In this document: one piece after another, positions 1 through 64,000 of the stretch
Position numbering within the stretch: position 1 is the first letter of the stretch
Layout: each line of letters opens with the position of its first letter
NCBI RefSeq assembly: GCF_009914755.1
Contig: NC_060947.1
Strand: one strand, 5' to 3'
Length of the DNA stretch: 64,000 nucleotides
DNA from: the human T2T-CHM13v2.0 reference genome, Homo sapiens
Notes under the pieces: generated by a model
What the model saw: the letters and a program-made list of their open reading frames with translations, nothing else
What the model was told of the DNA's origin: nothing
Databases searched by the model: none
Program-made: the position numbers and the translations under genes

Positions 1-32
1 TCACCTCCAACTCTGCTCTTCCCTGGGCCCTT

Positions 33-500
33 TCCCTTGCTTCATCCACATCCCCATAATCCCATTCCTATCCCCACTGCTCCATCCATATCCCCACAAT
101 CTCATTCCTATCACCCCTGCTCCATCCATATACCTACAATTACATTCCTATCCCCTCTGCTCAATCTATATCCTCACAGTCTCATTCATACCCCCCTGCT
201 CCATCCATATCCCCACAATCCCATTCAGTTCCCCCCTGCTCCATGCACATCCCCACAATCTCATTCAGATCCTTCCTGCTCCATCTGTATCCTCAGTCTC
301 ATTCCTATCCGCCCTGCTCCATCCATATCCCCACAATCTCATTCAGATCCCCACTGCCCCATCCATATCCCCACAATCTCATTCATATCCCCCCTGCTCC
401 ATCCATATCCCCACAATCTCATTCAGATCCCCCCTGCTTCATCCATATCCCCGCAATCTCATTCCTATCCCCCTTGCTCCATCCATTTTATCACAGTCTC
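33..500. repeat. Minisatellite, ~40-bp unit (CCCCCTGCTCCATCCATATCCCCACAATCTCATTC(C/A)(T/G)AT), ~11-12 diverged copies
   Basis: CCCCCCTGCT recurs at 191 and 231 and similarly onward with period ~40; strongly C-rich on + strand. Confidence 0.95.
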
Positions 501-2249
501 ACTTTACCACCACTCCCCTTCCCTGGAGCCACACTCACCTCTTGGTGGAGGGAGATGGAGGCTCAGCTTCATGTGCTCTGCCCATCACCACCTCCCCCTC
601 CTCCGCATTCCATGATGGCCTTAAGCCTCAGCCTCCTTAATGCTCATGGCCAGTAGACTGGGAGGGCCCCTCTGCCTCTGACCTTTTAGCTGAGAACTGA
701 GCAGGAGTAAAGGTCCAAGAGACCCACTTTTTGCATCCCTCTGGGGCACCTCTGGCTCCTGGCAGCCACCTCCATCTCACCACAGGCAAAGAGGACCCCA
801 CCACCCACGCAGGAGGCAGCTTCATCAAGCCCCCAAAGCCACAGGGTCCCCCAACACTACCTGGCTCTTACAGCCCCCTATTCCTCCCTACCTCTCCCAA
901 AGTCTATCCTTGGAGGGGATTTGCCCACTCATCTCTCCAAGATTAGAATATAGTTCCCCTTGCTGCTCACCTTTTCTCAAATTCACTCTATAAATGCTAT
1001 TGAATGATTTACCTAGATATGCTGTCATAATTTCTTTCTGAAACCAGGTAGAGTGAAAAGAGGAATAAATGCTACACCTACCCCCATCCTCCTTTTCACT
1101 GGAGTTAGCTTGGAGGTTCAAGATCATTACTTTGAAACCCTGCTGTGTAATTCATCCCCTTTCCTTCCCCCCCATCCTGTCCTCTGTTGTGTAAACCTGA
1201 AACTGTCTAAATTTTTACTTCACCAAAATGATGCAAAAGTGAGACTTTTTATTTCATTTTGTGTCACACTGGCTTTCCTTTATTCAAGAAGTATGTATTT
1301 TCCCTAATTGGAAGACAAAGAAGACTTGGAGTGATTACAGGGTTAAGTGAAAGAAGGCTTTTAAAAAATTTTGTGTTTGATACCCTTCATTTATAATTAT
1401 TGTTTTTCCTTTCCTTTCTCCCTTCATTCTCATTAGTCGCCAAGAGATGAAAATTGCTCTTTTGTCTTGTCAGGAGAAACCAGCCTTTGAATGACCTCCT
1501 TTTGCAATATCTCCCTCCTTCTTGATACTATTTTCCCTTGTTTCCATGACATCCATCTCATGGTTTCCCTCTCCCAGATCTTTTTGATGCCTACTTCTCA
1601 GTGTCTTTTGCCGAATATTCTTTCCCTTCCTGATCCTTCCACAATAGCAATAAAAATTAAAATCACTGCAAGTGCGATTTATTCCAAGCTTATTACATGC
1701 CAGGCACCCAGTGCCAAGCCTTTAAAATGCATTATTAGCTTTTCATAGCAACTCCCTTAAGATAAGCATGACTTTCTATTTCTAACTTGCTATTAATTTA
1801 ATTACTATTAATTGACACATATTTCAGATGATGAAACAGGCTGGGAAGTTAGGAAACGTACTTAGGGTCATGTAATTATTTAGTGGTACAGTCAAGGATA
1901 AGACACTGGACTGACTGATCCCAAAGTCTGTGTTCCTTACTTGAGTTAGCCATCATGTGCACAGCACCCCATGAGGTAGGTGTTACTATTATATAAAGAT
2001 GATACATGAGGAAAGCAAGGTCAACAGACATAATTAGCCAAATATCATAGCAGCAAGTGGCTTGTGCGCCATACACAAGGATGCAGCCTTTAAGGAATAC
2101 TTGTGTGACACAGGCCACCTTTCTTTCACATCCTCTTGTTGCAGCTATCCTTCCTGCTGCCTGGCAACCATCCCCTCCCCCTTCAGAGTTGCATTATCAC
2201 ATTCAGTTCAGGTATCAAGTTTCCAGTCTATGCTTTTGGTGCAAATGGT

Positions 2250-2680
2250 TTTGAATTTGATGTATGCAAGAGGAGACAGCTGCAACAATGAGTGGAGGAG
2301 AGATAAATTGTTCAATTCATGGTGCTGGGGGGAACTTCATTACCTGATTGGAAAAAAGGTCAGTTTCCTTTCTCCCATGACACTAAATATGAATCCCAGA
2401 TACATTTGAGCAGTAAATGTAGATTTTATGCAATTATGTATTAATTCTTCTTTAATCGTATATTTTGTTATAAAATGAATAAAAAGAATCAAATGTTCAA
2501 AAGCAACCCCTTTTAAAGCTGCAACACAATACATGTTAAACCTCTGGGTTGGAGAGAACTTTCTATGGTTAAGAGTAATGAAAGAAAGTATAAAAGAAAA
2601 GACTGATAACTCAGAAGACAGCATTAACAGAAATAAAATACCAACAGTAAGCTGAGAAACATTGGCAACAAATATCATGG
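2250..2680 (+). mobile_element. Old L1M fragment (3' ORF2 region)
   Basis: AAATTGTTCAATTCATGGTGCTGG resembles L1 LFNKWCW coding region; A-rich; boundaries approximate. Confidence 0.6.
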
Positions 2681-2904
2681 AAAGGGGGCAGGGCTGGCAA
2701 CAAATAAGAGAAGCAATAATAACAGCAAATCTGTATTGTGTTTAGATAGTTAACATTTATTAAGGTCTTACAAAGTGCCAGGCATATTCTACAAGCTCTA
2801 CATGGCTTTATACTTCATTTCATTCTTACAACAAGCCCTGAGATAGATCTTATCTTAAAATTTCCACATTCTAAAACACTCTTTAAGCGGGGGGCGGGGG
2901 GAGC

Positions 2905-4410
2905 AGAGGAAAGTGCATAAAATATAAATTTACAGCTTAACAAATTATTATAAAGCAAATCACCATAAAGATCAAGAAACAGAACAGATCAGAACTCCAG
3001 AAATTCCCATAAGTCCTTGCCCAATCACAACCTCTTTCCTCTCTCCAAAACAAAACAAAACACTCTCATGACAGTTTTAGCTGTTGCTTTCTTACTTTCC
3101 TTTATAGCTTTACCACTCAAATATAGATGCCCAAACACTACTGTTTCTGGAGCTTTATATAAATAGAACTATAATGCATATATCCTTCTATATCCAGCTC
3201 ATTGCCCTTACAATTATGCTTCTGAGATTCAACCTGGTTGCATGCGGCATCAGTTCATCATTCTCAGTATTGTGTTACAGCTTTCCATTCTACGACTTTA
3301 CAAGAAATTATCCTTTTACTGTCGGTGGACATTTGGACTGTTTCCAGTTGGGGACAATTATGAAAAATGTTGCTAAGAACATGTTTTTAATGTCTCCTGG
3401 TACATATGTGCACACACAAGGTATATATGTAGGAGAGGAATTGCTGGCTCATAGATTGTGTATATTTTCAACTTCACTAGATACCACCAAACTGTATATC
3501 AAAGTTGTACCAATTCCCACTTCCACCATCAATGTTTGAGAGTTCCTGTTGCTCCACATCCTCACAAACACTTGACATTGTCAACAAAGCTTCATAACTT
3601 TTGCTTGAGGTTTTGTACGTCTATTATTACATTTAGTTCAAGGTAATTGTGTATACTACTATAAATTAAATATTGGTTTAAATTTCATTTTCTAAGGGCT
3701 TGTTGATGGTATATAGAAATATAACTGGTCTTTTGATGTTGATATTGTACACTGACTTTGCTAATCTCTTAATAATTTTAATCTGTAGCTTCCTTAGAAT
3801 TTTCTGCATACACAAGCATGTCATCTGTGAATGATGGTAGTTTTATTTCTTCTTTCCCAATCCATATACATTTCTTTTTCTTACCTTACTGCATCGACTG
3901 GGACCTAGAGTACAACTAGTGAGAAGAGACATTCTTGTCCTATTCCTGAACTCAAGGGACCACTTTGAGCAATTCAACATTAAGTGGATGCTTGCTGCAG
4001 GTTTTTAGTAAATACCACTTATCAGTTTAAAAATGTTTCCTTCCATTCCTAATTTACCATAAGTTTTTAAAATAATCAATGGATGCTGAATTTTATGAAA
4101 TGCTTTTTCTGTATCTATTATATATGCTTTTTTCTCATTTATTAGTTAAAATGCTAAATTACATTATTTGGGTTTCTAATAATAAACCAACCAGGCATTC
4201 CTGAAATAAACAAGATTTGGTCCTGATTTATTACAATTGTTATATATTGCTGGATTCAATTTGCTAATATTTTGTTTAGGATTTTTAGATCTATGTCTGT
4301 AAGAGAGATTCACCTGTAATTTTCCTTTCTGTATAATGTCTTTGTGAGATTTTGGTATCAAAGGTTTGCTGGCCTCCTAAAACTAGTTGAGGAATACAAT
4401 TCTTCTTTGG
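2905..4410 (-). mobile_element. Old L1M (L1MC/ME-type) 3' end and ORF2 fragments
   Basis: Typical antisense L1 phrases (GGACATTTGGACTGTTTCCAGTT, TCCCACTTCCACCATCAATG, TTGCTGGATTCAATTTGCTAATATTTTGTT). Confidence 0.8.
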
Positions 4411-5076
4411 CTTTCTTCATTTAAAAACCAGGCAACTGAGGTCCAAGGTGTTTAGATTATTTTTCATAACTGCATTAAATCCAATTATTTACTTGTATCC
4501 ATGATTTATTAAACCAGCCTCTTTAGAGCCATTCATTACCTTGTTTCCTTGTTTCACTGTTATAAACCCACTGAGAAAAGCATCCTTATTCACATACAGG
4601 TTTGCACATGTGAACGATTATTTCCTGAGGATACATTCCTAGAGGTGACGTTACTGGAACAAGCACTATGTTTCACAGGAACCAGAGCAGAAAGAGAGGT
4701 GGCCTGTGGCACATCCTACTTTAGTAGCTCTGGCTCACATTCAGGGCCCTTCCTCATCTCTTAAACTTGCTGGGAATACCCTTTAACTCTGAGCTACTAG
4801 AGACTTTAATACTTAATAATATTTAAAGGTCAACTCAGCTCTAAGAAACTCCCCAAATTAAGTTTTCAAATGATTTGGCAGGAGGAGCGGGTTGTTTTTA
4901 ACATTTTCAATGGAACTTTCCAAACCCACATGAAATTATAGAAAATGAATGATGAATCCCCATGTACTCATCATTCAGCTTCAAGAATTATCAATATGTT
5001 GCATAATTTGTCTCATCCCCCACATTTTGATGAAGTATTTTAAAGCAATTACTAGACATCACATCAAATGGTATGA

Positions 5077-5079
<3 letters not shown>

Positions 5080-5134
<55 letters not shown>
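5080..5134. repeat. (TA)n microsatellite
   Basis: Uninterrupted AT dinucleotide run of ~55 bp. Confidence 0.97.
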
Positions 5135-5135
<1 letters not shown>

Positions 5136-5138
<3 letters not shown>

Positions 5139-5270
5139 CATAGATATTTGGTAGAGATGGCAATCGCACTCTGTTGCCCAGGCTGGTCTCAAATTCCTGG
5201 CCTCAAGTGATCCTCCCGCCTTAGTCTCCCAAAGTGCTGGGATTACAGGTGTGAACCATCATCCCTGGCC
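5136..5270 (-). mobile_element. Alu left monomer (FLAM/AluJ-type)
   Basis: CTCAAGTGATCCTCCCGCCTT...CAAAGTGCTGGGATTACAGG; one monomer only. Confidence 0.85.
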
Positions 5271-5490
5271 TGATTCTTCTGTATTCTACCCATAGTTCTA
5301 TCCCCCCTTTTTGTTCCAAAATTTTCATTGTGGTAAAAGTTACAAAAAATTCACCATTTTGACCATTTTAAAGTGTACAATTCAGTGGCATTTAGTACGC
5401 ATTCCAAATATTTTTTATTTGTATATGTCTTTATTCTGAGTCCATTTTTCCAGAGGTTTATTAGTTTTTTGTACATATTTAGATGTCTGA

Positions 5491-5570
5491 TTTCTTTTTT
5501 TTGTTTTTTTTTTTTGTTTTTTTTTTGAGACAGAGTCTCGCTCTGTTGCCCAGGCTAGAGTGCAGTGGTG
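5491..5570 (-). mobile_element. Severely 5'-truncated Alu (tail plus ~45 bp)
   Basis: T-tract + GAGACAGAGTCTCGCTCTGTTGCCCAGGCTAGAGTGCAGTGG; TGATTTCTT repeated at 5488 and 5571 (candidate TSD). Confidence 0.85.
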
Positions 5571-6739
5571 TGATTTCTTCTCAGCAGGTGCAGACACTTC
5601 TCTGAAGACCAACAGCAGAACTGAGTCTCAGGATGGGTAAAGGCTTCTGTAAACCTCCAGATCCACAGCCCCAACTACTTTCCCTTCACCCTGGCTGAAT
5701 ACCACATCTTGAGGCAATCAATTACTAAAAGGCTGCTCACACTCTCTTTTTCCGTAATGAGACTACTTCAGCCCCCTTTTATTTGGCTACTCTAAATTCT
5801 CCTTTTATAGGGATACAACAGCCCTCAATGACTTCTTGAGGAAAAAGAAGATAATCACAAATTCAGTTTCAACAAGCAGGACATTTTGCTATACTGTACC
5901 AACTAAGCCATGTTCCTCAATCCAGCTTTTGGGAGTCTGAGAAGAAATACCTCTCAGAGCAGGGAGTCAAGGAGATATATTTTTATTCCAATCTGAATAC
6001 TGTACTTTGTATAAAGGTGGCTGATCAGGTTGCCTGTGGAGAGGTTGGGTGGTTGGACAAGAAGAGGGATGTGATTTGGGCATTCCTGAACCTTTGGCTC
6101 CTTATCCTCAAAGGAGGAAAGGAACTTGGGCAAAGTAGTTAACTTCTCTGCTTCAGCTTCCTCACCAGTAAAACGGAGACAATAACAGGAAGTCCCTCAC
6201 AGGGTTGTGGTAAGAATTAAATGAATGAACACTTGAGAAGTCTTTAAAAGAGTGCCTGGTGCACTGTAACTACTGTGCCATAGAATGCCATCATAACGAC
6301 ACCAATCGCTTCGCTCCAAACTCTCTGAGCACCCTTGTAGATGGATTACCTAAACCGTCCCTCCCAGACTCTTCACAGAGAATTTCATTAAAGTCAGTAG
6401 ACTTCAGCTACTCTCTCTCATGTGCAGGGGAAAACAATATAATCCCTTTATGAGCTAACCAAATAAATTCTCTCAGGAACTGCCCTTGCATGAAGAACAT
6501 ACCTCCAGGGATGCTTGCTTAGTTGGGGAGGTGAGTGAGGCTCTCTGGACCTAGCTGAGATGGCCTGGACCTAAAGGAAGAGAGTAGCTCAAATTCCCCA
6601 CAGAATAACTCAGAAACTTTGAAGGATGGGAGCTGGTAAGCCAAAGAGGTGAGGGAGCTCTAGGGTCAGGCAGGAAGCTCAATGGAAGAGAAATTTGAGA
6701 GAAATTGTTCTAATATTCTTCTGTGTAGTTTGCTGATTT

Positions 6740-7635
6740 GTTTATTTTTTTTTTTTACTTTTTTTCCCTTTTTTTAAAATTATACTTTAAGTTCTGGGAT
6801 ACATGTGCAGAACGTGCAGGTTACATAGGTATACACGTGCCATGGTGGTTTGCTGCATCCATCGACCTGTCATCTACATTAGGTATTTCTGCTAATGCTA
6901 TCCCTCCTCTAGCCCCCTACCCCTCAACAGGCCCCGTTGTGTGATGTTCCCCTCCCTGTGTCCATGTGTTCTCATTGTTCAATTCCCACTTATAAGTGAG
7001 AATATGTGGTGTTTGGTTTTCTGTTCCTGTGTTAGTTTGCTGATAACAATGGTTTCCAGCTTCATCCATGTCCCTGCAAAGGACATGAACTCATCTTTTT
7101 TTATATATTTATAGTATTCCATGGTGTATATGTGCCACATTTTCTTTATCCAGTCTATCACTGATGAGCATTTGGGTCAGTTCCAAGTCTTTGCTATTGT
7201 GAATAGTGCTGCAATAAACATACATGTGCATGTGTCTTTATAGCAGAATGATGTATAATCCTTTGGGTATATACACAGTAATGGGATTGCTAGGTCAAAT
7301 GGTATTTCTGATTCTAGATCCTTGAGGAATCGCCACACTGTCTTCCACAATGGCTGCACTAATTTACACTCCCACCAACAGTGTAAAAGCGTTCCTATTT
7401 CTCCACAGCCTCGCCAGCATGTGTTGTTTCCTGACTTTTTAATGATTGCCATTCTAACTGGCATGAGATGGTATCTCATTGTGGTTTTGATTTGCATTTC
7501 TCTAATGACCAGTGATGATGAGATTTTTTTCATATGTTTTTTGGCCGCATAAATGTCTTCTTTTGAGAAGTGTCTGTTCGTATCTTTTGCCCACTTTTTG
7601 ATGGGGCTGTTTTTCTCTTGTAAATTGGTTAATGT
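6740..7635 (-). mobile_element. L1PA7-like 3' fragment (end of ORF2 and 3'UTR)
   Basis: TTATACTTTAAGTTCTGGGATACATGTGCAG; minus-strand ORFs give [16 protein letters not shown]...[26 protein letters not shown]. Confidence 0.93.
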
Positions 7636-7665
7636 TTTACTGGTTAGCCTTTCAAAACAATTTCT

Positions 7666-7972
<307 letters not shown>

Positions 7973-8019
7973 TTAAAAATGTATTGTAACATTGTTTAGT
8001 GTAGCACACGCTCAACTAA

Positions 8020-8373
<354 letters not shown>

Positions 8374-9222
8374 TAAGTAGAAATGAAAGTTCCCCAGCTT
8401 CCCACAGTCTGGTCTGGGGTGTGTTCTTCGGCTTTTACACAAACACAAACATATCTATTCTTGTTCTTTTTCTATAAAAGTTGGGTCATAGCAGGTACGT
8501 GGTTCTGATACTCTCTTTCATATTGTCTGCTGTGCTAAAATAAACCCTCTCCACTGTCCCAAACCTTCAGCAACATCCTGCTACTTGCCTTGTGCTGTTT
8601 ATGCTCTTTGGACCAGCTGCTTGAGAGTTTTCTGTCAGTGAAAGGAAGAAATTATAGTTTCACCTCACTACAATCATATCGTAATAACAGCTACTGCTTA
8701 TGGTACCCCTACTGTGTCTGGCAGTCTCTTTGGTGCTTTACTTGAATTCTCATACCCATTCCTCACAACAACCCCTTGGAAGTCAGTCCCACTATTATCC
8801 TATGTGGGTTCACAGATGAAAACTCAAGGCCCAAAAGGTAATGAGTGGGAAGTTAAGGAGAAAAGCACATATACTGGAGGCAGGACTTGGGCATTCAGCA
8901 TCTCCTTAAATCTTTACAATGACCTTAAGAGGGAGCTGTCACCACAAATGAGGACACTGAGGCTGCAGAGTTCACAGAGCAAGCAGCATTCCTGTTCTCT
9001 GCCAGGATGAAGCCACTGAGAGTTCGTAAGTACATCCATCCCTTTCCGTAAAACTTGATGAAAGAAAGCTAGCAAAGATCTGAAAACATGGAGATACACG
9101 CAGTGCTCAGTGACTGCAAAACTCAATATAATAAAGATGTCAATTTTCCCCACAGTTATCTATGGATTTAACATAATTACTATCAAAATCCCAGAGGGAT
9201 TTTTCATAGATACACACAAGCT

Positions 9223-9490
9223 GGCCCAGCATGGTGGCTCATGCCTGTAATCCCAGCACTTTGGGAGGTTGAGGCGAGAGGATCACTTGAGGCCAGGAGT
9301 TTGAGACCAGCCTAGGTAACATTACAAGACCCAGTCTCTATACAAAAAAATTAAAAATTAGCCAGGTATGGTGGCACATGCCTGCAGTCTTAGCTACTTG
9401 GGAGGCTGAGGTGGGAGGATCGTTTTAGCCCAGGAGTTCGAGGCTGCAGTGAGCTACGATCACATCACTGCACTCCAGTCTGGGCAAAAG
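9223..9490 (+). mobile_element. AluJ
   Basis: Alu consensus match; tail missing. Confidence 0.9.
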
Positions 9491-9569
9491 CACTTGTTAG
9501 GAGGAGATAGAAAAGGAAAAGAAACTCTCAAAATTCAACAGTAAAAAAGACATAAATATTCCATTAGAA

Positions 9570-9866
9570 GGCCTGGCACAGTGGCTCACACCTGTATTCC
9601 CAGCACTTTGGGAGGCTAAGGTGAGAGCATCACTTGAGGCCAGGGGTTTGAGATAAGCCTGGGCAACATAGTGAGACCCCATCTCTAAAAAAAATTAAAA
9701 CATTAGTCAGGTATGGTGGTGCACATCTGTGGTCCTGGGTACTCAGGAGGCTGAGGCAGGAGGATTACTTGAGTCCACATCAAAGCTTCAGTGAGACATG
9801 ATTGTGCCACTGCACTCCAATCTGGGTGACAGAGTGAGACCCTGTCTCCAAAAAAAAAGTAAAAAA
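9570..9866 (+). mobile_element. AluJ
   Basis: Alu consensus match with A-tail; ATTCCATTAGAA on both sides (candidate TSD). Confidence 0.9.
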
Positions 9867-10873
9867 TAGATTCCATTAGAAAATGAGCATGAACATGAAT
9901 AGAATTTCACCAAAAAGAATACGCAGATGGCAAAGAACATGAAAAACATGTTCAACATCATTAGTCACTAAGGAAATGCAAATTAAAACCACAATAAGCT
10001 AAGCTATCATTGTACACCTATAAGAATGGCTAAAATAAAAAACAGTAATACCAAATGTTCACAAGGACGTAGAAAAAATGGATCTCTCATACAATGATGT
10101 TAGGAATATAAAATGGTAAGGCTCTGGAAATCATTCTGGCAATTTCCTATGAGACTAAACATGTACTTATCATATGACCCTGCAAGTGCATTCCTGGGCA
10201 TTTATCCCAGAGAAATGAAAACTTATAGTCACACAAAAACCTGCATGCTGATGTTCACAGCAACTTTATCTGTAATTGCAAAACGAGGAAACAACCCAAA
10301 TGTCCTTCAACTAGTAATTGGATAAAGAAATTCTGGTCTATCCACCCAAGGGAATACTACTCAGTTGGAACAAATTACTGATACACACAACAACCCAGAT
10401 ATGACTCAAAAGGATTACATTTGGTGAAGAACGTCAATCCCAAAAGACTACATTGTATAGGACTCTATTTATGTAACATTCTCGAAATTAGAAAATTTTA
10501 GAGATACAGAACAGATTAATCATTGCCAGGGAGCAAGGATGGGGCAGGGTGGGTATGATTATGAAGGGGAAGCACAAGGGAGGTCCTATTGAACAGTTTT
10601 ATATCATGACTGTGGTGGTTGTTAAACAAATCTATACATGGGATAAGACCACACAGAAAAACACACACACATAAAAATGCATGTAAAATGGTGGAAATTA
10701 GGTCTATATTCTAGTTAACAATCTTGTAATAATTTCCTGGATTTGATATTGTACTATAATAACGTAAGGTGCCACCGTTAGAGGAAGCGTGGTTTCAGGT
10801 ACATGGGACTCTGTACTTTTGCAACTTCCTTGTGAGTCTATAATTACCTTAAAATAATTTTTAAAAATAACTA

Positions 10874-11242
<369 letters not shown>

Positions 11243-11439
11243 CTAGACTTGTTTTTCCTGTGTTAGCTGTCTTCCGTGCACAGCTGGGGTAGTTTAAAAA
11301 TTCCTCCTCCTTTTGACAAGTTTTACAAATAGTGCTAAAAAGAAGTGTATCAGTGCTTCTTTGTAAAAAGCATTATTATGTTTTCTAAAGTGACAGTTAT
11401 TTTAATAATATATTTACAAATAAAAATTATATACAGATG

Positions 11440-11862
11440 GTGAAAATATTAGTACTTTTAGACCCTAAAGAGCTTTTGCTAATGTAGGTTACAGATCTAT
11501 CAATATTTATTATATTAGAAATCAAAACTGAAAAATTTTAAAATTTGTATTAATGTATTTAAAATAAATCCACTGATTATCGTAAATAAAATTTTATTAA
11601 AATAATTGCATTTTCAGAAACAAAGAATTTAGGAATGTTTTACGTTTCTGAAAATCTCTTAAATGTCTGCCTCAGTACAAGACAGCTAGATTCCCATATT
11701 TGCTTCTGCATTTAATGTTGTAACATGCTGTTTTGGATAAAGTATATGAAGACAAATCCAACCTCATGGAGATATGTAGTTGGAAAAAGGATTTCCCAGT
11801 CACCTGAAAGGGTCTGTCTCAGGTGTCTCCAGGACTCCTCACACTACACTTTAAGAACCAAT
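11440..11862 (+). mobile_element. hAT-Charlie DNA transposon fragment (Charlie1-like)
   Basis: AAAGAGCTTTTGCTAATGTAGGTTA...GACAGCTAGATTCCCATATTTGCTTCTGCA...GATATGTAGTTGGAAAAGG match remembered Charlie1 consensus; ends ACACTTTAAGAACCA. Confidence 0.7.
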
Positions 11863-11937
11863 ATGTTAGAGAGACATAATGAAACATTTTCAGATAAAAT
11901 GTTAAGATGTCAGCAATTTGCACTAAAGTACTCCAAA

Positions 11938-11996
11938 ACACACACACACATAAACAGACACAGACACACACACGTACACACACACACACACACACC
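11938..11996. repeat. Imperfect (CA)n
   Basis: Direct reading. Confidence 0.9.
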
Positions 11997-12006
11997 CATG
12001 TATGTA

Positions 12007-12986
12007 TAGTTGATTCATTATTTGTGGTAGTTATATTCTATAAAGTCACCTCAAGCAATGAATTACCAAATACCAAGCCACTGCTCCTAGTGGAAATACA
12101 GGTTTAGATTCCTGGGAGCCTCTGGTTGCATTCCTTAAAATGATCAATACACAACCTTGTTTTATGTATGCTTCTGTCTAAAGACACCTTCTTTAATATA
12201 TATTTCTTAAAATAATAAATTATATGCAGTATTTTATAGTAAAACATTAGCCAAGAAGGGTTTAACATTTTCCTGATCCTGGGTTAACATAACCATAAAT
12301 TTCTTTGGTTTTCAAAAGCCTCACAACCATGCTGTCCACTATGCTTTTTCTAATCAGTAGTTATGAATCCACAAATTTTGCTGCTTTTCCATTTATTCCA
12401 TACCTTCATCACACACTAAAGATGTTATTTTAGCACCATACAGAGCGTCTTCACATATAGACTGGCAAGCCTTTCCTATTCCTTTTTCTGGATGTACTGT
12501 GTTGCTGATTTATTAACATTGAACTCACAGCAGACAGCGTTATAACTCATGCCTGATGGAAGCCTATCTAACACATGTATTTTCCTCTACAGGGCACATC
12601 ACTGCCTTCTGGCTCTTAGAAACACTAGGCAGTACTTCAGCACTATGATTGGGGGACATTTTAAACAGCAAAATCACCAAAAAAGCCACAAAAATATGGC
12701 ACTAGATCGACTACGAAAAGAACACTTGCTTACAGTATGAGAGCAGAAACAAGAACATTGCCTTTTCTAACCTCAGCTGGGAACACTGAGTGCCTGACAA
12801 CTAAATTGTTTTGCCACTCTGTGCAGGTCTATGAATGACTATTGAAAGCACTGCAAGTATCGATTTGGGGTTATAGATAAGTCTGAAGTAAGTGAACTTG
12901 CAAATATGAAATCTGTGAATAATAATAATAAACTTTTTATATATGTATATATATATAACTACATTTATATATATAAGAATCAACTA
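12007..12986 (-). mobile_element. MER82/Tigger17-type Tc1-mariner (pogo) element with extra transposase remnant
   Basis: Both ends match remembered MER82 consensus; TIR-like TAGTTGATTC / GAATCAACTA; internal ~12205-12500 decodes as decayed pogo HTH. Confidence 0.75.
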
Positions 12987-13054
12987 TATATATAAATATA
13001 TATGTAGTTTTATTTATATATATAAAACTACAAACACATATATATCCACACAAA

Positions 13055-13057
<3 letters not shown>

Positions 13058-13092
<35 letters not shown>
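13058..13092. repeat. (TG)n microsatellite
   Basis: Direct reading. Confidence 0.95.
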
Positions 13093-13093
<1 letters not shown>

Positions 13094-13849
13094 CATTCAA
13101 ATGATGAGCAGACACTGTAATTGTTGAAGCTGGATGATAAGTATATGGGGATTCATTTTACTAGTCTAACTTTGTGTATGTTTGTGATTTTCCATAAGAC
13201 AAAGTTTTGTAAAGTAGTTTATCTTGGACTGCATTGCATTTCCACTTTCTTTAATTCCTTATCAGCACGCGGAAGTCTGCAGCTGTCAAAGGTGAAGTTC
13301 AAGTGACATTTTGGTACAAACTGCCATCCACCACCAATCCAACTGACCATACATCCTTCTGGGGAGTACTAATCCAGTACGCACTCCCTGCTATAACAGG
13401 GACAGTGACAGGCAGAATTGTAACATCAACAGCTCTTTCTCTTGGAGAGAACCTCTGGGTCAGAGGTAATGGAACCCTGTATTATTTTGAGAGCCCATTG
13501 AGCCCAGACAAGCTGACTCTGTGGAAGTGTGGTTTTAATGTGTATGTATGGCTTTAGCAGAAGGTAACTTGGATTCTGGTCCGAGGGTGTGGATTCCAAT
13601 CACTTAACTCCAGCCTGGGTTGAGTCAGCAATCCAGAGAAAGGGCTTCAGTCAAACAATTCTTAGGAGATCCAGTACTGTCCAACTAACCTTCATATATT
13701 CTCTCGACTCTAGTACATGGATATGCTTGACATTTTTAAAGAACAGGAGGTGGGCAGACACTTCCTGTTTTACAAGGCGAAGCATCCCACTATCCTTGTA
13801 AGCAAGATCAGTCTGTCCAGCAGAATTTTGCATCTCATCCCTTCCCTTA

Positions 13850-15290
13850 CCTTCTCATAAACCTCATGCATCAGCCATCTCCTCTCTCCCCTATCTTCAA
13901 CATTCTCTTTCTCCTAACTCTTCCCCATCAGCATATGCACACTCCCAAGTCTCTGTCATCTTCATAAAAATTCTCCCTTGATCTTATGTGATCCTCCCAC
14001 TCCATCAGATCTTTCCCTTTCCAAGTTTAACGGAAATATAACGTGCATGTATGGTTTCCACTACTTCAGTGCCCAATGTTCCAGTTATATACTGCTGTGT
14101 AATAAACCACCCCAAAACTTGGGGCTTAAAACAATAATCATTTAATTATACTCATGACTGTGTGGGTAAGGAATGTGGGCAAAGCTCACTAGAGAATTCT
14201 CCTGTCCCACGTGGCATCTACTGAGGTCACTCAGTGGTATCCAGCTGGCTGGCTAGGTTGTTTTGGAGGGACCAAAATGACTTCCGTCATATGTGTGGCG
14301 CATTGGTGGGGATAACTGGAAAGCTGGGCTCAGCTGGGCTGTGCGTTCTCTCTCCATGTTGTCTCTTGACCTCTCCATTTGATTTCTCCAGCAGGGCAGT
14401 CAGACTTCTTACATGGTTCCTGAGGGATCCAAAAGACCAAGGCAAAAGTTACAGGATTCTTACAACCTATCCTTGGAAGTCAAGCAGCATTAATTCCCTG
14501 CATTCTTTCAGTTAAACTTTTGTACAGGGCCCACCAGATTGAGCAGTAGGGGGACTACACAGAGGTACAGTTACTTGGAGGCTTGGTTGATAGGAGCCAC
14601 ATGTTACAGACTACCGCCCCCATGTACTCCTCAAACCACTGCATTCCTCATCACTCCATTGAAATTGTAATCTTTGAGGTAAAGACAGACCTCTTAGTTG
14701 TTAAATCCAATAGATGCCTGTCAGTACTTGTTTTGCTTGTTTTTTGTTTTTGTTTTTGGAATTGGACCCTATTGACCACTAAATTCCTTCTTGAAATTCT
14801 CCTCCCCTAGCTTCTGTATATCACCTTTCCTTGTCTTTTCTTCAGTCTCCTAAAGTGACTTATTTCTTAGGCTCTCCCCTTATCTACTGGGTTTTGCTAT
14901 CAGTTCTCTTCTCACTCTGTATATGCTACCTAGTTATATCAACTACACCTATAGCCTCATCTATCACTTATCTACTGGTGATTCCTCAATATATATCGCC
15001 ATCCCAGACTTCTCTCCAGTGATCCAGAATCTCATGTACTCACCTAGATGTCCAGCGGGTACTTCAAACAGCCAAAGCTTAATTCGTCTTCCTTACACGT
15101 GCTCTCTTCCTTGTGTTTTCTCTCCTGTATTTACCACCCGCCTAGATGCACAAGGCTGAAACTTGGACGTCATCCTTAACTCTACCATCTCTCCTATTAT
15201 ACTGAATACAATCTGTCACTGATCCCCGACCATTCAACTTGCTAAAAAGCTTGTCAATTTATCTATTCCTCTCCATCCTAAATACTAGGT
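13850..15290 (+). mobile_element. L2 fragments interrupted by an MLT1 LTR
   Basis: CT-rich L2 phrases (GACCTCTTAGTTGTTAAATCCAAT, TCCCAGACTTCTCTCC, CAATCTGTCACT). Confidence 0.7.
14078..14610 (-). mobile_element. MLT1 (ERVL-MaLR) solo LTR
   Basis: TGCTGTGTAATAAACCACCCCAAAACTTGGGGCTTAAAACAATAATCATTTA hallmark. Confidence 0.8.
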
Positions 15291-15741
15291 CTCTGGCAGA
15301 GGACTAGATGGGGGTCTCAGTTCATCATTCTGATCTGTAAACCATATAGAAATTAACATTTACTATAATACACTCAAACACATTTTTTTGTAAAGCAGAG
15401 GTGATCCAGAGATATCAGGATAGGAGATATTTAATGAGTTAAACTCCACATGGGGAGAGGCACTCAAGTTGGTAGCAATGGCATGTTGCCTTTCGGTAAC
15501 CTCTAGGGTGAGGTTACTTCAGTTCCTGGGAAGCCCCAACTGAGGGCTTACTGGCTAATCAAGCTCCTTATGCCCCTGAACATGCCGTCCTGAAACATCA
15601 ATTGCATTTAGTGTGATTATAAAAACTGCCTTTATCAAGCCTCATCATCTGGATCTCACATCCAGATTGTGTATAATTTCTTAATACATTGCCAGCACAT
15701 CGTGGCTACACACACCACAGGTTACATCACAGTGACCAGAC

Positions 15742-16565
15742 AGATTCTGGCTTCTAGTAAATGACCAAATAGCTCCTATCAAATCCATCCTCCTTCAGAT
15801 GTAACAACTATACACCCTGGACAAAATTTTTTTTTAATTACCTGCAAGTATTGACAAGCAACCCAAGGCAGGCAGAAACTGGAGGAGAATCTACATTTAA
15901 AAGAAGAGATCAGAACTAAATGAGATTCCCATTTTTAAGACTTTGAACCACAGGGTAGGCCCCAATCAATTCCCTGATGGGTGAACCTTACTGACTTGAA
16001 GACAAGAGGACAGAGTTCAGAGTTTCCACAGCAGCTGAAAACTGTGGGGATAAAATCTTGGAATGGAGAGAGCCAGATAGGCAGAGCCCTGAATTCTGTG
16101 TATAAACTCTACCAAATCACTGGCTGACCTCTGAATTATGCATTCATGGGACAGTCTCCAAACAGTCTGTATAAGGCTAAAAGAACTGACTAGAGACTTC
16201 AGTTGCTGCCTGCCATGAGGGAGACAGAGCATGGAATTTGAGTTTAGTCAAGTTAAATGCTGCTGAAACAAAAATGTCAATACTTTTCAGAGGGATATAA
16301 TGGAATCCAGATTCTCTAGAACATGTCCTCTGCAATAGCCAGGAGACAAGTCAAAATGACTGAACATTGTTTTGAGAAAAGTCAAAATGATTGAACACGT
16401 TTCCTATGGGAAACAGAAAAATGTAACCTATACCAAAGAAAAAAGGCAATCAATGAAGACTGACCCTGAGATGACTGACATGTTAGAATTAGCAGACAGG
16501 AATTTTTAACCAGCTATTATAATGATTCCCAAGGACACAGAGGAAAATATGCTCATAATGAATAG
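15742..16565 (+). mobile_element. Old L1M 5' region fragment
   Basis: ATCAATGAAGACTGACCCTGAGATGACTGACATGTTAGAATTAGCAGACAGGAATTTTAA typical of old L1M pre-ORF1/ORF1 sequence. Confidence 0.65.
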
Positions 16566-16799
16566 TTACCAGCTGTACTGCAACCATGTAAAGATGAGCA
16601 CCCTATAGAGGTGGGTGGCTGGTTCACAGTCTAGAAGGTAGAAGAGACTGGGAGTGGCAAGCCTGGCCAGGACCTACAGCACCCACCGACACTGTCTTAG
16701 TTCAGATTCTTATTGTTTTTCATGTAGACCATTAAAACAGTCTCAAAAATTGCCTCCCTGCTTCTGGTTACTATTTACTATGACCCCCAGCACACACAG

Positions 16800-17360
16800 A
16801 AACCCTAAACACATCTGCATTGATTCCAGAATTACCTATTTGAACACAGATTTAATTAGGACTTTACTGATTCCAAGTAATAGAAACACCATTTGGGCCA
16901 CAGAGTCAATTTACCCGAAGTTTCACATAATCATAAGTAGATGAGCCTCAAGGACAAGTACAATCAGAGACTCGAACATGAACAGGAATCTTTCAATTGC
17001 TCCTCCTGTAAGTTCACTTCATTCTCTGAAACAAGTTTCCTCCCCGTGGCTGTAAAAAGGGCCACCAGCAGCTTCTGGCCACACATCTCCTAGCTGTGCC
17101 ACAAAACCAAGAGGCAATATTTTCCCTCAATTAAATTTTTAAAAATTGAAGAAAAACATTCTGATTGTCCTGACCTAGACCACATGCCACACCTCAACCA
17201 ATCGAATCAACTGTGGCCAGGGAGACAGGTACTATGATTGGAAGCTCTCATGAGCACTGAATGGCTAGACAGGAGAGGAGCAGCACACCAGAGTCACAGA
17301 GGGGTTCATTTCCAAGGCAAAGGAAGGATTCTGGGAAAAGAAACTGTCAAATGATAAAGG
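16800..17360 (-). mobile_element. MLT1 LTR (old)
   Basis: TTCCAAGTAATAGAAAC...CACATGCCACACCTCAACCAATC...CTGTGGCCAGGG...TATGATTGG. Confidence 0.6.
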
Positions 17361-17659
17361 TCTAACAGGTTTCCTGTGGTTGCCACTTCAATGTGTGGCA
17401 ATATCATCCTCCACGCAAATGTCAGTGTCCTGGGATTTCTCTTACAGCAGAGACTTCTGTTGTTCCCCAACATCTGTTCTCCCCTTCCCCCTACCCAGTA
17501 TTTTACTGCTTGAAACATAAATGCAATGACCAGAGGACAAGTGTCACACGGTGGAGACGATAGGACAGAAAGTCCATAAGTTATTTTGGATGGCTAATAA
17601 CTCACAGCTGAACCTGATGCTAACTGACAACCCCCTCACTCCCCACATCTAATCAAGGC

Positions 17660-17875
17660 AAAACAACACTGAAGTTAAGAGTGTGGGTTAGAGCCAAACC
17701 ACCTGAGTTTGAATCTAGGCTCTGCCACTTACTAGTTCTGTTCAGCATATTACTTTATCTCTCTGTTCCTGTTTCCTTAGGCATAAAATGATGTTAATGT
17801 ACCTCATAGGTGGGTTGTGAGAATTAAGATCATTCACGTAAGCACTTAGAACAGTGCTCAATGAGTGTTAACTAC
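17660..17875 (+). mobile_element. MIR
   Basis: CCTGAGTTTGAATCTAGGCTCTGCCACTTACTAG...GGTTGTGAGAATTAA...AAGCACTTAGAACAGTG. Confidence 0.85.
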
Positions 17876-17879
17876 CATT

Positions 17880-18940
17880 TTCAAGGCGTCTCAATTTTAC
17901 CTACTAAAGATCTTGGAAGACTGTGCCTTCTTTCACAGCCCAAAAGCCACTTTCCATCACTTCAATGAGTCACTGCCTCCTCCACAGCGTCCTCCACATT
18001 GCCTCAGCCTGACCTTTCTGAAACACCTTGATCTGACCATGTTACTCCTATTGGAAACCCTTCAATGATTCTTCCTTTCCTACAAAATAAAGCCTTAACT
18101 CCTTAGCCTGGTGACCAAGGTTCCTTGCATAAGAGCCCGAATGGACTTTCTGGGCTCATCTCCTGCCACTCCTCCATGATGCCCCAAAGCCCAGCCACAC
18201 TGAATTACTCTCTACCTTCAACTTCCTACCTGCCTCTAAAGTACTAACCACTCCCGTGTTCCCTCCCTCCTGAACTCTTTCCTCCCTTGGCTGCTGTGGC
18301 ACCACACCCTCCTGGTTTGCTTCCAATCTCCCTGGCTATTCTTTTTCCATCTTTCTCATGGGTTTCTCATTCTTCAGCCCATCTGTGTCAAGGTTCCCAG
18401 GTTCCATCCTTAGCCCACTTCCTGTTTCACTGCATGTCCTGCCCCTGAGTGATGGCATCCCCTGGCAAGCTTCTAAGCTCCACCGACAGCTTCATGATCC
18501 CCAGATTTTCACTCCTAACCTCTTTCCTGAGTTTTGGTTTCACACATCCTGATATATCACACCCCCTGAATAGACACCTCAACCTCAGCATGTCCAAAAC
18601 CGAACTCGTGTTTCCCACCCCAAACCCACTTCCCCTCTTTACTCTGAACCTGTTGCTGGCACCACCATCACCCAAGCCTGGAATTCTTCGATCTCCACAT
18701 CTAAGAAACGACCAAATCCTAATTCATGTCCTCAATAACTCTCCAACCTGTCTTCTCTCCATACTCACTGCCATTGCCCTCGTTCTGGCCTAAATCCCCT
18801 CTAGCACAGACTCTGCCACAGTCACCTCCCTGCCTGCCTCCACTCACTGCTCCAATCCAATGGGCAACCTGTTACCCACCTCCAGCGAAAAACTCATCAT
18901 GTCACTGCCCTGCTTGAAACTCTTCACTAGTTCCCACTGC
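17880..18940 (+). mobile_element. L2 fragments
   Basis: CACCTCAACCTCAGCATGTCCAAAACCGAACTC and other L2 3' phrases. Confidence 0.75.
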
Positions 18941-19795
18941 TCAATCAGACACAATTATTCTGTGCCTCACAGTAGTTAAATATCTACTATGTACTGGAGC
19001 CTATGCTAAGTATGAGGAATGCTTGAAATGGCTGCTGCCTTTTAAGGAATTTACCATCTATCTGAGAAGACAGACATATAAATAACCACTAATAACATGA
19101 TGCAATAAGTCCTGTGATAGACACACCCACAGAGTATTACAGGAGCACAAGACTTAGGGGTAGGAACCACATCTTCCTAATCTTTGTATCTCCAATATCT
19201 GATACCAACTTTGATTAACTAGAGAATTTTATTTGAATACTGAAAAGATGCCCTTCTCTGAGCCTCAGCTTCCCACTATATAAAATGGCTCACAACTCAC
19301 ATATCAAAATATATAATTATGTATTTATGTTACATATAACACACACATTATATATGTATACAATATGCATACACATTATATATGTATATAATATGCATAC
19401 ATATTATATATGTATATATGTCTGACATAGTGCCGGAAGTCTCAAAAGATGTCAGTTTTGCTTCTCCCCTCACCCCTTTAACTCCATCATGGGAGGCATA
19501 GCAGAGGAAACGGCAGGTCAGTGATGTAAGAATTAGAAGCCCAACAACTGAAGAACTGGAAACAGCATCATTTCTGTCCTCTGTCTGGTAATGACAGAAT
19601 GGCTGGAGCACTAGGCAGCTCCAAAACAGCCTTGGGCAGGAACGGCAGTGCTCCAAGACCATCAGAACAAAGGGAAAGAAATCACAGCTTGAACTTTCGT
19701 GGACAGGAGAAAAAATCTGACGTGAACAGGAACATGGACTCCTGGCTGGAAGAGGGCTGCTCCTTTCCTCCGCTACTTGAATCCTTCTGCAATAT

Positions 19796-19810
19796 CGCCA
19801 CCTGGTGGCT
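19796..19810. promoter_or_regulatory. Candidate CTCF site (palindromic core)
   Basis: Minus strand reads AGCCACCAGGTGGCG, matching CTCF core CCACCAGGTGGCG; not in a recognisable repeat. Confidence 0.6.
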
Positions 19811-20169
19811 ATCTAGCATCCCTTTACTTAATTCCCCAGTGCAGTTTGCTCTGACAGCCCACTGCACTGTGAAAATTCTAGAAGGGAACAGCCTCGCTCA
19901 GTGAACTGTTTCGGAACTGCTCAAAGTTAATCATATCCTTCTCCATGTCCTGCAAAGTGTCTTGTACTCAAGCTCTATTATAGCACCTCTCATTGTATTA
20001 TAAATGTTTACCTGTACGCATTCATTCATGCACCCAACAAATTTGTAAGTGTCGTACCTAGAACAGACAGGCAGAGGAGAAACAATGATGAACAAAACCA
20101 GTTGACCATGTAAAGAATTAAACATGTACACAGAGAATTAAAATAGCCATATTTCCAACCACTATAAAA

Positions 20170-20385
20170 TAATTATTATAATATTTAATATTTGTTGAGC
20201 ACTGAATACTGTATCTGTATTATCCCATTTAATGCTCACAACTCAGTGAGGTAGATAATATGATTATCCTCGTGTTACAGATGAAGCAAAAGAGGAACAG
20301 AAAGGTTGGGTAAATTGTCCATAGTCACACAGCCAGGAAATGCTAGAGCTCAGATTCAAGCCTGCCCTGGGTCCAGAACTCATGC
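20170..20385 (-). mobile_element. MIR
   Basis: ATTTGTTGAGCACT...TTTAATGCTCACAACTCAGTGAGGTAG...TTACAGATGAAG...GTCACACAGCCAG. Confidence 0.8.
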
Positions 20386-20660
20386 AATAGTTAAAAACAA
20401 GCAAACAAACAAACAAACTACTGTAACCCCCGCCTCAATGCATGTTTGATGATTCAATAAATAAAAACCTTGTACCTCCCAAATTCAAGGAGATAAAAGT
20501 TCAGGTAGTAGAATCTCCTAGTAGGAGGTTTAGCTGATCAGGAACTTGACTCCATCCCTCTGAATCTCACCTAACCCCTGGAGATACGCTCTGCTTGATC
20601 CCTGCCTCTACTGTAGCCCTGCACCCCCCAAGCCCCAAAGTGAGTGCTCCTCCTTTCATG

Positions 20661-21078
20661 TGTGAACAAACATAAACCTGAAAAAGCCAATCCTTCAAGA
20701 TGGATCTTGAGCAGCTCACTGGGCCTAAATGTAAAATAAAGCCAACGAGCCATTTGCCGACTAGGGGTCACACACATACTCTGAGTTCCCTGAAAACCTG
20801 CACTCTTTTATCTTTCAGACTTTCAGTGCTTCCCTGAACCAACCAATCAGAGCTCATCTTCCTCAGCCAATCAGAGCTCAGCTGTGTTGACCAATCAGGG
20901 CTATGCTATATGGACCAACCAGAACTCAGCTGCATTGACCAATCAGAACTAACCATGCTTCAATCCTTCGTTATAAATGTACTTTTGTTTTACACTGGAG
21001 GCTGTGACTCCTGGGTTTGCAACTGTTCACTGGAAGTCTCTTTCTTCCAGTCTCCTTTTCAGAGACCTTTTGTTCACA
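20661..21078 (+). mobile_element. ERV1-class solo LTR with tandem CCAAT boxes
   Basis: TGTGAACAAA...TTTGTTCACA termini; flanks CATG/GATG; four CCAATCAG boxes; homologous to 45156-45584. Confidence 0.85.
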
Positions 21079-21324
21079 GATGTTCTGTCTCAAATATAGA
21101 CCAAAAAAAACAAAACACTCCATATGATTCTTCCTAACATGATGGAGACAAGTTGGCATTTTCAAGATGCTACCAAATTCTAAAAGTGAACAGAACAGAA
21201 ATAAATTTCAGAACGCATTCAAAAAGTTTCTATTTTGACCACACTCACACGGTTTTTAGGCTTTGTGCATTTGATATTTGGATTTATGGCTAGACTCAGA
21301 GATTTAACATGTGGCTGCCCACCA

Positions 21325-22428
21325 GCCAGCATAGTGGTTCACGCCTGTAATCCCAGCACTTTGGGAGGCTGAGGCAGGAAGATTGCTTGAGGCCAGGAGT
21401 TTGAGACCAGCCTGAGTAACAGGGAGACGGCGTCTCTACAAAAAAAAAACAAAATTTAGCCAGGCATGGTGACGTGCCCGTACTTCCAGTTACTGGGGAG
21501 GCTGAGATGTTAGGATCACTTAAGCCCAGGAGGCAGAGGTTGTGAAAAAGGAAAAGTTCTCTCGTACCCCTTGCAGGGTGTGCAATGGGGGGTGTAGCTC
21601 ACTTCTTCAGTGCCCCACTGCTCAAACCTCTATGGGAGCATACAGATGGGCTGGGAGCCCCACGGCAGTGTCTAGGGGTGAATGTTTACAGCTGAAGCCC
21701 CAGTGGGCGTGTGTTACAGGGTGTTCTTTTAGTTTAGCTGCCTGTAGGCAGCTTGTGTTAGCTCAATTCGACCCCTGCCTTATTGCAAGGACAGAGAGCT
21801 TTCTGTATCCTGGAGTTCTTGCCTTGGTGTACTGGAGGAATCAGATCACACTTGGGCTTGGAGAATGAGTTCAAGATTTTATTAAGTGGAAGTAGCTCTC
21901 AGTAGACGGGGGAACCAGAAGGGAGATGGTTTTCCTCTGGAGTCAGGCTGCTTGCGGCCCAGGTTTTTTCTGACTGCCCTAGCCAAACTCCGTGTCGTTC
22001 TGCCGCTCAATGGCCTGCCGGCGTGCTGGTAACTGTCGATGCGTTCCTCTCCACATCCAGCCACCTGTGTGTTCCTCCACTGATGTGCTCCTCTCAATGC
22101 CCAGCCACATGTGTGTCTGCCTGCTAGCGTCTCGGGGTTTTTATAGGCACAGGATGGTGGTATGGCAGGCCAGGGTGGTCTTGGGAAATGCAACATTTGG
22201 GCAGGAAAACAAAAATGCCTGTCCTCACCCAGGTCCATGGGCATAGGCCCGGGGGTAGAGGCCTAGCCAGGGACCACACTCTTCCCTCCTTCCATATCAT
22301 TTAAAGGGATCATGCTCTTCCCTTCCCAGTACTTCCCTTTCCCCTTCCCTATCAGTTGCAGTGAGCTGAAATGGTACCACTGCACTCCAGCCTGGCTGAC
22401 AGAGTAAGACCCTGTCTCAAAAATAAAA
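21325..22428 (+). mobile_element. AluJ split by an LTR insertion
   Basis: Alu reads ...GGAGGCAGAGGTTG| and resumes |GTTGCAGTGAGC at 22355. Confidence 0.9.
21543..22354 (-). mobile_element. ERV1 solo LTR (LTR1/LTR27/LTR28-type)
   Basis: TG...CA termini; perfect 4-bp TSD GTTG (21539-21542, 22355-22358); TATAAAA box on minus strand near 22140. Confidence 0.88.
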
Positions 22429-22431
22429 ATT

Positions 22432-23131
<700 letters not shown>

Positions 23132-23317
23132 TTAAACTTCTCACCAAACCTGTGAAGCAGGTAGATATTCCCATTTTACAAATATAATAGGACCAAAGAG
23201 ATAAAGTAAGTTTCCCAGGGTCACACAGCCAATAAGCAGAAGATCTGGCATTTGAACTTAAGTTGTCTGACATCAGGTCTTGAATTTTTTATGACTATGA
23301 TATACAGCCTCCCCTCC

Positions 23318-23514
23318 TTATTTATTTATTTATTTTGAGACAGAGTCTCACTCTGTTCCCCAGGCTGGAGTGTAGTAGTGGGATCAAGGCTCAGTGCCAC
23401 CTGGACCTCCCAAGCTCAAGAAGCAATCTTCCCACCTCAGCCTCCCAAGCAGCTGGGACTACAGGCATGTGCCACCACACCCTGATAATTTTTGTCTTTT
23501 TTGTAGAGACAGGA

Positions 23515-23550
<36 letters not shown>
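23318..23550 (-). mobile_element. Partial AluJ followed by (TG)n
   Basis: Right arm plus linker; (TG)n at 23519-23550. Confidence 0.85.
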
Positions 23551-23552
<2 letters not shown>

Positions 23553-24727
23553 CACAGCATAGTTTCTGGCTTTCTCCCAGGGATAAGCCTGGCTTTTATT
23601 CTTGCATTGGTTCAGTGAGGGGATTTAATTACATATAATCTCCATGGCTTGTGTTAAATTGAACTACTTCTTACCACCTATTTTCTTCAACTAATCACCT
23701 CTTGCTCACTCTGTAGAACTAGGTTAAAACTCATAGCTCCTGCAAGAAGCCTTCCCTGGTCTCTCCAATTACCCCCTTTAACATTGGTCTCTCCCAAATT
23801 CATTCTAAAGGAGAGGTCCAAGTCTAACAAATTTTCTGGGGAATACCATAAACAGTAGAGGAAATTGGAAGTCCATCTCTGGGGAAAAAAATGAGCTCAA
23901 ACGTATCTCCAGATGTTTTCATATGTCTATGAGCACAGAAACAGTCTGGCAGGGACAAAAATGACATGGTCTCACTGGCTGCCCATAGTTCTCACCCACT
24001 GGCCTGCTTGTGAACACAGCCCAGCCTCCACCCAGGACAGTCTTTTAGAGTCCTGAAGAGACAGGAGAAGGCCACCTTAAGCATTTTTTTTGGTCAGTCC
24101 AAATCCTGCCCACCGCTAAGAAGTTCTGACCCAAATATACACATATATCAAAATTATTATTTCATACGGAGATCTGATTATGCCCCAGGCAAAACAGAAA
24201 CTTATGAGTAGGCATTTTCAGAATGGCAGAGTAAGAACCTCCAAAAAATCTGCTCCTCAAATCAGCAAAGAGAATATTGGCAAAAATTGTTAAAATCAAG
24301 TTTTTCAATATTCTGGAAATTACCCAAAAGCTTGCAGCGATCTAAGGAGCATTTATTCAAGAAAACAACTGAATCTTAGCAAGAACACTGATCTTTGTGG
24401 CCTTTTAACTTGCCCTATTCACATCCCCCTCTCTTTTGCTCAGTGATAGCCTTGAAAACCAGAAGCCTCGCAATCGCAGTAAGCTGTGAAATCCAGCTGC
24501 TGGGACAACTGGATATGCGCCTGGAAAACAAAGCTGGGCTCCTACTTTACACCACATGCCAAACTTACCTGAAAACAAAACAAAGGCATAGGAAAGAAAA
24601 ATGTAAAACTCCTAGAAAACACAGGTGTAAATCTTCAAAACCTTAGACATTCACATGAATTTTTACAATAAAACAAGTGACTCAGACATTTTGTACCTTG
24701 GCCCATAACCATGTGGTCAGTTGGTAG

Positions 24728-25088
<361 letters not shown>

Positions 25089-25239
25089 TAGGACTTCCAT
25101 TCTTACCTACAGATAGAATAGGTTACCCAGCAAAAACTATTGATGTATATAAAATCTAAAATGTGGCCACATATGGAGACTTTAAAAGTGAACCAGCCTT
25201 CTCACTACTATGCTTGACTAGTCTTTTAAAAGAAAAAGG

Positions 25240-25450
25240 TTCAGGATCAGCCTGGGCAACATGGTTAAACCCTGTCTGTACAAAAAACACAAAAATTAGC
25301 TGGGCATGGTGGCAGTCTCCTGTAGTCCCAGCTATTTGGGAGGCTGAGGTGGGAGGATTGTTTGAGCCTGGGAGTTGAGGCTGCAGTGAGCCATGATCTC
25401 ACTGTTGCACTCCAACTGTCAACACAGTGAGACCCTGTTTCAAAAAAAAC
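25240..25450 (+). mobile_element. 5'-truncated AluJ
   Basis: GGGAGGATTGTTTGAGCCTGGGAGTTGAGGCTGCAGTGAGCCATGATC. Confidence 0.85.
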
Positions 25451-25896
25451 TGAACCAGTTTCTGCCAGATTAAAAGAATGAAACTTCCATACATGTCATT
25501 GGAAATAACACTGTGTTTTCCTCTCACACAATGAGACAGAGATGAGCAAATGTCTTTTCAATCTCTGATAACTAAGTACTATTACCAAGGAAGATTGAAC
25601 AGCTAAACGTCTTCACAGTTTCAACACTAACGCTAGCCACGTGTCATATGTTAAACACCTCAAATAAGATATACTGAGGCAAACATTCACATAACCAAAG
25701 CAAAGTAGAAATCGTTTTTTATAAACAACTCGAGATAATTGGCTGAAAATGATTAGTGAGAGTTCCTCAAAGGCTCGTCAGCATAGGCAACTACAATATT
25801 AAATCTTGTTACTCTGATTTCCGGCAAGATAGCCAAACAGGAAAAGCTCTGGTCTGCAGCTCCCAACAAGACCGAGGCAGAGGGCGGGTGATTTCT

Positions 25897-26140
25897 CGAG
25901 GTCAGGAGATGGAGACCATCCTGGCTAACATGGTGAAACCCTGTCTCTACTAAAACTACAAAAAAAAAAAATTAACTGGGCATGGTGGCAGGCGCCTGTA
26001 GTCCCAGCTACTCGGGAGGCTGAAGCAAGAGAATGGCGTCAACCTGGGAGGCGGAACTTACGGTGAGCCGAGATTGCACCACTGCACTCCAGCCTGGGCG
26101 ACAGAGCGAGACTCCATCTCAAAAAAAAAAAAAAAAAAAA
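25897..26140 (+). mobile_element. 5'-truncated AluY inside the L1 5'UTR
   Basis: GGAGATGGAGACCATCCTGGCTAAC and GAGAATGGCGT Y diagnostics; 17-bp TSD GA(G/A)GGCGGGTGATTTCT at 25880-25896 and 26141-26157. Confidence 0.95.
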
Positions 26141-26337
26141 GAAGGCGGGTGATTTCTGCATTTCCAACTGAGGCAAACAGGGTCTGGAGTGGACCTCCAG
26201 TAAACTCCAACTGACTTGTTAGAATGAAAACTAACAAAGAAAGGAATTCCATCAACATCAACAGAAAGGACTCCCACACCAAAACCCCATCGGTAGGTCA
26301 CGAACGTCAAAGACCAAAGGTAGATAAAACCACAAAG

Positions 26338-27359
26338 ATGGGGAGAAACCAGCGCAGAAAGGCTGAAAATTCCAAAAACCAGAACGCCTCTTCTCCTTCA
26401 AAGGATCACAACTCCTCACCAGCAGGGAAGAAAACTGGACAGAGAATGAGTTTGACAAACTGACAGAAGTAGGCTTCAGAAGGTGGGTAATAACGAACTC
26501 CTCCAAGCTAAAGGAGCATGTTCTAACCCAATGCAAGGAAGCTAAGAACCTTGAAAAAAGGTTAGACGAATTGCTAACTAGAATACCCAGTGTAGAGAAG
26601 AATATAAATGACCTGATGGAGCTGAAAAACACAGTATGAGAACTTCGTGAAGCATACACAAGTTTCAATAGCCAAATAAATCAAGAGGAAGAAAGGATAT
26701 CAGTGATTGAAGATCAACTTAATGAAATAAAGCAAGAAGACAAGATTAGAGAAAAAAGAGTGAAAAGAAAAGAACAAAGCCTCCAAGAAATATGGGACTA
26801 TGTGAAAAGACCAAATCTACGTTTGATTGGTGTACCTGAAAGTGACGGGGAGAATGGAACGAAGTTGGAAAACACTCTGCAGGATATTATCCAGGAGAAC
26901 TTCCCCAACCTAGCAAGGCAGGCCAACATTCAAATTCAGGAAATACAGAGAACACCACAGAGATATTCCTCAAGAAGAACCCTAAGACACATAATCATCA
27001 CATTCACCAAGGTTGAAATGAAGGAAAAAATGTTAAGGGCAGCCAGAGAGAAAGGTCAGGTTACCCACAAAGGGAAGCCCATCAGACTAACAGCAAAACT
27101 CTTGCCAGAAACCCTGCAAGCCAGAAGAGAGTGGGGGCCAATACTCAACATTCTTAAAGACAAAAATTTTCAACCCAGAATTTCATATCCAGCCAAACTA
27201 AGCTTCATAAGTGAAGGAGAAATAAAAGCCTTTACAGACAAGCAAATGCTGAGAGATTTTGTCACCATCAGGCCTGCCTTACAAGAGCTCCTGAAGGAAC
27301 CACTAAACATGGAAAGGAACAACCGGTACCAGCCACTGCAAAAACATGACAAATTGTAA
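26338..27359 (+). pseudogene. L1 ORF1p, disrupted (frameshift near 26425 and an internal stop)
   Basis: MGRNQRRKAENSKNQNASS...; downstream EIWDYVKRPNLRLIGVPE...ARREWGPI...YPAKLSF...RDFVT. Confidence 0.95.
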
Positions 27360-27421
27360 GACCATCGACGCTATGAAGAAACTGCATCAACTAACGGGCA
27401 AAATAACCAGTTAGCATCATA

Positions 27422-31446
<4,025 letters not shown>

Positions 31447-32434
31447 ACAATGAGAACACATGGACACAGGAAGGGGAACATCACACTCTGGGGACTGTTG
31501 TAGGGTGGGAGGAGGGGGGAGGGATAGCATTAGGAGATATACCTAATGCTAAATGACGAGTTAATGGGTGCAGCACACCAGCATGGCACATGTATACATA
31601 TGTAACAAACCCGCACGTTGTGCACATGTACCCTGAAACTTAAAGTATAATAATAATAAAAAGAAAATGTGGCACATATACACCGTGGAATACTATGCAG
31701 CCATAAAAAAGGATGAGTTCATGTCCTTTGTAGAGACATGGATGAAGCTGGAAATCATCATTCTCAGCAAACTATCACAAGGACAAAAAACCAAACACTG
31801 CATGTTCTCACTCATAGGTGGGAACTGAACATTGAGAACACTTGGACACAGGAAGGGGAACATCACACACAGGGGCCTGTCATGGGGTAGGAGGACGGGG
31901 GAGGGATAGCATTAGGAGAAATACCTAATGTAAATGATGAGCTGATAGGTGCAGCAAACCAACATGTCACATGTATACCTATGTAACAAACCTGCACGTT
32001 GTGCACATGTACCCCAGTACTTAAAGTATAATAACAAAAAAGAAAAAAAAATCTTGTTACTCACTGAATAGTTGGCCACTGTTAATATTATTACTACTTT
32101 TTACTTACAAAAAACTCCACACACTTCTGTTAGTTTTAATCAAGATGTTCAGTTAAAAAATAAATAGTTCAAGATCTTATTTTAAAAAGAGGCACAATTA
32201 TCTATAGATTTTTCATTTATCCACAGCAGTTTCATTTAGCATAATGGATAAATTATCTTCCCATTTTCCCCTCTACTGTCCACTTCTGTCCACTCTGAAG
32301 TCTCTGGGATCAAAAAGCCCCTCATCAGCAGCAAAGCAAAATGCTTTGTGTACCAGCCTGTTTCTTCTCTACCAACTATTTGCCTTCCTTGCTCCTTTTA
32401 CTTCAATCCTTTTATGTTAACCAAACTCCCCACC

Positions 32435-33030
32435 TCTGTTTGAATTACTATTGCTTCGTAATAAACCAATCCAAATTTAGTGGCATTAAACAACCATTTT
32501 ACTTTGTTCTAGGATTCTGTGGTTTAAGAATTGAGACATCATGGAGCAGAGATAGCTTGTTTCTACTTCATAATGTCTGGGGCCTCACCTGGGAAAACCA
32601 GAAGGCTGGGGGCCGTAATCCTTTAGGAGTTTTCATTTACAGGCTACTGGTAAATGTTGGCTATTAGCTGGAACCTCGGCTAGGGCTGTTGATCAGAGGA
32701 CCTATAGGTGGCCTTACCATAGGCCTGGGCCTTCTAACAGTATGGCAGCCTCAGGGTAATCAGACTTTGTACATGGCAGCTCAGGGCTCTAAAGGTGAAT
32801 GTCACTGCAGGTGAGCCAGAAGCTACACTGCCTCTCATAACCTAGCCTCAGAAGTCACAGTTTCACTGCCCCCTATTCTATTGGTTAATATAATCAAAGT
32901 TGGCCCAGATTCAAAGGAGAGGAGACATTTGACCCTACTTCTCAATGGAAGGGTGGCAAGGTCACATTACAGAAGAGAGTGTGGGATGACAGGTACTACG
33001 GTGGCCATCTCTGAAAAATACAATCTGCCA
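32435..33030 (-). mobile_element. MLT1 solo LTR
   Basis: ATTGCTTCGTAATAAACCAATCCAAATTTAGTGGCATTAAACAACCATTT...GGCCCAGATTCAAAGGAGAGG...AAAATACAATCTGCCAC. Confidence 0.8.
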
Positions 33031-33113
33031 CTTTCTCCCATGTACTTCTCCTGCTTAAGTATACTTTGATCTGATTTTTTAGGGAAAAACCACCTCAGGA
33101 GACTAATATTTTA

Positions 33114-33473
<360 letters not shown>

Positions 33474-33574
33474 TCATCCACATCCAGCCCCAAGCTTTCC
33501 TGTTCAGCATATCTGACTATTTATCTGCTATAAATGGCCAGGAAATCTGGCCTCCAATAAGCTGCTGGACCCAG

Positions 33575-34130
33575 TGCTGATCACTCTGGAGGAAAAAAAG
33601 CAACCACTGACATGTGGCAACTGGCTTGGCACTCACAGCTGGGCCTTGGTGTTCTCCCGATGAACATAACAATTTCATAAACTGCCACTATCAGACAAGG
33701 CCAATATGTGACCACAGTGACCAATAAAAAAGCAAGACCACCTCATAACTGTATCTGAAGAAACAAAACATGAACTTTGACTAAGCCATAAAAATGACCA
33801 AACACTCTGCTATCCTTGCTAACAGTGACCGGTGCTACTTTACCAATTAGCCTCCTTCTGGATAAGAGTCATTAAGATACACAATCACAGAATTATTCCC
33901 ATTTCCTAACAGAGTCCAATCCAGGGCAAAGCCTCACTTCTTTAAATCTTCCCCAAATTCACCTAACACAGATTCAAATCCCGTAATAAGTCCTTTCTGA
34001 CACCCTCCAACAGAGAAGCACCACAGCGCCCATGGTGTGCGCTCTCCCTCCATGTAATGCACTGAGCAATCAACCCAACCTGTTCAACCACAGGTGTGTT
34101 CCTGGTGGTCTTGGGCTAGAGGGCAGTGAC
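33575..34130 (+). mobile_element. ERV LTR (MER31/MER67/MER77-like, family uncertain)
   Basis: ATCAGACAAGGCCA, CAGAGTCCAATCCAG, CAACCTGTTCAACCACAGGTGTGTTCCTGGTGGTC resemble this LTR group. Confidence 0.6.
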
Positions 34131-35258
34131 GACTCCTCTAAGGACCTCGCATAAGAAAACTCGTTCCTAGCAGAGGTCACTTCCCATCCCCTGAATTCTA
34201 GCTTTCAGTCAGACTTTCGATTTGGCTCTTTTACACTGCAGTTTTGGCAGACAATTATATAAATCCTTAGACTGCCAGAAGCTATTAAAATGCCCCTAAA
34301 GTTATATATATATATCTTAAATATATGTGTATATGAGATCTGGTCCCCCAGGTTTCCTCCTTATCACCTTATCAAGTGCAGAAAGGTTATTCCAATAACA
34401 ATGGCAACAGCTGCCCTGTCCCCAGCACAGTCACAGGACCTAAAGGAAATCTGGCTTCACACACAGGGTGCTTAAGCCTCTGCTTTGGGAAAAGCAATAG
34501 GTAGGCATAGGACATCTCAGTTGCAGATCCCAGATTCACAATCCTATTTCTGCCACCTCCTCCTCCTCCTCCTAGTGTGTTCTTCATTTTTCTCCTAATC
34601 TTATTTTGCAAAGCAAAAACGTGACATTATCATTACCCTTTTCCTCCTCTCCTTTACAGTTCTCACTCACTTGATGCAAGGACTCTTACCCTCAGAAAAA
34701 CCATTCCAAAGAAAAAACCGACCTCCATAACCTAGTAGTTCAGTGCCAGACCAGAATCCCCACCCCACTTCAGGTCAGAGACACATATTGATTTAAAGTT
34801 TAGTTTAAGGAATCAGCTGTAGCACACAGAAAATATGGACTGGGAACAATCCCATCTGAACTTGAATTCTGGAGTAATCGCGTTTGCTGCTTTGACACCC
34901 ATAGCCCAAAATTCTCCTTCACAACCATCTGTCCACTCTCAGGGTCCCTGAGATACTGAATGTTCATGCAACAAAATTAAATCATTACTACTCAGGCATC
35001 ATTTAGGAAATGGAGCTACAGAGTTCAAACTTACATAAGTTTGTTTTATCTCCTCACATTTCACGGAAAATAACACTACCTGTAAGACTAGGTGTGGATT
35101 TAGACAGATGAGGACTACTGTGGAGGTGCAGGGTAAGTGCACAAGCATTAAGTGAGAGGCTCACCAATCACGTGCAAAAGTTGATTAATTTTCAGGAGTC
35201 ATATGTGGTTGTCTCGCTGACTCCTTTGGAATATGGACATGATAGAGAACAGATTTCT

Positions 35259-35937
<679 letters not shown>

Positions 35938-36339
35938 TGAGAACAGATTTCTGAAACATCCAAGGCACTGGCCATTCTAGCACCTTGCTGGCCCCTACAA
36001 AGACTCACAATAGACTCAGGCCAGTTTGTATGGACTTTTTGGTTGTCTTTTTATGTGTGTCTGAGTGTTTGGTTTGGGGTTTCATTTATTTTGTTTTGTA
36101 ACTGGCCTAGCGAGATTTGGGATGAAGCATTGACAAGAGTCTAGAATGATTAGTGAAATTTCTGAAAATGTGTCCTAGCCTTTTTCAGGGTCATGGGAGG
36201 GGGTTTGAACGGGAGGTATAACTGTGGACTGCCACCCTCCAGGAGTCTGTTTAGGGCCACCCCCTAAAGGAAGGCTTCAAATTAAGCTGTAACAAAATGA
36301 GATTTCTGATTCTGTGTTCTAGAGTAAATAAAATGATTT

Positions 36340-36660
36340 CAGTCACACCTTGCATAGCAACAGGAATATATTCTGAGAAATCCATCGTTAGGCAATTTCA
36401 TTGTGAGAACATCATAGACTGTACTTACACAAACCTAGAGTGTGTGTATATATATATATATATTTTTTTTTTCTCATATGGAAAACAAAATGTTCCAGTA
36501 CCAATAATGAACATCAATCATTACCGCAACTGATCTGCAATGCCAATATCAAGTGCTGTATATCAGGTTTCTATATATGCTCCATTATAATCTTCTGGGA
36601 CTACCATAATATATGTGGTCCATCGTTGACCAAAATGCCACTATGCAGTGAATAACTGTA
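36340..36660 (+). mobile_element. Tigger3/Golem-type non-autonomous DNA transposon
   Basis: TTCTGAGAAATCCATCGTTAGGCAATTTCATTGTGAGAACATCATAGACTGTACTTACACAAACCTAGA...GGTCCATCGTTGACCAAAATG. Confidence 0.75.
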
Positions 36661-37049
36661 TTTCTTCTAAAGGGAGAGTTTTATTGGTGGGGGTGGAACT
36701 ACCTACCAATTCTGACTTCTTATACTAATCTTTGTCTGTCAATTAGCTTGTCACATTGTCTTTTTAATTTTTAACCTCAAACATAATTTATTACCAGAAA
36801 TTAGGAACACTTCATTTTTCGTTGTTGATACAGTGGAGGTGTGAACTCCACTGTAAACAACTACTTGAATATATAAAAATCAGCAAGGGATTTGAATAGA
36901 AAACTGCTACTTTGTGTTTTTAAACAATTTATGGTATAAGTCACTGTGACAAGTACAATGGAGAAAAACAATTTGCTTTGTTTAGTTCAGGAAGATGACC
37001 TTTGCTCGACCATCCAAAACATACAAACAACAAAAACACATCCATTTTA

Positions 37050-38250
37050 TTAAAGACTTAAATATATGACCTGAGACCATAACACTACAAGAAGAAAACC
37101 TAGGGAAGAAACTACAGGACACTGGTCTGGGCAATGAATTTTGGGGTTTGACCCCAAAAGCTCAAATAACAAAAGCAAAACTAGACAAATGGAATTACAT
37201 CGAACTAAAATGTTTCCGCACAGCAAAGAAAACAATTAACAGAGGGGAGAGACAGCCTACAGATTGGGAGAAAATATTTGCAAGCCCTACTTCTAATAAG
37301 GTGTTAATGTCCAAAATATATAAGGGACTCAAATGACTAAGTAGCAAAAAGACAACCTGATTAACAAATGGACAAAGGACCCGAATAGACATTTCTCAAA
37401 TGAAGACACACAAATGGCCAACAGGCATAAGAAAAAATGCTCAACATCACTAATCGCTAGGGACATGCAAATTAAAATCACAATGATATATTATCTCACA
37501 CCTTCCAGAATGGCTATTATCAAAAAGGTGAAAGATAACAGGCCAGGATATGGAGAAAAGGCAACCCTATACATTGTTGGTGGGAATATAAATTAGTACA
37601 GCCATTATGGAAAACTGTATGGAGGTTCCTCAAAAAACTAAAAATAGAATTACTATATGATCCAGCAATCCCACTTCTGGGTATATATCCAAAGAATTTG
37701 AAATCAGTATGTCGAAGAGATATCTGTACTCTTATGTTCATTGCAGGATTTATCACAATAGCCAAGTTATGGGATCAACCTAAGTGTCCATCAGTGGATG
37801 AACAGATAAAGCAAATGTGCTATACATACACAATGAAATATTATTCAGTCTTCAAAAATCAGGAAAATCTGTCCATTGATGAGCCTGGAGAACATTATGC
37901 TAAGTGAAATAAGCCAGGCACAGAAAGACAAATACTTCATGTTCTCACTTGTATGTGGAATCTAAAACAATGGAACCCACAAACACAGAGAATAGAATGG
38001 TGGTGATATTTCAAAATTTCATATTCCAAAAGAGCTAAGAGTACATTTCAAATGTTAGCACCACAAAAAAACTATTAAATTCCATGTTGAGTCATTTTTG
38101 TGTAAAAAAAGATAAAATTTTAGGTGATGAATATGTTATTTACCTTGATTTAATCATTCTACATTGTATATATATAAAATACCACTTTGAACTCTATAAA
38201 TGTATACAATTTGTAAATATACAATAAAATTATACAAATATAAAAATAAA
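37050..38250 (+). mobile_element. L1MA-type 3' fragment
   Basis: ORF track TPKAQITKAKLDKWNYIELKCFRTAKKTINR; 3'UTR ends in an A-rich tail. Confidence 0.9.
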
Positions 38251-38363
38251 AAGATTTTCTAAGCAGTGTCAAATAAGTCCATTTTATTTCATATCTACTG
38301 TGTCTGAATTCAGACATGCCTGACGTTTAGGAGTGTGCCTAGCCTTCCCTAGGGGAGATATTC

Positions 38364-38458
38364 TTTTTTTTTTTTTGAGACAGAGTCTCACTCTGTTGCC
38401 CAGGCTGGAGTGCAGTGGCGCAATCTTGGCTCACTGCAACCTCTGCCTCCCGGGTTCT
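38364..38458 (-). mobile_element. 5'-truncated Alu
   Basis: 13-bp TSD GGAGATATTCTTT at 38354-38366 and 38470-38482. Confidence 0.88.
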
Positions 38459-38509
38459 AAGAGATTCCAGGAGATATTCTTTCCAATTTATTGTCAGCTC
38501 CGTTTAGAC

Positions 38510-38700
38510 CTATAGTTCTCCAAGTATGGCCCCATGTCCAGGAGTATCAGCATCTCCTGGGAACTAGTTAGAAATGTAAATTCGGGGGTCCACTCCTGAC
38601 CAACTGTAGGGGCAACTCTGTGGATGGGACCTAGCAATCTTGGTTTTAAGAAACGCTCCATCTGATTCTGATTCACAGGAAAGTTTGAGAGCCACTGACT
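38510..38700. mobile_element. MER5A (hAT-Charlie)
   Basis: ATCAGCATCTCCTGGGAACTAGTTAGAAATG...TGATTCTGAT...AAGTTTGAGAGCCACTG. Confidence 0.8.
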
Positions 38701-38939
38701 TAGACTGCTATACTGTTGTTTCTCTGGTAAACAAAGAGGCTTCTTTTCTTGTTCAGAGAAATATTGCTTAGGATTTCTGGTGGGTGCACAATTCCCTGCT
38801 GTGAACCGAGTTTGCTGGAAAACCAAATAACTAGCACCTCCATCGTAGTCCTACCCAGAGCTTGCAGGCTTTGCACTCACGTAAGACTGATTCTTCCAGA
38901 GGCGCCTGGAAGTCCCATTGTGATGGGCAAATGCTCTTA

Positions 38940-39295
<356 letters not shown>

Positions 39296-39769
39296 AATAC
39301 ACTAATTTTGGGCCTTAAATGCTACTCAGTTCTCCAGTTCACCTCAACAGGGAGGGAAGGTGCCTGGAGGAAAATTGCACTTCGTTTTTGCCCTGCTTAT
39401 TTTGTCTTCAAAATATATGTTAAATCACCGCATCAAAGAGCCGTCCCAGATCTCAACTCCCAGATGAGTTCGGTGGCACCCAATAGATTTTCATAACACA
39501 GGATCTATCTCTGTCTCCTTGTATTGTAATAGCCTGTCTCCAAATGCAGATAGCAACCGGCAGGCTGTAAATGTCGAGGAAAAAGCCTAATTCCTTTCCT
39601 CATCCGGAGCCTCTAGTGCAGTACCCAGCACAGAGCAGGTACTTGGTATTTTGGTAAGGGAAATCAATCAACGCATCAATAGCAGAATCTGAAACCAGGG
39701 ACCTAGATCTTTCCAATAAAATCATCCTGCTGAGATGTGACTCAGATGTACTGGTGCCCAGCAGACAAC

Positions 39770-40350
39770 ACGTTTTCGCCCTGATTTTATCCTCCATTCA
39801 TCCGTCCGCCCCCTCCCCCATAGACCCCGCCTGTCCCCAGCTAAAAATAATGAGGGGATTCACACATCTCAGTGTCAACACACACAACACAGTTGACACG
39901 CCCCTTAATCCTACAGCTACGCCATCAATTCTCGCCGCCGGGTCCGTCCGCTTGTCAGTTTCCCCTACTCCTCATCCCCTCGCAACTTCTGATCCCCTAT
40001 CACTTCCGTTCCCGTTTGCCTGCTAGGCTGGAAGCAGGATGTGTCTACGCCCTCAGCCCATAAGAAGTGCTACAAACCTCCGCCTCGCTCGCTGTCATGG
40101 CGGCGACCGACGGCCCCTTTCCTGTGGCCTCAGAAAGCAGCGACAGTCGCAGTCACCGGACCTTCGCCCATCCGCCGCCCTCACTTAAGCGACGCACAAC
40201 GGAGCTCCCACAATCCTCTTTGCTTCCGCTCTCTTTATTTCCGCCTCCCCCGCCCCCGCCTCGACATTAACCGTTTCGCGACTACGTCCGTTGGCCGGTC
40301 TGTTTGGGAGAGCCAGGCGACTAATCTGGTATAGAGACCGAAAAACACAG
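39770..40350. promoter_or_regulatory. SLC25A53: CpG-island promoter, probably SLC25A53 (minus strand) and possibly bidirectional
   Basis: Sharp rise in CpG density; ETS-like CACTTCCG (~40001); GC boxes CCCCGCCCC (~40247-40261); gene name inferred from remembered gene order (SLC25A53 divergent from FAM199X, ~9-10 kb upstream). Confidence 0.7.
40078..40180 (-). other. SLC25A53: Candidate first exon of SLC25A53 (5' boundary uncertain)
   Basis: Minus-strand donor GAG|GTTTGT with exon ending at 40078, inside the CpG island; the SLC25A53 CDS is not in this window. Confidence 0.5.
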
Positions 40351-40599
40351 GTAAAAAGACCTAAAAGACTTAGTCATCTATTGGAACATTTCCCCAGTTT
40401 GTTTGTAAGTTGGCTTGCAAGCTTATCAGTCATTCTCAAACAGGAGCTTAACTTACTTAGGTGAACAGTTCATGATGACGCCTTTAAGCTGCTAGACCAA
40501 CCCAAACTCCGAATTTGCAGTTTCTGACCTTTCACCTTGAACCTGTGCCCTTTCTACCCTCTATTCTCCATCTCCTTTTGGTTCTTGTCTGACTCTTTA

Positions 40600-40850
40600 G
40601 CTGCATATGTAAAGAGCACAGACTTTGAAACCTGAGCTCCCGCGTTCGAATCCCCACTGTACCACTATCTAAACATGGCATCTTGGGCAAGTGATTCAAG
40701 CATGCTATTCCTTGGCTTTTTCATCTGTAGAATTGGTATAATAATAGTACTTACCTCCAGAGTTGCAGTAAAAATATTAAAATTTCACATGTGAGGAGCA
40801 CCTAGAACATTGCCTATCATGAAGTTAAGCAGTATATTGAAATATAAATT
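40600..40850 (+). mobile_element. MIR
   Basis: AAGAGCACAGACTTTG...GTTCGAATCCC...TTGGGCAAGTGATT...CATCTGTAGAATTGG. Confidence 0.85.
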
Positions 40851-40913
40851 ATAATGATTGAATTTGATCTCACCTAAGACCTCTGGCTAATAAATAATAA
40901 ATGATAATAATCA

Positions 40914-41070
40914 TTTCACCTGGGATAGAGGGGATTGCCCTGTTCTCTCCAGGCTGAGGCTGTAATACCTGATTCTAGGGACTGCTGATATGGAAATTAC
41001 TACCACTCTGGCTGGAGTCAGAAGAGTATATTAAAGAGTCTCTTTGTACTGTCCTAAAATAAGCAAAATC
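40914..41070 (-). repeat. Left arm of a ~157-bp inverted repeat (partner 41667-41826)
   Basis: Reverse-complement alignment by hand: ~12 substitutions plus one 3-bp indel. Confidence 0.95.
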
Positions 41071-41666
41071 CAACGTTTGCAGTTCTATGGACCACGCACT
41101 ATGATAAGTGCTTTAAACCCATTTTGTTGTTATTGCTTCATCCTCACAATAGCCCTTTGCTGGTTCTTAAGTGTATTACCCTTTCCTGTCCTCTTTGTCT
41201 GCTTAAAGCAGCTAAGAAAACTCAGATTAGTCAGATTGCATATAAATCAATAACTTGCCCACGGTCACAGAGCTAATAACAAATAGAGCCAAGACTTAAA
41301 CTCAGATACATTCAGATGTGTCTTGGTATTTCTCAAATATCACTGAGAAAAAGGCCACCATAAATTCTTTTCAAGTGCTCTCTCTCCCCCAACTCCCCAC
41401 CCCAAGAGTTGCCTGAATGCCCATACAGAAAGACTAGGTTCTCTTCAGAAGCAGAAGGGCAGAACCCACTAAGGCAAAGATCTCTCCCTTGAAGGCTGGC
41501 AGCCAAGGAGGTGACTATAGTAGGAATTGGCATAACCAGCTCACTCATTGCCCTCCACTGTGCCACACAGGCCCCATTACTTCCTATAGGACTGAAGACC
41601 ACTGGGGATAAAGGTACAGGGCCTTCACCTCATCCCACCGTTCTGTAAAGCTTGGATATTAGCAAA

Positions 41667-41826
41667 GATCTTGCTTATTTTAGGACAGTACAATGAGACT
41701 CTTTAATATACTCATCTGACTCCACCCAGAGTGGTAGTAGTAATTTCCATATCAGCAGTCCCTAGAGTCAGGAATTACTGCCTCAGCCTGGAGAGAACAA
41801 ACCAATCCCCTCTGTCCCAGGTTAAA
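41667..41826 (+). repeat. Right arm of the inverted repeat (probable source copy)
   Basis: See left arm; 596-bp spacer containing MIR sequence. Confidence 0.95.
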
Positions 41827-42829
41827 ACAAAACAGGAATTCCCTCTGTTCCTTCAGAATGTACGGTACCCAGGATGTTGTTATTCTTGCTCCACACCTAC
41901 CCACTCTCACTTCCCAACTTATCATCAGGCAGTCCACAATGGTTTTTTCAGGGGAAGGATTGGTGATGGTGAAGGGACTGAAGGAGAAGGTAAATCACCA
42001 GGTTTGCTGAAGGTAAATGAAGCACTGCCTTGTCCCTACCTCTGTACCTCTTTTGTAGCTCCCTGACCTTCTTTCTCATTTGGCATTTCAGAACCCATCA
42101 CTCCACACCTAGGAAACCCTCTTGGGTTTGAATTGCAGACAAATCATCTTGTCTTTTATTTTTTCCCCCAACACCCAACGATAGCACACATGTCTGGGCT
42201 TGGCCAAATTTAAAAACAAAAATAACAGAGGTAGCACGGAAAGACTTTTTACTTAATTTTCTCCATTATTTCTAGCTGTCAAACTATTAGAAAGTGTCAG
42301 TGTAAGGGGTAGAGCTGTGAGAAGTCGAGTTTCAGAGGCGAGGAAAGAGAAAAATCCTGATGCAAAGCAAAAGTGTTGGCAGAGGAAAGACGAGCCAACA
42401 AGAGTGTCTCTAGGGCCGGTAGAAATAAACAAATGGTGGAGATTGGTGAGTGGGTTTCATACACAAAGAAACCTTTCCCTTTTAGCTCCTTTCACCCTAC
42501 ACACCATATCCCCATTCCAGAGACTTCATCTGCCTTAAATTCTCCTAACCAACCCAGTTCTTTCCTTGCTGGGCATCTTGCCCTAATGGCAGAATTCACC
42601 ACCAGCTGCTACTGCTAAGCAAACTGGGTAGTTGAGGGGAGAGGATGTTCGTAAACCCAATGTTAGAAAGGGAGATGTGTTCCTAGCATCCTTAGTCGTA
42701 CTCATAGCATATTTTTAGAAGCAATGCTCTACGTACATAATTTAAGTGTTCAGGTTCTGCAGTGCTTTCTTCAGTATGTTTCAGTTATTTGTTTCTTCAG
42801 AGCTGTTCTGGGGTCCTAACATATATATG

Positions 42830-43290
42830 ACAGTGTTTCTATACCATAGTGTTTTACACAGCTGGTGACCAGTTCAGGCCCCCTTTACAAGGCAGATAGA
42901 TCCATCCCCCAGCTGCTGTGGGTATTAGCTGATGAATACAGCTGCTTCCTTCTCTGCAGAATTGCACTCTGCAGAAGAGGTTCATTGCCTGGGAGATTTC
43001 TGTTTAATAACCCCAACCCCTACACACACAACCCTGCAGCCAAAAGCAATGACTAACTGATGATGAGAGTACAAGGGTACCTTGCCTCAAGGTTGACCAA
43101 TTCTGTGGTGTAAATCCTACTCCAGAGCTCCTCCTGGGATTAGGCTAGAGCTTGTTTCCAGCGAGCTTAGGTTTTTTCCTCCAGCCATATCCTGCTTCTC
43201 TCACTCCGCTGCTGCTGAGAGCACTCGCTCTAAATCACTGGCCCAAGAATCATGCCCCACCTTAGGCTCTGCTTCTAGGGAACCCTAATA
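42830..43290. mobile_element. ERVL LTR (LTR16-like)
   Basis: CCATCCCCCAGCTGCTG...CTTGCCTCAAGGT...GAGCACTC...GGCTCTGCTTCTAGGGAACC. Confidence 0.7.
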
Positions 43291-44767
43291 CTCATCATGC
43301 TCAGCTCATGTTTGTCAGAGGATCATGTAAAGAAGTCCCTCTGTAGGCCCTCTGTTGTAGGCAGAGCCATCGTACCCATCTCTGGGGAAGTCAGGAGTGA
43401 GTTAAGATGTAACTGGATAAGACCTCTTAAGTCAAACTTGAACATCTGTCCTAACTCAGATTAAAATGAGATCTGGCCTATTCCTGAAATCTACTGTCTT
43501 GGTGACACCAGCAGACTACATTCTATCAAATTAGAAATGAAGATATATCTGTTTGTGCTTCATTGTGGAAAAATTATGTTTTTATTAAAAAGAGTTATGT
43601 GGCATTTGTTAAAATTTTAGTTAAGTCACAATTATTTTGTGATAGACACTGCTATAATAGCATGAATCTTAAATTTATCAGCTGTTGGTTGCTATATGTT
43701 TGTTGAGTGTAAACTCTGTGTTGTCAAAGATGATCAAAGAATGAGCCCAAGGTTAGATACCTGATAAGCATGCTCCGATTAGTCTAGAAGTGTTAAAAGA
43801 AAAAGAAACAACAACAGACCGGATTACCAGCTTGCAAATAATAAAAACATATCCTAATTTAATAATTCTTCTATGATTCAGAAGACATATTGGATCATCT
43901 TTACAAACTTCAATCATAATATTGTAAAAATGTACAAGTACTAGTTAAGAGTAATGTTCAGATTGAAAAAAATGTTCAGGTTGAAAATGACCAGATTGTT
44001 GAAATATATATTTGCAAGGATGAAAATTTCAAAACATCTAGCATCTCCTCCAAAGTATATATCCTATTATTTACATAGTAAATAATGTATAGTCACTGAT
44101 TCTAATCTCACTTGACTAAATCCATTCCTCTAGCTACAATAAAAGAACCAAGATAATAATTTTCTTTAGGATTACCTATTTCTGAATATATTTTAATACA
44201 TTCCTTTTGCTATGACCTCTTGTAATTGGTTCCTTTTATTATTTTTATTTACATGTATTATATATCATAATTTATTTTAATTCCTTTTTTGCTGTTTAGC
44301 AAAATATATGATCATCTTCCTCTCCAAAAAAATCAGATTATGGAGGGTCTTTTAAGTGGTTACTTTTGGTAACTAAAACAAACATTTTCTTAAGAAAATA
44401 TCATTAAACCAAAAATTCATACTGATCTGAGAAATGTTGGTTGTTTCTGAAAAGCCCTTTCTACATTAGTCAAATAAATTACAATATTTGTAAGTCTCAT
44501 GGAGTATTTTAGTTGTGTACAAGATTTTCATTAAAGCATAGGAAAGAATATCATAGCTACTTGCTTAACACACATATACATCAAAGAGGAGATATGACTT
44601 TCCTAACTTATCTGTAACAATGGCTAAACAAAGGTTTGGTAAGAGCAATTGAAGAATGGTGAATTACCCCATTCATTAAAATTTTTAAAGTACTTAAACA
44701 TTAGACTGGATAGAATTTTACGGGGGAACAATATATCTTATGTTCTTTTTAAAAAGAAGAAGAAAGA

Positions 44768-45123
<356 letters not shown>

Positions 45124-45155
45124 TCAAAAATTTTTTTGCCATCAACCCTTAAGGG

Positions 45156-45584
45156 TGTGAACAAAAGTTCTCTGAAAAGGAATTTGGAGGAAAGAGACTA
45201 TATTCCACTGAACAGTACGCAAACAGGCTTAAAATGAAGGTGTGTTCCAGACAACAAAAGAGGGTTTAGGTTTAATTGCAAAAGTTCACACCCAGGTTCC
45301 CAATCACATCCATTTATGCAAATGAAGGATACAAACTTGCTTAGTTCTGATTGGTGGAAGCAGCTGAGCCCCAATTGGTTGATGTGGCTGAGCTCTGATT
45401 GGTTGATACAGCTGAGTTCTAAAAGTCCCACAGTTAAAAAGGTGGAGGTTTTTTGGGAACTCAGAGTGGGTGTATGACCTCTAGTCAGCACATGGCTGTT
45501 TGGCTCTCTATTTTAAATTTAGGCCATTAGCATTTCCGGATTCATCTTGAAGGATTGGCTCTTTGAGGTTCACATTTGTTCACA
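45156..45584 (-). mobile_element. ERV1-class solo LTR, same family as 20661-21078
   Basis: TGTGAACAAA...TTTGTTCACA termini; perfect 4-bp TSD AGGG; repeated ATTGG boxes. Confidence 0.88.
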
Positions 45585-46293
45585 AGGGTTTCTATGATTG
45601 TATATGATTGATATCACACCATTTATTATCAAAAACGTTTTCTAAGTCTATCTTTCAAAATTCACCAGTTTCACCACAGAAACGATCCATAATTTCAGGG
45701 TTACAATGTTTCATCTAAAATGTCCATCTTTTGTTGGCCTACTCTTCTAAAAGCCCAGGCCAAATGTCACTCACTGTAAAAACCTCACTAATCTTCTTTC
45801 TCCCAAGCCAAATTCATCCTTTCCTTAAATGTCCACTGATCTTTGACAAAGGAGCAAGGGCAATATAATGGAGGAAAGATAGTCTTTTCAATAAGTAATG
45901 TAGGAACGTCTGGACATCCACGTACAAAAAGAATGGATCTAATTCTTACATCTTTCACAGAACTTCCTGAAAGACCTACCACCTCTTCAATGGAAAGCAT
46001 CAACAGTTTGCACCCTACAATTCTCTGAATTCCTCACCTCAAAATCCTCATCTTGCTGCTTTCACCAATCCTGGATTGTTGTAAAATGATGCTTGCCCAG
46101 TCTTAATCAAGACCCCACATTGAAATATCCACCTTAAATCAAACTTCCAATTCTTAATAAATTCTGCCCAGACATTTCCCTCTGAAACATTGCCAAAGCT
46201 TTGTGCAAGTTGAGGTTTTCCTTGCCAAAATACGTAAGAAATTCAAGCTTTGTTTTATCAGCAGGTTTTGTTGGTGATATTTGACTCAGCTAA

Positions 46294-46294
<1 letters not shown>

Positions 46295-46335
<41 letters not shown>
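46295..46335. repeat. (CA)n microsatellite
   Basis: ~20 perfect CA units. Confidence 0.97.
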
Positions 46336-46337
<2 letters not shown>

Positions 46338-46883
46338 CGAGCTCATCAATCACATGAAAAAATTATAAGGGTTAGATCACCAGTTATTGGGTTAAGTCCA
46401 GTATATTTCTATCCAATGGTAAACAAAATGATAAAAGTTAATTGACAATTCTCGATACCACTCAGTCTCTCCTGCAGCCATCAGCTCTCTGGTAGGTAAA
46501 TTATGCATCTGAAGACTTTAAGGCAGATTACCCCAGGGTTTGCTCTCAGGCTCAGATCTTCAGAGAAAATAAGGAACTACTATACCCACCCACATTTTCA
46601 GAGAAACAGAAATTAGGAAGGATCTTGGAGAATGGAAGGGAGAGATGAATTGGGTAAATCCATTGAGGTGAAGTACACCCAAGGGACAAACCAAATCGAA
46701 GTGAGACAAGAAGGCAGGATGCCCAACAGTCATCAACTCCAGTGATTAAGAACTTGGTTAAGATGTATTAATACATTATTACCATATATTTAAGTAAACA
46801 TTATACATACAGTGCACCAACTCTATGTACTGCTATCCGTGTCTATGTCAGTATTTCTCACTGAGAAATATATGGAGGGACCT

Positions 46884-47164
46884 CTTTTTTTTTTTTTTTT
46901 TTTCCTGAGACGGAGTCTTGCTCTGTTGCCCAGACTTACTGCAACCTCCACCTGCCAGGTTCAAGCGACTCTCCTGTCTCAGCCTCCAAAGTAGCTGGGA
47001 CTACAGGTGTGCACCACCACGCCCAGCTAATTTTTGTATTTTTAGTAGAGATGGTGTTACACCATATTGGCCAGGCTGGTCTTGAACTCCTGACCTCAGG
47101 TGATCTGCCTGCCTCGGCCTCCCAAAGTGCTGGGATTACAGGCATAAGCCACCGTGCCTGGCCT
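46884..47164 (-). mobile_element. AluS with a small internal deletion
   Basis: TSD GGGACCTCTTTTT on both sides. Confidence 0.92.
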
Positions 47165-47791
47165 GGGACCTCTTTTTTTTTAAAAAAAATTCTCTCACAC
47201 CCAAACATTTCTGTAAATTCTTTTTATAATATTTCTTAAATGTAAACAAACATTAAATTCTACATGTTCATAAAGCTCTTGTACAAATGTAACACCAAAG
47301 CAAATTTACAAATTGTGCACAAACTTTTTTACAAAGTCAGTGTAATGTGGTATATATGATGAAACAAAACTGCCCTAGAAACGTGAACATACTACTGACT
47401 GGCAAGCATATGCTCTTGGCCTTCGGCTTGTAAGTATGTCTTGGGGTTGACTCCACTTTCCCATCACTTTATTCTCTTCAGACTACTGCAACCCTTCATT
47501 TGTTTAGGAAGATGCCAAGTATGAGGTGCACCTCATTTGTCTTCTCACAGGATCATGACAATTAAAGTAGTATTATCTTATGCTAATTCATTGTGAAAAT
47601 AAACTCAAATACATGTCCTAATCATGTGGCAGCAGTTAGTTATCATGTGGTCATACAGATACTTCAGAATATGCTTAAACACAAAAGTAAAACACATACT
47701 TGTAGAAACCTCACAGACTCTCTCATTAGACTCCGCTTTAAAAAAACACCCACCTCTTATAGTATGTGTAAAAGGTATATATATTTAAATT

Positions 47792-48105
47792 AGACCACCA
47801 GGCACAGTAGCTCCACCTGTAATCCCAGCACTTTAGGAGACTGAGTTGGGTCAATCACTTGAGGTCAGGAGTTCGAAACCAGCCTGGCAAACATGGCAAA
47901 ACCCGTCTCTACTAAAAATACAAAAAATAGCCAGGTGTCGTGGCACATGCCTGTAATCCCAGCTACTCAGGAGGCTGAGGCAGGAGAATAGCTTGAACCC
48001 GGGAGGTGGGGGTTGCAGTTAGCCAAGATCGCCCCAATACACTCTAGCCTGAGCGACAGAGCAAGACTCTGTCTCAAAAAAATATAAAATAAAATAAAAT
48101 AAAAT
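47792..48105 (+). mobile_element. AluS
   Basis: Full Alu with (AAAAT)n tail. Confidence 0.9.
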
Positions 48106-49429
48106 AGACTATTTCGTTAGCTTCTTATTAACAGTTCCTGGTGCTATTACCTGAGTGCCTGCATTATCATGCAGCACTTGACTCTTGTTTCATTTGGATA
48201 ATCAAGTCTCTTGTTTTTGGGGACTAAGCCATGGCCCATTCAGCCTCACTGGCCTCAGACCCCTGGGGATTGGTGCATTAGGGACCATAGAACAAACCAT
48301 CATCAGCCTCACTTCCACAAGTTTTAAATTGGTCAGCCTCATTAGATATTAATGAATGATTCATTTTGAAAGCCACATACACAATGCAACACACCTTCTT
48401 GCAATCTCAATGAAAGAAAGCCGGCATGCTCAACAGTCAAACAACCAAGTAACTGAAGCAAGATAATGTATACATTTTAAAGGCACGTTGGAGAAGCTGT
48501 TTTCACTATAAGTTGCATTGGTAGGGCAAGGCACAGAGTTTAATACTGAATGGGGCTTGTTTTAGTGACAACCCCCCACTTCTCCTGCCCTCTTTCTCTT
48601 CTTCCTCCTGCCTTCTTTCATTTTTCCCCTCCTTTCCGCCTATTTAAGTTCTATGCTTTCCTGAAGGATCAATGTAGTTTCTTCATAAATATAGTTAATG
48701 CAAAGAATTGCTTTTATTGAAGAATTATGCTCTTATATGAAAATGTGCTTCCTTTTATAAAATAATATTAGGTAGTTTTAAAAATTGTCTTCTTTGGGCA
48801 AAGTAAGAAATTAGTAATCTTGGGGTTTCCTCTATTTTTTTTTAATCTTACGCATCCAAGAACAGGAATCACTTGCCCAGAATATAGAGAAGAGAGATGA
48901 GATAAACAGCAAAGTACACTATATAACACCTAACAAGTTGATTCAAGTTGAACAAGTTAAGCTCCATAATATATTTTCTACGGGAGGGAGGGGGCAAATT
49001 AGCAGGTGTGCCTTAGTCTCCTTTGGGAGTCAGGGAAGGCTTCACTGAGGAGATAACGTTTGAGCTGGAGTTTGAAGGATTAGCAGGGGAGAAATGGCAG
49101 GGCATTCCAAGCAGGGTGCCTATGAGCAAAAGGCGCAAAGCACAAAAGAGTACGACGTGTCCAGCAGCTCTGAGTAGGCGAGTGGCTGCAGCGTAGGGTT
49201 CTTGGAGTTAGGTGATCAAGGGTGAGGAAGGGACTATTTTCCCTGCTTGGACGATTTCTCCTACACCTCATTGCACGGTGCTGGGCACACACTGCAGGAG
49301 CTCAATAAATACTTGTTGAATTGGGACAGAATGAAAGAGTGCGCTGGGAACCAGGGCATCTGGATGTTTTCTCACGCACCCGCAGTGTGACCTTGGCCAA
49401 GTCCCTTTTCTGGGACTGCGGTTCCTGCT

Positions 49430-50400
<971 letters not shown>

Positions 50401-52764
50401 GGCTATAGCGACTCCTCCCTTCCCTACCTTCTCCCTCCCTTGCTTCCCTTCCCTCCCCCCATCTGTACCCTACGAATCCCAAACCCCCACCCTTGATTTT
50501 TAGATACGCCCCTGTTTGCATCCATCTGCAAAAGTTTAACCCCTTCCATTTCCGGTACGCTGTAGAGGAATTTGGATGGCTCAAGATCAATCCATAGATC
50601 TTTTGAAAAGTGGCGTTGAAAGGTGGAACATTTAAAGCTAGAAGCTTCATTTTCCCTATTTTTAATCTGTCTCACAGTCCTGTTCCCCCCGCCGCCACCA
50701 CCCCTACCCCATTTTTTTTTTTAGTTGAGCGCTAGGAAACTAGTCGATTCTCTCTTTTTTTCCTCCTCCTTTATTAACTGTTTGCCTTAGCGCTTTAGGC
50801 TCTGCCAAAATTGGTAAGCTTAAATCTGGAGGATTCCTTCATATGACATATCCCTTGGTTTCCTTCCCCTTTGAAGAGACAGAGTAAGGCTTAGGATGGA
50901 CTGACTTACACAAATTTATTCAGAGGGTGTATCTCCTCCTAACTGATTTCAGTAGAAGGTAGTGTTCTGGAGACTTCTCTCATGCAAGCATTTACGTGTT
51001 AGATCAAATCTTGGGGGGTGGGTTGAAGACGTTCTAGATACAGCCTCAAGTTTTAACATAGGTGGATATTTGAGATACATATACAAAGGGCTGGGGGGGT
51101 GTGTGGTTAAGGCTCTAGGAGAGGGGTTCAGCTATGGAAAATACTGGAGATAAATTAAGAAATCTAGTTCTGACTTCTGATCCAAGTTTATGATGTGAGT
51201 TTGATCAAATTCTTCCATATTTTAATGTCTTTAGCATATTTCTCCCCTCCCTTCCCTTAAATCAGTCTGTAGATTGAATGAGCTTCTACCAGATACAAGG
51301 AATGTGTAAAAGATGTTTCTTACATAAATGAAAGTTATAGTCTATGGAAACAAGGTGTTATAGTTAAATAATCAGAATATCAGTATAACACATCTCAAAA
51401 GGAAGTGGCAGTAAATTTATTATGACTACTCTAAATCGTCATTGCAAAAAATGAAGAAACAGGCCCAGAAAGAAAAGATTGAGTTCAAGGTCATAAAACC
51501 TAGTCAAGCAAATCCAAGACTATTCCTTTGAAGCCAATGATTAAACTTGGAGCAGAACTAATTGATCCAGTGTTACAAATAGAACTTATGGTTTCCTAGA
51601 CCAACTCACAGAAGCCTATTTAACCCCTGATGTCACTGTAATGTGAATGTAACATATTCATGAAATCAAGTGTGCTTAGGGTTATTTATGTTGAAAAATA
51701 ATGTAAAAGAATACCTTTGTACATATTTGGCATTTAAGTTTTGCAGCCTTGGAGCAAGTCACATACCCAGGAAAGTTAAATAATTTCAGAATGATCCTGC
51801 TGTGATGATGAGGGCAAGGGAGTGAGGGCAGAGGCTGTGGGTAAGTACTGCCAAAACTGGGTAGAGGTGATGGGGAGTGAAGTTATGAGAATAATATGTT
51901 TCTTACAACTTGTTCTGTTCCTTCCTCCTCCCCGTTTTTTCCTGTGTTTTCTTTCCCTTAAAGACTGTGGTGAGGTCAGGACTGTTTTTCAATGGGGCAG
52001 TGAGGAGGGGAGAAGGAGGTTCTTTGCAAGCCCCAGTTTTTCCAAGTCAAGCATTTTTCCTAGTTACTGCTTGCTTTTTTTTTTTTTTTTTTAACTTCCC
52101 TCTCCTACCCTACTTTTCGCAAGGCTTGGCATGGTGGCAGGGGTTCTAATGCTCTGTATCCTTTTCAGCAGAGAGTAGGGGAAGCAAAATTAGCGATATT
52201 CACAGCACATGATGTTTCTGTCCTAGGCTACCTTGCCTTTTAAATGTATTATCCTTCTGCAATGTTCTGCTTTCTTACCCCTCCTCAAGATGGTGCTTGA
52301 GAGGACCATAGGCTTCCAGCCATTTCTTTTCAGGGAGAAGCACACAGCTAAATCATATATCGGGCAAAGTTTAGGGAGTTCTTTTATTTTGGAGTTGTAT
52401 GTGTCACTTTTTTCCTTCACATCACATCATTTGTCAATTCAGGCAACAACCCAAAAATCAGATTTCAAATAGTTGAGTGCTGAAATTCTGCCTTGGGTTT
52501 AGTGATTGTAAAACAAATTTTCATTGGAAGTAGGAAGCTTGTTAATTGGTAGATATTTGACTTAACCTTAATTTTGCTTCCTTCTTGGTACCTGATAAGA
52601 AAAATGTGGAGATTTTAAAAATAATGCACTTGATAAGGACCTTATGATTATGACAATTTTGTGCCTACTCATTTACTGGATTCTGGGCTATATTTGCAAT
52701 TTTCATTAACAAAGACAGTCACAGCACTAACAGTCCCTGAGGTTGAATGGTTGCAATATTCAGA

Positions 52765-53207
<443 letters not shown>

Positions 53208-55314
53208 TAGAATAAATTTCAATAAGCCAAAAAAGTGAATGAATTTTTTAAAAATGTGAAATGTCAGTGTGGAACATATGTAGTGTTTAAGACATTTTCT
53301 TTGGTTTTGGGGGCAGTGATTTTCTGATGTAAATGGAGGTTTTCTCTTAGCACTTCCAAACTATTGCATAAATCTTTTACTCAGTTATGTGATTTTAGAG
53401 CTCCGTTTTCAATCACCATTAACCAGAAAAACCTAAAGACTATTGTGTGCCTTTGGTAACACCCATAGTTTTCCTATCTAGATACAGAATTAGAGGTGCA
53501 GAAGAGCTGTGGGTTGCAGGTGGGAGAACCATGTTGGAGGAATTTGGTTTGGGGACTTGCTGAGACAAGTTGAAAATGGGGGGTTAGGATTTGGAGAAAT
53601 ATCCAAGCTAGAAATACAGATTTGGGAGTAATCAGTAGAAGTCCGTGACGTGATAGAAGTGGAACTACAGGTTACAAAGGTTGAGAGAGTGGAAGGTTTT
53701 CAATAAATTTAGCAGGGAAAGAAAGGAGAAGGGGAGATGTTGTGAGAATTTGAAAGGGAAATAAAGGTTTCTTTTTTTCTTTTTTTAACTTCATTTAGTT
53801 TTTCTTTTCCAAGAATAGAGATGTTAGCTCCTTAGAAGCAGGCCACAGGAAAGGGAGAAATTGAAAATATAAAAGAAGGTGGGATGAGAGATAGACATGA
53901 TGAACTCAGAAGTCCAAATGGGATCATTAGCCTTAGAAATGACATAGAGTGTTTTTTACTTCCAAGGCAATAAAGAGGGCAGGAAAGATGGGTAATGAAC
54001 CCAACACAATTGGGGTAGCTAGGAGGAAAGTAGGGAACTTAAGTGGGTAGAAGAAGGGGTTGTATATTCTCTAACTTGGAACCTTGGTGGCCTGTTGGAC
54101 TCCAGAATAGCAGCAGAAGTCAGGTTGGCTATATGGGGATTCTGGCAGAGAGTCAGTGGTGAATACAAGTACTGATGGGGCACTGTACCCTAAGAATGAA
54201 TATATAGCATAGACTTCAAATGACCTTCATCAGCTTGGCAGAACTTCATTCAACAGTGCTCATTGGCTGGATTCTTATCTTCAGAAGTGGCAGTCAGGTC
54301 CACCTGAGAGAAAAGGGGGTGCAGAGGAATGTGTACATGGTACACATGCTTTTCTTAATTTTAACGTTTAAATGGCTGTTTACCAAAATACCATTGAAAG
54401 TCCTTAGTCTGTATATTCTTGCTGAAACACCTTGCAGAGAAATGTTCTTGGCTTTATTTTTTTTTTTAATTAAAATTTGGGCAGCAAGCCTAGTTATTGA
54501 GTTAAACACCGTGTTTCACTGGAATTCTTTTCAACGTCTTTCAAGATTTTGGAGAAAGTCTCTTTTGAGAGTAATATTATGGTGATAGCTAGAGTCGAAG
54601 TGTTAGGTAACTTTCTCTTAGTGGAATATAATGTAAGGGCTTGTAAATTTAAATAGTTTAGTGCTGAGCACACAATGGACATTCATTACAAGTTTGAAAC
54701 TGACAGAACAGTCTGAAAGAATCACACTTAAATTTTTATTTAAAAACTTATTATAGAAAACTGAGGGCATATAAAAAACTATAGACCACTCATGATCCTT
54801 TTCCCCAAAGGTAACAACTATCAACATTTTGATGTTTCTTTTAATGTGTCTATGTACAGATATAATTTTTAAACATCAGGATCAGTTTGTGACCTGCATA
54901 TTTGCTCCTATATTGTTGGGTGTTTTCCTTTTGAATAATCTGAAAATATGATTTTTAGTGATTATAAAAATACCATTCAGATATATCATTTAATCCTCAT
55001 ATTTTAGGGGCATTTATTTTCCCTTTTGGACTATTACAAATAGTATTGTTTGGACATATTTGTACACACATCTTTTTTCCAAATTTCTGTTTGGGGAAGG
55101 GAACACAATCCTAGAAGGGGAATTACTGATTCCAAATGAATGAACCTTTTTAAACGTCTAGATGTACATAGTACTGCCAAATTGCTTTTAAGAAAGATTA
55201 TGTCAACTTAGACTGTCACTGGCAATGGATGAAAGTACTTCCTACTTTGTTTTTATCTATATTGCCTTAAAATTATGATTTTAAAAATTTGCAAATTAGA
55301 AGATATAAAAATTT

Positions 55315-55626
55315 TGCCAGGTGCATTGGTTCACACCTGTAATCCCAGCGCTTTGGAAGACCAAGGTGGGAGGATTGCTTGAGCCCAGGCATTTGAAACC
55401 AGCCCGGACAACGTGATGAAACCCTTTCTCTACCAAAAAAAAAAAAAAAAAAGAAATGTGAAAATTAGCCAGGCGTGGTGGTATGTGCCTGTAGTCCCAG
55501 CTGCTGGGAAGGCTGAGGTGAGAGGATGAATCAAGCCCAGGAGGTCAAGCCTGCAGTGAGCCATGGTCGCACCACTGCACTCCAGCCTTGGTTGACAGAG
55601 CAAGACCCTGACTCAAAAAAAAAAAA
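55315..55626 (+). mobile_element. AluJ
   Basis: TSD GAAGATATAAAAA on both sides. Confidence 0.92.
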
Positions 55627-56169
55627 GGAAGATATAAAAAATGTTACAATCTTTACTAGTAAAAAATACTGTTATTCTATTTTATGAATGATTTGTTCAA
55701 TTATGAGCCCGGTTTACTTGCTGCTGATAATTAAAAACAAAAGACAAAGACTTCTAAGAACATTCAGAACCTTGTGATGATTACAAATCTGAGAAACACA
55801 TTGACTTTGCCCAAAGGTAAGAGCACAAAATGAAGCAAATTCCTGACTCCTTTGGCAGTGATCTAATGGTTAGATTACTAAATATGGCATCTTTTTTTTT
55901 TTTTTAAGGAATGTCACTATTACTCATGGAGAGAAACACATTTCTACAGAATTTTTACAAACTAAAAAGAAATTCTAATTAAAAACAATTATCTAACAGT
56001 TTTTCCTAGCACCGAACATAGTACTTGGTACATAGAAGATACTGACTAAATGTTTGTTGAATGAGTGAATGAATAAAGGGAAAAAAATCACATGTAATTT
56101 GAAGACACAAGAGAAAAATAGTTTGCTCAGGACATAATGTAGATAAGGCTTACTGTGTCCAGAATGTAT

Positions 56170-56390
56170 TTTTGTTTTGTTTTGAGATAAGGCCTTGCTG
56201 TGTTGCTCAGATTAGAGTACAGTGGCAGGATCAGCTTGCTATAACCACAGACTCCTGGGCTCCAGGGATCCTCCTGCTTCAGCCTCCCGAGAGTAGCTGG
56301 GAATACAGACATGCACCACCTTGCTCAGCACATTTTTTAACTTTTTGTAGAGATACTGTCTTGCTTTGTTACCCAGACTGGTCTCAAACC
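56170..56390 (-). mobile_element. Partial AluJ
   Basis: Diverged right arm plus part of the left arm. Confidence 0.75.
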
Positions 56391-56999
56391 AGGGTATGAT
56401 TCCTCTTCATAACTTTTATTGCAAGACCTGGGATAATTTGGTTAATTAAAAATTTTTCTAAAATGAGGATACTGTTCACCTAGCGAGCATGTGATGAAAG
56501 TAATATTACAAGATATTCTAGGATTCTTAGATGAATTTTATTTTTTTTACTATCTATAAAAATTTATTGACATCTACTTTCTATTTACTGAATTATAATA
56601 GTGTGTGTGTGTTTCAGTGTTTTAAAATGGTCTACCTTCAAAAGAAAAGGTACCATAAAGTTTTTCAGGTTGTCCAAATTTTGTATGTAAATCAAGAACT
56701 TCTAAAAGATTAGCCATACAAAATGGAGGAAGTTAAAAAAAATGAAGTGCGTAATTTAAGAAACAGTAGATTTAATGAAGGATGAGACACGACCTAATAA
56801 TAGGTAAATAACAGACTTTTCATAAGGAAGTCATTACTTCAGGAGCTTGTTAGTACTGGAAATACTAAATAATTATCTTAAGGATTAATTCTCTATGCTA
56901 CTGGCAAAGCAATGAAGATTATCTTATTAATAGTATAAAACTAGTGGAAATTTACAAAGGAAAACAGATTGATAGATTTCAAGACCAAAAAAAGATCCA

Positions 57000-58110
57000 A
57001 CCAAAAAACCCTGCAATAAATACTGTAGACAAAATGTTAATATCCTTAATACATAAAGAACTCTTACAAAATTAGTAATGAAAATATTAGCACATAGGAA
57101 AACACCATAGCGAAATAGCTAATGAATATTTAAAAATTTGATCTTGCTGGTAATTAAATAAATAAAACTTGATATAAAAATGTTTCTGTGCTGGTGCAGT
57201 GGCTCATGCCTGTAATTCCAGTGGTTTGGGAGGCTGGGGCGGACAGATGGCTTGAGCTCAGGAGTTTGAGACGAGCCTGGGCAACATGGCAAAACCCCAT
57301 CTCTACAAAAAATACAATAATTAAGTGGGCATGTTGCACCTGTGGTCCCAGCTACTTGGGAGGCTGACATGGGAGAATCGCTCGAGCCTGGGAGTTGGAG
57401 GCTGACATGGGAGAATCGCTTGAGCCTGGGAGTTTGAGGCTGCAGTGAGCTGTGTTTGTGCCACTGTACTCCAGCCTCAATGAGAGAAGTGAGTCCCTGT
57501 CTCAAAAAAGCAAGAAGTTTCTGTCCTATAAGATAGGTAAAAAAATTTTTAGCAATTTTAGTGCTGTTAAGATTGTGATGAAATGAGCACTTTTATATAC
57601 TGCCCTGGGGAGTATAAATTGATGCTGCCTTTCAGAAAGGTGTTGACTAAATTGATCCTTAGAAATGTTCATATTCTTTGACTCAGTACTTACCTTTCAA
57701 GCAACTGTATCCTGAGATAATATATTTTGATAAATAATTATAAACAAGGCTCATCTCAGTATTATTTCTAATATTAAAAAATTAGAAACAGCTTATGTAT
57801 CATTGGGGAATAAAGTTAAATAAATTATGATACATTTAGCCAATGGAATATTATATAGGCATTAAAATGTTTTCAAGTAATATACTTAGGAAAATGTTTA
57901 GCATATTAATGTTAAGTGAAAAAAGCAATATACTAAAATATATATACACAGAATGGTTGCTGATTCTGTAAAAAATATGTATGCACATAAAAATAAACTA
58001 CCAAAATATTATAGATTAGTTATTGCTGGATAATGGAATTATTGATCATTTTATTATTCATTCCTTTCTTTCCAACATCTTTGCAATGAGCCTGTACAGC
58101 ATTAATATGA
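57000..58110 (+). mobile_element. Old L1ME-type fragment interrupted by AluJ
   Basis: TTAATATCCTTAATACATAAAGAACTCTTACAAA, AATGGAATATTATATAGGCATTAAAA. Confidence 0.7.
57190..57510 (+). mobile_element. AluJ with an internal 38-bp tandem duplication
   Basis: GGAGGCTGACATGGGAGAATCGCT(C/T)GAGCCTGGGAGTT at 57359 and 57397. Confidence 0.92.
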
Positions 58111-58815
58111 AAAAGTTACTTAAATATAACAAATACTTCTTGAACATCTACCTGTGTAGATGCTTGTTAGTGCTTTTCTCTGCCCTGCAATGGCCCCACT
58201 CTTCCTTTAACAATAATAATAGCTGTCATATATTGGGCACTTTTTATGTGTGCTACAAGTGCTGTGTATGCATTCTCATGTGATCATCACGATACCTCCA
58301 TTGGGACACAGACTTGGAGAGAGTGTTATTTGCTTAAAATCAATTAGCTAGGAAGTGACAGAGCAAGAATTTGAACTGTCTGATTCCAGAGCTTACTCAT
58401 AACCACTATGCTGTATGCTTTGTTTATGGATGAAGATTTTACTTTAGTCCTAATTTAAATACTACTTTCTTTTAAAATAGTGTACTACAAAAATTTTCAG
58501 ACAGCTACAAAGGTAGAGAGAAAAGTGTAATGGACCCCATGTTCCTGTCACCCAGCTTCAACATTTATTCATATACGGCATCATGCTTCATCTGTACCTC
58601 TATCCACTCCCCAACCCCTGCCTTATTTTGAGGCAAATCCTAGACATGTATCATTCATAAATATTTTAGTATATTTCCTTAAAAGGTAGGGGCTCTTTTA
58701 AAAATACAAAAAACCTCACATTCCTTATAAATGTTATAAATATGTCCTGTTAATTATATCTTAAAATTGTATGGATTCTGTAGTTCTCTTGATTTCTTTC
58801 GTGTTGTGTTTTTGA

Positions 58816-59079
<264 letters not shown>

Positions 59080-61334
59080 TAGAAGTATAAACTTTTCTTC
59101 TGATATTTTCATCTCTACTTCAAAGTAAATTTCTCTAATGTTTATCCAGTCCTGGAGATTCTCTGACATGTTTTAAGGTTAAGAATTGGATGGGATATCT
59201 TTATTTTTGCTAATGTACCTTTTTGATGCTATAGATATCCTTTTGTAGATTTTTATGTTATTTAATACTTGCGTAATATTACCATTATTATATATTATCG
59301 GTACCTTTCTGTGCATGAATCCAAGCAAAGTTACACTTCCTACCCTATAATAAATAGCTTTTGTGTCCTTATAGGACAAATATCAGTCACATTATGTACC
59401 TAATATCATAAACTGTTATTACCATAAATACATGATTTTTGGTTCTGTCATCAGAAATATATAATTTCTCATTTTGTATTCTGTTTGTATGTAGACATGT
59501 TTTTCGCCTGACACTTTTTTCTTGTGGCATATATACCATGTAAAATGGCTTTGTGGTAAATTGTTTGAAAATCCTGCCTTATAATAAGTGCAGTTTGTCA
59601 GAAAATTTAGATTGTGTTATTACAACATTCATATTCTGATTGTAAAAACAATAAAACATTTAAAGACGTTTTCCCTGCCTACAGCAAAGATTTTATTCGC
59701 TAGATAAACTCGAATGTCTGCTACATTTGAAAGCCATCTGAATACTTGAAGTTTTATTCCAAAAGAGGGATTGAATATTATAATTTCAAACAGCTTTCAA
59801 ATAATACAGAATGGCATCAAATTTAAAAAAGTCTCCAAGTCCCACTCTACTATGGTTACCACTGTTAGGAGCTTATGCAGATATAAGTATGTTTGCATAC
59901 TGTTAAAAACATATGGGATTATACTTCATCCACTGTTTGGCCCTATGCTTTTTTTCAGCTAACACATCTCATTCTTTTCCATAACTGGATCATAATTTAC
60001 TTAATCCATTTCCTAATTATGGCTATTTCGGTTGGTTTCAGTTTTTTGTTGTTATAAACAATGCTACACTGAAAAGATGAGATTTTTTTTTAAGAAAAAA
60101 AGTAATTCACAACCCTTCCATTTTTGTTTTTCATATTATTTGGATTAAAACATTTTTAAACTTTTTAAAAATTTGAGATGAAATTCACCATTTTCATCAT
60201 TTTGAAATGTATAATTCAGTAGTTATTAATATACTCACAGTTGTTCAGCCATCACCGCTAATTCCAGGGCATTTCTGTCAACCCCAAAAGAAATCCTATA
60301 CCCATTAGCACATAGTCCCAATTCTCCCCTCCCCCTTATCACCTGGCAGCTACTAATCTAATTTCTCTATGGATTTGCTTTTGTGGATATTTCATATCAA
60401 TGGATGAATATATGGCCTTTTGTGTCTGGCTTCTTTCACTTGGAATAATGTTTTCAAGGTTCATCCATGTTGTACCATATAACAGTACTTCATTCCTTTC
60501 TATGGCTAATATTCCATTGTGTAGATGTACAGTACCACATTTTGTTCATCCACTCATTACCTGATGAACTTTTGGGTTGTTTCTACTTTTTGGCTGTTAT
60601 AAATAATACTGCTGTGAACATTCAGGTTCAAGTTTCTATGTGGATTTATATTTTTAATTCTCTTGAATATACCCCAAAGAGTGGAATTGCTGGATCATAT
60701 GATCACTTGCTATTTAACTTTTTGAGGAACTGCCAACATGTTTTCCAGAGTGACTGCACCATTTTACTTTTCCACCAGCAGCGTATGAAAGTTCCCATTT
60801 CACCACATCCTTGTCCACACTTGGCGTTGTCTTTCTGTTTGTAGCCATCCTACTGGGTATAAATTGGTATTTCATTATGGTTTTGAGCATCTTTTCATGT
60901 GCTTATTGGCCATTTGTGTGTCCTCTTTGGGGAAATATCTATTCAGATACCTTGCTGCTTTTAAAATTGTGTTATTTTACTTTTTATGGTTGCGTTGTAA
61001 GAGTTCTTTCTATATTCTGGCTACTAGACCCTTATCAGATATATGATTTGCAAAAATGTTTTTATTCTGCAGGTTGTCTTTTTGCTTGTTAGCATTTGTT
61101 CACTTGATAGTGTCCTTTGACACCAAAGTTTTTAATTTTGATGAAGTCTAATTTATCTTTTTTTTGGCTGTACTTATGTTGTCATATTTTAAAAACCACT
61201 GTGTTATCCAAGATGAGGAAGATTTTCACCTGTTTCCTTCCCAGACTTTTAGAGTTTTAGTTCTTACATGTAGGTCTTTGACCATTTTGAGTTACTTTTT
61301 GTATATGATATGTAAGATAGGAGTCCAGATTCAT

Positions 61335-61641
61335 TCTTTCTTTTTTTTGTTTTTTTTTGTTTGTTTGTTTTTTTGAGACAGAGTCCCGCTCAGCTCAGTT
61401 GCCCAGGCTGGAGTGCAGTGACGCAATCTCAGCTCACTGCACCCTCTGCCTCCTGGGCTCATGCCATTCTCCTGCCTCAGCCTCCTGAGTAGCAGGGATT
61501 ACAGGCACCCACCACCAAACCCGGCTAATTTTTGTATTGTTAGTAGAGACGGGGTTTCACCATGTTGACCAGGCTGGTCTTGAACTCCTGACCTCAGGCG
61601 ATCTGCCTGCCTCGGCCTCCCAAAGTGCTAGGATTACAGGT
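61335..61641 (-). mobile_element. AluS
   Basis: Antisense Alu with T-tail. Confidence 0.9.
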
Positions 61642-61644
61642 GCA

Positions 61645-61775
61645 TTCTTTCCTTTTTTAAGAACAGAGTCTCACTATGTTGTCCATGCTGGTCTCGAATT
61701 TTTGGGCTCAAGCAATCCTCTCACCTCATCCTCCTGAGTATCTGGGACTACAGGCATGCACCACTGCACCTGGCT
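61645..61775 (-). mobile_element. Alu monomer (FLAM/FRAM-type)
   Basis: GGGCTCAAGCAATCCTCTCACCTCA...CAGGCATGCACCACTGCACCTGGC. Confidence 0.75.
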
Positions 61776-62053
61776 CGCAAATTTATTATTTTGCATGTAG
61801 GTATCCAGTTGTCCCAGCACCATTTGTTGAAAATATTATTCTTTCCTCATTGAATCATCTTGGCACCCTTTCGAAAATGAATTAATCATAGATGTGTGGG
61901 TTTATTTTTGGACTCTAAATTATATTCCATTGATGTATGTGTCTGTCCTTAACGCTAGTACCACACTGTTTTAGTTATTATAGCTTTTCAGTAAGTTTTG
62001 AAATTGAGATGTGTTAGTTCTCCCACTTTGCTGTTCATTATAGAGATTGTTTA

Positions 62054-62437
<384 letters not shown>

Positions 62438-63171
62438 TTAACAATATTAAATATTCCGATTCATTAATATGAGATGGAATATCTTATTTATTTAGGGCCT
62501 CTTTATTTCAATGATGTTTTGTAGTTTTCAATGTCTAAGTCTTACACTCTCTTGGTTGAATTTATTCCTAAATATTGTATTCTTTTTGGTGCTGTTATAA
62601 ATAGTATTGTTTTCTTAATTTTATTTTCAGATTGTTCATTGCTAGTGTATGTATAGAAATACAGTTGGTGTTAGTATATTGATTTTGTATCCTGCCAACT
62701 TTGCTAAAATCATGTTAGATTTAATAATTTTTTCCCATGTGTGGATTATTTATCGTTTTCTATATTTAAGATCATGTCATCTGTGACTAGAGATAGTTTT
62801 CCTTCTTTTTTCCTAATCTGGATGCCTTTTAATTCTTGCTTAATTGCCCTAGCTAGATCTCCTGTACAGTGTTGAATAGAAGTGGTGAAAGTGAGCATCC
62901 TTGTCTTTTTCCTAATCTTAGGGGAGAGGTTCAGTCTGCTTCTCGATGTGGTTTTTTAGTATTTTGTTAAGGAATTTTGCATCTATATTCATAAGGGATA
63001 TTGGTCTGCAGTTTTCGTTCTCAGTTGTGTCTTTGTCTAGCTTTGGTGTCCAGGTAATACTGGCCTCTCATAAGGAGGTAGGAAGTGTTTCCTCTTCTGG
63101 TTAAAATTTTTTAATAAGATTTTCTCATTTAAGATACAAACTTTTTCATGATATTGATAATGAATTTTTCC

Positions 63172-63476
63172 TTTTTTTTTTTTTTTTTTTGAGACAAGGC
63201 CTGGCTCTGTCACCCAGGCTGGAGTGCAGTGATGCAAAAATGGGTCACTGCAGAATTGACCTCCTGGGCTCAAGCAATCCTCTTGCCTCAGCCTCCTCAG
63301 TAGCTGGGACCACAGGTGGGCACCACAACAACCAGCTATTTTTTTTTAATTTTTTTGTAGAGACGGGGTCTCACTTTGCTGCCCAGGCTGGTCTTGAATT
63401 CCTGGGCTCAAGCGATCCTTCCACTTTGGCCTCCCAATGTGGTGGGAATACAGGCATGAGCCACTGTGCTCAGCCA
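63172..63476 (-). mobile_element. AluJ
   Basis: T-tail and CCTGGGCTCAAGCAATCCTC diagnostics. Confidence 0.9.
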
Positions 63477-64000
63477 GTGTCTCTTTTTTTTTTTTTTTTT
63501 TTTTCTCAGTACAGACTTTGTATTTAAAATCAGACTACAAGGATTCTTAGTAAAGCATAAATCAGATAGGAGTCCTGATAATTCTAAGAAATATTTCTTC
63601 TGCTTATTTTATGTGATTTATTTAGAGTTATCATCCATAATGTTGCAAGGTGGCAGGCATTTTTAAATTTTAATTGCTGGCTTCTTCACTCATGTTATGA
63701 GTAGTTAAGAGTGGAAAACCATCCCCAGCCATTCACCGTTAATGTACATGAGTGACTATGATGTCAGAACAAAAATCAGACCTGCCTTAGTAATGTGTTT
63801 TCCCACTTGTGAAATTGGAATACGGATACTCTATTACCATGGATATCTGCTATTTAAATATGCTGAAAGATTTAAAGTGCTGTCTTGTATTTGTGGGATT
63901 TTGTAATCATGAGCAGTAAATTATCCAAGAATATAATTACAAATTGTATGTTAGGATTAATATGGATTAAAAATCATTACTATAGTTAAAAAATTTGTAT

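What the first reader, a model, noticed from the sequence alone, without database searches (positions are those of the whole stretch)
26160..26200. L1 retrotransposed from a spliced RNA (SpIRE-like) using an older-family acceptor
Seen: the 5'UTR is only ~260 nt once the Alu is removed, and reads ...TTTCCAACTGAG|GCAAACAGGGTCTGGAGTGGACCTCC (junction 26172/26173). Established, from remembered consensus: the L1 donor near +97 is CTGAG|GTACC, and in L1PA4-7 GCAAACAGGG is preceded by ATACCCAG. The missing ~0.75-0.8 kb is therefore an exact GT...AG intron. As I recall, described SpIREs use acceptors at 622, 790 and 976. This acceptor seems to lie in the 129-bp ZNF93-bound segment lost during L1PA3 evolution, so it may be a different class specific to older families (inference).
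Basis: partly seen in the sequence, partly recalled or inferred. Interest (0 to 1): 0.7.

Follow-up and report, generated by a model that had tools for sequence, protein, structure and literature searches.

The report
One-off spliced LINE-1 copy on chrX
This dead LINE-1 jumping-gene copy lacks most of its promoter region, cut exactly between splice signals, so it was likely copied from a spliced RNA, a known kind of dead-end insertion, here using a splice site found at no other place searched in the genome.

Summary
The junction at 26172/26173 is real. The element has an exact 14-nt target-site duplication and a 262-nt 5'UTR once the Alu is removed. In unspliced relatives the missing piece starts GT (22 of 23) and ends AG (21 of 24); it is 877-882 nt in the closest kin and 769 nt in an L1PA5-like copy. 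The 5' break is the published SpIRE donor (G98U99). Splicing before retrotransposition is the best explanation (about 0.8). Larson 2018 already described an acceptor inside the 129-bp ZNF93 segment (SpIRE97/853); this junction uses the next AG, 20 nt further on, and occurs only at this locus, against 73 hits for the 853 junction with a matched probe. An inverted copy of the 5' end inside ORF2 carries the same junction and dates it to about the time of insertion. By-products matter more than the locus: 97/853 has about 48 separate insertions (9 published), and 18 independent loci share an unlisted donor-97 junction that removes a 217-nt GT-AG intron.

The parts
25801..25814 (+). 5' target-site duplication of the original L1 insertion
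   Evidence: 14 of 14 identical to 32049-32062
25815..25896 (+). L1 5'UTR exon 1, first 82 nt
   Evidence: aligns to the 5' end of unspliced kin L005
25897..26157 (+). 5'-truncated Alu with poly(A) and the second copy of its 18-nt duplication (26140-26157); AluY-like (family name recalled)
   Evidence: (D16); absent from the inverted copy, so inserted after it
26158..26172 (+). end of exon 1, up to the published donor (L1 nt 97)
   Evidence: followed by GT in 22 of 23 unspliced relatives; 97 nt from the TSD
26172..26173 (+). junction: donor 97 joined to the AG 20 nt downstream of the published 851/852 acceptor (97/873 in Larson numbering)
26173..26337 (+). remaining 5'UTR (165 nt), with a separate 19-20-nt deletion near 26212-26216
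26338..27360 (+). ORF1 remnant, out of frame early with many stops
27681..27900 (-). inverted copy of 99 nt of 5' flank plus the spliced L1 5' end (25716-26197 without the Alu), inserted in ORF2
   Evidence: 200 of 220 aligned positions identical; carries the same junction
29400..31667 (+). piece of a younger L1 with its own 3' end and short poly(A), joined in register to the older element; 5' switch point lies upstream of 29400 and was not located
   Evidence: 96-97% identity to 39 other copies, 94-96% from 29383, against about 90% to the kin of the 5' part
31661..32048 (+). original 3' end and poly(A) of the old element
   Evidence: second 3' end, 86-92% to the first; ends at the 3' TSD
32049..32062 (+). 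3' target-site duplication

Best explanation
This L1 has a 5'UTR joined exactly from the known L1 splice donor to an AG, and it likely arose when an L1 RNA of the L1PA6/L1PA7 period was spliced at a rarely used acceptor and then retrotransposed once. Shown: junction, GT and AG in unspliced kin, TSD, poly(A), single locus. Inferred: the spliceosome passed the usual acceptor (851/852, the T-richer tract) and used the next CAG 20 nt on; both ORFs stayed outside the intron, so the RNA could be inserted in cis by target-primed reverse transcription; the copy lost about 880 nt of internal promoter and was a dead end. Soon after, a templated inverted copy of its 5' end was inserted in ORF2; later came the Alu and a younger L1.
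For: 5' break at the published donor and 3' break after AG (PMC5860796). With exact anchors on both sides and any gap of 5-35 nt, 46 of 49 hits are the 853 junction, 2 are this locus, 1 is unrelated sequence; no other break position was seen. In a census of donor-97 junctions (91 rows, 63 loci sorted by eye), 41 loci join the donor to a distant L1 site: 10 published classes, 18 at an AG shown, 9 at AGs shown, 2 ambiguous, 1 untested, 1 not at AG. One of them is a singleton at an AG just upstream of the 622 acceptor, the same pattern as here. The inverted copy shares the junction, with 1 shared against 6 and 5 private substitutions over 105 sites, so the junction is about as old as the insertion. 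Intact TSD.
Against: Only one locus, against 73 hits for 97/853. The join has a 3-nt AG/G overlap that also suits a deletion. The acceptor tract is weaker (T fraction 0.31 against 0.45). Larson's RT-PCR of a construct with the 129-bp segment reported the 851/852 product, not this one. The element has another 19-20-nt deletion 40 nt away, and 1 of 29 relatives (L030) has a 20-nt deletion 3 nt out of register in this same interval. No RNA evidence was obtained.
Confidence: 0.8

Rival explanations
1. An ordinary SpIRE97/853 that lost the 20 nt between the two AGs by a short DNA deletion, either in this copy or in its source element.
For: 97/853 is common (73 hits, about 48 insertions). The 20 nt lie between short direct repeats (AG, or CAG in the source). 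A 20-nt deletion in this interval exists in L030, and the window has a second 19-20-nt deletion.
Against: Among unspliced copies with exact anchors, all 23 shortened ones lose 3-13 nt and none loses 20 nt (the number of normal copies was not counted). The deletion must predate the early inverted duplication. No source lineage with it was found.
Confidence: 0.12
2. A plain 880-nt deletion or reverse-transcriptase template jump at the AG/G microhomology, unrelated to splicing.
For: Unique junction; 3-nt overlap; the locus shows other rearrangements (inverted templated copy, chimeric 3' half). One long-range donor junction in the census is not at an AG (motif g).
Against: The break would have to hit the donor among about 1000 positions, of which 24-29 carry AGG. 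No off-splice break was seen in the neighbourhood tested, and long-range joins at this point end at AG in at least 37 of 41 loci.
Confidence: 0.08
3. One reading: a recurring, undescribed SpIRE class specific to older L1 families.
For: The AG is conserved in 23 of 25 unspliced older copies and lies in the segment lost from young families.
Against: Four searches found only this locus, while a matched control recovered 9 of 9 published 97/853 loci. The idea of an old-family acceptor in the ZNF93 segment is published.
Confidence: 0.03

Closest known systems
SpIRE97/853 (Larson et al. 2018, PMC5860796)
   Same: Same donor G98U99, acceptor in the same 129-bp ZNF93-bound segment, intra-5'UTR splice, TSD and poly(A), L1PA5-PA6 age range or just older.
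   Different: Acceptor 20 nt further downstream: all nine published copies keep those 20 nt. None of the nine is on chrX. Single locus, from a lineage that falls outside the group holding the paper's PA5/PA6 copies.
SpIRE97/622, 97/790, 97/976 (Larson 2018; Belancio 2006 and 2008 as cited there)
   Same: Same donor; retrotransposed spliced L1 RNA.
   Different: Other acceptors; recurrent classes (116, 4 plus 4 non-reference, and 11 copies in the paper).
Templated (inverted) insertions from nearby DNA, and L1/L1 chimeras made when a new L1 joins an old one by homology (both recalled; Gilbert 2005 was not held)
   Same: The 220-nt inverted copy in ORF2 and the in-register young 3' piece look like these.
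   Different: Secondary events at this locus; mechanisms not tested here.

Membership tests
SpIRE (intra-5'UTR) | 5' break exactly at donor G98U99 | tested here: met
   GT follows in 22 of 23 relatives; 97 nt from the TSD
SpIRE (intra-5'UTR) | 3' break exactly after an AG of the unspliced element | tested here: met
   AG in 21 of 24 and 23 of 25 relatives
SpIRE (intra-5'UTR) | TPRT hallmarks: TSD and poly(A) | tested here: met
   14-nt exact TSD and A-rich tail
SpIRE (intra-5'UTR) | junction present from the time of insertion | tested here: inconclusive
   inverted copy shares it; 1 shared against 6 and 5 private substitutions; small numbers, no orthologues available
SpIRE (intra-5'UTR) | the splice is observed in RNA | not testable with these tools
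   no RNA data; Larson reported 851/852, not this AG
SpIRE97/853 | exon 2 starts right after A851G852 | tested here: not met
   window starts 20 nt later
A recurrent new SpIRE class (97/873) | several independent TSD-flanked loci | tested here: not met
   one locus; control found 73 hits for 97/853
L1PA6 or L1PA7 subfamily | diagnostic match to a subfamily consensus | tested here: inconclusive
   no consensus library; tree places it with 877-882-nt-intron kin, outside the group with the paper's PA5/PA6 copies (support 0.995) and next to an older group; names partly recalled

The most novel reading that the evidence does not exclude
This copy is one point in an uncatalogued long tail of donor-97 splice products fixed in the human genome. 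The published SpIRE list misses a recurrent class (donor 97 joined to an AG 217 nt downstream, at least 18 independent L1PA4-PA6-like loci, more than the published 97/790, 97/853 or 97/976 counts), misses about 80% of 97/853 insertions including older families, and misses several rarer acceptors. The genome would then hold a family-by-family fossil record of L1 acceptor choice over about 30 million years.
Probability: 0.7. Interest if true: 0.42.

Novelty: new member of a known kind. Interest (0 to 1): 0.3.

Why it matters
The locus itself matters little: a dead, antisense intronic L1 in SLC25A53 that adds one minor acceptor and pushes SpIREs to the L1PA6/PA7 boundary. The wider point is that SpIRE counts (about 2% of full-length L1PA1-6 in Larson 2018) came from four probes with a 95% identity cut-off. 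Donor-anchored searches show more classes and more copies, so splicing removed more L1 progeny than counted, and acceptor turnover can be tied to 5'UTR changes in each family.

Tried and rejected
Further copies of the junction: exact 19-mer (1 hit), 33-mer with 3 mismatches (2 hits, both here), 24-mer with 3 mismatches (6 hits; 2 here, 4 non-L1 chance matches), gapped anchors, and a 110-nt probe (40 scored of 1743 candidates; none but the query spans the junction). could not match this junction because of its last pattern letter, so it says nothing on 97/873 copy number. Idea that a source lineage had lost the 851/852 AG: kin L009 has CTG there and 7 copies genome-wide match that variant, but L009 shares only 1 rare allele with the window, so no link was shown. 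Idea of a source lineage with the 20 nt deleted: none found. Locating the old/young switch: one search failed because the young copy was only 1.4 kb; only bounds it upstream of 29400. Two rows of the tree (L043, L054) are truncated copies with false long branches, so the root is unreliable; L015 and eight duplicated 853 loci were left out. Belancio 2006 and 2008, Gilbert 2005 and Jacobs 2014 could not be read (not held).

Full report
Observation. The window reads CCAACTGAG|GCAAACAGGG at 26172/26173. The element runs from 25815 to 32048 between two identical 14-nt repeats. Without the Alu (25897-26157, own 18-nt duplication) there are 97 nt before the junction and 165 nt after it to the ORF1 start, 262 nt in all. 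ORF1 is broken. By the hub's annotation it lies in an intron of SLC25A53, antisense to the gene.

What is missing. A search with the 588 nt after the junction scored 40 of 5284 candidates and gave 29 other loci. In these the donor motif is followed by GT in 22 of 23 distinct copies and the exon-2 start is preceded by AG in 21 of 24. The gap is 877-882 nt in five of the closest kin and about 1020-1074 nt in an older group; it is 769 nt in an unspliced L1PA5-like copy, in which the 622 acceptor falls 525 nt after the donor as expected. A tree of 51 exon-2/ORF1 stretches puts the window with the 877-882 kin (nearest L005, 7.1% divergence), outside the group holding the copies that Larson labels PA5/PA6. 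I call this the L1PA6/PA7 boundary; no consensus library was available, so the name is partly recalled.

What is published. I read Larson et al. 2018 (PMC5860796): abstract, sections 16 and 21, part 1 of sections 17 and 39, search passages, S1 Data parts 12-13 and S1 Table part 2. It describes four acceptors for donor G98U99: 620/621, 788/789, 974/975 and 851/852. The last lies in the 129-bp ZNF93 segment, was seen by RT-PCR, and has nine genomic copies (PA4-PA6), none on chrX. All nine keep 20 nt in front of the motif at which the window's exon 2 starts. So the window uses the next AG, 97/873 in their numbering. Part 1 of S1 Table and most of S1 Data were searched but not read; the window's TSD does not occur in the supplements as held, where long sequence runs are cut. 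Passages of Law and Burns 2025 (10.1101/2025.02.02.635956), Fernandes (10.1101/429613), the PLoS primer (PMC5860798) and Ilik 2024 (PMC10901741) add no acceptor. Four literature searches found no later SpIRE catalogue. Belancio 2006 and 2008 were not held, so an acceptor listed only there cannot be excluded.

Is it a class? No. The junction was found only here: 1 exact hit, 2 hits with a 33-mer and 3 mismatches, and 2 of 6 with a 24-mer, the other 4 being non-L1. The matched 33-mer for 97/853 gave 73 hits and recovered 9 of 9 published loci by chromosome, position and, for six, private variants (contig number read as chromosome number). With exact anchors and a free gap, 46 of 49 hits were 97/853, 2 this locus, 1 unrelated. 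These searches are lower bounds by the tool's own note.

Splice or deletion? Three results favour splicing. First, one search shows no break away from the two AGs. Second, a census of what follows the donor (a pattern that passes only part of all junctions; 63 loci sorted by eye) gave 41 long-range L1-internal joins, 15 local changes next to the donor and 7 joins to sequence I did not place. Of the 41, 10 are published classes, 27 start after an AG shown in unspliced copies, 2 are ambiguous, 1 untested and 1 not at AG. Rare and single AG joins are thus normal, including one just upstream of the 622 acceptor. Third, a 220-nt inverted copy of the 5' flank and 5' end sits in ORF2 (27681-27900; 200 of 220 identical). 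It lacks the Alu and has the same junction. Against eight kin, the two copies share 1 substitution (a CpG site) and have 6 and 5 private ones over 105 sites, so the junction is about as old as the insertion. Against splicing: the join has an AG/G overlap, the tract is weaker than at 851/852, the element has a second 19-20-nt deletion nearby, and L030 has a 20-nt deletion in this interval; but none of 23 shortened unspliced copies lost more than 13 nt there. My weights, which are judgements: splice at the second AG 0.8, 97/853 plus 20-nt deletion 0.12, plain deletion or template jump 0.08.

Later history. The stretch 30300-31660 is 96-97% identical to 39 other copies, and 29383-30358 is 94-96% identical to five of them, while kin of the 5' part match it at about 90%. 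It ends in its own poly(A), followed by a second, older 3' end that meets the TSD. A younger L1 therefore likely inserted near the old 3' end and joined upstream by homology (inferred).

By-products. (a) 97/853: of 30 fetched hits, 9 share one flank and 22 flanks are distinct (by eye); 17 unfetched hits lie on acrocentric short arms or chrY; about 48 insertions remain, against 9 published. Ten of the 22 group with the older family. (b) Eighteen loci join the donor to CAAA(C/T)GGCACACC or close variants. All 18 have unrelated flanks and 17 have a full L1 5' end. In unspliced copies this motif follows AG in 97 of the 100 listed rows (439 matches), 217 nt after the donor. Of 8 checked, 6 have an L1 3' end at the expected distance, 2 with a clear TSD and 4 unclear. 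This class is not among Larson's four acceptors.

Verdict. A real, probably spliced, single L1 insertion: a new member of the SpIRE kind with a minor acceptor next to a published one. Interest 0.3, most of it from the by-products.

Noticed in passing
L079-L096 (18 loci, e.g. G000:C2:186802095, C5:140977422, C23:94926057): Recurrent junction of donor 97 to an AG 217 nt downstream, 18 independent flanks; not among the four acceptors in Larson 2018. TSD clear in 2 of 8 checked.
   Followed up: partly
one search hits, L034-L063: SpIRE97/853 junction at 73 places, about 48 separate insertions against 9 published; 10 of 22 distinct fetched ones group with an older family; one copy is multiplied about 26 times in acrocentric and pericentromeric duplications.
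   Followed up: partly
rows, e.g. C5:132249418, C7:85496081, C12:58404027; C6:16945025, C6:19110468; C14:48613012, C23:71808171, C12:7485373; C3:42257070: Four further rare donor-97 joins (3, 2, 3 and 1 loci) that start after an AG in unspliced older copies.
   Followed up: partly
rows C2:107064134, C3:186895448, C4:187678249, C6:49050275, C6:128172677, C8:73282035, C24:14587217: Donor 97 followed directly by sequence I did not place in the L1 5'UTR; could be splices from L1 into other RNA, truncations or chance.
   Followed up: no
window 27681-27900: Inverted templated copy of 5' flank plus L1 5' end inside ORF2, made soon after insertion; about 12 nt of ORF2 are replaced at its left end. Could be a template switch during second-strand synthesis or later break repair.
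   Followed up: partly
window 29400-32048: Two L1 3' ends in tandem (spacing 382 nt); the first belongs to a younger L1 joined in register to the old one.
   Followed up: partly
L030 (G000:C8:57013330-57013935) and L007: Unspliced relatives with their own deletions of about 20 nt in or next to the ZNF93 segment; Fernandes et al. mention a 20-bp deletion there in gibbon L1PA4 (passage); whether they coincide was not checked.
   Followed up: no
L014 and L015 (G000:C23:71323892 +, 71263329 -): The same L1 twice, 60 kb apart in opposite orientation, with the same 5' flank in the stretch printed: an inverted duplication on chrX.
   Followed up: no
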